A stretch of 64,000 bases of DNA from Actinomycetales bacterium (GTDB taxonomy: Bacteria; Actinomycetota; Actinomycetes; S36-B12). Where the stretch lies: the NCBI GenBank assembly GCA_016125355.1, contig WGLX01000010.1:58402-122401 (forward strand). Direction: 5' to 3'. The notes under the pieces are model-generated. The model was not told where the DNA came from. It saw only the letters and a list, made by a program, of their open reading frames with translations, and searched no databases. Positions 1 to 64,000 of the stretch are shown here, in pieces (position 1 is the first letter of the stretch; each line of letters begins with the position of its first letter). The translations under genes were made by a program, and so were the position numbers.

Positions 1-350
1 CTCCGATCGCCCTCGGGTGGGTAGCGGCAGGCTGCCACCGCGGCTCGGGCATCGTCGGCGGTGTTGACCATCGGAATGATCACTGCCAGGGCTCCTGCGT
101 CCAGGGCGCGACCGATGGTCATGGCGTGGTTGGTGGCGACCCGCGCCACGGGGATCGCGCCCGCGGCCTCGGCGGCCTGCATCATGGCCAGGGCCTCGGG
201 CTCGGACGCGATGCCGTGCTGGAGGTCGACGACGACGTAGTCGTAGCCCATGCGAGCGGCTGCCTCAGCAGTCATGGGTTCACGAAGGAACATCCAGGCG
301 CCCAGCACAGGGCGCTCCTGCCAGCGATCACGCAGCGAGGGAATCGGCAC
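1..350 (-). CDS. HpcH/HpaI aldolase family protein (5' part; runs off the window)
   Basis: Manual minus-strand translation: (V)PIPSLRDRWQERPVLGAWMFLREPMTAEAAARMGYDYVVVDLQHG...GRALDAGALAVIIPMVNTADDARAAVAACRYPPEGDR, typical of HpcH/HpaI (DxQHG, ALDAGA, YPPxGxR). Not in the ORF track because it is truncated. Confidence 0.85.
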   Translation of the reverse strand, partial: MPIPSLRDRWQERPVLGAWMFLREPMTAEAAARMGYDYVVVDLQHGIASEPEALAMMQAAEAAGAIPVARVATNHAMTIGRALDAGALAVIIPMVNTADDARAAVAACRYPPEGDR

Positions 351-442
351 GGAGCCATGCTTGCGCACGATGTGGTCCTCCCACGCGTCGGCTCCCGTCA
401 TGCGGAACGCCAATTACTCCGTCGGGCGGCTAGCCTCGGTGC

Positions 443-1018
443 GTGGGCGACTTCATAGTTCGCGACCTGTCGGCGGAGACCTGGCCCGCCTTCGCGGACA
501 TCGTCGAGCGCCACAACGGGGTGTGGGGCGGCTGCTGGTGCATGGCCTTCCATCCTGAGGGGGTTGGCAAGGGACACACGCCCGCGGGCAACCGGGAGGC
601 GAAGCACGAGCGGGTGCTGGCCGGAACGACGCACTCTGCCCTGGTCATGGATGGCGACACGTGCGTCGGCTGGTGCCAGTTCGGGTCGCCCACGGAGTTG
701 CCGCGCGTCAAGAGCAGGCGGAAGTACGAAGCTGGACTGGAGGATCCGCCGGACTGGCGGATCACCTGCTTCTTCGTCGACCGCAGGAGACGCGGCGAGG
801 GGATCGCGTCTGCGGCGCTGGCCGGCGCCCTCGCCTCGATTGCCACGGCCGGCGGCGGTGTGGTCGAGGGGTACCCCGAGGAGACCGAGGGATTCGCGGT
901 GCAGGGCTCGCACCTGCACACCGGAACCGTGGGCATGTTCCTCGATGTCGGCTTCGTCAGGCAGAGGCAGATCTCTCCTCGCCGGTGGGTGATGGCGCGG
1001 TCGGTCGCTCCGGCCTAG
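443..1018 (+). CDS. GNAT family N-acetyltransferase
   Basis: GCWCMAF, VGWCQFG, ITCFFVDRRRRGEGIA (acetyl-CoA motif A), VEGYP; TAGCCT -10 just upstream of the GTG. Confidence 0.85.
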   Translation: MGDFIVRDLSAETWPAFADIVERHNGVWGGCWCMAFHPEGVGKGHTPAGNREAKHERVLAGTTHSALVMDGDTCVGWCQFGSPTELPRVKSRRKYEAGLEDPPDWRITCFFVDRRRRGEGIASAALAGALASIATAGGGVVEGYPEETEGFAVQGSHLHTGTVGMFLDVGFVRQRQISPRRWVMARSVAPA

Positions 1019-2082
1019 GCCTGCCTCAGCTCGTCGATCCGGGCCAGGAGCGGTTCCCGGTTGTGCATGCCGCGCTGCCGGACGCCGGCCTCGATGTCGA
1101 GGGCGAACTCGACGACTGCTTGGTTGACCGGGGCGGGCTCCCCGTGACGCCTCAGCATCTCGACGACCAAGCCGTTGATGTCGTTGACCTCTGCATGTCG
1201 ACCCTTCATCCAGTCCTGCAGGATCGTCGACCGCGACTCGGGCAGGACGTAGTTGGCGCACAGCTCGTCCAGGATCGTGGGCATGAAGGTGGCCGGATCG
1301 GATGCAGCGTCGCCCTCCATGCCGAAGATCGCCCGCACCGTGATGTCCTCGAGCTCGGCGACCCTGAGTGCCTCGTCTCCGGCGTCGGTCATCACCTCGC
1401 GCATTCCGGGCACACGAGCGCACTCGACGATGGACGTGTCGAGCACTGCTGATGGCAGCAGCTCGCCGGCATTGAGGACCAGCTTCATCCACTTCGGCGA
1501 CGTGATGTCGTCGACCTCCTCGACATCGCCTGCATGTCGGAGGAGTGAGGCGACCACGGGAATGTGGTGCCGGGACTCGGCGCGGGGTGCTCCTACCGCG
1601 AACCACGTCCTGCTCCGGTCGGACTGGCGCTCCACGTGCCCGGGCTCGTACATGGCCGCCGTGAGCTCGATGACGGCAGCGACGGCTCGATCCGCGCCCA
1701 TGACATCGACGATGACGTCACCGGTCATCCCGTTCTGGACTCCCGCGACGACGCCGTCGGGTGCGACATGTGGCTTGATCAGCTCGACTGCCCAACGCGT
1801 GTCGTAGGCCTTGACCAGGAGGAGCACGACATCGAAGGGTCGGGTGATCGTGGCCACCTCGCACAGGTGCAGGATCGGCACCCGGACGGTGCGCACGTCG
1901 CCTCTCATGTCCACGATGACGCCGTGGTCGCGGATGGATTGCACGTTGTCGGGCCACTGGTCGATGAACGTCACGTCCAGCCCGGCATCGACGAGATCCG
2001 CACCGATTCCCGAGCCGTTGGCCCCCGTGCCGAGGACGGCGATGCGCAGGTCGGTCAGGTCACGTGAACTCATCGGCTGCAT
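1015..2082 (-). CDS. Ketopantoate reductase (PanE/ApbA) family protein
   Basis: IAVLGTGANG Rossmann motif, LLVKAYD, GVQNG, KWMKLVLN, STILQDWMKGRHAEVNDING. Confidence 0.85.
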   Translation of the reverse strand: MQPMSSRDLTDLRIAVLGTGANGSGIGADLVDAGLDVTFIDQWPDNVQSIRDHGVIVDMRGDVRTVRVPILHLCEVATITRPFDVVLLLVKAYDTRWAVELIKPHVAPDGVVAGVQNGMTGDVIVDVMGADRAVAAVIELTAAMYEPGHVERQSDRSRTWFAVGAPRAESRHHIPVVASLLRHAGDVEEVDDITSPKWMKLVLNAGELLPSAVLDTSIVECARVPGMREVMTDAGDEALRVAELEDITVRAIFGMEGDAASDPATFMPTILDELCANYVLPESRSTILQDWMKGRHAEVNDINGLVVEMLRRHGEPAPVNQAVVEFALDIEAGVRQRGMHNREPLLARIDELRQA

Positions 2083-2137
2083 CCCGGCACGATAGCGAGC
2101 AGGGAGACGGCCTCGGGAACGAGCCTGGAAGCCACAA

Positions 2138-2162
2138 GAACCCCTTGGATTCCAAGGGGTTC
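2138..2162. terminator. Inverted-repeat hairpin downstream of tRNA-Val
   Basis: GAACCCCTTGGA-T-TCCAAGGGGTTC, perfect 12-bp arms, immediately 3' of the minus-strand tRNA. Confidence 0.7.
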
Positions 2163-2167
2163 GAGAG

Positions 2168-2240
2168 TGGGCGATACAGGAATCGAACCTGTGACCTCTT
2201 CCGTGTCAAGGAAGCGCGCTAGCCCCTGCGCCAATCGCCC
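2168..2240 (-). tRNA. tRNA-Val(GAC)
   Basis: Reverse complement GGGCGATTGGCGCAG...CTTCC-TTGACAC-GGAAG...GGTTCGATTCC TGTATCGCCCA; cloverleaf with anticodon GAC. Confidence 0.95.
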
Positions 2241-2269
2241 GTGGGGGTCCTTTTCGGGACTGCGACAGA

Positions 2270-3907
2270 CTACACGGCAACGGTCACCCGGTCGCGACCG
2301 GCCTGCTTGGAGGTGTACAGGGCTGCGTCGGCCCGGCTGGACATCGAGGCAAAGTGCGTCGTCTCCGCCTCGGTCACCGCGATCACCCCAGCGCTCATGG
2401 TGATCCGGCCCGTGGGTGACAGTCCCACCAGATCGAGGGCGCCGACTCGCGCTCGGATGCGTTCCGCGACGACGCGGGCGCTATGCGAGTCGGCGTCGGG
2501 CAGGACGACGAGGAACTCCTCACCGCCGATCCGATAGGCCACGTCGTTGTCGCGGATCGCGTCGCTGATGGATGCGGCGACCTGCGACAGGACGCTGTCT
2601 CCCGCGGCGTGCCCGTTGCTGTCGTTGACGGCCTTGAAATGGTCGATGTCGAGGGCGATCAGTGCATACGTGCCCGAGGGCACCCGCTCCTCGAGGGCGC
2701 GACGGTTGTCGAGCCCCGTGAGCGGATCGGTGAAGGCGGCGCGACGGAGGTCCGACTCCCTCCGGGCCTGTTCGTGGTCCTCGAGGTACTCGTCGATGAC
2801 GGGGCGGATCGTGGGCGCGAGGCTCCGCAGCATCGTGAGCAGCTCCTGGTCAGAGTCGGCCTCGTCCGGTGCGTGGAGGCACAGCTTGGCCGCGGGACTC
2901 CCGGGGATATCGACACATGGCACGTGGTCAGGCGGTGGCCGCAGCGCGGCCCGGGAACCGCCCCAGCCCCACATCGTCCAGCCGCGGTCCGGGACGTCGA
3001 TGAACAGCGCACACCGGTAGTTGCCCTCGGCGTCGTCAAGGACCCTGTTCAGGGCGGCCACGAGAGCGATCGGGTCGGCCGACGTGAGCAGCGCCTCGGT
3101 GATCCCGGTGCGCGCTTCGGAGATGTGGAGGAGGTGCTGGAGGTCGATGTCCGCGTCGGCCAGCGTGAAGATGCCGCAGTCGATCGACTTGAGGCCCTCG
3201 AATGCGCCATTCACGGCGGCGGACGTGATGACATGGCCGTGCTGGGGAGCGATGCGCTCGATGTCCCGCCAGCGCTGCTGGATGCGCGTCAGGCCGGCGG
3301 TGAGAAGCTCGCGGCTCGGCATGTAGTGCTGGTGGAAGGGTCGAGCCGCGTCCAGGATATACTCGACGTCATCGCTCTCCAGCACGGTGTTGTCCGGTAC
3401 GAAGCCGCCGAACAGGTCCGCGGAGAAGAGCGTGTGCGTTGCGGTGTCGTAGGAGACCATCGCGCCGGGGAAGTGCAGGTACGGCGTCAGCTGGAACTCG
3501 AGCCTGCGATCTCCACCGAGCGGAACGGCCCAGTCGTGCTCCTCGACGAGCCAGTAGCGGTACGGGTGGCCGTAGTGCTTCAGCAATGCGGCAGCGCGCC
3601 ATTCGCTGACCACCTGCACATCGGGTCGGGGCAGGCGGTCCGCCAGGACGGACAGGGAGCCCGCGACGTCGGGGTCGGCGTGGTGGCACACGAGGTACGC
3701 GATGGAGTCCAGCGGCTGTACCTGCTGGACCCGCTCAAGGACGGCGTCCACCGTGAGGATCGACCCGGGATCGACGAGGACCGACTCGGTGCCGTTCCGG
3801 ATCAGGTAAGTGTGGCATTGGAAGCGGTCATCCGGCAGGCGGATGCCCACCCAGTAGACGTCGTCGGCCACCTCGATGGGTCCTTGAGGCACGCCGACTC
3901 CCTCCAT
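2270..3907 (-). CDS. Diguanylate cyclase with N-terminal MBL-fold di-iron (ODP/FprA-like) sensor domain
   Basis: N-terminus: HHADPDV, YLHFPG, LFSADLFG, IAPQHG. C-terminus: TDPLTGLDNRR, DIDHFKAVND, YRIGGEEF, ADAALYTSKQAGRDRV. The start may be the GTG at 3892. Confidence 0.85.
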   Translation of the reverse strand: MEGVGVPQGPIEVADDVYWVGIRLPDDRFQCHTYLIRNGTESVLVDPGSILTVDAVLERVQQVQPLDSIAYLVCHHADPDVAGSLSVLADRLPRPDVQVVSEWRAAALLKHYGHPYRYWLVEEHDWAVPLGGDRRLEFQLTPYLHFPGAMVSYDTATHTLFSADLFGGFVPDNTVLESDDVEYILDAARPFHQHYMPSRELLTAGLTRIQQRWRDIERIAPQHGHVITSAAVNGAFEGLKSIDCGIFTLADADIDLQHLLHISEARTGITEALLTSADPIALVAALNRVLDDAEGNYRCALFIDVPDRGWTMWGWGGSRAALRPPPDHVPCVDIPGSPAAKLCLHAPDEADSDQELLTMLRSLAPTIRPVIDEYLEDHEQARRESDLRRAAFTDPLTGLDNRRALEERVPSGTYALIALDIDHFKAVNDSNGHAAGDSVLSQVAASISDAIRDNDVAYRIGGEEFLVVLPDADSHSARVVAERIRARVGALDLVGLSPTGRITMSAGVIAVTEAETTHFASMSSRADAALYTSKQAGRDRVTVAV

Positions 3908-3931
3908 CCCCGCGGAGGAAAGGTTACCGGT

Positions 3932-4963
3932 CTAGGTGGCGGAATGCGTGTCCTCGGAGTCCGGATCATGTGCGGCAGAGGACGCCTGGTTGATCCGGTT
4001 GAGGTTCGACACGATCCCGCCCACGAGGGCGATCTGGGCGGTCTGATCGGCCAGCCGCACCGCCTCATGGGCCTGGGTCCGCCCGATCGAGGTCGTCGGG
4101 TCGTCCGCGGCGATGTTGTCCGCCGCCATGGCCATGAGGTCGGCGAGTGGGGAGACCGCAGCCGGAGGCAGCGGAGCCGCTGAGCGACCGGTCGCCGACA
4201 GGTCAGAGGCGATCGAGAGAACACGGGAGGACATCACCGACGTGGCATCCAGCTCTCGCTTCAGGCGCGCGAGCTCATCGGGATGGAGCCGCGGGCTCCA
4301 GCGTGCATGGCTGGACAGGTCCTCCCAGCGGGCCGCGAGACCCAGCGTGCGGTTGCGCAGCTCGGTCGCCTGCTCGCGCCACTCCCGGGCGGTCGCCGGC
4401 TCGGGCGTCTCGCGAATCCCCTTCGCCATGGTGGTGAGGAGGGCCGACAGGTCCTCCTTGAGCGCATCGACGTCGTTGCCGAGCACGCGGGTGTCCTTGG
4501 CCGGTGCGACGACGGCCGAGGCGGCCAGACCGCAGAGCGCGCCGATCGCCACGCCCAGGAATCGGGCGAGGGCACCTTCCGTCGTGAGGTGGGTGCCGAC
4601 GACGAGGATCATCGTGATGGCGACGGTCGCGGCCATGAAGGGCGCTTCATCGGGGGACTTGAACCGCAGTATCCAGGCGATGGCGAACGACAGGAGCACG
4701 ATGATGAACAGGACGATGGCGCCGGAGCCGATCAGGGAGACGACGCCCAGGGCGATCGCGGCGCCGACCATCGTGCCGAGGATCTGGAACGAGCCCTCCT
4801 TGGCGGCATGGTGGAACGTGACCTTGGTGCTGACGACCGCCGTGATCGCGGCGGGAATCGGGTCGGCGAAGGGCACGACGACGCCGATGAGGTAGGCGGC
4901 AAGCGTCGCGATCGAGGTGAGGATCGCCAAGCGGGCATACCCGCTCGTCCAGAGGCCATTCAC
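3932..4963 (-). CDS. FUSC / aromatic acid exporter family membrane protein
   Basis: C-terminal half of ORF 3932..6031, start taken as GTG 4963. About 5 TM helices (PIPAAITAV, QILGTMVGA, ARFLGVAIG) followed by a helical soluble domain. Confidence 0.7.
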   Translation of the reverse strand: MNGLWTSGYARLAILTSIATLAAYLIGVVVPFADPIPAAITAVVSTKVTFHHAAKEGSFQILGTMVGAAIALGVVSLIGSGAIVLFIIVLLSFAIAWILRFKSPDEAPFMAATVAITMILVVGTHLTTEGALARFLGVAIGALCGLAASAVVAPAKDTRVLGNDVDALKEDLSALLTTMAKGIRETPEPATAREWREQATELRNRTLGLAARWEDLSSHARWSPRLHPDELARLKRELDATSVMSSRVLSIASDLSATGRSAAPLPPAAVSPLADLMAMAADNIAADDPTTSIGRTQAHEAVRLADQTAQIALVGGIVSNLNRINQASSAAHDPDSEDTHSAT

Positions 4964-5033
4964 GCCGTCGATTGTTGCACCGAATCCATGGCCACCGACA
5001 ACCGCGCGATCGTGCGGCCCTGCCCGCGCTACG

Positions 5034-5107
5034 TGGAGGTGGAGACGGGATTTGAACCCGTGTAGACGGCTTTGCAGGCCGTTGCCTCGCCTCTCGGCCA
5101 CTCCACC
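5034..5107 (-). tRNA. tRNA-Cys(GCA)
   Basis: Reverse complement GGTGGAGTGGCCGAGAGGCGAGGCAACGGCCTGCAAAGCCGTCTACACGGGTTCAAATCCCGTCTCCACCTCCA; U discriminator and encoded CCA. Confidence 0.95.
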
Positions 5108-5136
5108 GGAGTGCGACCGGATGGCCGCGTCATGCG

Positions 5137-5209
5137 AGCGGACGACGGGATTCGAACCCGCGACCCTCACCTTGGCAAGGTGATGCGCTACCAGCTGCGC
5201 TACGTCCGC
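5137..5209 (-). tRNA. tRNA-Gly(GCC)
   Basis: Reverse complement GCGGACGTAGCGCAGCTGGTAGCGCATCACCTTGCCAAGGTGAGGGTCGCGGGTTCGAATCCCGTCGTCCGCT. Confidence 0.95.
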
Positions 5210-5311
5210 GTGATCTCGCGATCGAGGTGAAACCATAGCCCACCCGTCGCCCGCAGAGCGAATTGGGTCGGACGTGGCGACGGGCGCCGACCGAGGGGAC
5301 AGGATGGGATC

Positions 5312-6349
5312 GTGAGCGCGTTGCCGTCGGCCCGCCTGTCCGGCCTCTGGGCCACGGACCTGCTGGATGTGACCGACGACCTCGACGTGCTCGACACCCA
5401 CGGTCGATGGGCCGTCGCCCTGCCCTACGAGGGGCGGCCGGTGCTCGCCCGCTTCGCGCGCTGGGACCAGGCGAGGCCCCACCTGGCCGCTCGATGGGTC
5501 GGCCCGGCTGCCGGGGCGTGGTCGTCGTCGCTGGGTGAGCAGGACTACCGGGAGCGGGTCGAGTCGCTGCGGCAGGCCATCGCGTGCGGCGATGTGTACC
5601 AGGCCAACCTGTGCCGGGTCCTCAGTGCGCCCTTGCCGCACCCGGACGCGGCCGACATCGTCGGCCTGTGGCACCTGCTCGACGCAGGGAACCCGTCGCC
5701 CTTCAGCGGCTATCTGGACCTGCCGGAGCACGATGTCCAGGTGGCGACGGCCAGCCCCGAGCTCTTCGTGGCCCTGCGAGTCGACGTCGATCTCCGCACC
5801 ATCCGGTCGGGGCCGATCAAGGGCACGGGACGCACCGTGGCTGACCTGACGGAGAAGGACACCGCGGAGAACATCATGATCGTCGACCTGGTGCGCAATG
5901 ACCTGTCGAAGATCAGCAGGACGGGGACCGTCACCGTGCCCGAGCTGCTCGTGCTCGAGGAGCACCCGGGCCTGGTGCATCTGGTGTCGTACGTGCAGGC
6001 CGAGCTCGACCCCCTCGTCACGTGGCGCCACATCGTCGATGCCGCCTTCCCCCCGGGATCGGTCACGGGGGCGCCGAAGATCGCCGCCCAGGCGCTCATC
6101 TCCTCCCTCGAGACCGCACCTCGGGAGTACTACTGCGGGGCCCTTGGCTGGGTGGACGCCGACACCGGGGAGGCCGAGCTCGCGGTGACGATCAGGACGT
6201 TCTGGAGGTCCGGCGGCGAGCTCCGCTTCGGGACCGGCGCGGGCATCACCTGGGGGAGTGACCCGGCCGCCGAATGGCGGGAGACCGAGCTCAAGGCGGC
6301 CCGGTTGATCCGCGTGGCCGCAGGGTCGTGGCAGGCTGACGCGCCATGA
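5312..6349 (+). CDS. Chorismate-binding enzyme (aminodeoxychorismate synthase component I / TrpE-like)
   Basis: GDVYQANL, SPELF, PIKGT, ENIMIVDLVRNDL, FPPGSVTGAPK, YCGALG, GAGITWGSDP. Confidence 0.9.
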   Translation: MSALPSARLSGLWATDLLDVTDDLDVLDTHGRWAVALPYEGRPVLARFARWDQARPHLAARWVGPAAGAWSSSLGEQDYRERVESLRQAIACGDVYQANLCRVLSAPLPHPDAADIVGLWHLLDAGNPSPFSGYLDLPEHDVQVATASPELFVALRVDVDLRTIRSGPIKGTGRTVADLTEKDTAENIMIVDLVRNDLSKISRTGTVTVPELLVLEEHPGLVHLVSYVQAELDPLVTWRHIVDAAFPPGSVTGAPKIAAQALISSLETAPREYYCGALGWVDADTGEAELAVTIRTFWRSGGELRFGTGAGITWGSDPAAEWRETELKAARLIRVAAGSWQADAP

Positions 6350-7185
6350 GGATCTGGATCGGCACCCGCAGTGGCGGCCGCCTCGTGGAGCCCCCGGATG
6401 CCCGGATCGATGTCCTCGACCACGGCTTCACCGTGGCCGACGGCGTGTTCGAGACCCTCAAGGCCACGCCGGACGGGCCGTTCGCCCTGACCCGGCACCT
6501 GCGGCGCCTGGGCCATTCCTCGCGGGCGCTCGGCCTGGAGCCGCCCGATGACGCGGTCGTCCGGGCGGCTGTCGATGACGTGGTCGCCGGTGCCGACCTC
6601 GGCCCGGACCGGCTCGGGCGCCTGCGGATCACCTACACGGCAGGGACCGGCCCGCTCGGCAGTGACCGAGGCGCCTCGGAGCCGACCCTCGTCGTCGCCC
6701 TCACCCCCACAACGCGGTGGCCGGTGACGACTTCAGTGGCGACCGTGCCGTGGACGCGCAATGAGCGTTCACCCATCGCAGGCGTGAAGTCGACCTCGTA
6801 CGCCGAGAACGTCGTCGCCCTCAAGCACGCACACGACCGCGGCCTGTCGGAGGCGGTCCTCGCGAACACCCGGGGCGAGCTGTGCGAGGGCACCGGAAGC
6901 AACGTGCTGGTGGTCCTCGGGAACCGCGTGGTGACGCCGCCGCTGTCGAGCGGCTGCCTCGCCGGCATCACCCGCGAACTCGTGCTCGAATGGTTCGACG
7001 TCGAGGAAGGGACGCTGCCACTCGACGTGCTCTTCGAGGCGGACGAGGTGCTGCTCACCTCGTCAACCCGGGATGTGCACCCGGTGGTGAGGGTGGACGA
7101 GCGCGAGTGGCCGACCGCAGGGCCGGTGGGGACCCGGATGCGGGCAGCCTTCGCCGAACGGGCAGCCGAGGACATCGACCCCTGA
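6346..7185 (+). CDS. Aminotransferase class IV / aminodeoxychorismate lyase (PabC-like)
   Basis: DHGFTVADGVFET, HLRRL, KSTSYAEN, EGTGSNV, LAGITR; ATGA overlap with the upstream gene. Confidence 0.88.
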   Translation: MRIWIGTRSGGRLVEPPDARIDVLDHGFTVADGVFETLKATPDGPFALTRHLRRLGHSSRALGLEPPDDAVVRAAVDDVVAGADLGPDRLGRLRITYTAGTGPLGSDRGASEPTLVVALTPTTRWPVTTSVATVPWTRNERSPIAGVKSTSYAENVVALKHAHDRGLSEAVLANTRGELCEGTGSNVLVVLGNRVVTPPLSSGCLAGITRELVLEWFDVEEGTLPLDVLFEADEVLLTSSTRDVHPVVRVDEREWPTAGPVGTRMRAAFAERAAEDIDP

Positions 7186-7194
7186 CGGCAATGC

Positions 7195-7226
7195 GAAGGG
7201 GCCCTCGCGTGGGCGAGAGCCCCTTC
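7195..7226. terminator. Hairpin between convergent genes
   Basis: GAAGGGGCCCTCGC-GTGG-GCGAGAGCCCCTTC imperfect inverted repeat. Confidence 0.6.
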
Positions 7227-7244
7227 CCACGTGCTGTCGAACGA

Positions 7245-8759
7245 TCAGGTCACGCGGTAGGAACGCGTCACCGTGTACGGATTCCACTGGCCCGGCACGC
7301 CCGGAGCGGTGCCCTTGACGTTGCACTGCCCCTTCTTGATCATCTTCAGCTTGACCGCACCGCTGCTCGGGAACTTCAGCTTGCAGATGCTGTTCTTGCC
7401 CTTGGTGATCTTCCAGGTGATGTTCTGGCCGGCATTGGTGTCCACCTGCGCCGGGCTCTCCAGCGCCAGGGTGCGGCCCTTGTTGACCGAGCCCGACGGA
7501 GGAGCGTCGAGCAGCGCCGTCTGGTTCCCGGGGATCAGCGTGATGGTGTAGCCGTACTGGACGGCCGCGTAGCCGTTGCCGCCAGGGCTGTACGACGTCA
7601 TGTTGCACTGTCCGGATCCGACGGGAACGGTGATCGTCAGGCCGGACACGGAGCACGGCCCGGTCTCGCCGATCTGCACCGGCGCGCCTGAGAGGGACGA
7701 CGCCTGGAAGGTGAAGTTCGAGCCGTTGCCCAGGGTGTACGAGCCGCCGTTGACCCACGGTCCCCAGCCCGGCTGGACGAGTGTGATCACGTCCTTCTGG
7801 ATCGGGCCGGCCACGATGGTGACCTTGTCGCTCGTGGAGCCGGACTGGCCGCCGTTCGTGGTGTAGCTGGCGCCGAGGGTGGCCGGGCCCGGTGCGGTCG
7901 GCGTCCACGTGAAGGACGCTCTGCCATTGACGATCGGGATGCTGGCGCTGATCGGCTGGCCGTTGACGGTGAAGCCGACAGAGCCCTGGATGCTCGACGG
8001 AACGAGCGTGGCGACGAGGGTCACCGGTACGCCGACGGTCAGGGTGCCAGGCGCTGTGAGGGTGATGGTGCTGCCGCTTCCGCTGGCATTGATCGCGTCC
8101 TGCTGCGACGTCGAGCCCGTGGCGGTGCCGTCACCTTGGTAGGTGGCGGTGAAGATGTACGTGCCCGGTGCCTGCGGGGTCCACCACCAGTAGGTGTACG
8201 ACTTGCCGGGACCGTTCGCCGTCAGGCCGTTCGTGGACACGACGTTGCCGTTCTGGTCGGTGAACACCACGTTCCCGGTCGGGGAGTATGTGCTCCCACC
8301 CAGCATCGTCACGTTCGCCTGGATCCGCGTGGCCGTGCCCACCTTCGCGTTGTTGGGCGCGGCGATCGTCGTGTAGGTGCCGCCCGTCGACGCGAAGTTG
8401 AGCTGGATCGTGTTCGACTGCGACTGGGCCACCCCACCCGTGTCGTAGGCGACGGCGGTGAGGTTGAGCGGCGAACCGGACTGCGGGACCGAGAAGCTCA
8501 GGTACTGCGGTGACTGGGCGCCGAAGCCGAGTTGGACGTTGGCCCAGCTGGTGCCGAACTGATCCTGCAGCGACAGGTAGCCGTCGGAGAAGGACCCCGT
8601 CACCGTGTACGTGACCGTCGAGTTGATGGTGGCATTCGACGGCCCGGTCATGGACAGCGTCACGGGCGCTGCCTGCGCCGGAGCGGCGGATGCCAGCCCC
8701 CCGGCAACCAACGCGATGGCCGCGGCGGTGGCCGCCGCGGCTCGCTTCAGCGTGAACAT
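7245..8759 (-). CDS. Secreted Ig-like (Big_3-type) repeat protein
   Basis: Sec signal peptide (KR, Ala-rich stretch, AQA); Thr/Ser/Gly-rich beta repeats (PTGNVVFTD, FTATYQGD, GSVGFTVNG, LGASY); Lys-rich C-terminal domain. Confidence 0.7.
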   Translation of the reverse strand: MFTLKRAAAATAAAIALVAGGLASAAPAQAAPVTLSMTGPSNATINSTVTYTVTGSFSDGYLSLQDQFGTSWANVQLGFGAQSPQYLSFSVPQSGSPLNLTAVAYDTGGVAQSQSNTIQLNFASTGGTYTTIAAPNNAKVGTATRIQANVTMLGGSTYSPTGNVVFTDQNGNVVSTNGLTANGPGKSYTYWWWTPQAPGTYIFTATYQGDGTATGSTSQQDAINASGSGSTITLTAPGTLTVGVPVTLVATLVPSSIQGSVGFTVNGQPISASIPIVNGRASFTWTPTAPGPATLGASYTTNGGQSGSTSDKVTIVAGPIQKDVITLVQPGWGPWVNGGSYTLGNGSNFTFQASSLSGAPVQIGETGPCSVSGLTITVPVGSGQCNMTSYSPGGNGYAAVQYGYTITLIPGNQTALLDAPPSGSVNKGRTLALESPAQVDTNAGQNITWKITKGKNSICKLKFPSSGAVKLKMIKKGQCNVKGTAPGVPGQWNPYTVTRSYRVT

Positions 8760-8888
8760 GCGCGACTCCTCGAGGTGGGCAATGTGGTCACGCTATCCGG
8801 AAAGCGGTGCCGTAGCCGGCCCGACACATCGCGATGCGCGGTTGGCTGTCGGGGTGACGGTGAGCGTGAGGTAGAGTTCCAGCGCTTC

Positions 8889-8960
<72 letters not shown>

Positions 8961-8997
8961 CCGAAGATCCCCGCCCGGCTGCGCGTGCAGCCCGATC

Positions 8998-10953
8998 ATG
9001 AGGAGTGGACCGGTGGTCACAACCGCCCAGGACCTGGTGGGCGGTGACCGGTCGGTCGTCGTCGCCCGCATCAACGGCGAGATCAAGGACCTGGCCACCC
9101 CCGTCACGGACACCGATGTCGTCGAGCCGGTGACCGTCGACTCCCCCGAGGGCCTCGCCGTCCTGCGCCACTCCACCGCGCACGTGCTGGCCCAGGCCGT
9201 CCAGGAGGCGTTCCCCGAGGCCAAGCTCGGCATCGGGCCGCCGGTCAAGGACGGCTTCTACTACGACTTCGATGTCGCGACCCCGTTCACCCCGGAGGAT
9301 CTCGCCGAGCTCGAGAAGCGGATGGTCCGCATCCTCAAGTCCCGCCAGCGCTTCGCGCGGCGGGTCGTGACCGAGGAGGACGCCGTCCGGGAGCTTGCGC
9401 ACGAGCCCTACAAGCTGCGGCTGATCGGCAGTGAGGGCGGCGCCGACGTGATGGAGGTCGGCGGCGCCGAGCTCACCATCTACGACAACATCGACGCCAA
9501 GTCGGGGGAGCGCTGCTGGGGCGACCTGTGCCGGGGGCCGCACGTGCCCGACACCGGCTACATCCCGCCGAACGCGGTGAAGCTGATGCGCACGGCCGCC
9601 GCGTACTGGCTCGGCGACCAGAAGAACGAGCAGCTCCAGCGCGTATACGGCACTGCATGGCCGTCGAAGGAGGAGTTGCGCGCCTATCTCACCTTCCTGG
9701 AGGAGGCCGAGAAGCGCGATCACCGCAAGCTCGGTGCCGAGCTCGACCTGTTCAGCTTCCCGGAGGAGATCGGCTCGGGCCTGGCGGTCTTCCACCCGAA
9801 GGGCGGCGTGGTCCGGCGGGTCATGGAGGACTACTCGCGGCGTCGGCACGAGGAGGCCGGCTACGAGTTCGTCAACAGCCCGCACATCACCAAGGGCGCG
9901 CTGTTCGAGAAGTCCGGGCACCTCGACTGGTACGCCGAGGGCATGTACCCGCCCATGCACCTCGACGCCGACATCGACGAGAGCGGCAACGTTCGCAGGC
10001 AGGGCGCGGACTATTACCTCAAGCCGATGAACTGCCCCATGCACAACCTGATCTTCGACGCGCGCGGCCGCTCCTACCGGGAGCTGCCGCTGCGGTTGTT
10101 CGAGTTCGGCACCGTGTACCGCTACGAGAAGTCGGGCGTGGTCCAGGGACTGACCAGGGCCCGCGGCTTCACCCAGGACGACGCACACATCTACTGCACC
10201 AAGGAGCAGATGGCCGACGAGCTCGACCGGCTCCTGACCTTCGTCCTCGATCTCCTCCGCGACTACGGTCTCTCCGACTTCTACCTCGAGCTGTCGACCC
10301 GCGACCCGGAGAAGAGCGTCGGCACCGACGAGGTCTGGGAGGAGGCCACCGAGACCTTGCGGCAGGCGGCGGAGCGACAGAACCTCGAGCTCGTCCTCGA
10401 CGAGGGCGGCGCCGCGTTCTACGGTCCGAAGATCTCCGTCCAGGCGAAGGATGCGATCGGTCGCACGTGGCAGATGTCCACGATCCAGGTCGACTTCAAC
10501 CTGCCCGAGCGCTTCGGCCTGGAGTACCAGGCGCCGGACGGCAGCCGGCAGCGACCCGTGATGATCCACCGCGCGCTGTTCGGGTCGATCGAGCGGTTCT
10601 TCGCCGTGCTCCTGGAGCACTACGCCGGCGCCTTCCCGCCCTGGCTCGCCCCGGTGCAGGTGGTCGGCATCCCGATCAGTGATGCGCACAACGCCTACCT
10701 GCATGAGGTCGCGGCCCGCCTGCGCCAGCGTGGTGTTCGCGTGGAGGTCGACACGGCCGACGAGCGCATGCAGAAGAAGATCCGCAACGCTCAGCGGGCC
10801 AAGGTTCCGTTCATGCTCATCGCGGGCGACGACGACGTGGCCGCCGGTGCGGTGTCCTTCCGCTACCGCAACGGTGAGCAGAAGAACGGAGTGCCCATCG
10901 ATGCGGCGGTCGACGAGATCGTGGCTTCGATCGAGACGCGCGAACAGGTCTGA
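8998..10953 (+). CDS. thrS: Threonine--tRNA ligase
   Basis: [44 protein letters not shown]. The start may be GTG 9013. Confidence 0.97.
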
Positions 10954-10954
10954 G

Positions 10955-11467
10955 ATGACGGACGCCTGGGAACGGCTCTACACGCCGCACCGCATGGTCT
11001 ACCTCCGGGGCGAGAACAAGCCAAGCGATGATGCCGCCGGTGGGGGCTGCCCGTTCTGCCGGGCACCGGAGCTGCCTGATGACGAGGGGCTTGTCATCGC
11101 GCGGGGTGAGGAGGTGTACGCGGTGCTGAACCTCTATCCGTACAACTCCGGGCACCTCATGATCTGCCCCTACCGCCATGTGGCCGACTACTCCGAGCTG
11201 ACGCCGTCGGAGGTGGCCGAGCTCGGCGCCTTCACGCAGCAGGCCATGCGCGTCGTGCGGTCGGTCTCGGGAGCCCACGGGTTCAACATCGGCATGAACC
11301 AAGGGTCGGTCTCGGGTGCGGGGATCGCCGGCCACCTGCACCAGCACGTGGTGCCCCGATGGGGCGGCGACACGAACTTCCTCCCCGTCATCGGTGGCAC
11401 CAAGGTCATTCCCGAGCTGCTCAGCGATACGCGGACCCTGCTGGCCGACGAGTGGAAGGCGGAGTGA
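10955..11467 (+). CDS. HIT domain protein (Ap4A phosphorylase-like)
   Basis: CPFC, NLYPYNSGHLM, GAGIAGHLHQHVVPRW (HxHxH); conserved position after thrS. Confidence 0.92.
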   Translation: MTDAWERLYTPHRMVYLRGENKPSDDAAGGGCPFCRAPELPDDEGLVIARGEEVYAVLNLYPYNSGHLMICPYRHVADYSELTPSEVAELGAFTQQAMRVVRSVSGAHGFNIGMNQGSVSGAGIAGHLHQHVVPRWGGDTNFLPVIGGTKVIPELLSDTRTLLADEWKAE

Positions 11468-11468
11468 C

Positions 11469-11912
11469 ATGGCGACGTTCCTGACCCACGACGAGGAGCC
11501 GTCCCGCGCCTTCCTCTCCCTCGTCGGAGTGCGGATCCTCCGCGTGGATGACCCGGATGCGGCGGAGGTGATGCGCGACGTGCTCGGTGACAGCACCCAG
11601 GAGCGCGGTCGCATCGTCGCCGACCCGCCCGCGGATGCCGCCGCCTCGGACGAGGGGATGGGGGCGTGGCACATCAACGCGTGCAATGAGTTCGAGACGG
11701 TCGTAAGCGGCGAGGGGATCCTCGAGTTCATGACCGACAAGGGTCCCGTGGCCGTGCTGCTGTCGGCTGGCGACATCATGGCCGTCGAGCGGGCCGAGCA
11801 CCGCTACCGCCCCGTGACGCCCCAGGAGTGGGTGCTGCGGTTCGCTGCGGATGATCTCGGTGCGGTGGACACCGGGCGCGAGTCGGGCCCCTGGCCGCAT
11901 CTGCCGGTTTAG
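11469..11912 (+). CDS. Cupin protein, acireductone-dioxygenase-like
   Basis: WHINACNEFETVVSGEG...LSAGDIMAV...AEHRY cupin motifs; ATG 1 nt after the HIT stop codon. Confidence 0.6.
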   Translation: MATFLTHDEEPSRAFLSLVGVRILRVDDPDAAEVMRDVLGDSTQERGRIVADPPADAAASDEGMGAWHINACNEFETVVSGEGILEFMTDKGPVAVLLSAGDIMAVERAEHRYRPVTPQEWVLRFAADDLGAVDTGRESGPWPHLPV

Positions 11913-11943
11913 CTTCAGCTACTGGCGCCGGCGCCTCTGCCCA

Positions 11944-14610
11944 TCAGTCGGACAGGTCGTCGAAGCGCAGGTTGCCCCGGAACTGCAGCAGGAGAGCGAC
12001 GACCGCTGTCCAGCCCGTCTGGTGGCTCGCGCCGAGCCCGTGCCCGTCGTCGCCGTCGAAGTACTCGTGGAACGGTATGAGGTCGCGCCAGTGCGGATCG
12101 TCCTGGAAGTAGTCGTTCGCGCCAAGCACAGGCCGCCGTCCGTCGTCGTCCCGTACGAGGAGCCCGGTCAGGCGCCTGGCCATCTGATCGGCCACCTCAG
12201 CAAGCGTCACCTGCCGATCCGAGTCCGAGGGATCGGGCACCGTGAAGGTGTCGCCGAAGAAGCGGGCATATGAGTTGATGGACTGCACGAAGAGGAAGTT
12301 CATCGGCATCCACAGGGGACCGCGCCAGTTGGAGTTTCCGCCGAACATGCGGGTGCGGGATTCCGCGGGGGCATAGTCGACGCTGAAGTCCTGGCCGGCC
12401 GCATGGAACACGTACGGGTGCTCCCGGTGGTAGCGCGACATGGACCGCAGGCCGTGGGGCGACAGGAACTGCTCGGGATCGAGGACCCGCTCCAGCATGC
12501 GGCGTAGGCGGTAGTGGCCGACGACGCCCACCATGACGTGGCTGCCGTCGCCCCCCGACAGCCGCATGGGGGCGTAGTCGTCTCCGAGGTCGAAGGCAGC
12601 GCGCAGGCGCGTCATCGTCTCGCCGATGGTGGCGAGCGCCTCGGTGGCATCGACCGGCACCGAGATGCCCGCGAAGAGAGGCACCACCCCCTGCATCGAG
12701 AAGACCTCCAACGTGGTCGTCTCGCCGCTGGGCCACTCGATGACGTCGTGGTAGAAGCCGGTGCCCTCGTCCCAGAACGAGACGTTCCCGACCCCCGACT
12801 CGAGGGGTGCGGAGATGAGCCACGCGTCCCAGACCCAGCGCCCGAGCAACCGGAGGTAGCTGGGGAAGTAGTGGCCCAGTTCGATGGCGATCTCGAGCAT
12901 CTGGACCACGAGCGTGGCCATCCAGGCCGTCCCGTCTACCTGGTCGAGGGTGCCTCCCGTCGGCAGGGGCTGGTCGCGGTCGAAGACGCCCACGTTGTCC
13001 ATGCCGAGGAAGCCGCCTCCGAAGACTCCGCGATCCGAGGAGTCCTTCTGGTTGAGCCACCAGACGACGTCGAAGATGACGGCCCGATAGGCGGTCGCGA
13101 GGAAGGTCACGTCGCCGACGCCCCGCTGGCGTCTGTCGAGCTGGTAGACCTGCCACGCCGCCCACGCGTGCACCGGGGGGTTGGTGTCGCTGAAGGACCA
13201 CTCGTAGGCCGGGATCTGGCCGTGCGGGTGCTGGGTGGTGGACGAGAGCAGGATGAGCACCTGCTCCTTCGCCAGGTCGGGGTCGACCAGCGCCAGCGTC
13301 ACGCAGTGGAACGCGAGGTCCCACGCGGCGAACCACGGGTACTCCCACGCATCCGGCATCAGCACGACGTCCGCCATCGCGAAGTGCTGCCAGTCGCTGT
13401 TGCGGCCCTGCCACCGGGAGGCCGGCGGGCTGGGCTGGCCGGGGTCGCCCTTGAGCCAGCGGCGCACCGCGTAGTGGTAGTACTGCTTGCACCAGAGCAG
13501 ACCGGCCAGGGCCTGGCGCTGCACGAGGCGCTCGTCCGGGGACAGGTCCGGCGCCGCGAGGTCCGCGTAGAAGTCATCAGCCTCGGCCGCCCGGTGGGCG
13601 ATCACGTCGTCGGCGTCGTCGAACGGCAGGGTGAGATCAGCCGTGCCGAGCCGAACGGTGATCGTCATCGACGACCCGCCGGCAAGGGAGGCGGTCACGA
13701 GACCCGCGACCTTGCTGCCCTCGTTGAGGCTGACCGCGTCCTGGTCCCCGCGGACGACGTACTGGTCGATGCCGTCCTTGGTGGTCGCGGAGGCGTTGGC
13801 GGAGCCGAACAGCTCGGCGTTGTTGGTCTCGTTCTCGCAGAAGACGAGGGCGGGCCGCTCGTCGACGGATGAGGTGACGAAGAGCCAGCGATCGCCGAGG
13901 TGCGGGTGCGTGGTCGTCGCGACCCCGGGCCGCACCGGGCGGATGCGCGGAGCCGGGGCCTTCGGACCCTGCCAGGTCCAGGTGTTCCGGTACCAGAGCT
14001 GGGGGAGGGCCGTGATGGTCGCCGCGTCGGCCCCGCGGTTGGTGACGGTGATCCGGCAGATCACCTCCTCAGGAGTGGGCTTCGCGTACACGACCTCCAC
14101 GTCGAAGTAGCGATCCGCAAGCCAGTCCTCCCGGAGGGCGTCGAACAGCTCGTACTCGGGCTGTTCGGGACCGCGGACGCGATTGGCCTCCACGAGGTCG
14201 TCGTAGGGAAACGGCGCCTGCGGGTACTTGTAGACCATAGCGGCGTAGGCGTGGGTGGGCAGGTTGTCCGTGTAGAACCAGTAGTCCTTCACGTCCTCGC
14301 CATGGTTGCCCTGCGCGTTCGACAAGCCGAAGGGCCGCTCCTTGAGGATCGGGTCCCGCCCGTTCCACAGCGCCAGGCCGAGGCACAGCGTCTGGTCCCG
14401 GTCGCACCAGCCCGCGAGGGCGTCCTCGTTCCAGCGGTACGCCCGGCTCCGCGCGTGCTCGAACGGGAAGTAGGACCATGCATCCCCGTCCTCGCTGTAG
14501 TCCTCGCGGACGGTGCCCCACGCGCGCTCGCTGACGTACGTGCCCCAGCGCCGCCAGTCGGCAGCCCCGGACCGCGCCTCCTCGAGGCGTTCGTGCTCGG
14601 CCGTGGTCAT
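11944..14610 (-). CDS. Glucosidase, GH63/MGH1-like
   Basis: WRRWGTYVSERAWGTVREDYS, GNHGEDVKD, WEYPWFAAWDLAFH, GGNSNWRGP, FHEYFDGD, GASHQTGWT; start MTTAEHER at 14610. Confidence 0.9.
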   Translation of the reverse strand: MTTAEHERLEEARSGAADWRRWGTYVSERAWGTVREDYSEDGDAWSYFPFEHARSRAYRWNEDALAGWCDRDQTLCLGLALWNGRDPILKERPFGLSNAQGNHGEDVKDYWFYTDNLPTHAYAAMVYKYPQAPFPYDDLVEANRVRGPEQPEYELFDALREDWLADRYFDVEVVYAKPTPEEVICRITVTNRGADAATITALPQLWYRNTWTWQGPKAPAPRIRPVRPGVATTTHPHLGDRWLFVTSSVDERPALVFCENETNNAELFGSANASATTKDGIDQYVVRGDQDAVSLNEGSKVAGLVTASLAGGSSMTITVRLGTADLTLPFDDADDVIAHRAAEADDFYADLAAPDLSPDERLVQRQALAGLLWCKQYYHYAVRRWLKGDPGQPSPPASRWQGRNSDWQHFAMADVVLMPDAWEYPWFAAWDLAFHCVTLALVDPDLAKEQVLILLSSTTQHPHGQIPAYEWSFSDTNPPVHAWAAWQVYQLDRRQRGVGDVTFLATAYRAVIFDVVWWLNQKDSSDRGVFGGGFLGMDNVGVFDRDQPLPTGGTLDQVDGTAWMATLVVQMLEIAIELGHYFPSYLRLLGRWVWDAWLISAPLESGVGNVSFWDEGTGFYHDVIEWPSGETTTLEVFSMQGVVPLFAGISVPVDATEALATIGETMTRLRAAFDLGDDYAPMRLSGGDGSHVMVGVVGHYRLRRMLERVLDPEQFLSPHGLRSMSRYHREHPYVFHAAGQDFSVDYAPAESRTRMFGGNSNWRGPLWMPMNFLFVQSINSYARFFGDTFTVPDPSDSDRQVTLAEVADQMARRLTGLLVRDDDGRRPVLGANDYFQDDPHWRDLIPFHEYFDGDDGHGLGASHQTGWTAVVALLLQFRGNLRFDDLSD

Positions 14611-14645
14611 GCGCCGACCCCGGGGCTCAGGCGCCTGCTCGTCCG

Positions 14646-16799
14646 CTACTTGTCCGCGGTCTCGGTGTACCGCTTCGCGAGGTTCGCAGGAAGGGCGCCG
14701 TAGCCGGCCGGCTCCCGCATGAACTCGCCCGTTCCGTGCGTGATGCTCCGGATGTCGATGGCATACCGGGAGACCTCGACCTCGGGCACGTCGGCGATCA
14801 CCTGCGAGCGCCCCCCGGGCAGGGACTCCGTGCCCTTGATGATGCCGCGCCTGGTGGACATGTCGGCGATCACCGCACCGACGTGCTCGTCGGGTGCAAC
14901 GACGGTGAGGGTGACGATGGGCTCGAGCAGGTTCATGGTCGCCTTGGCCGCCGCGTCCTTCAGGGCCATGGCGCCCGCCGTCTGGAACGCCATGTCGGAT
15001 GAGTCGACGGAGTGGAACTTGCCGTCGACGAGGGTGACCCGGAGGTCGACCACCGGGAACCCCGCCACGACGCCCTGCGTCATCTGGTGCCGCACGCCCT
15101 TCTCCACCGACGGGATGAAGTTGCGGGGCACGGCGCCGCCGACGATCTTGTCGACGAACTCGAAGCCCGAGCCGGCGGGGAGGGGCTCCACCGTGATGTC
15201 GACCACGGCGTACTGGCCGTGCCCGCCGGACTGCTTGACGAGGCGGCCATTTCCGCTGGCCGCGGTGCCGAAGGTCTCGCGCATGGAGGGCCGGAGCTCG
15301 GCCGAGTCGACCTCGACGCCGTAGCGGGTCTTGATGCGGTCGAGAACGAGGTCCGCATGCGCCTCGCCCAGGGTCCACAGGATGATCTGACCGGTCTCCT
15401 CCGGGTGCTCGATCCGCAGCGTCGGATCCTCGGCCACCACGCGGCTGAGGGCCGTGCCGAGCTTGTCCTCGTCGCCAGCGCTGTGCGGTTGGATCGCGAG
15501 CGGGAGCAGCGGTTCCGGCATCCGCCACGGTTCCATGAGCAGGGGGGTCTCCGGTGATGACAGGGTGTCGCCGGTCTCGGCCTTGGTCAGCTTGCTGACG
15601 GCCACGATGCTGCCCGCGATGGCGGAGGAGACGTCGGTGTGCTGCGTCCCGACCATCGTGGTCAGGTGGCCGATGCGCTCGTCCACGTCGTGGTCCTCAT
15701 GCCCGGTGCCCGGGGAGAAGTGCCCCGACACGTGGACGACGGCATCGCTGGTGAGCGTGCCCGAGAAGACGCGGACGATGGAGACCTTGCCCACATACGG
15801 ATCGGAGGTCGTCTTGATGACCTCGGCCACGAGCGGCCCCGCGGGATCGGCGGTGATCGGCTCGGCGGGCGAGCCGTCGACCGTCGTCACGACAGGCAGC
15901 GGGTGCTCCGTGGGGGACGGGAAGCCGCGGACGATGAGATCGAGAATGAGCTCGGAGCCGACGTTCGCCGCCGTCAGGGCGTGCCCCATGACGGGGTGGA
16001 AGTGGCCGCGGGCGATCGCCTTCTCGAGGTCCGTCGTGAGCATGTCCACCTCGACGTGCTCTCCCTCGAGGAACCTCTCCATGAGGGCCTCGTCCTCGGA
16101 CTCGGTCACGACGCCTTCGATGAGGGAGCCGCGCTCGGTCTCGATGAGCTCACGGTGCCGGTCCTCGGCCGCCGCCACGGACACGGCCCCGGACGTCCAG
16201 TCCCAGATCTGCTCGTCGAGGAGGTCGATGAACCCGGCCACGACATCGTCGTCGCCGTGGACGGGCAGGAACAGGGGCATGACACCGCCGCCACCCGTGA
16301 AGACCCGCTGGCACACGGCCACCGTCTCGTCGAAGTTGGCACGATCCTTGTCGAGGTTGGTGACGACGATGGCCCGGGGCATGCCGATGAACTCGCACTC
16401 GTCCCACAGCTTGGCGGTCGCGAGGTCGACTCCCTCGACCGAGGACACGACGAACAGGGCCGCGTCGGCGCCGCGCAGTCCGGCGCGCAGCTCACCGGTG
16501 AAGTCCGCATACCCCGGGGTGTCGATGAGGTTCAGGACGGCGTTCTTCCACTCGATCGTGGCGATCGACAGGCCGACGGACCGACCCTGACGGATGGCCA
16601 CCGGATCGCTGTCACCGACGGTGGTGCCGTCCGCGATGGATCCCCGGCGACTGGTCACTCCGGCCGCGTTGAGCAGCGACTCGAGCAGCGTCGTCTTCCC
16701 GGATCCGGCTGGTCCGACGAGGGCGACGTTCCGGATGCGATCCGGGTCCGTCGCCGTGGGTGCTGCGCCTGGAGTGCGATCCGATCGCTTGTCCGCCAT
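14646..16799 (-). CDS. fusA2: Elongation factor G-like protein EF-G2
   Basis: GPAGSGKTT, DTPGYADF, KQSGGHGQY, DGKFHSVDSSDMAF; usual position divergent from pgsA in Actinobacteria. Confidence 0.92.
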   Translation of the reverse strand: MADKRSDRTPGAAPTATDPDRIRNVALVGPAGSGKTTLLESLLNAAGVTSRRGSIADGTTVGDSDPVAIRQGRSVGLSIATIEWKNAVLNLIDTPGYADFTGELRAGLRGADAALFVVSSVEGVDLATAKLWDECEFIGMPRAIVVTNLDKDRANFDETVAVCQRVFTGGGGVMPLFLPVHGDDDVVAGFIDLLDEQIWDWTSGAVSVAAAEDRHRELIETERGSLIEGVVTESEDEALMERFLEGEHVEVDMLTTDLEKAIARGHFHPVMGHALTAANVGSELILDLIVRGFPSPTEHPLPVVTTVDGSPAEPITADPAGPLVAEVIKTTSDPYVGKVSIVRVFSGTLTSDAVVHVSGHFSPGTGHEDHDVDERIGHLTTMVGTQHTDVSSAIAGSIVAVSKLTKAETGDTLSSPETPLLMEPWRMPEPLLPLAIQPHSAGDEDKLGTALSRVVAEDPTLRIEHPEETGQIILWTLGEAHADLVLDRIKTRYGVEVDSAELRPSMRETFGTAASGNGRLVKQSGGHGQYAVVDITVEPLPAGSGFEFVDKIVGGAVPRNFIPSVEKGVRHQMTQGVVAGFPVVDLRVTLVDGKFHSVDSSDMAFQTAGAMALKDAAAKATMNLLEPIVTLTVVAPDEHVGAVIADMSTRRGIIKGTESLPGGRSQVIADVPEVEVSRYAIDIRSITHGTGEFMREPAGYGALPANLAKRYTETADK

Positions 16800-16884
16800 C
16801 TAGTGGGCTCCTTCTCGAGTTTCCGCAAGCCTGCCGCTGCGCGCTGCCGGAAGCAACCGATCCGCGGCCGATAGAGTCGCGTCC

Positions 16885-17511
16885 GTGCTGAACAACCCGG
16901 CTGCCCGCAAGGTGGTCAGTGGGGCCATCGAACCACCGGCGCGCCTGCTGCTGCGCATGGGCGTCTCCCCGGATGCCGTCACGGTGGTCGGGACCCTCGG
17001 CGCAGTCGCCACGGCCCTCATCTGCCTGCCCCAGGGCTGGTTCATCCCGGCGGTCGTGATCATGCTCGTCCTCAGCCTCAGCGACCTGCTCGACGGGACG
17101 ATGGCCCGGATGGCCGGCACGTCCGGTCCATGGGGCAACTTCCTCGATGCCACCCTGGACCGCATCGCCGATGGAGCGATCTTCGGCGGACTGGCGATCT
17201 ACGGAGCCTTCCAGGACCAGCCGTGGCTGACCGCGGGTGCCGTGTTCGCCCTGGTGGTCGGCCAGGTCACGTCCTACGCGAAGGCGCGCGCGGAGGCGGT
17301 GGGCGCAACCGCCAACGTCGGCATCGCGGAACGGGCGGAGCGCCTCATCGTCGTGGGACTCGCCGCGCTGCTGGCCGGATTCGGAGTGCCCTACGTCCTC
17401 GCGGGCGCGCTGTGGCTGCTCGGCGTGCTCGGCCTGATCACCGTCCTGCAGCGGATCGTGGTCGTCCGGCGGCAGCTCAAGACGACGGCCGGTCCGGCCC
17501 CCGATGCCTGA
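16885..17511 (+). CDS. pgsA: Phosphatidylinositol phosphate synthase
   Basis: DLLDGTMAR...GNFLDATLDRIAD CDP-alcohol phosphotransferase motif; SYAKARAE. Confidence 0.92.
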   Translation: MLNNPAARKVVSGAIEPPARLLLRMGVSPDAVTVVGTLGAVATALICLPQGWFIPAVVIMLVLSLSDLLDGTMARMAGTSGPWGNFLDATLDRIADGAIFGGLAIYGAFQDQPWLTAGAVFALVVGQVTSYAKARAEAVGATANVGIAERAERLIVVGLAALLAGFGVPYVLAGALWLLGVLGLITVLQRIVVVRRQLKTTAGPAPDA

Positions 17512-18451
17512 CCGCACCGCGCTGCACACGGCGAGTGATGCCGTCACCGAGTGGGCGTTCGCGGCGGGCTGGCGGCTGGTCCGGATGCTGCCCGAGCGGG
17601 CCGCCTACGCCGCCTTCGACCAGGCCGCCGACGTCATCTGGCGGCGTCGCGGCGCGGGCGTCCTGCAGTTGGAGCGCAACCAGGCCCGCATCCACCCGCA
17701 TGCGTCTCCCCAGGACCTCAAGGAGCTCAGCCGCGAGGGCCTGCGCAGCTACATGCGCTACTGGTGCGACGCCTTCCGCCTGCCGACCTGGTCGCCCGAG
17801 CGCGTTCGGTCCACCTTCGTCCTCGACGGCGTCGAGCACCTCGATGAGGCGATCGCCCGGGGCACGGGTGCGCTGATGGTCGTCAACCACGGCGGAAACT
17901 GGGACCACGCCGGGGCGTGGGCCTGCCTGCGCTACGGAGGACTGACCACCGTCGCGGAGCGGCTCCGTCCGGAGGGCCTGTACCAGCGTTTCGTGGCCTA
18001 CCGCGAGTCGTTGGGGATGGAGATCCTCCCGCTCGGGGGCGACGATGTGGTGCGCACCCTCGCGCGCCGCCTGCGCGAGGGGCGCCTCGTCCCGCTGCTG
18101 GGGGATCGCGACGTGAGCCGCAACGGGGTCGTCGTCGATCTCTTCGGCGAGCGGGCCTCCCTTCCGGCCGGGCCGGCGGTCCTGGGCCTGCTGACCGGCG
18201 CGCCCATCCATCCGGTCACTCTCACGTACGACGGTCCGCTGGCCGTCGGGCTGGTGGGCAAGCGGGTGCCGGTACCGGAGTCCGGCACCCGGGAGGAGCG
18301 GATCCACGCGATCACGCAGGGGATCGCGCATGGATTCGAGGAGGGCCTGCGCCGTCGCAGCGTGGACTGGCACATGATGCAGCCGATCTGGACGGCGGAC
18401 CTGGACCCGGCCCGTCGTCGCTCCGCCGAGGCCCCCGAGGTGACACCGTGA
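17504..18451 (+). CDS. patA: Phosphatidylinositol mannoside acyltransferase
   Basis: RSYMRYWCDAFRLP, HGGNWDHAG, LLGDRD, DWHMMQ; located between pgsA and pimA. Confidence 0.9.
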   Translation: MPDRTALHTASDAVTEWAFAAGWRLVRMLPERAAYAAFDQAADVIWRRRGAGVLQLERNQARIHPHASPQDLKELSREGLRSYMRYWCDAFRLPTWSPERVRSTFVLDGVEHLDEAIARGTGALMVVNHGGNWDHAGAWACLRYGGLTTVAERLRPEGLYQRFVAYRESLGMEILPLGGDDVVRTLARRLREGRLVPLLGDRDVSRNGVVVDLFGERASLPAGPAVLGLLTGAPIHPVTLTYDGPLAVGLVGKRVPVPESGTREERIHAITQGIAHGFEEGLRRRSVDWHMMQPIWTADLDPARRRSAEAPEVTP

Positions 18452-19617
18452 GGGTGGGGCTGGTCTGCCCGTACTCCTGGGACGTGCCCGGCGGGGTCCG
18501 CACGCATGTCGCCGACCTGGCGGCCGCCCTCGTCGACCACGGGCACGAGGTCAGCGTGATGGCACCCGCCGAGGACCCCAAGGAGCTGCCCCCGGACGTC
18601 GTCGACGGCGGTCGTCCCATCGCGATCCGGTACAACGGCTCAGTGGCCCGGCTCAGCATCGGCGTCAAGGCCACCCGGCGGGTGCGCGCGTGGATCCGGG
18701 AGGGGCACTTCGACGTCCTTCACGTCCATGAGCCCATGGCGCCCAGCCTCTCGATGCTGGCGCTCTGGGTGGCGCGGGGACCCATCGTCGCCACCTGGCA
18801 CTCCTCGCACGACCGCTCCCGGGTGCTGTCGGCCGGGTACTACGTGGGCCAGACGGTGATGGAGAAGGTGCGCGGCCGGATCGCCGTGAGCGAGAACGCG
18901 CGGCGGACGCTCGTGAACCACCTGGGTGGTGATGCGGTGCTGATCCCCAACGGGGTCCGTGTCGCCGCCTACCGCTCGCCGGAGCGGCTGCCCGGCGTCG
19001 ATCCGGATCGGCCCGCGATCCTCTTCCTCGGCCGCATGGATGAGCCGCGCAAGGGCCTGGCCGTCCTCCGTGCGGCGCTGCCGCGCATCGTGGCCGCGAT
19101 CCCGGACATCCAGGTGCTCGTTGCCGGGCCCGGCAACGAGGACGAGCAGCGGGAGCTCCTTCCGCCAGCGGTCACCGGCAACGTGCGCTTCCTCGGCCGC
19201 ATCTCCGACGAGGACAAGGCCCGTGCGCTGCGGTCCGTCGATGCCTATGTCGCGCCGCACACCGGCGGCGAGTCCTTCGGGATCGTCCTCGTCGAGGCCA
19301 TGTCCGCCCAGGCGCCGGTCATCGCGTCGGACCTGCTGGCCTTCCGCAACGTGCTGGAGGACGGACGCTGCGGACGGCTGTTCCCCAACCAGGACTCGGC
19401 AGCCCTGGCTGACGCGGTCATCCAGCTGATCGCCGATCCAGACCTGCGGAGCGCCTACGTGGCCGAGGGCGACCGGCGGGTGCGCGACTTCGACTGGGAT
19501 CGCGTGGTCGACGAGGTCATCGCGGTGTACGACAGCGTGCACATGCCGGGGGAGAAGGTCACCGAGGACCTGCGCGGCCAGGTGGTCGGGCGGCTGTCGC
19601 GACGGGGCACGTCGTGA
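18448..19617 (+). CDS. pimA: GDP-mannose phosphatidylinositol mannosyltransferase (GT4)
   Basis: VCPYSWDVPGGV, YNGSVARL, HVHEP, GRMDEPRKG, GGESFGIVLVEAM. Confidence 0.92.
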   Translation: MRVGLVCPYSWDVPGGVRTHVADLAAALVDHGHEVSVMAPAEDPKELPPDVVDGGRPIAIRYNGSVARLSIGVKATRRVRAWIREGHFDVLHVHEPMAPSLSMLALWVARGPIVATWHSSHDRSRVLSAGYYVGQTVMEKVRGRIAVSENARRTLVNHLGGDAVLIPNGVRVAAYRSPERLPGVDPDRPAILFLGRMDEPRKGLAVLRAALPRIVAAIPDIQVLVAGPGNEDEQRELLPPAVTGNVRFLGRISDEDKARALRSVDAYVAPHTGGESFGIVLVEAMSAQAPVIASDLLAFRNVLEDGRCGRLFPNQDSAALADAVIQLIADPDLRSAYVAEGDRRVRDFDWDRVVDEVIAVYDSVHMPGEKVTEDLRGQVVGRLSRRGTS

Positions 19618-20165
19618 ACGGCTGGCTGATCGTCGGCATTGTGGTCCTGGTCGTGCTCGTCCTCTTCGGCCTGTACCTGAGCATGACGGCCGGTCGACTG
19701 GACCACCTGCACCGGCGGATCGACACCTCGACCCTGGCCCTCGACGCCCAGCTGCTGCGGCGCTCCTCCGTGGCCGTGGAACTGGCCTCCTCGCAGGTGC
19801 TGGATCCGGGTTCGGGAATGCTCATCGCGGACGCCGCCCACCGCGCCCGCCAGGCGGCGGACGCGGGTCCCGAGGAGCGTGCCCTGGCCGAGTCCGACCT
19901 CACGGCGGTCCTCCTTGCCACCCTCGACACGGACGACATCGAGGAGGTCCGGCGGAAGGAGCACGGGTCGGACATGCTCGATGAGCTGGACGCCGCGTGC
20001 CGGCGGGTGCAGCTGTCGAGGCGGTTCCACAACGACGCCGTGCGGGCATGCCGGCAGCTGCGGCGTCAGCGCATGGTCCGCCTCTTCCGGCTCGCTGGCC
20101 ACACGCCGTGGCCGGAGACGTGGGAGATGGACGACTCCATGCCGGAGGGCCTCACCGACCGCTGA
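19614..20165 (+). CDS. LemA-like membrane protein (conserved after pimA)
   Basis: N-terminal TM helix; RLDHLHRR, LDAQLLRR, AESDLT, RRFHNDAV. Confidence 0.75.
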   Translation: MNGWLIVGIVVLVVLVLFGLYLSMTAGRLDHLHRRIDTSTLALDAQLLRRSSVAVELASSQVLDPGSGMLIADAAHRARQAADAGPEERALAESDLTAVLLATLDTDDIEEVRRKEHGSDMLDELDAACRRVQLSRRFHNDAVRACRQLRRQRMVRLFRLAGHTPWPETWEMDDSMPEGLTDR

Positions 20166-20264
20166 TCTCCGCCCGGGCCAACGCCGTCACGGCGGGCAGC
20201 CGGGCAGGCCGTAGGATTGGCAGCCACGGCGCGGCGCCGTGCATCCGAACAAGCGAGGTTTGAC

Positions 20265-21161
20265 GTGACGGACGTGTCCCCAGTCGTCGGTACGGACAGG
20301 GTCAAGCGCGGAATGGCCGAGATGCTCAAGGGCGGCGTCATCATGGACGTGGTGACCCCGGAGCAGGCCAAGATCGCCGAGGACGCCGGAGCCGTGGCCG
20401 TCATGGCCCTCGAGCGCGTGCCCGCCGACATCCGGGCTCAGGGTGGCGTCGCTCGCATGTCCGACCCGGACATGATCGAGGGCATCATCGACGCGGTGAC
20501 CATCCCGGTCATGGCCAAGGCCCGGATCGGTCACTTCGCCGAGGCGCAGGTCCTCCAGTCCCTGGGCGTCGACTACATCGACGAGTCCGAGGTGCTGACA
20601 CCGGCCGACTACGCCAACCACATCGACAAGTGGCAGTTCACCGTGCCCTTCGTCTGCGGGGCGACAAACCTGGGTGAGGCGCTCCGGCGCATCACCGAGG
20701 GCGCGGCCATGATCCGCTCGAAGGGCGAGGCGGGCACGGGGGACGTGTCCAACGCCGTCACCCACATGCGCAAGATCGGCGGGGAGATCCGCCGCCTGCA
20801 GACGCTGTCCGAGGACGAGCTCTACGTCGCGGCCAAGGAGCTCCAGGCGCCCTACGACCTCGTGCGAGAGGTCGCCCGCGACGGCGCGCTGCCCGTGGTG
20901 CTGTTCACCGCCGGCGGCATCGCCACGCCGGCCGACGCCGCCATGATGATGCAGCTCGGCGCCCAGGGCGTGTTCGTGGGCTCGGGCATCTTCAAGTCCG
21001 GCGATCCCATCGCCCGGGCCAACGCCATCGTGCAGGCGACCCGGCACTACGACGACCCGGCGATCGTGGCGAAGGTCTCCCGCGGCCTCGGCGACGCCAT
21101 GGTCGGCATCAACGTGGCGGACCTGCCGGTGCATCACCGCCTGGAGGACCGGGGCTGGTGA
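20265..21161 (+). CDS. pdxS: Pyridoxal 5'-phosphate synthase lyase subunit
   Basis: [38 protein letters not shown]. Confidence 0.97.
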
Positions 21162-21763
21162 GCTCGCCGCATATCGGCGTCCTCTCGATTCAAGGTGATG
21201 TCCGGGAGCATCTGCACGCCCTCGAACGCGCCGGAGCACGGTCGTCGGCCGTGGGGTCGCAGGACGCCCTTCGCGATGTGGACGGCCTGGTCATCCCCGG
21301 GGGCGAGTCCACGACGATCTCGAAGCTCGCCGTGGCTGACGGGCTGATGGAGCCGCTTCGTTCGGCCCGGGCAGCGGGCCTGCCCATGTTCGGGTCCTGC
21401 GCCGGGATGATCATGCTGGCCGACCGCGTCGAGGATGCCCGTCCCGACCAGGAGTTCATCGGCGGGCTCGACATGGTCGTGCGGCGGAACGCCTTCGGCC
21501 GGCAGGTGGACTCCTTCGAGGTGGACCTGTCGGTCCCGGACATCGGGGCGGACCCGTTTCGGGCGGTCTTCATCCGGGCGCCTTGGGTCGAGTCGATCGG
21601 GGCGGACGTCGAGGTGCTCGCACGCGTCCAGCGCGGAGGCGACGAGAGTACGATCGTGGCGGTCCGGCAGGGCCCCTTGATGGCGACCGCGTTCCACCCC
21701 GAACTGACCGGGGACGCGCGCATCCATGAGTTGTTCGTCGAGATGGTGAGGGAGCAGGCATGA
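21158..21763 (+). CDS. pdxT: PLP synthase glutaminase subunit
   Basis: [38 protein letters not shown]. Confidence 0.95.
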
Positions 21764-22512
21764 GTGGCCATTCCAAGTGGGCGACCACCAAGCACAAGAA
21801 GGCGGTCATCGACGCCAAGCGGGGGAAGCTCTTCGCACGCCTCGTGAAGAACATCGAGGTTGCGGCCCGTCAGGGCGGCGGCGATCCCGACGGCAACCCG
21901 ACCCTCTACGACGCGATCCAGAAGGCCCGCAAGAACTCCGTGCCCCTCGACAACATCGAGCGGGCCGTGAAGCGCGGGTCAGGCGCTGAGGCGGGGGGTG
22001 CCGATTGGCAGACCATCATGTACGAGGGCTACGGCCCGAACGGCGTCGCCGTCCTCATCGAGTGCCTGACGGACAACCGCAACCGCGCGGCCTCCGAGGT
22101 CCGGGTGGCGATGACGCGCAATGGCGGCTCCATGGCCGATCCCGGTTCCGTGTCCTACCTGTTCAACCGCAAGGGCGTCGTCATCGTCCCGAAGGTGGAG
22201 GGCACCACCGAGGACGACATCCTCATGAGCGTGCTCGACGCCGGTGCCGAGGAGGTCAACGACCTCGGGGAGGCGTTCGAGATCATCTCGGAGGCCACCG
22301 ACCTCATCGGGGTCCGCACGGCCATCCAGCAGGCCGGCCTCGACTACGAGTCCGCTGAGACCAACTTCCTCCCCAGCGTCAGCGTCGAGCTGGACGAGGA
22401 CGGCGCCCGCAAGGTCTTCCGCCTCATCGAGGCCCTGGAGGACAGCGACGACGTGCAGAACGTCTACGCGAACTTCGACGTCAGCGACGACGTCATGGAA
22501 GCCGTGGGATGA
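21760..22512 (+). CDS. yebC: YebC/PmpR family protein
   Basis: [35 protein letters not shown]. Confidence 0.96.
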
Positions 22513-23939
22513 ACGCCAACGTCGGCACCCAACTGACCGGGTGGGATGCCGCCACCTTCCGGACCGCCAGCGGCGACCCCACGATGCGGTCGACCGTCAT
22601 GGCGGCGACGATCCTGGAGAGCGCGCCAGACTGGGATCGGCTCCGGGCCAGGGTCGAGCGGCTCACCCTCATGGTGCCGACGCTGCGGATGCGCCCCCTG
22701 TTCGGGATGCTCGGGGTGTCCGCACCGCGCCTCGCCGTCGACCCGAACTTCGACCTGGACGTGCACCTGCACCGCTACCGGGTGCCCGATGGCACCGGAT
22801 GGCAGGCCCTGCTGGATGACGCGCGGCGGATGAGCCTGACGGACTTCGACCGCAACCGGCCGCTCTGGGAGGCGGTCCTCGTGGAGGGGCTTCCCGAGGG
22901 TCGGGCGGCGTTCGTGATGAAGCTGCACCACTCCATCGCCGATGGGCAGGCCACGGTCATGATGGGCCTTGCGCTGTTCGAGTTCGGGCCCGATCCCGAC
23001 CCGAACGAGGCGCCCGCGCCGGATGCGCCCCTTGCCGAGGACGTCGGCCTGCGGGAGATCACGGCGGCCAACGTCAGCGACACCCTGCGACGCGGCACCT
23101 CGGCGGCCGAGAACCTCGTCCGCGGGGCCCTCGGCTTGGCGAAGGGCAGCATCACCGACCCGCGCCGCACGTGGGGGATTGCGCTCACGACGGTCACCTC
23201 CATCGGCAGGATGGCGTCGGTGCCCGACGGGCCGCTGTCGCCGGTGATGATCGGGCGGGGCACGACCTACAGCTTCGCCGCCATGGACATGCCGTTCGAG
23301 CCGATCCGGTCCGCCGCCAAGGAGATCGGCATGAGCGTCAACGACGCCTTCCTCGCGGCCGTGGCGGTGGGCATGGACCGCTACCACGAGCGGCACGGAG
23401 TGGTAGTGGACGATCTGCGCATCAATGTCCCCATCAGCCTCCGCGGCGACGCCGGTGACCGGAGTGCCAAGGCGTCCAACGCGGTCGCCATCGCCCGGTT
23501 CCCCATCGGCATCGCCGGACTGACCCCGCAGGAGCACATGGCCGAGGCGCACGCCCTCGTCGAGCGCTGGCGCGAGGAACCGGCCATCCGCATGGCCGAC
23601 CCCCTCGCCGAGGTGAGCTGGTTCGTGCCCGTGCCGATGATCGCTCAGGCGGCACAGGCCTCCGATGTCACGACCAGCAACGTGCCGGGACCACCCCTGC
23701 CCCTCTACCTGGCGGGGGTGCGCATGGTCGCCGTGTATCCGCTGGTGGCCACCATCGGCGCCGCCGTCAACATCACGATGGTCACGTACGACGGCACCGC
23801 GTACTTCGGCATCTCGGCGGACGACCGGGCCGTGACCGACCTCCCCGAGCTCGTCGCCGACCTGGCGGCCGGATTCGCCGACGTCACCGGCGACACGCCG
23901 ACCACGCGACCTCAGACAACCGAGCAGCTGACCGACTAG
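22509..23939 (+). CDS. Wax ester synthase / diacylglycerol acyltransferase (WS/DGAT)
   Basis: FDLDVHL, RNRPLWE, catalytic HHSIADG, SVNDAF, SNVPGP. Confidence 0.9.
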
Positions 23940-23942
23940 CCT

Positions 23943-23960
23943 TCCGAACAGGTGTTCGGA
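23943..23960 (+). promoter_or_regulatory. LexA (SOS) box upstream of ruvCAB
   Basis: TCCGAAC-AGGT-GTTCGGA matches the actinobacterial CGAAC-N4-GTTCG box; lies immediately after a TAGCCT -10 (23937-23942). Confidence 0.88.
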
Positions 23961-24012
23961 TGTCCGTGCGCCTGCCCCTGCGGGCATCCGCAGGCGTCCG
24001 GAGGAAGGTGCG

Positions 24013-24525
24013 GTGCGAGTCCTCGGCATTGACCCCGGCCTGACCCGCTGCGGCACGGCGGTGGTCGACGGAGCGCCCGGGCGGACGCTGACCGCGGTGC
24101 ACATCGGGGTGATCCGCACCGCCGCCGATGACCCCATCGAGCGACGCCTGGCCGAGGTCGAGGCGCAGCTGACCGCCCTCGTCGACGAGTTCGCCCCGGA
24201 TGCGATCGCCATCGAGCGGGTGTTCAGCCAGCACAACGTGCGCACGGCGATGGGCACCGCGCAGGCGGCGGCCATGGGCCTGCTGATCGCCGGGCGCCGC
24301 GGCATGCCGGTCGCGCTCCACACGCCCACCGAGGTCAAGGCGGCCGTGACCGGCAATGGGCGGGCGGACAAGGCCCAGGTGGCGTCGATGGTCACCCGGC
24401 TCCTGAGGCTCCCCGGACCGCCGAAGCCGGCCGACGCCGCTGACGCGGTCGCCATCGCCATCTGCCAGGTCTGGCGCGGCGAGGCACAGCGGAAGCTCGC
24501 GAGCGCCTTGGCGGCGACCCGATGA
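24013..24525 (+). CDS. ruvC: Crossover junction endodeoxyribonuclease RuvC
   Basis: [44 protein letters not shown]. Confidence 0.96.
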
Positions 24526-25145
24526 TCTCGTTCGTGCGCGGCACCGTCGTCCACGCGGGGGCCGACTCGGTGGTGGTCGACCTCGGCTCCGTCGGCGTCC
24601 GGGTCCAGTGCACGCCCAGCACGGCGCTCACGCTGCGGCACGGTGAGCACGTCGAGCTCATGACCACGATGGTGGTCCGCGAGGACGGGTGGACGCTGTA
24701 CGGATTCGTCGATGACGACGAGCGCTCGGTGTTCGAGCAGACCCAGACGGTGAGCGGGATCGGCCCGCGCATCGCCCTCGCCCTGCTCGCCACGCTCTCA
24801 CCGGACGAGCTGAGACGCGCCGTGTCCGCCGGTGACGAGGCGACCCTCGTCCGCGTGCCCGGGATCGGGCGCAAGGGCGCACAGCGGCTGATCCTCGAGC
24901 TGGCGGACCGACTCGGCCCGGCCGGGGGCGGCGAGGCGGGGGAGCCGGTGCCTGCTCCGCGGGAGGCCGCGTCCTGGGAGCAGTCCGTCGTCGCCGGTCT
25001 CGCCTCCCTGGGGTGGTCGGCGCGGGAGGCCGAGGCGTCGGTGGCCGCCCTCGACCCGGAGGTGGTGGCCGCAGCCACGGCCGCCCAGCCACCGGACGTC
25101 GGAGCATTGCTCAAGGCGGCCCTGCGCGGGCTGGATCGATCGTGA
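24522..25145 (+). CDS. ruvA: Holliday junction branch migration protein RuvA
   Basis: [41 protein letters not shown]. Confidence 0.95.
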
Positions 25146-25155
25146 CGGGCCGGCC

Positions 25156-26187
25156 ATGACGCTGAACCCCGAGTCGGATGCCGACGACGCGGTCGTCGAG
25201 GGTGCCTTGCGGCCGACGAGCCTCGGCGAGTTCGTCGGCCAGGATCGCGTCAAGTCACAGTTGGGCCTGGTCCTCGAGGCGGCCCGGCGCCGTGGCCGTG
25301 CCGCCGACCACGTCCTGCTCAGCGGGCCGCCCGGGCTCGGCAAGACCACGCTCGCCGGGATCATCGCCGCCGAGTTGGAGGCGCCGCTGCGGATGACGGC
25401 CGGGCCGGCCCTCCAGCACGCGGGCGATGTCGCAGCCGTCCTGTCCAGCCTGCAGCCGGGCGAGGTCCTGTTCATCGACGAGATCCACCGCACCGCCCGG
25501 GCAGCGGAGGAGCTGCTCTACCTCGCCATGGAGGACTTCCGGATCGACGTGGTCGTCGGCAAGGGCCCGGGGGCCACGGCCATCCCCGTCGCCATCGAGC
25601 CGTTCACGCTCGTGGGGGCGACCACGCGCGCCGGCCTGCTGCCCTCTCCGCTGCGCGACCGGTTCGGCTTCACCGCGCACCTGGACTTCTACGACGCCGC
25701 GGACCTCGCGGTCATCATCACCCGCTCGGCGCGGCTGCTCGATGTGCCGGTCGAGGACGACGGCGTGAGCGAGATCGCCGGGCGATGCCGGGGCACGCCG
25801 AGGATCGCCAACCGGCTGCTGCGCCGGGTGCGCGACTGGGCCCAGATCCACGGTGAGGGAGTGGTCACCCGTTCGAGTGCCCGGGCGGCACTGGACCTGT
25901 ACGAGGTCGACGCGCTCGGGCTCGACCGCATCGACCGAGCCGTCGTGGATGCCCTCGTGACGCGGTTCGGAGGCGGGCCCGTGGGCCTGTCGACGCTGGC
26001 GGTGGCGGTCGGCGAGGAGCCGGAGACCATCGAGACCGTGTCGGAGCCGTTCCTGGTGCGGCTCGGGATGCTGGTGCGCACGCCGAGGGGCCGCATGGCC
26101 ACGGCGGCCGCATGGCGGCATGCCGGGTTGACGCCGCCGGACGTGGCCGGGCAACCCACTCTCGATCTCGACGGGAGCGATGGGTAG
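25156..26187 (+). CDS. ruvB: Holliday junction helicase RuvB
   Basis: [41 protein letters not shown]. Confidence 0.97.
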
Positions 26188-26232
26188 CCTCGAGGGTCGC
26201 GCCCTCTGCTGGGCCGATGCCCGAGTCGAGGA

Positions 26233-26523
26233 GTGAACGTGGACCCCATTGGCCTTCTGCTGCTGGTCGTCGCCGGCGCGGCCTTCTACTTCATGATCAT
26301 CCGTCCGGGTCGGCAGCGGCAGAAGGCGCAGCAGGAGATGGCCGCGGCCCTCCAGCCGGGGGTCGAGATCATGACGGTCGGCGGCATCTTCGGCACGGTT
26401 GCAGCCGTCACCGACGAGGAGATCAGCGTCGAGGTCTCGCCCGGCGTCCACATGCGCATGGTCCCTGCGGCGGTCGCCAAGGTGATCGAGCCGAAGCCCG
26501 TCGAGGACGACCCCGTAGACTGA
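26233..26523 (+). CDS. yajC: Preprotein translocase subunit YajC
   Basis: TM helix, then FMIIRP and LQPGVEIMTVGGIFGTV. Confidence 0.93.
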   Translation: MNVDPIGLLLLVVAGAAFYFMIIRPGRQRQKAQQEMAAALQPGVEIMTVGGIFGTVAAVTDEEISVEVSPGVHMRMVPAAVAKVIEPKPVEDDPVD

Positions 26524-26583
26524 CCCGGCCCGTGCGGCCCCGCGGACCCGCGGTCGGCGCGCCGAATTCACTGAAGGAGCACT

Positions 26584-28278
26584 GTGGCGTCATCGTCCAG
26601 CAGCATGCCCGTACGGCTGCTGATCGCCTTGGCCGCGCTCATCGTGGCCTTGGGGGTCGTGGCCTTCTGGCCGGGCACCGACAGCGCGGTCCGACTCGGG
26701 CTCGACCTGCAAGGCGGCACCCAGGTCATCCTGAAGCCGACTCCCGTCACCGAGGGTGCCAGCATCACCGAGGAGCAGCTCCAGCAGACCGTGTCGATCA
26801 TCCGACAGCGCGTCAACGGGCTCGGCGTCTCCGAGGCGGAGGTCACCACCCAGGGATCGGGTGACGGTGCGGTCATCGTCGTGTCCGTCCCGGGCGTGAA
26901 CCAGGACCGCATCGTCGATCTCGTGCAGCGCACGGCGTTGCTCGACTTCCGTCCCGTGTGGGGCCTGTACAACCCGACGCCCACCGTGGCGGCAAGCGCC
27001 ACACCGAGCGCCACACCGTCCCCGTCCACATCGGCGTCGCCGGCTGCCTCGCCAGCCGCGAGCGCCGGGGCATCGCCGAGTGCCTCCCCGAATGCGTCCT
27101 CGAGCACGGCTGCGGCCGAGCCGGCGCCGCTGATCCAGGCCGCGGACAACACCCAGGAGTTCCAGGACAAGATCGCCGCCCTCGACTGCACCGATCCGAC
27201 CTACTACACGGGCGGGCGCCCCGACGATCCGACGCTGTGGCTGGGCACCTGCCAGCGTGACGGCACCGCCAAGTACAACCTGCAGCCCGCGTTCATCCAG
27301 GGCGTCAACGTCACCGATGCCACGGCGGCCCTCCCGACGAACGGCGTCGGCTGGGTGGTCAACCTGTCCTTCGACTCCGAGGGCGCCAAGGCGCTCGCTG
27401 ATGCCTCGACCTCGCTGACCGCACTCCCGGAGTGCGGCGCGGCGGGAGCGAACCCCTGCAACGCGTTCGCGATCGTCCTCGACGGCGTGGTCGTATCGGC
27501 CCCTCGGTTCAACGAGCCCATCCTGGGCGGCTCGGCGCAGATCGAGGGCAACTTCACGGCGCAGGAGGCCAAGGACCTCGCCAACGTCCTGAAGTACGGC
27601 GCCCTGCCGGTCACCCTGGAGCCGGTCGACATCACCACGGTGTCGCCGACGGTCGGCAGCGACCAGCTGCGCGCGGGCATCATCGCGGGCCTGCTCGGAC
27701 TCCTGCTGGTCGCGCTCTACCTGATCGCCTACTACCGGGTCCTCGGCGTCGTAGCCGTCCTGTCCCTCGGCATCGCCGGCGTGATCTTGTACTTCACGTT
27801 CATCGTGCTCAGCAAGACGATCGGACTGACGCTCACCCTCGCCGGCGTGGCCGGCGCCATCGTCGCCATCGGCATCACGGCGGACTCGTTCATCGTGTAC
27901 TTCGAGCGCATCCGTGACGAGATCCGAGAGGGTCGCTCGCTGCGCCAGGCCTGCGACACGGGCTGGATCCGGGCCCGGCGCACCCTGCTGGCCGCTGACT
28001 TCGTGTCGCTGCTGGCCGCCATCGTCCTGTACTTCCTGTCCGTCGGCAGCGTGCGCGGCTTCGCCTTCGTGCTCGGGCTGACGACCATCATCGACGTGCT
28101 CGTCGCCTTCTGGTTCACGCACCCGCTCGTCGTGCTCATGGGACGCAGCTCGTGGATGCAGAAGGGGTCGAAGTGGACGGGCCTGGATCCCGACCGCCTC
28201 GGCGGGGCCTCGGTCCTCGGAGCCCGCACGACGGCGTCGCGCAGACGCCGCACCAGCAACGAGGAGGTGTCGTCATGA
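26584..28278 (+). CDS. secD: Protein translocase subunit SecD
   Basis: LGLDLQGG, RVNGLGVSE, AIVLDG, LKYGALP, GITADSFIVYFERIRDE. Confidence 0.96.
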   Translation: MASSSSSMPVRLLIALAALIVALGVVAFWPGTDSAVRLGLDLQGGTQVILKPTPVTEGASITEEQLQQTVSIIRQRVNGLGVSEAEVTTQGSGDGAVIVVSVPGVNQDRIVDLVQRTALLDFRPVWGLYNPTPTVAASATPSATPSPSTSASPAASPAASAGASPSASPNASSSTAAAEPAPLIQAADNTQEFQDKIAALDCTDPTYYTGGRPDDPTLWLGTCQRDGTAKYNLQPAFIQGVNVTDATAALPTNGVGWVVNLSFDSEGAKALADASTSLTALPECGAAGANPCNAFAIVLDGVVVSAPRFNEPILGGSAQIEGNFTAQEAKDLANVLKYGALPVTLEPVDITTVSPTVGSDQLRAGIIAGLLGLLLVALYLIAYYRVLGVVAVLSLGIAGVILYFTFIVLSKTIGLTLTLAGVAGAIVAIGITADSFIVYFERIRDEIREGRSLRQACDTGWIRARRTLLAADFVSLLAAIVLYFLSVGSVRGFAFVLGLTTIIDVLVAFWFTHPLVVLMGRSSWMQKGSKWTGLDPDRLGGASVLGARTTASRRRRTSNEEVSS

Positions 28279-29381
28279 GCCGCTTCCGGGATATCGGGCA
28301 CCGGCTGTACGCCGGTGAGGTCTCGTACGACTTCGTCGGGCGCAAGAACCGCTGGTACATCATCTCGGCGGTGATCCTCGTCGTGGCCATCGGCGCGCTC
28401 CTCATCCGCGGCCTCAACCTCGGCATCGAGTTCCGCGGCGGCGCCGACTTCACACTCCCCAATGCGACGTGCTCGGTCGAGGACGCCCGCGCCATGGCCG
28501 AGTCGGCCACCGGTGCGCAGGCCATCGTGACGGAGACCGCCAGCGGCACGATCCGTGTGCAGACCGAGTCCCTCAGCGCGGCGGACAGCTCGGCGCTGGC
28601 CGGCGACCTGGCGGGGCTGTGCGGGCTCACCAAGGACGACATCAAGGTCCAGGTGGTCGGCCCGACGTGGGGAGCGGAGATCTCCCAGAAGGCCCTCCAG
28701 GGCCTGGTGGTCTTCCTGATCCTCGTCACGATCTTCCTGTCGATCTACTTCGAGTGGCGGATGGCCGTCGCGGCGCTCATCGCCCTCGCGCACGACCTGC
28801 TCATCACCATCGGCATCTACGCGCTGACCGGACTCGAGGTCACCCCCGCCACCGTGATCGGACTGCTGACGATCCTGGGCTACTCGCTGTACGACACCGT
28901 CGTCGTCTTCGACAAGGTCAAGGAGAACACCAAGGGCATCGCGGGCCAGTCCGTGATGACGTACAGCGATGCGGCCAACCTGGCGGTCAACCAGACCCTG
29001 GTCCGGTCCATCAACACGTCCATCGTCGCGCTGCTCCCCGTGCTGGCCATCATCGTGGTCGGCGCCGGGCTGCTCGGCGCGGGCACGCTGCTCGACCTGG
29101 CCGTGGCCCTGGCCATCGGCATGGCCGCGGGAACGTACTCCTCGATCTTCGTGGCCACGCCCTTCCTGGCGCAGCTCAAGGAGCGGCAGCCAGACATGAA
29201 GGCGCTGTCGGCTCGCGTCAACGCCCGACGCAAGCAGGGGCGGGCGCCGGCCGCCGCGGAGGTCGCGAACGGCTCGGACGAGGCGGAGCCGAGGCGCTCC
29301 ACGCCGGGGCCGACCACACGCGTGGATTCCTCGGCGCGGCAGCAGCCGCGACGCCAGTCGCGGTCGCGTCGCAAGGGCTGA
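28275..29381 (+). CDS. secF: Protein translocase subunit SecF
   Basis: LGIEFRGG, VGPTWG, GYSLYDTVVVFDKVKEN, RSINTS. Confidence 0.96.
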   Translation: MSRFRDIGHRLYAGEVSYDFVGRKNRWYIISAVILVVAIGALLIRGLNLGIEFRGGADFTLPNATCSVEDARAMAESATGAQAIVTETASGTIRVQTESLSAADSSALAGDLAGLCGLTKDDIKVQVVGPTWGAEISQKALQGLVVFLILVTIFLSIYFEWRMAVAALIALAHDLLITIGIYALTGLEVTPATVIGLLTILGYSLYDTVVVFDKVKENTKGIAGQSVMTYSDAANLAVNQTLVRSINTSIVALLPVLAIIVVGAGLLGAGTLLDLAVALAIGMAAGTYSSIFVATPFLAQLKERQPDMKALSARVNARRKQGRAPAAAEVANGSDEAEPRRSTPGPTTRVDSSARQQPRRQSRSRRKG

Positions 29382-29382
29382 C

Positions 29383-29940
29383 GTGTTCGACCGGTCGGCC
29401 GTCGAGCGCCAGCTGTGGAGCCGGGTGCACGACGTGCCCGACTGGCCGGAGCCCGGGGTCCTGTTCCGGGACCTCACCCCGCTGATGGCCGATGGCGACG
29501 CCTTCGGCGCGGCCGTCGATCTCATGGCGGTGCAGCTCGGACGCGGTCGGGTGGATGTGATCGTGGGAATCGAGGCGCGCGGATTCCCGTTCGCCGCGGC
29601 CCTCGCCTATCACCTCGGCGCGGGATTCGTGACCCTTCGCAAGCCCGGCAAGCTGCCGCGTGACGTGCACAGCGAGTCCTACGACCTCGAGTACGGCTCG
29701 ACCGCCCTCGAGGTGCATCGGGACGCCATGGCGCCCGGCACCAGGGCCGTGATCGTCGACGACGTGCTGGCCACGGGTGGCACGGCATGCGCCGCGGTGG
29801 AGCTCGTGCGACGCACGGGTGCCGAGCTGGTCTCGGTCGCGGTCATCATGGATCTGCCCACGCTGGGGGGCGCCGATCGGGTCCGTGCGCTGGGGGTGCC
29901 GGTCTCGGCGCTGCTGAATGGGGATGCGCCCGTACACTGA
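29383..29940 (+). CDS. apt: Adenine phosphoribosyltransferase
   Basis: PDWPEPGVLFRDLTP, GIEARGF, RKPGKLP, IVDDVLATGGT. Confidence 0.95.
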   Translation: MFDRSAVERQLWSRVHDVPDWPEPGVLFRDLTPLMADGDAFGAAVDLMAVQLGRGRVDVIVGIEARGFPFAAALAYHLGAGFVTLRKPGKLPRDVHSESYDLEYGSTALEVHRDAMAPGTRAVIVDDVLATGGTACAAVELVRRTGAELVSVAVIMDLPTLGGADRVRALGVPVSALLNGDAPVH

Positions 29941-29961
29941 GAGCGCGACCAGGGAGGGGCT

Positions 29962-32244
<2,283 letters not shown>

Positions 32245-32248
32245 CGAG

Positions 32249-32442
32249 TTGAACCGCTTCCCGGCTCAAATCTGCAGATTTGAGCCGGTTTCGCGGTTCT
32301 TCTGACGAATTGAGCCGCTCGGACGAACCGTGCCCCGATTCGGCAGAAGCGTGCCCCGACCCGTCAGGGCGGGCGGTTCAAATGAGCGGAAATCCCCTGA
32401 AAGCGGTGCAGTTCTGCAGATTTGAGCCGGGAAGCGGTTCAA
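32249..32442. repeat. 194-bp palindromic element with perfect 30-bp terminal inverted repeats (MITE/REPIN-like)
   Basis: TTGAACCGCTTCCCGGCTCAAATCTGCAGA (32249-32278) is the exact reverse complement of 32413-32442; internal perfect 28-bp palindrome at 32261-32288. Confidence 0.85.
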
Positions 32443-32467
32443 ATCTGAGGAGGGGGGGGCGTCGGGG

Positions 32468-33709
32468 TCAGTGGCCCATCAGGGCGCGGGTGGAGGCAAT
32501 CTGCTGCTCCAGGGCCTCGGCACCCTTGGCGTCGCCGCGGGCGAGGGCGGCGGCCCGCTTGTCCTCGAGCCGGGCCAGGGCCTCGGTGAAGGCGTCCGTC
32601 GCCACGGTCGTGTTGTTCGCCGACCACTCCTCGGCCTCGGCGGCCCGGATGGTCTCCTCGACCCGCTTCAGGCGCCGCTCAAGCCGGTCCCGGTCGCCGC
32701 GGGGCAGGTCCCCGGCCCGGTCCCAGCGCTCCTGGACGGCCCGCAGGGCGCTCTTGGCCTCCTTGAGGTCGGTGACCGGCAGCAGGGCCTCGGCCTCCAC
32801 CACCAGGGCCTCCTTGGCCGGCACGTTGGCGCGCAGCTCCTCGTCGGCCGCCTCGTCCGCTGCCGTGCGGGCCGCGTAGAACGCGTCCTGAGCCGCCTTG
32901 AAGCGCTTCCAGAGTCGGTCCTCGTCGGCGCGGCTGGCCCGGGGGGCGGCCTTCCAGTCGCCCATGAGGTCGCGCAGCTGCTTGCCGGTGCGGCCCCAGT
33001 CGGTGGACGTGGACAGTGCCTCGGCCTTCTCGATGAGCTCCCGTTTGCGGGCGACGGCCTCCTTGCGCTGGCCGTCGATCTCGCTGAAGTGCGCGCGGCG
33101 GCGCTTGTCGAACGCCGAACGCGCCCCGCTGATGCGCTGCCAGAGCTCCTGCTCGCCGGCCCTGTCGAAGCGCGGGATGGCCTTCCACTCCTCGACGATG
33201 GCGGCGTAGCGCGCCGTGGTGGCCTTCCACGAGGACGACTCCGTCAGCGACTCCGCCTCGTCGGCCAGCGCCCGGCGGGTCGTCATGGCCGCCTCGCGCT
33301 GCTCCGCCTTGCGTGCCTTGGCCGCCTCGCGCTCGACCTCGATGGCGCCGGCGAGTGCATCGCACCGGGCCTCCAGGGCCGCCACGTCACCGACGAACGA
33401 GCGCGCCGCCAGGGCCTCGCGCACTTTGTCGAGCACGCCCTGCGCCTGCTCCGCGGACGCGCGCCCGTCGGAGATGCGCGTGGTGATCAGGTCGATCTCG
33501 ACGACGAGGTCGTCGTACTTGCGTCCGAAGAAGGCCAGGCCCTCCGCGGGCGTGCCGGCCGCCCACTGGCCGACGACGACCTCGCCCTCAGGCGCGAGCA
33601 GGATGACCGTGCCGTCCTCCTCGACGCGGCCGAAGCGGGACGGGTCGCTCGCCGCCACGGGCGCCGTGGGGCGCAAAGCCGCGGGGGTCGGGACACCGGA
33701 GTCGCTCAC
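32468..33709 (-). CDS. DUF349 domain coiled-coil protein
   Basis: FGRVEEDGTV, VGQW, GLAFFGRKYDDL, repeated 'W..F..A...F' helices; conserved downstream of relA; start taken as GTG 33709. Confidence 0.88.
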   Translation of the reverse strand: MSDSGVPTPAALRPTAPVAASDPSRFGRVEEDGTVILLAPEGEVVVGQWAAGTPAEGLAFFGRKYDDLVVEIDLITTRISDGRASAEQAQGVLDKVREALAARSFVGDVAALEARCDALAGAIEVEREAAKARKAEQREAAMTTRRALADEAESLTESSSWKATTARYAAIVEEWKAIPRFDRAGEQELWQRISGARSAFDKRRRAHFSEIDGQRKEAVARKRELIEKAEALSTSTDWGRTGKQLRDLMGDWKAAPRASRADEDRLWKRFKAAQDAFYAARTAADEAADEELRANVPAKEALVVEAEALLPVTDLKEAKSALRAVQERWDRAGDLPRGDRDRLERRLKRVEETIRAAEAEEWSANNTTVATDAFTEALARLEDKRAAALARGDAKGAEALEQQIASTRALMGH

Positions 33710-33770
33710 GCGGTCACCTGGCCTTCTGTCGATTCGTGGCAAGCACTCTGCGGTACCACCATAACGATTG

Positions 33771-34634
33771 CTAGGAACTTGGCTGGACCGTTGCCGATTC
33801 GATAGACACCGGCTGACGAGGCGCACCATCGGGTGTGCCGTCGGCCGTGCCCACCGACGCGATCTCCTGGACGATGTCCAGGCCCGAGGTCACCGTGCCC
33901 CAGATCGAGTAGTCCGGCGGCAGCGTCGTGTCCTGGTAGACGATGAAGAACTGCGAGCCCGAGGTGCCGGGTCCGGCATTGGCCATGGCCACGGTGCCCG
34001 CCGGGTAGTTGTTGCTGCCGTCGGCGGGAAGGTTCTCGTCGGGCACCGTGTATCCGGGCCCTCCCGTGCCGTCACCAGCGGGGTCCCCGCACTGCAGCAC
34101 GAAGATGCCCGAGGTGGTCAGCCGATGGCAGGTGACACCGTCGTAGAAGCCCTGCTGGGCCAGGAAGACCTCGCTGGACACGGTCTGCGGGGCGGCCGGG
34201 TCGAGGGCAATGACGATGTCGCCGCAGTTCGTGGTCAACGTCAGGGTGCTGCCCGTGAGGTCCGTGGCGGGGGAGTCGAACGTCATGTCGTTCGGACGGG
34301 GCGTGCCGGGTGCGGTGCAGTCGAGGACGGCCGGCTCGGCGATCGGCTCGCCCGAGGCGCCGCTCGACGCCGCACCTGAGGGAGCCGTCGAGGCGGCGGG
34401 CGAACTCGACGCCTGGGCGCTGGGCGTTGCCGACGGCTGGGCGGCAGGCACGTCGGGCCCGCTCATGGCACTCGCCACGATCCAGCCGACGCCACCGAGG
34501 ACCAGGGCGACCACCACGATGACCGCGACGATCTTCTGGTTGCGCTTGCGTCGATCCCCGGCAGCGGACCGCCGGGCCTGCTGACGCTCGTACTTGGCAC
34601 GGGCCAGTTCCCGCTGCCGCTTCTTCCCCGCCAT
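33771..34634 (-). CDS. ppiB: Membrane-anchored cyclophilin-type peptidyl-prolyl isomerase
   Basis: KRQRELAR, TM helix, CHRLTT, LQCGDP, GTGGPGY, AMANAGP, GSQFF. Confidence 0.9.
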   Translation of the reverse strand: MAGKKRQRELARAKYERQQARRSAAGDRRKRNQKIVAVIVVVALVLGGVGWIVASAMSGPDVPAAQPSATPSAQASSSPAASTAPSGAASSGASGEPIAEPAVLDCTAPGTPRPNDMTFDSPATDLTGSTLTLTTNCGDIVIALDPAAPQTVSSEVFLAQQGFYDGVTCHRLTTSGIFVLQCGDPAGDGTGGPGYTVPDENLPADGSNNYPAGTVAMANAGPGTSGSQFFIVYQDTTLPPDYSIWGTVTSGLDIVQEIASVGTADGTPDGAPRQPVSIESATVQPSS

Positions 34635-34757
34635 GCACGTCCCTTCGCCGCGTTCCGCGTCATGCGGATCGCGGGGGGAGTCTAGACGGGGGAGTGCGGC
34701 CGCTCGGCCGTGCCGTGCTCCTCGGTAGGCTTTGCGCGAGTTTCCGAAGGGTGAGGC

Positions 34758-35462
34758 GTGCTGATCGCAGGGTTTCCCGCGGGCTCGTGGGCGACCAATT
34801 GCTATGTCGTGGCCACGGGCCCCGGTGAGCCGTGCCTGATCATCGATCCGGGCCAGGACTCCATCGACGGGGTGCACGAGATCATCCGTGAGCACCGGCT
34901 CGCGCCGGCCGCCGTCCTCCTCACCCACGGACACATCGACCACGTGTGGTCGGTGGCGCCCCTCTCGAGTGAGTTCGACGTTCCCGCGCTGATCCATGCC
35001 GACGACCGCTACCGCCTCGTCGACCCGGCAGGATCGAGCATCGCTGCCGCAAGAGACCAGCTCCTCGCGATGACCAAGAACGCCCTCGAGCTGACCGAGC
35101 CGTCCGATGTCCGACTGTTCGCCGACCAGGAGACGGTCGACCTGGCCGGCATCACCCTCACCGTCCGCCACGCGCCCGGACACACCGAGGGCTCAGTCGT
35201 GTTCGAGCTGACGGAGGTCATGTTCAGTGGCGACGTCCTCTTCGCCGGCTCCATCGGGCGCACGGACCTGCCCGGTGGGGATCATGCGCGGATGATCGAC
35301 TCCCTGCGCCGCGTCATCGTCCCCGCCCGCGACGATCTCGTCGTCCTGCCGGGTCATGGTCCACAGACGACGATCGGCGACGAGAAGCGCGCCAATCCCT
35401 ACCTCGCGCCCCTGGTCGCGGCGGCCGGCGGGGACGTACCGCGCAACCCGAAGGGGCTGTGA
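34758..35462 (+). CDS. MBL-fold metallo-hydrolase (glyoxalase II-like)
   Basis: THGHIDH, PGHTEGS, SGDVLFAGSIGRTD, PGHG. Confidence 0.92.
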   Translation: MLIAGFPAGSWATNCYVVATGPGEPCLIIDPGQDSIDGVHEIIREHRLAPAAVLLTHGHIDHVWSVAPLSSEFDVPALIHADDRYRLVDPAGSSIAAARDQLLAMTKNALELTEPSDVRLFADQETVDLAGITLTVRHAPGHTEGSVVFELTEVMFSGDVLFAGSIGRTDLPGGDHARMIDSLRRVIVPARDDLVVLPGHGPQTTIGDEKRANPYLAPLVAAAGGDVPRNPKGL

Positions 35463-35463
35463 C

Positions 35464-36803
35464 GTGGCCAAGGCATCCCGGCTCTCCGGTTTCCCCGAGT
35501 GGCTGCCCGAGGGCCAGCTGGTCCAGCAGCTCGTGGAGGACACGGCGCGACGGGTCTTCGAGCTGCACGGCTTCGCGGCGCTCGAGACCCGCGCCGTCGA
35601 GCCCCTCGAGGCCATGCTCCGCAAGGGCGAGATCGACAAGGAGGTCTACGTCCTGCGTCGGCTGCACGCGGCCGAGGACGAGCCGGACCCGGGCCTGGGC
35701 CTTCACTTCGACCTGACGGTCCCGTTCTCGCGATACGTCCTCGAGAACGCCGGCCACCTCGACTTCCCGTTCCGGCGCTACCAGGTCCAGAAGGTGTGGC
35801 GAGGCGAACGGCCCCAGGAGGGCCGGTTCCGCGAGTTCACGCAGGCGGACATCGACGTGATCGGTCGCGACACCCTGTCCTTCCACCACGAGGTCGAGAT
35901 GGCCGTGGTCATGGCCACGCTCCTGGGCGAGCTGCCCATTCCGCCGTCTGTGATCCAGGTCAACAACCGAAAGCTCGCCGAGGGCTTCTTCCGCGGGGTC
36001 GGCGCCGACCAGCCGGACCTCGTCCTGCGCGCGATCGACAAGCTCGACAAGATCGGCCCCGCCCGTGTGCGGGGACTCCTCGTCGATGAGGTCGGCCTGT
36101 CGGAGCGCGCGGCCGACCAGTGCCTGGCCCTCGCCGAGATCCGCACGCCGGACGCCTCGTTCGTCGACCGCGTCCGTGCGCTCGGGGTGCGCAACGACCT
36201 GCTCGACGAGGGCCTCGAGGAGCTGGCCGCGGTCGTGGACGGAGCCAACGCGCGGCGGTTCGGCTCGGTGGTGGCGGACCTGAGGATCGCGCGCGGCCTC
36301 GACTACTACACCGGCACCGTGTACGAGACGCAGCTCGTCGGGTTCGAGTCGGTGGGGTCGATCGCCTCCGGTGGCCGCTATGACTCGCTGGCGACCGACG
36401 GCCGGCAGACGTTCCCGGGGGTCGGCCTCTCGCTCGGCGTGACGAGGCTCGTCTCCGTACTGCTCGGCCGGGATCTCGTGACCGTGAGCCGCAAGGTGCC
36501 CTCCGTCGTGCTGGTCGCCGTCGTGGACGACGCGAGCCGCGATGACAGCGAGGCCGTGGCCGGGGCGCTCCGGGCGCGGGGGATCGCGTGCGAGGTCGCC
36601 CCGAAGGCGGACAAGTTCGGCAAGCAGATCAAGCATGCCGACCGCCGAGGCATCCCGTACGTCTGGTTCCCCGATCCGTCGGGGGACACCGTCAAGGACA
36701 TCCGCAGCGGCGACCAGGTCCCGGCATCCGCCGACTCGTGGTCTCCGCACGTCACCGAGCTCCGCCCCACCGTCTCCGCCACCCCCAGCCAGGAGGAACG
36801 TCC

Positions 36804-36807
<4 letters not shown>
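35464..36807 (+). CDS. hisS: Histidine--tRNA ligase
   Basis: [47 protein letters not shown]. Confidence 0.96.
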
Positions 36808-38563
<1,756 letters not shown>

Positions 38564-38567
<4 letters not shown>

Positions 38568-39301
38568 CCAACACGCGGCATCCCCTGGAGGTCCGGCCCG
38601 ACGATCCGCTCGTGCGGTGGATGGGGTCCCGTCGGCCACCGCGAGACCTGGCCGCACAGGGCGCCAACGTGGCCTGGCTCGGACGAGCCTCGCGCGACGA
38701 GGAGAGCTGGGTGACGGGCCTCGGCGACGACCCGGCGACCGTGGTCAGGCTGGTGATGGAACTCGCCGAGCGACACGGCGTCGACGGCGTCACCGTGATG
38801 GAGCCGGCATTCGACCTGCTGCCGGTGCACCTGCGCAGCAGCGAGGTCGGTCGCTGGTGCCTGTGGACGCTCGACCCGGCGGATGTCCCCGAGGGCAGGA
38901 CCACGGCGGTCGACCTCGCCCTCGATGATCCGCGTATCGCTCCGCTGCTGGAGCACTCGGACTCGGCGCACATCTTCCCCGGGCACCCGCGCCTGGTGCG
39001 CTGGACGGGCGTCGTGGACGGTGAACGGCTGCTGGCATGCGCTGGGGAGATCAGCGAGCCCTCCGGCGCCGCGCACATCGTGAGCGTCTGCACCGAGCCC
39101 CAGTCACGCGGCCAGGGTCTGGCGCGCGCGGCCTGCCGCCGCATCATCGATCATGCCCTCGCCGACGGGGCGCCCATGATCGTGCTGGAGATGTACACGG
39201 CCAATGAGGCGGGGCGGCGCACGTACTCCGCGCTGGGATTCGTGGAGCGCGGACGCTACGTCTCGGGCTTGCTGCCGCATGCGCTCCCGGTACCGTCGTG
39301 A
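38564..39301 (+). CDS. GNAT family acetyltransferase
   Basis: [29 protein letters not shown]; GTGA overlap with aspS. Confidence 0.8.
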
Positions 39302-39903
39302 CGGTTCAGGTTCGGGCGGTCATCGTCGACATCGGCGGCGTCCTGACGTCTGAGGGCGCCTGGACGTGGGGACAGCCATGGGGCGTCAGCGAAGCGGATC
39401 TCATGGACCTGCTGACCCGGCTGGATCCCGAGGACGGGCTCACCCGTGGTGTGCGCGGTGAGGAGTGGCTTCGGGCCGCCCTCGGCGACGCGCTCGGCCT
39501 GGACGAGCCGGCTCGCGATGCCCTCATGGCGGACCTGTGGGACTGGTACTGCGGCACCCCGGACGAGGCCCTGCTGTCCTGGGTGCGGGGACTGCGTGGG
39601 CGGGTCGCTGTCATCGCGCTGAGCAACTCGGCGGACGGAGCACGCCGGGAGGAGCAGCGGCGCTACGGGTTCGCCGAGATCTTCGACGACATCGTGTACT
39701 CCCATGAGGTGGCCCTGGCGAAGCCCGATCCGCGGATCTACCTGCTGGCCTGCGAGCGCCTCCAGGTTGAGCCGACGCAGGCGGCCTTCATCGACGACCG
39801 CCTCGAGAACGTCGAGGCGGCCCGCGCGCTGGGGATGTTCGCCGTCCACCATATGGCAGCGGCCCGCACCATCGCCGAGATCGAGCCGCTGCTCGGGTCG
39901 TAG
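39298..39903 (+). CDS. HAD family phosphatase
   Basis: DIGGVL, LSNS, AKPDPRIY, FIDDRLENV. Confidence 0.9.
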   Translation: MTVQVRAVIVDIGGVLTSEGAWTWGQPWGVSEADLMDLLTRLDPEDGLTRGVRGEEWLRAALGDALGLDEPARDALMADLWDWYCGTPDEALLSWVRGLRGRVAVIALSNSADGARREEQRRYGFAEIFDDIVYSHEVALAKPDPRIYLLACERLQVEPTQAAFIDDRLENVEAARALGMFAVHHMAAARTIAEIEPLLGS

Positions 39904-39912
39904 GGTTCGGCC

Positions 39913-41262
39913 ATGACCCTGTTCGATGACGGCGTCGGGGCCGGTCGGGCGGGTGCGCCGCTGGCGGTGCGAATGCGCCCGGCGACGATCGACGAGGTCG
40001 TGGGCCAGGAGGCGGCCCTGGCCGCCGGATCACCCCTGCGCACGCTGCTCACGGCACCCGCAGACGCGCCCGTCGTCTCGGTCATCCTCTGGGGGCCGCC
40101 GGGGACCGGGAAGACCACCCTCGCCTCACTCCTGTCCGCGGGCAGCGGACGCCAGTTCGTGGAGCTCTCCGCGGTCACGGCGGGGGTCAAGGATGTCCGC
40201 CTGGTCATCGACCAGGCCCGCGATCGCCTGGCGATGCACGGTCGCGGCACGGTGCTGTTCATCGACGAGGTCCACCGGTTCTCCAAGACCCAGCAGGACG
40301 CGTTGCTCCCTGCCGTGGAGAACGGCTGGGTGACCCTCATCGCGGCCACGACCGAGAACCCGAGCTTCTCGGTGATCGCGCCGTTGATGTCGCGCAGCGT
40401 CCTGGTGCGGCTGTCACCGCTGACCGACGAGCACGTGGAGGCGCTGCTCCGCCGAGCGCTGGTGGACCCGCGCGGACTCGACGGTCGCGTCGAGATCGAT
40501 GAGGACGCCCTGGGTCACCTCATCCGGACGGCCGGCGGCGATGCTCGGCGTGCCCTCACCGGCCTCGATGCCGCCGCGTCCGCTCACGCTGAGGGGGTAC
40601 AGGGGGGCCGTATCACCATCGCGGACGCGGAGCGGGCGGTCCAGCAAGCGGCCATCCTCTACGACAAGGACGGCGACCAGCACTACGACGTCATCAGCGC
40701 CTTCATCAAGAGCGTCCGGGGCAGCGACCCGGACGCCGCGCTGCACTATCTCGCTCGGATGCTGCAGGCAGGGGAGGATCCCCGCTTCATCGCCCGCCGG
40801 CTCATGATCCTGGCGAGCGAGGACGTCGGCATGGCGGAGCTGAACGTCCTGCAGACTGCGGTCGCCGCCGCACAGGCGGTCGCCCTGGTGGGAATGCCCG
40901 AGGCCAGCATCATCCTCGCGCACGCAACGATCCATGCGGCCCTCGCCCCGAAGTCGAATGCCGTGGTGGTCGGAATCGGCGAGGCGATGGCCGACGTGCG
41001 GGCCGGCGGCATCGGACGGGTCCCCTCGCACCTGCGGGACGCGCACTATCCCGGGGCGGCCCGGCTGGGGCACGGCGACGGGTATGTGTACCCGCATGAC
41101 GAGCCCGGCGGGGTGGCCCGGCAGCAGTACCTCCCCGACGAGCTCGTCGATCGCCGGTACTACCGCCCCACCCGGCATGGGGCGGAGGGGGCCTGGGGCG
41201 ACGTCGCCGCCAAGGTGGCGGGCCTGCGCCGCACGGACGGCGACGTACCGGCCGACCGTTAG
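39913..41262 (+). CDS. rarA: Replication-associated recombination protein A
   Basis: [46 protein letters not shown]. Confidence 0.95.
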
Positions 41263-41271
41263 GGTTTCCCC

Positions 41272-41550
41272 ATGCGGAGGATGGTGTGGGTCGCCCTCGG
41301 AGCGGCCGGCGGCGTGATCGTGTACCGGCGCGCCCAGACGATGATCGCGGACGCGCGTGAGCGGGGAGTGGTCGTCAGCGCCCAGCAGGCGGGGGTGTCC
41401 GCCATGAGCGCCCTTGCGGCCGCCCGGAACCTGGCCTCCGCGGCCGCGGAGCGCGCCCAGGCCGATCACGCCACCCCTGCGCCTGGTCCGTCCGGCCCCG
41501 GGTCGGCTGCCGCCCGCGTCCTCCGCACGTCCCGAGAAGGAGAGAAGTAG
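41272..41550 (+). CDS. Small membrane protein upstream of alaS (DUF6167-like)
   Basis: MRRMVWVALGAAGGVIVYRRA N-terminus typical of the small gene preceding alaS in Actinobacteria. Confidence 0.65.
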   Translation: MRRMVWVALGAAGGVIVYRRAQTMIADARERGVVVSAQQAGVSAMSALAAARNLASAAAERAQADHATPAPGPSGPGSAAARVLRTSREGEK

Positions 41551-41552
41551 TC

Positions 41553-44228
<2,676 letters not shown>

Positions 44229-44230
44229 GG

Positions 44231-44692
44231 GTGCGTCCCGGGGTGCGGATCGCCCTCGACGTCGGCACGGTGCGGATCGGCGTGGCGCGCAGTGACGCCC
44301 TGGGCATGCTGGCCGTGCCCTTGGATGCGGTGGCGGCGGGGGACACGTCGATTGACGCGGTCCTCGCGGTCGCCGATGAGTGGCAGGCCATCGAGGCCTA
44401 TGTGGGCCTGCCCCTGCACATGAGCGGCGGTGAGGGGGCATCTGCCGAGATGGCCCGGTCATGGGCTGGGCGCTTGGCGGAACGTTCCGACATGCCGGTC
44501 CGTCTGATCGACGAACGGCTGTCCACCGTGCAGGCGCAGCGCGCCCTTCGGGAGGGCGGCCGGTCGACACGCCAGTCGAGATCCGTCATCGACAGCGCCT
44601 CGGCTGTCATGGTGCTGCAGTCGGTACTGGACGCGGAGTCGGCCACCGGTCGGGCTCCCGGGGAGCTCGTGGAGCGCAGGGAGACGACATGA
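44231..44692 (+). CDS. ruvX: Holliday junction resolvase-like protein RuvX/YqgF
   Basis: ALDVGTVRIGVA, VGLP, IDERLST, IDSASA. Confidence 0.93.
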   Translation: MRPGVRIALDVGTVRIGVARSDALGMLAVPLDAVAAGDTSIDAVLAVADEWQAIEAYVGLPLHMSGGEGASAEMARSWAGRLAERSDMPVRLIDERLSTVQAQRALREGGRSTRQSRSVIDSASAVMVLQSVLDAESATGRAPGELVERRETT

Positions 44693-45825
44693 GCCAGCTC
44701 GGCCCGATGATGACCTCGGGTCCGCTGCCCCCCTCACGCCATCGAGCGACCTGGGGCAAGCGGATCGCCGCGCTCATCGCCGTCGGCATCGCGCTGGCGA
44801 TGGTGGGGGCGTCCATCCTACTCATCCGCGGACCCGAGCAGGCCGGCGATGTTGCGGGCGTCGGGACAGGGGACGCCGTCGTCGTCGTGTCCACGGGCGA
44901 CACCCTCACGGAGATCGGCCAGAAGCTCGCCGCCGCCGGTGTCGTCGCATCGGTCGACGACTGGATCAACACCGCGTCCGTGGACGAGCGTGCCGCGAAG
45001 ATCGGGCCGGGCAAGTACGCGCTCCGCAAGCAGATGAGCGCCACGGAGGCCCTCAACCTCATGCTGGATCCCGCCTCGCGCGCAGACAGCAGGCTGGTGC
45101 TCCCCGAGGGCCTGCGCCTGGAGCAGACCGTGGCGACCGCGGCGGAGGCCACCTCCCTGCCGAAGTCGGACTTCCAGAAGGTGCTGCGCAACCCGACGGA
45201 CATCGGCCTGCCCGCCTGGGCGAAGGACCGGCCAGAGGGCTTCCTGTTCCCGGCCACCTACGACCTGACGGGCGAGGAGACCGCGAAGGGGCTCATCAAG
45301 AGCCTCGTCGCGCGGTTCAACCAGGCGAGCCAGGACGTCGGGCTGGAGGAGCGGGCCAAGGAGGCAGGGATCACGCCCTATGAGGCACTGATCGTGGCCT
45401 CGCTCGTGGAGGCGGAGGTCGCCCCCGGCGACTTCGCCAAGGCCGCCCGGGTCATCTACAACCGCCTCGACAAGGGCATGCCGCTCCAGTTGGACTCGAC
45501 AGTGGCCTTCGCCCTCGGCATCAAGGACCTCCAGCTGAACCAGCAGCAGCTGGCCACGGACTCCCCGTACAACACGTACGTGCGCAAGGGCCTGCCGCCG
45601 CGTCCCATCAACTCACCGGGTCAGGCCGCGATCGAGGCGGCCCTGAGCCCGGCCAAGGGCAAGTGGCTGTACTTCGTGGCGGTCGATCCCCAGTCGAAGG
45701 AGACGAAGTTCGCCCGGACCTACGACCAGTTCCTCGCCCTCAAGCGGGAATTCCAGGCGAACCTGGCTCAGTACGAGAAGGAGCAGGCCCAGAGCAGCAG
45801 TAGTAGCAGCGGCAATGGCGGGTAG
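44689..45825 (+). CDS. mltG: Endolytic transglycosylase MltG
   Basis: TM helix; PEG, EGFLFPATY, ASLVEAE, SPYNTY, GLPPRPINSPG, LYFV. Confidence 0.93.
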   Translation: MSQLGPMMTSGPLPPSRHRATWGKRIAALIAVGIALAMVGASILLIRGPEQAGDVAGVGTGDAVVVVSTGDTLTEIGQKLAAAGVVASVDDWINTASVDERAAKIGPGKYALRKQMSATEALNLMLDPASRADSRLVLPEGLRLEQTVATAAEATSLPKSDFQKVLRNPTDIGLPAWAKDRPEGFLFPATYDLTGEETAKGLIKSLVARFNQASQDVGLEERAKEAGITPYEALIVASLVEAEVAPGDFAKAARVIYNRLDKGMPLQLDSTVAFALGIKDLQLNQQQLATDSPYNTYVRKGLPPRPINSPGQAAIEAALSPAKGKWLYFVAVDPQSKETKFARTYDQFLALKREFQANLAQYEKEQAQSSSSSSGNGG

Positions 45826-46615
45826 GAATCGGGCGGCGGTGCTGGGATCGCCGATCGCCCACTCGCTGTCGCCCGCCCTGCATCGCGCCGCGTACCGCGC
45901 TCTGGGGCTGGCCTGGACCTACGACGCGATCGACGTCGACGAGGCGGCCCTGCCGGCGTTCCTCGACGGGCTGGACGACACCTGGGCGGGGCTGTCCCTG
46001 ACGATGCCCCTGAAGGAGGCGGTGATCCCGCTGCTGGCCGAGGTCGATCCAGAGGCCAGGTCCCTGCGCTCGGTCAACACCGTGCTGCCCCTCGACCGCG
46101 GCTGGCGCGGGACCAACACCGACGTGTACGGGATGACCCAGGCGCTCACGGAGGCCGGTCTCGACGCGACGCCGCGGCACGCCGTGGTCCTCGGAGCCGG
46201 GGCCACGGCCCGGAGTGCGCTCGCCGCACTGCTCCGCCTTGGGGCTGGCGAGGTCGTGGTGGCCGCTCGACGGCCCGAGGCGGCCGATGCCCTGTGCGAC
46301 CTCGGCCGTTCACTGGGGCTGAGGATGCACACGACCGACCTCGATCCCGATCCGCAGCTGGTGCGGGTGGATGTCGTCGTCAGCACCCTTCCGGGGGCCG
46401 CGGCCGAGCCGTGGGCGGGGATGGTCGGCGATGCCCCAGGCGTGCTGCTCGACGCGTCGTACCACCCGTGGCCGACCCCCCTGGCGGCCAACTGGGGGAG
46501 CGGGCGCATCGCGAGCGGGCGGGACATGCTCCTTTGGCAGGCGGTCGAGCAGGTGCGGCTGATGACCGGGCTGGAGCCGGACGTCGCGGCCATGGCCGCC
46601 GCCCTTCCCGACTGA
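45815..46615 (+). CDS. aroE: Shikimate dehydrogenase
   Basis: [35 protein letters not shown]. Confidence 0.93.
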
Positions 46616-46659
46616 TCCCTCTGCCGAGCCAGAGCGGCCGCTCTGGAAGGATTCGCGGC

Positions 46660-47841
46660 ATGGTGCGCTGGCTTACCGCAGGAGAATCCCACGGCCCCGC
46701 ACTCGTCACCATCGCCGAAGGCCTGCCCGCCGGCATCGGCGTGACGAGCGCGGAGATCGCCGACGATCTGGCCCGCCGACGCCTGGGGGCGGGGCGCGGT
46801 GCCCGGATGAAGTTCGAGCGCGACGAGGTCCGCATCCTGGGCGGTGTCCGGCACGGTCGGACCCTCGGGGGTCCGGTCGCCATCGAGGTGGGCAATGCCG
46901 AGTGGCCCAAGTGGGTGGATGTCATGTCGGCCGACCCGGTCGACGAGGCCGTGCTGGAGGGCCAGGCGCGCAACGCCCCGCTGACGCGACCACGACCCGG
47001 TCATGCCGACCTCGTGGGGATGCAGAAGTACGGCTTCCGGGATGCCCGCCCGATCCTCGAGCGCGCCAGCGCCCGTGAGACCGCCGCCCGAGTCGCGATC
47101 GCCAGTGTTGCCCGGTCCTTCCTCCGGCAGGCTGCTGGCATCGAGGTGCTCAGCCACGTCGTACGGATCGGTGCGGCTGCCGTGCCCGAGGGCACGCCGG
47201 CACCCGTGCCCGGGGACCTGCCTGCCATCGACGAGAGCCCGGTCCGCTGCCTCGACCCCGATGCGGCGGCAGCCATGGAGGAGGAAATCTCGAGCGCGCA
47301 CCGCGACGGGGACACTCTCGGTGGCGTCGTCGAGGTGCTCGCCTACGGGCTGCCGCCGGGCCTGGGCAGCCATGTCCACTGGGACCGTCGGCTGGACGCG
47401 CGGCTGGCCGCGGCCCTCATGGGCATCCAGGCCATCAAGGGCGTGGAGGTGGGCGACGGCTTCGCTCTCGCCGCCATCCGTGGCTCGCAGGCTCAGGACG
47501 AGATCGTCGGTTCCGACGACGGCGTCGTGCGCACCTCCGGGCACTCCGGGGGCACGGAGGGCGGTATGTCCACGGGGGAGGCTCTGCGGGTCCGGGCCGC
47601 CATGAAGCCGATCTCGACCATCCCACGCGCCCTGCGGACCGTCGATGTGACGACCGGCGAGGCGGCACCAGCGATCAACCAGCGCTCCGACGTCTGCGCC
47701 GTGCCCGCCGCGGGCGTGGTCGCGGAGGCCATGGTGTGCATGGTGCTCGCCGACGCGGTCCTGGAGAAGTTCGGCGGGGACAGCGTCGACGAGGTGTCGC
47801 GCAACCTGCGCGCCTACCTCGACAACCTCAGCGTCCGCTGA
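46660..47841 (+). CDS. aroC: Chorismate synthase
   Basis: [36 protein letters not shown]. Confidence 0.97.
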
Positions 47842-48347
47842 TGGCCCCGGTCCTCGTCCTGATCGGCTCGCCGGGTGCCGGCAAGTCCTCGGTCGGCCGA
47901 CGTGTCGCCCAGCGGCTGAAGGTTCCATTCGCGGACTCGGATGCCCTGATCGAGCAGGCCGCCGGGATGTCCGTCTCGGACATCTTCGTGACCGAGGGCG
48001 AAGACGCCTTCCGTGAGCTGGAGGAGGCCACCATCGCCGACGCCCTGGAGGCGGCGGAGGGCGTGCTGTCGCTCGGTGGTGGCGCGGTCATGCGTGACGC
48101 GACCCGTGACCGGCTGCGCGGGCTGCGGGTCGTGTGGCTGAAGGTGTCCCTGTCCGACGCCGCCTCGCGCGTGGGCATGAACCAGGCAAGGCCGTTGCTG
48201 CTCGGCAATGTACGCGGCACCCTGTCCGCACTCATGGAGAAGCGGAACCCCGTGTACGAGGAGGTCGCCACCGCGATGGTCGACACGAGCGGACGGCCAC
48301 TGCGAGCAGTCGTCGACGACGTCGTGAAGGTGGTGCGCCATGGCTGA
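47841..48347 (+). CDS. aroK: Shikimate kinase
   Basis: GSPGAGKS, FRELE, LGGG, RPLL. Confidence 0.95.
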   Translation: MAPVLVLIGSPGAGKSSVGRRVAQRLKVPFADSDALIEQAAGMSVSDIFVTEGEDAFRELEEATIADALEAAEGVLSLGGGAVMRDATRDRLRGLRVVWLKVSLSDAASRVGMNQARPLLLGNVRGTLSALMEKRNPVYEEVATAMVDTSGRPLRAVVDDVVKVVRHG

Positions 48348-49437
48348 TTCCGTGATCCACGTGCACGCGGAGCGCGAGTACGACGTCGTCATCGGGCACG
48401 GCCTGCTCGGCCACCTCGGCGGCATGCTCCTCGGCGCACAGCGGGTGGCGGTCATCCATCCCGGGGCGCTCACGGCATCGGCGGAGGCGATCCGCGACGA
48501 CCTCCAGGACGGTGGCTTCGACGTCACCCTCCTCGAGGTGCCCGAGGCCGAGGACGCGAAGACGGCGGAGGTGGCGGCCTTCTGCTGGGAGGTGCTCGGC
48601 ACGGCCGGATTCACGCGCAGCGATGCAGTGGTGGGTCTCGGTGGCGGCGCCACGACCGATCTGGCGGGATTCGTCGCGGCGACCTGGCTCCGGGGCATCC
48701 GCGTCGTCCAGGTGCCGACCACGCTCCTGGGCATGGTCGACGCAGCGGTGGGCGGCAAGACGGGCATCAACACGGCTGCGGGCAAGAACCTGGTCGGGTC
48801 CTTCTGGAGCCCCGGCGGTGTCCTGTGCGACATCAACGCGCTCGACACGCTGCCCCGCAACGACCTGCTCGCCGGGATGGCCGAGGTGGTGAAGGTCGGG
48901 TTCGTGCGCGACACCACCATCCTCGACGACGTCGAGCGTGACCCCTTCGCGGCCACCGACACGACCGGCGACCTGCTTCCCGACCTGATCCGCCGGGCGG
49001 TCCAGGTGAAGGCGGATGTCGTCGGTGCGGATTTCCGGGAGTCGTCTGCGACGTCGGGAGACGGCAGCATCGGGCGCGAGGTGCTCAACTACGGGCACAC
49101 CTTCGGGCATGCGGTGGAGCGGCGGGAGCGGTACCGGTGGCGTCATGGCGCCGCGGTCTCCGTGGGCATGATGTACGTCGCCGAGCTCGCGGCCCTCGGG
49201 GGACGGTTGTCCGAGGCGGACGTCGACCGGCATCGCCGGGTGCTCTCGGCCCTCGGTCTGCCCACCACGTACTCGGGTGGGCACTGGCAGGAGCTGCTGG
49301 CGACGATGTCCATCGACAAGAAGGCTCGGGGGTCGCTGCTCCGCTTCGTGGTGCTGCAGGGCATCGGCCACCCGGTCATCTGGGAGGGCCCCGATCCGGC
49401 CCTGCTGGCGGCCGCGTACGCAGCCATCAGCTCGTGA
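48340..49437 (+). CDS. aroB: 3-dehydroquinate synthase
   Basis: GGGATTDLAGF, PTTLLGMVDAAVGGKTG, LNYGHTFGHA, DKK. Confidence 0.96.
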   Translation: MADSVIHVHAEREYDVVIGHGLLGHLGGMLLGAQRVAVIHPGALTASAEAIRDDLQDGGFDVTLLEVPEAEDAKTAEVAAFCWEVLGTAGFTRSDAVVGLGGGATTDLAGFVAATWLRGIRVVQVPTTLLGMVDAAVGGKTGINTAAGKNLVGSFWSPGGVLCDINALDTLPRNDLLAGMAEVVKVGFVRDTTILDDVERDPFAATDTTGDLLPDLIRRAVQVKADVVGADFRESSATSGDGSIGREVLNYGHTFGHAVERRERYRWRHGAAVSVGMMYVAELAALGGRLSEADVDRHRRVLSALGLPTTYSGGHWQELLATMSIDKKARGSLLRFVVLQGIGHPVIWEGPDPALLAAAYAAISS

Positions 49438-49456
49438 CCCGCGTATTGTCCTCGCC

Positions 49457-49894
49457 ATGCGTCGCGTCTACGTCCTCAACGGCCCGAACCTGAACCGGCT
49501 CGGCACGCGTGAGCCGGAGATCTACGGGAGCACCACCTTCGCCGACCTGATCGCCGCATGCGTCGCGGAGGGTGCGGACCTGGGGCTCGATGTCGAGGTG
49601 CGCCAGACGAATGACGAGTCCGAGCTCATCGACTGGATCCATCGGGCCCAGGACGAGCAGGCGCCGGTCGTGCTGAACCCGGCCGCCTTCACCCACTACT
49701 CCTACGCCCTGCGCGACGCCTGCGCCATGCTGACCGTCCCGCTGGTCGAGGTGCACATCTCGAATCCGGCATCGCGGGAGGAGTTCCGGCACCACTCGGT
49801 GATCTCGGCGGTGGCCACCGGCACGATCGCCGGGTTTGGGATCGATTCCTACCGACTCGGCCTCCGCGCCGTCGCAGCGGGACTCGAGGGATGA
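49457..49894 (+). CDS. aroQ: Type II 3-dehydroquinate dehydratase
   Basis: LNGPNLNRLGTREPEIYG, NPAAFTH, EVHISN, REEFR. Confidence 0.96.
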   Translation: MRRVYVLNGPNLNRLGTREPEIYGSTTFADLIAACVAEGADLGLDVEVRQTNDESELIDWIHRAQDEQAPVVLNPAAFTHYSYALRDACAMLTVPLVEVHISNPASREEFRHHSVISAVATGTIAGFGIDSYRLGLRAVAAGLEG

Positions 49895-50970
49895 GCGCGC
49901 CCGTCACCGGGCCGCGTCGCGATCGCCTGCGGGCCCTGCTCGCCGCAGACGGCCGCGTCCCCCTGTTCGTGGTCACCGACCTGGCGAACATCCGGTACCT
50001 CACCGGCTTCTCGGGCAGCAATGCCGTGCTGGTCGTGGGCGCGGACCCCTCAGACGACCTCCTGGGCACGGATGGCCGCTACGTGGACCAGGTGGCGATG
50101 GAGGCGCCGGACCTGCGCACCTTCATCGACCGGGACACGCTCACATCGGTGGTCGGTTCCCTCGCGGCGGGCGACATCGGGGTCGAGGCGAGCCTGACGC
50201 TGGGCGAGGCCAAGGCGCTTGCGGACTCGGGCCACCGGCCGGTCGTCATCGGCGGGCTCGTGGAGGGCCTGCGCTCGATCAAGGACGAGGGGGAGCAGGC
50301 TGCGCTGGCACGGGCCTGCGCCATCACGGCACAGGCCTTCGAGGCACTCGCCGGCGACATGCGGCCCGGCACCTCCGAGCTCACGCTGGCGCGTCGGCTG
50401 GAGCAGATCTTCGGCGACCTCGGAGCTGAGGATCGCGCGTTCGACACGATCGTCGGCTCCGGACCCAATTCCGCGATCCCGCACCACCAGCCCGGTGCGC
50501 GCGTGCTGGGTCCGGGTGATCTCGTGGTCGTCGATGCGGGAGCGCGTGTGGACGGCTACCACGCCGACATGACGCGAACCTTCCTCGTGTCCGCCGATCC
50601 GGAGACGTGGCAGCGGGAGATCCACGCAGCCGTCGAGACAGCACAGGCCCGCGCCACCGCCGCCTACCGCCCCGGTGCCGACCTGCGCGAGGTGGACGCC
50701 GTCGCGCGGGACAGCATCGAGGCCGCGGGCTTCGGCGACCACTACACGCACGGGCTGGGACACGGCGTCGGCCTGGTCATCCACGAGGCGCCGATGGTCG
50801 GGGCACGATCCACCGGTACGATGGATGCCGACATGGTGATCACCGTCGAGCCGGGGGTCTATCTCCCAGGGCGCGGCGGAGTTCGCATCGAAGACACCCT
50901 GATCGTCACCGATGCCGGTCCACGGATCCTCACAGAGGCGCCCCGAGGCCTGCGCGTCGTGGGCGACTGA
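49891..50970 (+). CDS. pepQ: Xaa-Pro peptidase (M24)
   Basis: RYLTGFSGS, DGRY, DMTRT, HGLGHGVG, VEPGVY, GVRIED. Confidence 0.92.
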   Translation: MSAPVTGPRRDRLRALLAADGRVPLFVVTDLANIRYLTGFSGSNAVLVVGADPSDDLLGTDGRYVDQVAMEAPDLRTFIDRDTLTSVVGSLAAGDIGVEASLTLGEAKALADSGHRPVVIGGLVEGLRSIKDEGEQAALARACAITAQAFEALAGDMRPGTSELTLARRLEQIFGDLGAEDRAFDTIVGSGPNSAIPHHQPGARVLGPGDLVVVDAGARVDGYHADMTRTFLVSADPETWQREIHAAVETAQARATAAYRPGADLREVDAVARDSIEAAGFGDHYTHGLGHGVGLVIHEAPMVGARSTGTMDADMVITVEPGVYLPGRGGVRIEDTLIVTDAGPRILTEAPRGLRVVGD

Positions 50971-50988
50971 GCCCCAGGAGCACTGCAC

Positions 50989-51552
50989 GTGGCCACCACG
51001 AACGACCTCAAGAACGGACTCGTCCTCAACATCGACGGCCAGCTGTGGACCGTCGTCGAGTTCCAGCACGTCAAGCCCGGCAAGGGCGGTGCGTTCGTCC
51101 GCACGAAGCTCAAGAACGTGCTCACCGGCAAGGTCGTCGACAGGACGTTCAACGCCGGCGTGAAGGTCGAGACCGCCAACGTCGACAAGCGCGACATGCA
51201 GTACCTCTACAAGGACGGCGAGGACTGGGTTTTCATGGACGTCCAGACCTACGACCAGCTGCATGTGCCCGCCGCTGTCGTCGGTGACGCGGAGAAGTTC
51301 CTCCTCGAGAACCAGAACGCGATCGTGGCCACGCATGACGGCGCCCCGCTGTACGTCGAGCTGCCGGCGTCCGTCGAGCTCGTCATCACCTACACCGAGC
51401 CGGGCCTGCAGGGCGACCGCTCCACGGGCGGCACCAAGCCCGCCACCCTTGAGACCGGCGCCGAGATCCAGGTGCCGCTGTTCATCGAGTCCGACACCAA
51501 GGTCAAGGTGGACACCCGGGACGGGTCGTACCTCGGCCGCGTCAACGACTGA
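50989..51552 (+). CDS. efp: Elongation factor P
   Basis: [33 protein letters not shown]. Confidence 0.97.
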
Positions 51553-51555
51553 CCG

Positions 51556-51999
51556 GTGTCCGCGCGCAGCAAGGCCCGGAAACGGGCCCTCGACGTGATC
51601 TACGAGGCCGACATTCGCGGTCTCGACGCGGCGGAGGTGCTCCGGGCCACGGAGGCACGGCGATCGGAGGAGGGTCAGGCGGCCATGAACTCCTATGCCG
51701 TGGAACTGGTCGAGGGGGTGGCGGCGCACCGCGAGTACATCGACGAGCTGCTCGGCAGCTACTCGATGGGCTGGACGCTGGAACGCATGCCGGCCGTCGA
51801 CCGCGCCATCCTGCGGATCGGGGCGTTCGAGGTGCTGTGGCGTGAGGACATCCCCGACGCGGTGGCGGTCTCGGAGGCGGTGACCCTCGCCCAGGAGCTG
51901 TCCACCGACGAGTCGTCGTCGTTCGTCAACGGCCTGCTCGGCCGACTGGTGGAGCTCAAGCCGCGGCTCCAGCTGGGCACGGACACCGCGTCGGCCTGA
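51556..51999 (+). CDS. nusB: Transcription antitermination factor NusB
   Basis: ARSKARKRA, WTLERMPAVDRAILR, FVNGLL. Confidence 0.95.
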   Translation: MSARSKARKRALDVIYEADIRGLDAAEVLRATEARRSEEGQAAMNSYAVELVEGVAAHREYIDELLGSYSMGWTLERMPAVDRAILRIGAFEVLWREDIPDAVAVSEAVTLAQELSTDESSSFVNGLLGRLVELKPRLQLGTDTASA

Positions 52000-52038
52000 G
52001 TCGCCGACCGGAGCCCTCACCAGGGTGACGCGTCGCCC

Positions 52039-52524
52039 TCAGCCGAGGCGCGAGGCGTTGAGGAAGATCGTCGTCTGCTCCCCGGCCACCACGACCATGT
52101 TCACCTCGTAGGTGTCGCTTCGGTACGTGTCTGTCGTCTGGGTGTCGTCCTGGATGAACTGGCTCTCCTCACCGAGCTCCGAGACCGGCACGAAACCCTT
52201 CGCGCGCAGCGCCGAGTCGACGGTCGCCCACGCCGTGTCCGCCGGGTCGTCCGAGGACCAGGTCGCGTTCACCGTCTCGCCGCCGTCCAGCACCGTGGCA
52301 CTGAGGACCGTGCCGCCCGGATAGGCGGGCAAGTCGGCGGGCCAGCCCTCGGGCAGGTCCGTCCCGCCGATCGCGATGCCATCCCCGGGGGCGCCGCTCG
52401 TCGACGAGAGGCTCGTCGCGGACGTCGCCCCTGGCTCGGACGTGACACCGGCCTCGTTCGCGCCGGAGCAGCCGGCGGCCAGCAGCGCGACGAGGAGGAT
52501 GGACGGGGCGAGAGTGCGCTTCAC
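52039..52524 (-). CDS. Hypothetical lipoprotein
   Basis: (V)KRTLAPSILLVALLAAGC lipobox; LPEGWPADLP motif; TAGCCT -10 7 nt upstream of the GTG. Confidence 0.7.
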   Translation of the reverse strand: MKRTLAPSILLVALLAAGCSGANEAGVTSEPGATSATSLSSTSGAPGDGIAIGGTDLPEGWPADLPAYPGGTVLSATVLDGGETVNATWSSDDPADTAWATVDSALRAKGFVPVSELGEESQFIQDDTQTTDTYRSDTYEVNMVVVAGEQTTIFLNASRLG

Positions 52525-52560
52525 CCTGCGAAGGCTACGACCCGCGTGCACCGGGGTCGA

Positions 52561-53103
52561 CTACTCGGAGGCGCCCGCTGACGAGTCCCCTGCAGAGGAG
52601 TCGGGACCACCGGTCACGAGCACCACGGTGCCGCCCGAGTCATCGGCCGTGGAGACGTTGATGAGGTAGCCGTTGCCCTTGTAGGACCGGAAGACGGCCT
52701 GGTCGACCTTGCTCTCCGTGTCGAGCGTGTACCCGGCGCCCTCGAGCGTGGCCCCGTAGGCGTCGGCCGCCTCCTGAGGACTGGTATCCGAGGTCCAGCT
52801 GGCCCACACGCCGTCCGGCGCCACCGTCACGACGGTGAGGGTGCCTCCCTCGAAGGGCGGAACCTCGCTCGGCCAGTTGTCCGGAAGGGCGACGTTCTCG
52901 CCCGCCGCCATCTGGTTGCCCTGGTCGTCGGTGATCGTCACGTTGCCGTTGTCCTCGATGTTGACGTCGGCGCCGCTCAGTGCATTCTCCATGGCGGTCT
53001 CGGCCGCCTTCTCCGCGACCTGGCCGCAGCCGGCCAGCGCAGGGGACAGCAGGAGAAGTGCGCTGGCGACCCCGGCCACCGTGCGCGTTCGGATCGTGGT
53101 CAT
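52561..53103 (-). CDS. Hypothetical lipoprotein (paralog of the neighbouring gene)
   Basis: MTTIRTR...PALAGC lipobox; LPDNWPSEVP motif; GGAGG RBS before ATG 53103. Confidence 0.72.
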   Translation of the reverse strand: MTTIRTRTVAGVASALLLLSPALAGCGQVAEKAAETAMENALSGADVNIEDNGNVTITDDQGNQMAAGENVALPDNWPSEVPPFEGGTLTVVTVAPDGVWASWTSDTSPQEAADAYGATLEGAGYTLDTESKVDQAVFRSYKGNGYLINVSTADDSGGTVVLVTGGPDSSAGDSSAGASE

Positions 53104-53248
53104 GGTGTCCTCCCGTGGTCGGCCCCACCCGGCGACCAGCGTAGGCATGACGCCCTCTGCGTTGCACGGCAAATGCACGCGAACGCGGCACTCGGTGCGG
53201 GCGGGGGAGACCGGAAGGGTGAAACACGCCGGACGACGCATGACGGCG

Positions 53249-53303
53249 GACCGATCATCAACACCTAGACTGTTGAGTGCAGTCAGTACGTTGATGACCG
53301 GTC
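53249..53303 (+). promoter_or_regulatory. Promoter with operator-like inverted repeats
   Basis: TCAACA-N7-TGTTGA (53258-53276) brackets the TAGACT -10 (53266-53271); outer repeat GACCGATCATCAAC/GTTGATGACCGGTC matches at 13 of 14 positions. Confidence 0.55.
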
Positions 53304-53312
53304 GGAGGGCGC

Positions 53313-53870
53313 ATGGCGCTGGTCAGGGCGAGGGCGGACCTGCACGGGGGGCTGGTCCACCGGGCAACGGACATGGCCGACCTGAGCCTCGGGTGGCACG
53401 TGCCGAAGTGGGTCGTGGTCGACTTCTCGGACGAGAAGGGCGTGTATCCGGCGATGCGGGTGCGGGCCGAGGTCGTGGGCGCCCGCGACCGCCCCCGCGC
53501 CATCGTGGCCTCCGTGGAGGTGACGGGCGCCCCTGCGGTGACGACGGCCCAGGTGCACGAGCTCGCCAAGCTGATGCCCGACCTGGCGGGACTGGTCCTG
53601 TGGCATGCGGTCGTCGTCGACGTGGTCGTGGACCCGCCGACCCCGGAGGACGTCGTGCGCGTCCTGCGGGCGGCGGCGCGCCAGCCGGAGTTGACGCAGG
53701 TGGAGCGGGAGGACGAGGTGCTCGATCGCTGGGAGCGCGAGTTCCAGCCCCAGGGGATGACGCAGAAGCAGGCGGCCGAGGAGATGGGGCTGGCCCACAG
53801 CTCGTTCCGGAGCTACCTGACCCACGCCCGCGCGCGGGCCGCCGTACGCAGGGAGCAGCAGCGGGGATGA
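53313..53870 (+). CDS. Hypothetical protein with C-terminal helix-turn-helix
   Basis: MTQKQAAEEMGLAHSSFRSYLTHAR resembles an HTH; GGAGG RBS upstream; GC3-rich codon usage. Confidence 0.6.
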   Translation: MALVRARADLHGGLVHRATDMADLSLGWHVPKWVVVDFSDEKGVYPAMRVRAEVVGARDRPRAIVASVEVTGAPAVTTAQVHELAKLMPDLAGLVLWHAVVVDVVVDPPTPEDVVRVLRAAARQPELTQVEREDEVLDRWEREFQPQGMTQKQAAEEMGLAHSSFRSYLTHARARAAVRREQQRG

Positions 53871-53985
53871 CAAGCGAGCTCGGTCTCCGCTCGCTTCGTG
53901 CCCCGGGTGATCACTGCGCTCAACCCGTGACACTCGCTCGGGATGACAAGCGAGCTTGTCCTCCGGTCGCTTCGTGCCCCGGGTG
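53864..53985. repeat. 46-bp direct repeat duplicating the tRNA-Leu 3' end and downstream hairpin
   Basis: 53864-53909 and 53940-53985 match at 42 of 46 positions, with a 30-bp spacer. Confidence 0.85.
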
Positions 53986-54048
53986 GGATTCGAACCCACA
54001 CTGGACGGTGTTTGAGACCGCTTCCTCTGCCGGTTGGGATACCGGGGC
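53975..54048 (-). tRNA. tRNA-Leu(CAA)
   Basis: Reverse complement GCCCCGGTATCCCAACCGGCAGAGGAAGCGGT-CTCAAAC-ACCGTCCAGTGTGGGTTCGAATCCCACCCGGGGCA; short-variable-arm Leu tRNA divergent from pdtaR, as in other Actinobacteria. Confidence 0.92.
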
Positions 54049-54089
54049 GCGTGGCCAAGGGTAGCCGTCTGCCGCCCTAGGCTGGGGGC

Positions 54090-54686
54090 ATGACCTCGAG
54101 CAGCAAGCCGCCGGTGACCGTCCTGGTCGCCGAGGACGAGGCTCTCATCCGTATGGACCTCGTCGAGCTGCTGGGGGAGTGCGGCTACGAGGTCGTGGCC
54201 CAGGTCGCCGACGGCCAGGCGGCCGTCGAGCAGACGCGCCGGCTGCACCCGAATGTGGTGTTCATGGACGTGGCCATGCCCAAGCGGGACGGCCTCTCGG
54301 CGGCCGAGGAGATCATGGCCGAGGGGCTGGCTCCCGTGGTCATGGTCACCGCCTTCAGCCAACGGGAGGTGGTCGAGCGGGCCACGGCCGCCGGCGTGCT
54401 GGGCTACCTGGTCAAGCCCTTCGGACGGGCCGACATCGTGCCAGCCGTCGAGGTCGCGGTGGCCCGCTGGGAGCAGATGCGCCAGCTCGAGCAACAGGTG
54501 GCCGGCCTCCGGGAGCGGCAGGAGGCCCGGGAGGTCGTGGACCGCGCCAAGCGCCTCCTGGAGTCCCGCCTCGGGCTGAGCGAGCCGGAGGCCTTCTCGT
54601 GGCTGCGACGGACGGCCATGGACCGTCGGGTGACCCTTGCGGAGGTTGCCGCCACGGTCGTGGCCCAACCCCCTGAAACGGCATGA
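54090..54686 (+). CDS. pdtaR: ANTAR-domain response regulator (PdtaR-like)
   Basis: VAEDEALIRMDL, MDVAMP, TAFSQR, YLVKPF; ANTAR segment RAKRLL...SEPEAFSWLRRTAMDRR. Confidence 0.9.
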   Translation: MTSSSKPPVTVLVAEDEALIRMDLVELLGECGYEVVAQVADGQAAVEQTRRLHPNVVFMDVAMPKRDGLSAAEEIMAEGLAPVVMVTAFSQREVVERATAAGVLGYLVKPFGRADIVPAVEVAVARWEQMRQLEQQVAGLRERQEAREVVDRAKRLLESRLGLSEPEAFSWLRRTAMDRRVTLAEVAATVVAQPPETA

Positions 54687-54756
54687 AACGGGCCCGTAAG
54701 GTCACAGAATGGTCACGATGCACCAACGAAGTAACACCGCGAAACCCTCGTGTAAC
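54675..54756 (+). promoter_or_regulatory. GlnR-box-like array upstream of the ABC substrate-binding gene
   Basis: GAAAC 54675 and 54685; GTCAC 54701 and 54712; GTAAC 54731, GAAAC 54741, GTAAC 54752; 10-11 bp spacing within each group. Confidence 0.5.
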
Positions 54757-54823
54757 GGACTGTCCCCTAGGGTGGCCGCAATGCGACGGCAGCCGCCGTC
54801 GTTTGTCCTTCTAAGGAGACTGC

Positions 54824-56200
54824 ATGAAGCGCACAACCGTCCTCAAGACGGCTGCGGTGCTGGGCGTGGCCTCGCTTGCTCTGGCGGCCTGCAGTAGCAG
54901 CAGCAGCAGTGAGTCCACTCAGGCGAGCGCAGCCGCCAGCGAGGCACCCGCCTCCGAGATGGCATCCGAGGCGCCCGCCTCCGAGGCCGCCGCGGCGTCC
55001 ACGGGCACTCCGCTGTACCTGGTCGACGGCAACACCGGCAACGCGCTCGGTGAGAAGCTGCCGGCAGGCACCCTGAACGGCGTGAAGGGCACCATCCCCG
55101 GTGCCGAGAACACGCAGGACTTCAAGGATGCCCTGCTCGGCGTCGACCCGAACCTGATCGACTTCGCCTACGCGCCTGAGTCCTACGACGCCGTCATCCT
55201 GGCTGCCCTCGCGGCCGCCAAGGCCGGCTCCGACGCGGGTGTCGACATGGCAAAGGAGATGGTGCCGATCACCAACGGCACCGAGGTCTGCAACGACTAC
55301 GCGGGCTGCATCGAGCTCCTGAAGCAGGGCAAGGACATCGACTACAACGGTCGTTCCGGCGCTGTGAACTTCTGGGCAGCGGGCGACCCGACGAGCGCCT
55401 CGATCGGCGTCTACCAGTTCGGTCCGGACAACAAGCTCCTCCCGGACGTCACGTACCAGCAGGGCGAGATCGTCCCTGAGGGCGACGCGAACCCGATCGA
55501 CGGCAAGCCGCAGGACGGCGCCGGCGACGGCGTGTTCAAGGTCGGCACCTTCCTGCCGATCACCGGCAACCTTGCCTTCCTCGGGCCACCGGAGGTCGCA
55601 GGCGTCAAGCTGGCGATCAACGACATCGAGGCCGCCGGCGGTATCCCCGGATTCAAGAAGGTCGTCCTCGAGGAGGGCGACTCCGGCGACACCTCGACGG
55701 AGACCGGCAAGCAGACCGTCAAGCGCCTGCTCCCGCTCGGTATCGACGTCCTCATCGGTGCAGCCTCGTCCGGCTCCACGCTCCAGGTCCTCGACGAGGT
55801 CACGGGTGCTGGCGTCATGATGATCAGCCCGGCCAACACCTCGCCGGCCCTGACCACCGCTCCGGACCACGGTCTGTACTTCCGCACCGCGCCGTCCGAC
55901 GTGCTCCAGGGCGCGTTCCTCGGCTCCCTCATCCTGCAGGATGGCTACACCAAGGTCGCCATCATGTCGCTGCAGGACTCCTACGGTGACGGCCTGAACG
56001 CCAACGTCACCAAGGCGATCACCGAGGGCGGTGGCGAGGTCGTCGCCAACGTCGTCTACGACCCGACGGCCGCTGACTTCGCCGCTGATGTGGCGAAGAT
56101 CAAGGCTGCCGGCCCGGAGGCGATCGTCCTGATCGGCTTCGACGAGTCCGCTCAGATCATCCAGGAGATGGTCAAGCAGGGCATCGGCCCGAACGCCTGA
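54824..56200 (+). CDS. Branched-chain amino acid-type ABC transporter substrate-binding lipoprotein (circularly permuted)
   Basis: Lipobox LAAC; LivJ-family motifs KVGTFLPITGNLAFLG, IGAASSG, SPANTS, FRTAPSD and DSYG, all in the C-terminal half; AAGGAG RBS. Confidence 0.9.
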   Translation: MKRTTVLKTAAVLGVASLALAACSSSSSSESTQASAAASEAPASEMASEAPASEAAAASTGTPLYLVDGNTGNALGEKLPAGTLNGVKGTIPGAENTQDFKDALLGVDPNLIDFAYAPESYDAVILAALAAAKAGSDAGVDMAKEMVPITNGTEVCNDYAGCIELLKQGKDIDYNGRSGAVNFWAAGDPTSASIGVYQFGPDNKLLPDVTYQQGEIVPEGDANPIDGKPQDGAGDGVFKVGTFLPITGNLAFLGPPEVAGVKLAINDIEAAGGIPGFKKVVLEEGDSGDTSTETGKQTVKRLLPLGIDVLIGAASSGSTLQVLDEVTGAGVMMISPANTSPALTTAPDHGLYFRTAPSDVLQGAFLGSLILQDGYTKVAIMSLQDSYGDGLNANVTKAITEGGGEVVANVVYDPTAADFAADVAKIKAAGPEAIVLIGFDESAQIIQEMVKQGIGPNA

Positions 56201-56214
56201 TCCAGCTCGACCCC

Positions 56215-56255
56215 GATGGGGGCCGCTCCTTCGGGAGCGGCCCCCATCACCTTTT
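56215..56255 (+). terminator. Rho-independent terminator
   Basis: GATGGGGGCCGCTCC-TTCG-GGAGCGGCCCCCATC, a 15-bp stem with a UUCG loop, followed by ACCTTTT. Confidence 0.85.
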
Positions 56256-56260
56256 CCGGT

Positions 56261-57139
56261 CTAGTGCTCGGCGCGGCTGGACAGGAGTGCCCCCACCAGC
56301 GCGAGTGCGGAGCCGACGAGGGCACCGGGTGTGGGCGTCTCATTTGCGAACGCCACCCCTAGAACGATGGCGACGATCGGGATGAGGTAGACGGCCGTGG
56401 CTCCCCGCGTCGCGCCTGCCCGGCCCACCAGGGTCGTGAAGGCCACGTACGCGACGCCGGTCGACAGCACTCCCAGAAGGATGACGGCGAGCGTGCTGCT
56501 GACCACGTGGGGCCCTCTGGTCAGATGCCGCGCCGACCAGAGTCCCAGGGGTGAGACGAGCACCAGGGCCACGATCATCGCGCGGAGGACCACGGCGAGG
56601 CCGCCATACCGCTGCTGGAGGGGCACGGCCAGGTTCACCGAGACCGAGTAGCAGGCCACGGCGATCAGGATCAGCGCGATGCCCCACGCCGAGGTGGGCT
56701 GGCTCCGGTCGATCGAGGACAGGGCGATGATCACGATGCCCGCGAAGCCGACGACCAGTCCGGCGACCTGCCGTCCCCGGTGTCGTCGGCGGAGGAGGTA
56801 CGCCGCCAGGGCGGCCGTCAGCAGGGGCTGCGCCCCCGTGAGCATGCCCGCGACGGAGGAGTCCACGGACTGCTGGGCGATCGGGAAGAGGGACAGCGGC
56901 ACCGCGATCCACAGGGTGCCGAGCAGGGCGATGCGTGGCCAGTCGGCCCTGGCCACCCGGACTCGCCGGGCCGCGGGTACGGCGGCCAGGACGAGCGCGC
57001 CGAACAGGATCCTCAGGAAGGTGATGAGCGCCGGGCTGAAGGTCTCCAGGCCGATGGCGATCATGAGGTAGGGAGCGCCCCACATCAGCGCCACCCCGAC
57101 GAACAGGGCCCACTCCTGCGCGCCGAAGGCTCCGGGCAT
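56261..57139 (-). CDS. DMT/EamA family transporter
   Basis: LMWGAPY, FLRILFG, VDSSVAGML, GLVVGFAGI, LGVLSTGVAY, YLIPIVA; about 10 TM helices; start uncertain (57139 or about 57208). Confidence 0.88.
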   Translation of the reverse strand: MPGAFGAQEWALFVGVALMWGAPYLMIAIGLETFSPALITFLRILFGALVLAAVPAARRVRVARADWPRIALLGTLWIAVPLSLFPIAQQSVDSSVAGMLTGAQPLLTAALAAYLLRRRHRGRQVAGLVVGFAGIVIIALSSIDRSQPTSAWGIALILIAVACYSVSVNLAVPLQQRYGGLAVVLRAMIVALVLVSPLGLWSARHLTRGPHVVSSTLAVILLGVLSTGVAYVAFTTLVGRAGATRGATAVYLIPIVAIVLGVAFANETPTPGALVGSALALVGALLSSRAEH

Positions 57140-57275
57140 GGAGCCGGTGCTCGTGCCGAGGATGCCTGGACGGGGCGTGCGGCCTGGGGTGTCGATGGGC
57201 GCCATCATGTCAGGGAGGCCGTCGCGCAACGGTCGCCCTGCTAGCGTGCCCGCAACGCCCCAGGAGGTCCGCGAC

Positions 57276-58187
57276 GTGTCCATCAGCCTGGACGGGCCAC
57301 TCGGTCCGCTGCCCACCCGGATCCTGCTCCCTGCGGACTCCGCCCTTCCCCGCGGAGCCACGAACGCCGCAGGCCCGCCCGCGGACGACACCCGGCGCGG
57401 GGTGGATTCGGCCGACGTCTGGACGGACCCGTACCTCAGCCCCCTCGTGACGCTGCGCGATGAGCGCGACGCGAACGCGTGGTTCCACTTCTGCCACGGG
57501 CACCACCTGGAGTTCCTGTACTGGGAGGCGACCATCGTCGCGTGCGACCGGGCGACCGAGGCGACGCAGGCCGGCGACCGCGATGTCGCGGGGGAGTGGG
57601 TGGACCGGGTGTGCACGCTCATCCGGGGCAGTGCGGCCATGCTGTCCTTCTGCGGCGCGTTCGACACCGAGGTCTACGACCCGCTGCTGCGCGTTTCGAT
57701 GGCGGCGCAACGGGATGACTTCAGCGGCGACATGTCGATCGACTTCCTGCGGATGATGAAGGCGAAGCACGCTCTCGTCAGCGCCCTCGGCGAGGCCGGT
57801 CTCGGGCATGCCCCCATCCGCCACGCGCTCTCCGACGCCGAGAAGCACTGGTACGCGCAGCATGGCGAGGTGGTGCTGGCGCTGCATCCAGGGGACTCAC
57901 TGCTCAAGGAGAAGATCGACGGCCTCAAGCGGCACAGCCCCGACTTCGACTACAAGGCGTACATCGACTCCGTGGTGCGCAGTGAGCAGGCCACCCGTGA
58001 CTACGACAGCTACTTCGGCGTCGAGCGGACGGACGACATCTCACCCGCCGACTACTGGACGCAGGCCGTGGCCAAGGTGGACGTCGTCCACCACCACTTC
58101 GAGCTGACGGAGGCGGATCGTCAGGCGCTGCTGCGGTGCGACGCCCTCCTGCTGACCATCATCGCCGAGCAGCTCGCCGGAGCCTAG
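57276..58187 (+). CDS. LmbB2/TyrH-like heme-dependent aromatic hydroxylase homolog
   Basis: WFHFCHGHHLEFLYW, RGSAAML, VYDPLLRVSM, FSGDMSIDF, QHGEVVLALHPGDSLL, YDSYFGVER resemble LmbB2-family blocks as recalled; AGGAGG RBS before GTG 57276. Confidence 0.65.
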   Translation: MSISLDGPLGPLPTRILLPADSALPRGATNAAGPPADDTRRGVDSADVWTDPYLSPLVTLRDERDANAWFHFCHGHHLEFLYWEATIVACDRATEATQAGDRDVAGEWVDRVCTLIRGSAAMLSFCGAFDTEVYDPLLRVSMAAQRDDFSGDMSIDFLRMMKAKHALVSALGEAGLGHAPIRHALSDAEKHWYAQHGEVVLALHPGDSLLKEKIDGLKRHSPDFDYKAYIDSVVRSEQATRDYDSYFGVERTDDISPADYWTQAVAKVDVVHHHFELTEADRQALLRCDALLLTIIAEQLAGA

Positions 58188-59059
58188 GCCTGGGCGAGGG
58201 TGCCGAGGTAGAGGTGCACGACCTTCGGGTCGGTGGCCAGCTGTCGACCGGTGCCCGTGTAGGCGTTGCGCCCCTGGTCGAGGACGTAGCCGCGGTCGAC
58301 GATCTGCAGGCAGCGCATGGCGTTCTGCTCCACGATGATGACGGTCACGCCGGTGGCGTTGATCTCCTTCACGCGGACGAAGACCTCATCCGTGAGCAGC
58401 GGGGACAGGCCGGCGGAGGGCTCGTCGAGCAGCAGCACCGACGGGTCCATCATGAGCGCGCGGCCCATGGCCACCATCTGGCGCTCACCACCGGACAGCT
58501 GGCCGGCTCGCTGGCCCCGGCGTTCGCCGAGGGCGGGGAAAAGGTCGCACACGAAGTCGAAGCGCTCCCGGAACTTCTTGGGCTCCTGGTAGCAGCCCAT
58601 CTCCAGGTTCTCCTGGATGGTCAGCGACGGGAAGACGTTGTTCGTCTGGGGGACGAAGCCGATGCCCATCGACACGAGCCGGTCGGCACGGACGTTGGTG
58701 ATGTCCTCGCCCGCCAGCGTGACCTGACCCGAGTGCACGCGCACGAGGCCGAAGAGCGCCTTGAGGAGCGTCGACTTGCCCGCTCCGTTCGGGCCGATGA
58801 TGCCCACCAGCTCGCCGCGGCGCGCGTAGAGGTCGCAGCCGTCGAGGATGTTGACCCCGGGGAGGTAGCCGGCGACGAGGTCATCGGCCACGATGACGGC
58901 TTCCTTCGCCCCCTCGATGTGCGCGTTCCGGTCGTTGATCTCGGAGTTGCTGAGGGTGCGCGGCTCCTCCCGCTGCGCGGCGTCGAGATCGAGCGCCTCC
59001 TCGCGTTCGTGCTGGCTGACGAAGTGCGGGCGATCGCCCGGCAGCATGTCGTCGCTCAT
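58184..59059 (-). CDS. livF: Branched-chain amino acid ABC transporter ATP-binding protein (LivF-like)
   Basis: GPNGAGKST, LSGGERQMVAMGRAL, LLDEPSAGL, VEQN. Confidence 0.9.
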   Translation of the reverse strand: MSDDMLPGDRPHFVSQHEREEALDLDAAQREEPRTLSNSEINDRNAHIEGAKEAVIVADDLVAGYLPGVNILDGCDLYARRGELVGIIGPNGAGKSTLLKALFGLVRVHSGQVTLAGEDITNVRADRLVSMGIGFVPQTNNVFPSLTIQENLEMGCYQEPKKFRERFDFVCDLFPALGERRGQRAGQLSGGERQMVAMGRALMMDPSVLLLDEPSAGLSPLLTDEVFVRVKEINATGVTVIIVEQNAMRCLQIVDRGYVLDQGRNAYTGTGRQLATDPKVVHLYLGTLAQA

Positions 59060-59964
59060 GTGCCACTCGCCTCCTCGGTGAAGGACACGCCGCTGTCAGT
59101 GAGGGCCTTGTCGTGGTGGCCGCCCAGGTAGGCGCTGATGACTGCCTCGTTCCGCATGACCTCGCCAGGCGGTCCCTCAGCGATCACCGAGCCCTGGGCC
59201 ATGACGATGACCCAGTCGCTGATGTCGCGGACGACGTCCATGTCGTGCTCGACGAACAGCACCGTCATGCCCTGTTCGCGTAGGCCCTTGATGTGCTCGA
59301 GGAGCGACTGGGTGAGGGCGGGGTTCACGCCGGCCATCGGCTCGTCGAGCATGACCATGGTGGGATCGGTCATCAGCGAGCGGGCCATCTCGAGCAGCTT
59401 GCGCTGGCCGCCGGACAGCGAGCCCGCGAAGTCCTCCCGCTTCTCCAGCAGCTTGAAGCGGGCCAGCAGCTCATCCGCCTGGGCCGTGACCGTCTTCTCC
59501 TGGCCGCGCCAGAGCCCGAGCAGCGCCTGCAGCATGCGTTCGCCGACCTGGTGAGTGGCGCCGAGGCGCATGTTGTCGATGACCGTCATCTTCGACAGGG
59601 CCTTGGTCAGCTGGAAGGTCCGGACCATGCCCATGCGGGCCACGCGGTAGGAGGGAACGCCCGCGAGATCCTTGCCGTTGAAGAGCCAACTCCCCGTGTC
59701 CGGGGTGTCGAACCCGGTGAGCAGGTTGAAGAAGGTGGTCTTGCCGGCACCGTTGGGGCCGACGAGGGCGGTGATGGATCCGCGCTGGATCTCCACATGG
59801 GAGACGTCGACGGCCTTGAGACCGCCGAAGCTCCTCGTGACGTGGTCGGCGACCAGGATGGGGTCGGGCTTCGGTACCCCCGGCTCGCGAGGCACGTCGG
59901 CGAGGATGCGCATGGCCTCCTCGTGCCGCGACATGGCTGCGGGCGTGCTGGCGTTATCGGGCAT
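59056..59964 (-). CDS. livG: Branched-chain amino acid ABC transporter ATP-binding protein (LivG-like)
   Basis: FGGLKAV, GPNGAGKTT, RTFQ, LSGGQRKLLE, LDEPMAG, VEHDM, AYLG. Confidence 0.9.
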   Translation of the reverse strand: MPDNASTPAAMSRHEEAMRILADVPREPGVPKPDPILVADHVTRSFGGLKAVDVSHVEIQRGSITALVGPNGAGKTTFFNLLTGFDTPDTGSWLFNGKDLAGVPSYRVARMGMVRTFQLTKALSKMTVIDNMRLGATHQVGERMLQALLGLWRGQEKTVTAQADELLARFKLLEKREDFAGSLSGGQRKLLEMARSLMTDPTMVMLDEPMAGVNPALTQSLLEHIKGLREQGMTVLFVEHDMDVVRDISDWVIVMAQGSVIAEGPPGEVMRNEAVISAYLGGHHDKALTDSGVSFTEEASGT

Positions 59965-60949
59965 CGAGCGCCAACTCCCTTCGATCGCCGAGGATTCCCT
60001 GTGGACGGTAGATCATCAGAAGCATCAGGCCCAAGCCCACGAGCATGACGCGGAGGACAGCAGCCTGGGTGCCGTCCATGAGCGACACGATGGGCACACC
60101 GGCGTCGATGGCCTGTCGCAGGAAGACGTCCGTGCCCTGGAAGAGGGCCCAGAAGATGACGGTTCCCAGGACCGGACCGAAGACGCGGGCCGCGCCGCCG
60201 AGGATCAGGATCGCGTAGGCGAAGAAGGTCGCATCCGTCTTGAAGGAGTCGGGGTTGACGTTCTGTGCGCCGACCGCGGTGATGAAGCCGGCCAGGGCAC
60301 CGAACAGGCCGCCCAGCACGAGGGCCTGCATCTTGTAGACGAACACGTTCTTGCCGAGGCTGCGGACCGCATCCTCGTCCTCACGGATGCCCTTCACCAC
60401 GCGACCCCAGGGCGAGCGCACGAGCAGCCACACCACCAGACAGGCCAGGGCGACGAGCGACCAGCCCACGATGTACGTGAACAGCTGGCTCTCGTTGACC
60501 ACGGCCGGCCCGATCCGCAGGTCTGCGTCTGGAGGCAGGAAATTCATGGCGAAGAAGCCGTCCGCGAACGCCTGCTTGCCGTCCGAGCCGCCGAAGAAGT
60601 CCTTGAAGGTGACGGACCGCAGGATGAGGCGGATGATCTCGGCCGCGGCAATGGTGACGATGGCGAGGTAGTCGGCGCGGAGCCGCAGCGTGGGCACACC
60701 GAGCAGCAGGGCCAGGATGACAGCGCCGATGAGGCCGAACACGACACCCCACCAGAAGCTCATATTGAGCTCGACGACGGTCACGGCCACGGCATAGCCG
60801 CCCACCGCCATGAACGCCGCCTGGCCGAAGTTGAGCAGGCCCGTGTAGCCGAACTGGACGTTGATGCCGATGGCCGCGAGGCCGAAGACGATCGCCTGCA
60901 GGCCGAAGGCCGACGTGACCATCACCGCGAAGATGTAGGACCAATCCAT
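59954..60949 (-). CDS. livM: Branched-chain amino acid ABC permease (LivM-like)
   Basis: GYTGLLNFGQAAF, LRLRADYLAIVT, SPWGR, IREDEDA, RPQGILG. Confidence 0.9.
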   Translation of the reverse strand: MDWSYIFAVMVTSAFGLQAIVFGLAAIGINVQFGYTGLLNFGQAAFMAVGGYAVAVTVVELNMSFWWGVVFGLIGAVILALLLGVPTLRLRADYLAIVTIAAAEIIRLILRSVTFKDFFGGSDGKQAFADGFFAMNFLPPDADLRIGPAVVNESQLFTYIVGWSLVALACLVVWLLVRSPWGRVVKGIREDEDAVRSLGKNVFVYKMQALVLGGLFGALAGFITAVGAQNVNPDSFKTDATFFAYAILILGGAARVFGPVLGTVIFWALFQGTDVFLRQAIDAGVPIVSLMDGTQAAVLRVMLVGLGLMLLMIYRPQGILGDRRELALDAR

Positions 60950-60959
60950 GTCAAACCCC

Positions 60960-62243
60960 CTAACCGATGCGCTCTCGGCGGCCGAGGAGGCCGTACGGAC
61001 GGACGAGCAGGATGACGATCAGCACCAGCAGGGCTCCGACGTTCTTGAGCTCGGTGGGGACGATCAGGGTCGTCAACTGGATGAACAGGCCGACGACAAG
61101 GGAGCCGAAGATCGCGCCGGCGATCGTGCCGAGGCCACCGAGGGTGACGGCGGCGAAGACGAGCAGCAGGATCTGGAAGCCCATCTGGAAGGACACCTGC
61201 TGGGTGAAGCCCAGCAGCATGCCGCCAAGGCCGGCGAGGGCTGCGCCGATCACCCACACGAAGGTGATCACGCGCTCGACGTTGATGCCCGCGCCGGCGG
61301 CCAGGCTGGGGTTGTCGGACACCGCGCGCGTGGCCTTGCCCAGCCGGGACTTGCTGAGGACCAGCACCGTGGCCACGAGGGCGAGGATCGCCGTGATGAA
61401 GATCCCGATGTCCGTGGGGGTCACCGATACCGGGCCGATCGACATGCCGGCGAGTCCGGCGTACTCGGTGTACGACTTCTTGTCGCCGCCGACGAAGAAC
61501 TGGAACAGGTTGCGCAGGAAGAGGGCGAGGCCGATCGAGACGATCATCATGGCGATCAGGCCGGTCCCGCGTTTGCGCAGCGGTCTCCATAGGGCTGCGT
61601 TGTTCAGCCAGCCGAAGGCCGCTGACAGCAGCAGGCCGCCGATGGCGGCCAGGAAGAAGTTGAGGCCGAGGCCGGCGTTCAGCACCCAGGTGGAGAGGGC
61701 GCCGAAGGTGATGATCTCGCCGTGGGCGAAGTTCACCAGTCCGGTCGTGCCGTAGATGATCGACAGGCCCAGCGCGCCGAGCGCGATGAGCAGGCCGAAC
61801 TCGAGTCCGGACACAGTCAGCTGCGCTGCCTGCTCCCAGACCGAGGTGGTGGTGGCGGTGCTCTGCCCGAGCGGGAAGGTCACCGTCTTCAGGCCGTTGA
61901 ACAGGGGCGGCTTGACCGGCACCTGCTCGATGGTGACCTTGTCCTCCTCGGTGAGGGCGACGCCCTCCGGCAGGGTGCTGACGTCGATGGTGACGTCGTA
62001 GTTGCCCAGTGCCGGGACGGGTACCTCCCACTTGCCATCAGGTCCGCTGGTAGCCGATCCCTCGAAGCCGTTGCCGGTGACGGTGATGACGACGCCCTCC
62101 ACCGGCGTCTTCTTCCCATCCACGCGGTTCTCGAGCTGGCCGCCGATCCGCTCACCGTCAGCCGCCGCCGGGTTGGCGAAGGCCAGAAGTGCGACGAGTG
62201 CGACGAGCACGGCCCCGAGGGCGGCGGTCACGCGTCGGTGCAC
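60960..62243 (-). CDS. livH: Branched-chain amino acid ABC permease (LivH-like) with N-terminal extracytoplasmic domain
   Basis: ALGLSIIYGTTGLVNFAHGE, RAVSDNPSLA, VTLGGLG, RPYGLLG; start taken as GTG 62243 after a GGAGGA RBS. Confidence 0.88.
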   Translation of the reverse strand: MHRRVTAALGAVLVALVALLAFANPAAADGERIGGQLENRVDGKKTPVEGVVITVTGNGFEGSATSGPDGKWEVPVPALGNYDVTIDVSTLPEGVALTEEDKVTIEQVPVKPPLFNGLKTVTFPLGQSTATTTSVWEQAAQLTVSGLEFGLLIALGALGLSIIYGTTGLVNFAHGEIITFGALSTWVLNAGLGLNFFLAAIGGLLLSAAFGWLNNAALWRPLRKRGTGLIAMMIVSIGLALFLRNLFQFFVGGDKKSYTEYAGLAGMSIGPVSVTPTDIGIFITAILALVATVLVLSKSRLGKATRAVSDNPSLAAGAGINVERVITFVWVIGAALAGLGGMLLGFTQQVSFQMGFQILLLVFAAVTLGGLGTIAGAIFGSLVVGLFIQLTTLIVPTELKNVGALLVLIVILLVRPYGLLGRRERIG

Positions 62244-62421
62244 GCTGCGCGCTCCTCCCATGGTCGTTCCGGACGGCATCGGAAGATGCGCCTCGGCTAA
62301 TGGACTTCGGCAGCATATCCACCGAAACGGCGCGCGCACCCGGTATCGGGAATGCAACGAGTTACGGTTTCGTTGCTTTTGGTTCACATGCCGTGGTCGG
62401 CGCGCCCGCGGCTGGATGCGG

Positions 62422-62835
62422 TCAGCGCGCCTCGCGGATGAGGCAGGTGAGGCGGCCGGTGCAGACCGGGCGGCCTTCGTCGTCCGTGATCCTCACCTCG
62501 TACGACGTCACCGTCCGCCCCAGCGACAGTGGCTCGGCCACGGCTGTCACCGTGCCCTCGCGGGCGGCCCGATGGTGGGTGCAGGAGATGTCGAGGCCGA
62601 CCACCATGCGCCCCGCCCCGGCATGCATGGCCGCACCGATGGAGCCCGCGGTCTCCACGAGGACGGCGTTGGCCCCGCCGTGCAGGAGGCCGTACGGCTG
62701 CGTGTTGCCGGCGACGGGCATGGTGATGACGACGCGGGAGGGGCCAGCCTCCACGAGGGTCATCCCCATCGTGGTGGCCAGCGGGCCGAGCGGCGGATCG
62801 ATGAGGTCGGGCGGCGAGGTCTCCGTGGGCGTCAT
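62422..62835 (-). CDS. PaaI/hotdog-fold thioesterase
   Basis: GNTQPYGLLHGGANAVLVET, GLDISCTHHR. Confidence 0.92.
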   Translation of the reverse strand: MTPTETSPPDLIDPPLGPLATTMGMTLVEAGPSRVVITMPVAGNTQPYGLLHGGANAVLVETAGSIGAAMHAGAGRMVVGLDISCTHHRAAREGTVTAVAEPLSLGRTVTSYEVRITDDEGRPVCTGRLTCLIREAR

Positions 62836-62857
62836 GCCCTGAGAATAGGATCTTCGA

Positions 62858-64000
62858 ATGGCCAGCCCCCGGGTCCTCCTCCTTGACGGTCACTCCCTGG
62901 CCTACCGCGCGTTCTACGCGCTGCCGGTGGAGAACTTCTCCACGACGACGGGCCAGCCCACCAATGCGGTCTTCGGGTTCACCTCGATGCTGATCAACGT
63001 CCTGCGCGACGAGCAGCCGACGCACGTGGTCGTGGCCTTCGATGTCTCACGGCAGACGTTCCGCACGGAGGAGTTCCCCGACTACAAGGCGACCCGGTCG
63101 AAGTCGCCCGATGAGTTCAAGGGGCAGGTCGAGCTCATCAAGGAGATCCTGGCGGCGCTGGGCATTCCCGTTCTCGCCGTCGACGGCTACGAGGCCGACG
63201 ACATCATCGCCACGCTCACCGGCCGGGCGCGCAGTCAGGACTGGGACGTCGCGATCGTCACGGGCGACCGTGACGCCTTCCAACTGGTGGACGACCGCGT
63301 CACGGTCCTCTACCCCAAGAAGGGCGTCAGCGACCTCGCGCGCATGACCCCGGCCGCCGTCGAGGAGAAGTACGGGCTCAGCCCGGCGCAGTATCCGGAC
63401 TTCGCGGCCCTGCGAGGCGACCCGAGCGACAACCTGCCGGGCATCCCGGGGGTGGGGGAGAAGACCGCCACCAAGTGGATTCGCGAGTTCGGCTCCCTCG
63501 CCGGCCTGGTCGACCACGTGGACGAGGTCACGGGCAAGGTCGGCGACGCCCTGCGGGTGGCCCTGCCGCAGGTGCTGGTCAACCGGCGGCTCACGAGCCT
63601 GGTCGCGGACGTCCCGGTGGACCTGGACTTCGGCGACGCCGAGCTGACCCCGTGGGACCGGCAGGCCATCGACCAGCTGTTCGACACCCTCCAGTTCCGG
63701 GCCCTGCGCGAGCGGCTCGAGAAGGTGCGTCCCGGAGGCGGGGACGAGCCGGTGCCGGCGACGGAGAGCGGCCAGCCCCTGGCCACCCGGACACTGCTCG
63801 CGCCCGAGGCGGGACCGTGGCTGGCGGCGGTCGAGGGAGTCGCCGCGGTCGCGGCGGCCGGGACCTGGGGTCGGGGCACGGGGGAGATCACGGCGCTCGC
63901 CATCGTCGACGGTCGTGGGGAGGTCGGATACCTCGACCTCATCGACGAGTCGGTGCGCGAGCTCGCGCTCGACTGGCTCGCAGACCCGAGTGCCGCCAAG
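62858..64000 (+). CDS. polA: DNA polymerase I (5' part; runs off the window)
   Basis: Manual translation MASPRVLLLDGHSLAYRAFYALPVENFSTTTGQPTNAVFGF...YEADDIIATL...TGDRD...GDPSDNLPGIPGVGEKTA; TAGGAT -10 6 nt before the ATG. Confidence 0.96.
   Translation, partial: MASPRVLLLDGHSLAYRAFYALPVENFSTTTGQPTNAVFGFTSMLINVLRDEQPTHVVVAFDVSRQTFRTEEFPDYKATRSKSPDEFKGQVELIKEILAALGIPVLAVDGYEADDIIATLTGRARSQDWDVAIVTGDRDAFQLVDDRVTVLYPKKGVSDLARMTPAAVEEKYGLSPAQYPDFAALRGDPSDNLPGIPGVGEKTATKWIREFGSLAGLVDHVDEVTGKVGDALRVALPQVLVNRRLTSLVADVPVDLDFGDAELTPWDRQAIDQLFDTLQFRALRERLEKVRPGGGDEPVPATESGQPLATRTLLAPEAGPWLAAVEGVAAVAAAGTWGRGTGEITALAIVDGRGEVGYLDLIDESVRELALDWLADPSAAK

Follow-up and report, generated by a model that had tools for sequence, protein, structure and literature searches.

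A gene for a probable TyrH-family heme oxygenase of a separate clade, paired with an EamA permease gene in a small insert of an Actinomycetales genome

The stretch of DNA under study (64 kb in full; hereafter, the window) carries at positions 57276..58187 of the forward strand a gene for a putative heme oxygenase of the TyrH/LmbB2/SfmD family, recognised by its open frame and motifs, PDB matches, fold and GC3. The gene product has 303 amino acids (P0001), is small and, by prediction, soluble. The GTG start codon at 57276 is preceded, 8 nt upstream, by the Shine–Dalgarno-like AGGAGG (57262..57267, forward strand; read directly from the sequence), and the N-termini of the homologues fall within a few residues of this start; the public gene call in the window is a truncated product of 192 amino acids (P0002). 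With an open frame, a strong ribosome-binding site and a GC3 of 0.90, typical for coding sequence, the gene is intact. All 18 positions that are invariant in our profile A1, built from 37 sequences, are present. A sequence-only reading of the window had singled out five blocks (WFHFCHGHHLEFLYW, LIRGSAAMLSFCG, VYDPLLRVSMAAQRDDFSGDMSIDF, QHGEVVLALHPGDSLL and YDSYFGVER), and all five occur, in that order, in the translation of 57276–58187 (+).

Head-to-head with the oxygenase gene, 67 bp apart, lies a gene for a permease of the EamA/DMT type with 10 transmembrane segments (56261..57208, reverse strand; 315 amino acids, ATG-ATG start at 57208; Pfam EamA, E = 3.9e-35). The protein consists of two EamA repeats, recognised by Pfam as two stretches, and matches no PDB sequence at E ≤ 1. 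Its scores stay below the NCBIfam cut-offs (81.7 versus 230.2 bits for TIGR00950; 80 versus 270 for YedA) and the YddG match reaches only E = 2.3e-4, so that no equivalog-level assignment can be given. The divergent intergenic region (57209..57275) presumably serves as a shared promoter region; no sigma-70 consensus promoter and no intrinsic terminator were found around the gene pair.

The two genes form an insert of 1.9 kb (56247..58183) at a variable site: the flanks are conserved in relatives of the same genus, but the stretch itself is not. Three genomes of the genus (G003, G010 and G021) match the window over 54000–56246 and again from 58184/58186 to 59998, while the stretch in between is unmatched; at that site, G010 has a gap of 211 bp and the other two carry other genes. 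The ANTAR regulator, the binding protein and the liv ABC genes nearby were considered as functional partners of the oxygenase and rejected, since in G010 they follow one another without the insert. In keeping with the sequence-only reading, a scan of the open reading frames in the 64-kb window yielded housekeeping and transport genes and no DOPA dioxygenase, NRPS, PKS or other biosynthetic cluster gene, i.e., nothing resembling a DOPA-consuming cluster (extradiol dioxygenase, NRPS and the like).

The same insert, with the EamA gene divergently upstream of the oxygenase homologue, is extant in one further genome, G019, the only one of 24 other genomes of the genus to carry the oxygenase gene. 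None of 16 genomes from other families of the order has it. Among 400 genomes of the class, five gave weak matches, the best of them at E = 2.2e-21 (the gene of the window itself: 2.0e-121), and 400 genomes drawn from the phylum gave no match at E ≤ 1e-30. Two DNA sequencing runs contained all sampled words of the stretch and may represent the source samples, and one soil run contained a 0.22 share of the words; no RNA run was present among the listed sequencing runs that contain it.

Such a rare and patchy occurrence, at a variable site, could be taken to mean that the oxygenase gene is decaying or carried along silently, and does nothing for its host at present. In the G019 copy, the loss of a single base near codon 143 has indeed split the gene into two frames, which may point to a gene that the host can do without or to a fault in the assembly, and another locus (L034) also has a split copy. 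In the window, however, the frame is intact with every A1-invariant position kept, the ribosome-binding site is strong, the GC3 is that of a coding sequence and the EamA partner gene is intact too, and we consider a passenger gene highly improbable.

The proposed relationship with LmbB2 and TyrH is borne out by sequence, profile and fold. With phmmer, the 303-aa protein matched the TyrH structures 7kqr (E = 1.2e-6) and 8r2s (E = 1.1e-5) in the PDB; with profile A1, these matches improved to 2.2e-19 and 2.2e-18, respectively, and SfmD (6vdp) was found at 1.3e-9. The AF2 model of the protein (pLDDT 91.9, pTM 0.90) has the all-helical fold of TyrH: Foldseek retrieved 7kqu (E = 4e-6), and VIA-align superposed residues 8–299 of the model on residues 22–307 of the 7kqu chain (Z = 20.9, rmsd 3.6, 231 residues aligned), well ahead of the next fold, TDO (2nw9; Z = 10.9). 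SfmD, the third structure that the earlier reading had proposed for comparison, scored 8.8. This similarity lies far beyond chance and makes the protein a genuine homologue of the tyrosine hydroxylases with a His-ligated heme.

Its closest homologues (P0003–P0006) are 61–64% identical. Pfam family PF27188.1 ("SfmD_perox") is precomputed on 57 of the 58 homologues among the database matches. A copy of Pfam-A that does not include PF27188 gave no family for the query (best, DUF5333, E = 0.23), and NCBIfam gave none either for the query or for 10 homologues, P0028 amongst them; these blanks reflect the content of the libraries, not the absence of a family. Family, fold and probable chemistry are already known, databases file such proteins as SfmD_perox, and the oxygenase is no categorically new system.

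Amongst the characterised relatives, SsTyrH, LmbB2 and Orf13 are heme-dependent L-tyrosine 3-hydroxylases of the lincomycin, pyrrolobenzodiazepine and hormaomycin pathways (PDB 7kqr–7kqu, 8r2s). TyrH and the query share their fold almost from end to end at a structure-based identity of about 20%, and have in common the distal and the proximal His and, in unchanged order, the Y...R(P)SM, FSG, SLL and YD.YF..R blocks. An additional 13 or so residues separate SLL from YD in the query, which has, in place of a biosynthetic cluster, a DMT permease partner. SfmD, the 3-methyl-L-tyrosine hydroxylase of saframycin biosynthesis (PDB 6vdp/6vdq), resembles the query in profile and fold scores, in the aligned proximal His and in the Pfam family name, but has an additional N-terminal half. 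The helical core with its His-ligated heme site is also common to TDO (2nw9) and MarE (9ca3; Z = 10.9 for each), where only that core aligns (model residues ~39–214) at 11–13% identity; the query has no match to Pfam Trp_dioxygenase.

Tryptophan 2,3-dioxygenase has a Tyr/Arg pair that offers an analogy for Y134 and R139, the outer residues of YDPLLR (57675..57692, forward strand), which are invariant in all rows of our alignment and constitute a putative clamp for the alpha-carboxylate of the substrate. The putative distal, acid–base histidine is H76 (57501..57503, forward strand), aligned by phmmer with position 88 of 8r2s_A and invariant in 61 of 61 rows; H88 of TyrH is described as the distal proton donor in a preprint (bioRxiv 10.64898/2026.04.24.720734). 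H196 (57861..57863, forward strand), likewise invariant over the 61 rows, is the putative proximal heme ligand. It is aligned with "vIHagia" in TyrH and, in the profile alignment, with the His of "HigvC" (HxxxC) in SfmD, i.e., H313. Both histidines are thus retained and aligned, as had been claimed. According to the SfmD study (PMC8179489), His313 remains bound as an axial ligand. The HxnHxxxC heme-binding motif given there for SfmD is lacking in the query, where F157 replaces the labile axial His274 and V200 (H196+4) the heme-linking Cys317. Eleven of the residues invariant in A1 (H76, F80, Y134, R139, M142, F149, H196, L209, D244, F247 and R251) are kept across all three sampled clades.

These residues suggest how the enzyme might work. 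On the proximal side, H196 would bind the heme iron, while H76, on the distal helix, would act as the acid–base catalyst and activate H2O2 (or O2 together with a reductant such as ascorbate) to give a ferryl oxidant. With a free aromatic L-amino acid held at its alpha-carboxylate by Y134 and R139, the aromatic ring would then become hydroxylated. The EamA/DMT permease would most likely export the product; import of the substrate appears less likely.

The query is, on the evidence of its sequence, not a canonical LmbB2/TyrH orthologue, but a member of a distinct, well-supported clade, which we have termed HF/RDD and which comprises at least 57 protein clusters. In the phylogeny, a quick search with a midpoint root only, all 21 rows of the query's clade fall on one branch (SH-aLRT 100) and the 15 canonical rows on another (SH-aLRT 99), the query clade not grouping with characterised TyrH. 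The canonical clade is represented by P0096, a proxy that matches TyrH 7kqr over its full length (E = 1.2e-73) and is 31% identical to the query over 147 aligned residues. The LmbB2 motifs that the sequence-only reading had given are found in canonical-clade proteins, in the order WFRWITGHQV.F..W, GYSAML.Y, VY..VIRPSM..QHPAFSG.WA.D[FY], H..IA.KLVP...SLL and YD.YF.T.RA. Its view of the query as a diverged member is also correct: residues beside the distal His are altered, and the replacements that it had named (R to H71, W to F72 and W to M153) hold at the level of the alignment.

The clade signature consists of HFC-GHH where the canonical proteins have RWI-GHQ, RDD for their HPG/A, SGDM..DF for their SGxW..DY, and a Trp at position 192. 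In terms of single positions, R is replaced by H71, W by F72, I by C73, Q by H77, H by R146, W by M153 and N/S by W192 in 21 of 21 clade members. The distal motif R-W-x3-H, described for LmbB2 as R90, W91 and H95 (PMC3851162), thus reads H71, F72, x3, H76 in the query: H-F occurs in all 21 clade rows and R-W in all 15 canonical ones. The loop QHP[GA]FSGxW..D[YFH] of the canonical proteins is represented by QRDDFSGDMSIDF, in which R146 and D148 are invariant within the clade and M153 takes the place of W.

An ordinary L-tyrosine 3-hydroxylase (L-tyrosine peroxygenase) could nevertheless underlie this gene, with L-DOPA used outside a classical cluster, for instance, by export and subsequent oxidation to a catechol or a pigment resembling melanin. 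Every catalytic or amino-acid-binding residue common with TyrH is retained; a close homologue (P0028, 50% identity) is called "L-tyrosine peroxygenase" at NCBI and the look-alike clusters in the Atlas are named L-tyrosine 3-hydroxylase, but these names are automatic, and neither P0028 nor the query matches any NCBIfam model. Some gene contexts elsewhere also favour this explanation. A multicopper oxidase gene lies some 600 bp upstream of the homologue in two loci (L005 and L008), which count as a single observation, since they are apparently close relatives of each other. In another locus (L011), a more distant relative with R146, D148 and W192 is followed by an O-methyltransferase gene, as expected for a catechol product. 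Production of melanin is claimed for relatives of SfmD and Orf13/LmbB2 in PMC13394420. Against L-tyrosine speak the position of the query clade apart from the TyrH clade and the replacement, in all 21 members, of residues on either side of the distal His and in the SG loop. We regard this explanation as possible, but not as the probable one.

The gene pair itself recurs. Elsewhere, the EamA gene accompanies the oxygenase homologue in 10 of 20 evaluable loci (four of nine from genomes and six of 11 from metagenomes), and since the other 10 have no such partner, the pairing is frequent, not obligatory. The EamA proteins at these loci are 49–52% identical to that of the window, with 103 invariant columns, and the oxygenases of the paired loci 46–52%; the two partners have diverged to the same degree. 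Several of the EamA-bearing loci have near-identical intergenic DNA and are, therefore, not independent. The oxygenase gene had been described as an orphan outside any cluster; this stands as far as biosynthetic cluster genes are concerned, but not in view of the conserved permease partner next to it, and the size of its clade shows that it is no one-off.

Two of the loci might suggest a tryptophan-derived substrate (tryptophan itself, kynurenine or similar) in place of tyrosine. In L028, a metagenome locus, genes for a threonine-dehydratase-like PLP enzyme, a TDO-like protein and an SDR form a tight co-directional run with the oxygenase homologue as its last member; L029 has the same set, with an EamA gene inserted ahead of the homologue. 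Four residues ahead of its distal His, at position 72, the query has Phe, where TyrH has Trp; bacterial TDO presumably also has Phe at the equivalent position. Moreover, the window's own genome harbours TDO and kynureninase genes, but elsewhere, with no such genes near the oxygenase gene in the window. The context is restricted to those two of 20 loci, which are clearly related to each other, and the TDO-like protein scores 137.5 bits, where the cut-off of TIGR03036 is 390.7. A kynurenine-pathway reading of the two loci is further weakened by the neighbouring class-V aminotransferase, which is cysteine-desulfurase-like and not a kynureninase, and by the hydrolase, which is of the lipase/esterase type. 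Oxygenation of a tryptophan-derived amino acid seems to us rather unlikely.

The explanation that we favour, and hold to be likely, is that the gene encodes a heme oxygenase of the TyrH family, from a distinct subclade, within a horizontally acquired two-gene module that oxygenates and transports a free aromatic amino acid. Homology, fold, the retained catalytic residues, the separate clade, the recurrent pairing and the insert are established here, and we infer heme binding, the chemistry, a link with the permease and whether it exports or imports; the oxygenase gene appears to be one half of a horizontally mobile module. Its substrate or role probably differs from that of the tyrosine hydroxylases of antibiotic pathways, given the transporter as neighbour and the small two-gene insert amongst housekeeping genes. 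The substrate could be L-tyrosine, yielding L-DOPA, or, about as likely in view of the systematically different residues beside the distal His, another aromatic amino acid. More tentatively, the HF/RDD clade might act not on tyrosine but on another free aromatic amino acid (e.g., of the tryptophan or kynurenine type, or with an amino-substituted ring), in a reaction new to the superfamily of heme-dependent aromatic oxygenases. With its dedicated DMT permease it would then form a self-contained, horizontally mobile "make-and-secrete" or "import-and-modify" unit for a modified amino acid, and the C73/H77 pair, specific to the clade and situated on the distal helix, might add a new cofactor feature.

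Heme-dependent tyrosine hydroxylases are known almost solely as the first steps of antibiotic and antitumour pathways, and current engineering work employs them as bacterial peroxygenases to make L-DOPA, melanin and indigo. We found no paper on an orphan, transporter-linked TyrH-like clade in the literature outside subscription journals. What is new here is the pairing with EamA, the recurrence of the pair elsewhere and its status as an insert. A separate, rare clade has retained the catalytic machinery with a changed distal pocket and has a transporter as its companion instead of a biosynthetic cluster; this combination suggests that its role in the cell lies beyond classical secondary metabolism. 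The enzyme is a candidate with a possibly new substrate scope and, if H2O2 is used, would require no partner reductase.

The oxygenase gene at 57276–58187 (forward strand) gives an uninterrupted translation of 303 amino acids (P0001), in which the five blocks quoted by the sequence-only reading all occur, in the order it had stated. The composition of the frame is of a coding type (GC3 0.90), and the antisense of the 3′ part of the gene is interrupted by stops throughout. An AGGAGG motif (57262–57267, forward strand) precedes the GTG at 57276 with a spacer of 8 nt, and in the alignment of full-length relatives (A1), the N-terminus 'LPTR..LP.DS' is conserved, the homologue starts falling within a few residues; these two observations favour the GTG, and with it the 303-residue model, over an ATG further upstream (57138). 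The only public protein entry for this gene (P0002) comprises just 192 amino acids, from internal codon 112 ('CTLIRG'), and lacks the distal-His helix. A long shadow ORF on the opposite strand (56261–57667) extends across the 5′-terminal third of the gene and is the likely cause of the shortened call.

P0001 belongs to the same Pfam family as TyrH and LmbB2, and its putative working is like theirs. NCBIfam and a local Pfam-A copy that does not contain the PF27188 model gave no family for it. Amongst PDB sequences, phmmer matched P0001 to the Streptomyces sclerotialus heme-dependent L-tyrosine hydroxylase (7kqr, E 1.2e-6; 8r2s, E 1.1e-5). When 5.8 billion proteins were searched by indexed words, 58 matches were returned, 57 of which carry a precomputed PF27188.1 assignment; in the remaining match, the frame is a chimera that includes a glutamine-synthetase-III domain. 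Exhaustive phmmer screening of 1.84 billion representatives yielded 66 proteins at E ≤ 1e-3, 24 at ≤ 1e-10 and nine at ≤ 1e-30. In the protein atlas, PF27188 is called 'SfmD_perox', and the nearest clusters are auto-named 'L-tyrosine 3-hydroxylase (family protein)'. The A1 profile, built from 37 full-length relatives, recovered TyrH (2.2e-19 and 2.2e-18) and the 3-methyl-L-tyrosine peroxygenase SfmD (6vdp; 1.3e-9). AlphaFold2 modelling from A1 gave a confident structure (pLDDT 91.9, pTM 0.90): Foldseek placed TyrH chains on top (E 4e-6 to 1.6e-4), and VIA-align superposed 231 residues on 7kqu (Z 20.9, rmsd 3.6; model 8–299, chain 22–307), while TDO and MarE scored Z ~10.9 and SfmD, 8.8.

Fused forms occur in this superfamily: in some distant relatives (P0081, 789 aa; P0086, 533 aa; P0114; P0115), the TyrH-like domain is C-terminal within a longer protein (residues 535–748 in P0081). 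Five of the more distant full-length A1 relatives (P0071, P0074, P0077, P0078 and P0080) terminate in Ala-Ala (..LAA, ..RAA or ..KAA).

Position 88 of TyrH (8r2s_A) corresponds in an ungapped alignment to H76 of P0001. According to a preprint (bioRxiv 10.64898/2026.04.24.720734), the distal H88 protonates Compound 0; the LmbB2 counterpart is H95, in the R90-W91-x3-H95 motif described for that enzyme (PMC3851162). H196 is aligned in the A1 profile with the His of 'VIHAGIA' in TyrH and of 'HIGVC' in SfmD, where His313 (HxxxC) stays heme-bound (PMC8179489). When 61 proteins spanning three clades are compared, H76, F80, Y134, R139, F149 and H196 are constant or nearly so, as are S208, L209, D244, F247 and R251. 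The Y134…R139 pair resembles the Tyr/Arg pair that clamps the carboxylate in tryptophan 2,3-dioxygenase.

A second pair of residues, C73 and H77, is found on the distal helix (residues 71–77; window 57486–57506), its members separated by one helical turn and on a face other than that of F72 and H76. Both are kept in all 21 members of the clade of P0001 and in the nearest sister proteins, where TyrH has I and Q; they could act as a further pair of ligands or provide a link to the heme.

In a maximum likelihood tree of 61 rows (quick IQ-TREE search, midpoint-rooted for drawing only), P0001 and 20 other proteins share a single branch (SH-aLRT 100), here called the HF/RDD clade, to which three 'HW' proteins are closest (99). 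The canonical TyrH/LmbB2-type enzymes are on another branch (15 proteins, 99), including P0096, which matches 7kqr over its full length (E 1.2e-73). The two clades differ systematically. Canonical W-F-R-W-I-x-G-H-Q (69–77) is W-F-H-F-C-x-G-H-H in the HF/RDD clade (21/21); Q-H-P-G/A (145–148) is x-R-D-D, with R146 and D148 invariant and D147 in 19 of 21; S-G-x-W-..-D-Y/F (150–157) is S-G-D-M-..-D-F (21/21); N/S at 192 is W, and L/M at 248 is G (both 21/21). There are, moreover, ~13 additional residues between the SLL and YD blocks as compared to the canonical clade. The substitutions first noticed, RW to HF and W to M, are thus correct, and the 61-row comparison widens them into one part of a clade-wide pattern.

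P0001 was also considered as a canonical LmbB2/TyrH orthologue, from which it departs in tree position, RW motif, SGxW loop and cluster context, and as an SfmD type, for which the HxnHxxxC motif is wanting. The labile axial His274 of SfmD and its heme-linking Cys317 (PMC8179489) are replaced in P0001 by Phe (157) and Val (200), respectively. In the open-access literature searched, no account of a transporter-linked orphan clade was found.

The divergent neighbour of the oxygenase gene, which the sequence-only reading did not mention, encodes an EamA/DMT permease (56261–57208, reverse strand; Pfam EamA 3.9e-35, two repeats), the two start codons being 67 bp apart. NCBIfam places the permease only in general terms, all matches being below cut-off: the carboxylate/amino acid/amine transporter TIGR00950, YedA, an O-acetylserine/cysteine exporter and YddG (2.3e-4). 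The ORFs scanned across the 64 kb are all of housekeeping or transport types: threonyl-, histidyl-, aspartyl- and alanyl-tRNA synthetases, EF-G, ruvC/ruvB, secD/secF and relA; a YceG-like protein followed by the shikimate genes aroE, aroC, aroK and aroB, with an M24 peptidase, efp and nusB; and genes for an ANTAR response regulator and a binding protein, together with four liv-type ABC genes and polA. The absence of a cluster, as originally remarked, holds amongst these ORFs, none of which encodes an NRPS, a PKS, an extradiol dioxygenase or any other cluster product. At 54090–56200, the ANTAR-domain regulator is followed by a 458-aa protein that matches Peripla_BP_6 only at residues 239–456 (profile positions 3–217 of 343), its N-terminal 238 residues being without a family match.

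Adjacency of the two genes elsewhere was counted by tblastn with the window's EamA, leaving out L031 and L032, which begin within the gene, and L037, a fragment. A divergent EamA orthologue lies immediately upstream in four of nine genome loci (L002, L004, L006, L010) and in six of 11 evaluable close-clade metagenome loci (L022, L023, L025, L027, L029, L034), the L025 match being a mere 58-residue fragment at the contig end. With the window and the related genome G019 included, 12 of 22 loci are paired, in two different classes of Actinomycetota; these are not independent, because L010, L023, L027 and L034 have near-identical intergenic DNA. The EamA proteins elsewhere are 49–52% identical to that of the window, with 103 invariant columns, and their divergence equals that of the oxygenases.

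In five loci, the intergenic DNA has a conserved stretch with an inverted repeat, TAGGGTT-N22-AACCCTA, ~30–60 nt 5′ of the oxygenase start, perfect in L010 and L034 and slightly degenerate in L023, L027 and L029; the window and G019 have CTGCTAGCGT in common instead. The conserved stretch could be an operator or could reflect close kinship alone.

The pair is best read as a mobile module. The oxygenase gene occurs in only one (G019) of 24 other genomes of the genus and in none of 16 from other families of the order. G019 contains both genes and is syntenic with window 53973–62266 (identity 76.5% across 8456 aligned columns). In G003, G010 and G021, the flanks (54000–56246 and 58184/58186–59998) are conserved at 77–81%, and the 1.94 kb between them is not. 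The variable site is the convergent junction of the binding-protein gene and livF (56247–58183): it is empty in G010 (C1, 1325647–1325858; a 211-bp intergenic gap), and it holds unrelated genes in G003 (C4, 48398–49524; a glyoxalase/VOC-looking ORF) and in G021 (C1, 604206–605099; a ComB-looking ORF), both named from their translations. Five of 400 genomes sampled evenly from the class match the oxygenase at E ≤ 1e-10, all weakly (2.2e-21 or worse versus 2.0e-121 for the window) and all larger (4.8–9.5 Mb); none of 400 sampled from the phylum matches at E ≤ 1e-30. Nine close-clade loci, all in Solirubrobacterales MAGs, came out of a pattern scan through 185,579 species genomes, and one database homologue comes from an Acidimicrobiales MAG.

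In G019 (L016, contig C14, ~7790–7800), an apparent one-base deletion in the 'SMAAQRDDF' codons breaks the oxygenase into two frames, and its EamA partner is intact (70% identity, 282 residues); the split may reflect a pseudogene or an assembly error. That the gene is silent or decaying in our organism is improbable: the split copies in G019 and L034 speak for it, and the intact frame, the ribosome-binding site and the invariant residues in the window speak against it.

Loci without EamA have other neighbours: a multicopper oxidase and a solute-binding protein (L005, L008), PadR regulators (L003, L007) or a beta-lactamase-fold protein (L009). L028 (1455–4915), also without EamA, presents a tight run of a threonine-dehydratase-like PLP enzyme, a TDO-like protein, an SDR and the oxygenase, and L029 (487–4858) has such a run with EamA inserted. 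The TDO-like heme protein is divergent (137.5 bits versus a cut-off of 390.7). This operon-like run may amount to a small pathway that modifies amino acids; encoded nearby are OsmC, a bicupin and a cysteine-desulfurase-like protein.

More distant relatives occur in aromatic-metabolite contexts (L011, L012 and L013). In a Gemmatales MAG (L011, 7764–12904), an ECF sigma factor lies upstream of a 30%-identical relative of the R146/D148/W192 type, followed by an O-methyltransferase with a dimerisation domain, an FAD-binding oxidase and a DAHP synthase; the arrangement resembles a compact pathway that would yield a methoxylated aromatic. In Amycolatopsis pithecellobii (L013, 5810–11740), a canonical-type TyrH homologue has an aromatic amino acid ammonia-lyase on one side and, on the other, a caffeoyl-CoA-type O-methyltransferase with an AMP-ligase (CoA-ligase)/SDR fusion, which suggests a route from Tyr via DOPA to caffeate/ferulate-type products. 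The canonical-type locus of an Actinophytocola MAG (L012, 5908–8666) shares with it only the upstream ammonia-lyase; an EamA permease, an SDR and a P450 were scanned elsewhere in that locus.

In the mechanism we propose for P0001, H196 would bind heme b and H76 would act as the distal acid–base, while Y134 and R139 would hold a free aromatic L-amino acid, the ring of which would then be hydroxylated. TyrH and SfmD use H2O2, and also O2 with a reductant (PMC11791213 and a bioRxiv preprint). The DMT permease would take the product out or bring the substrate in. Conversion of L-Tyr to L-DOPA is a possible but doubtful assignment, and a Trp or kynurenine-type substrate is rather unlikely; most of the remaining probability falls to another aromatic amino acid.

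The fold, cofactor logic and likely chemistry of P0001 come as no surprise. For specialists, it is an easily testable candidate for a new substrate scope and a candidate for an HDAO enzyme role outside antibiotic clusters.
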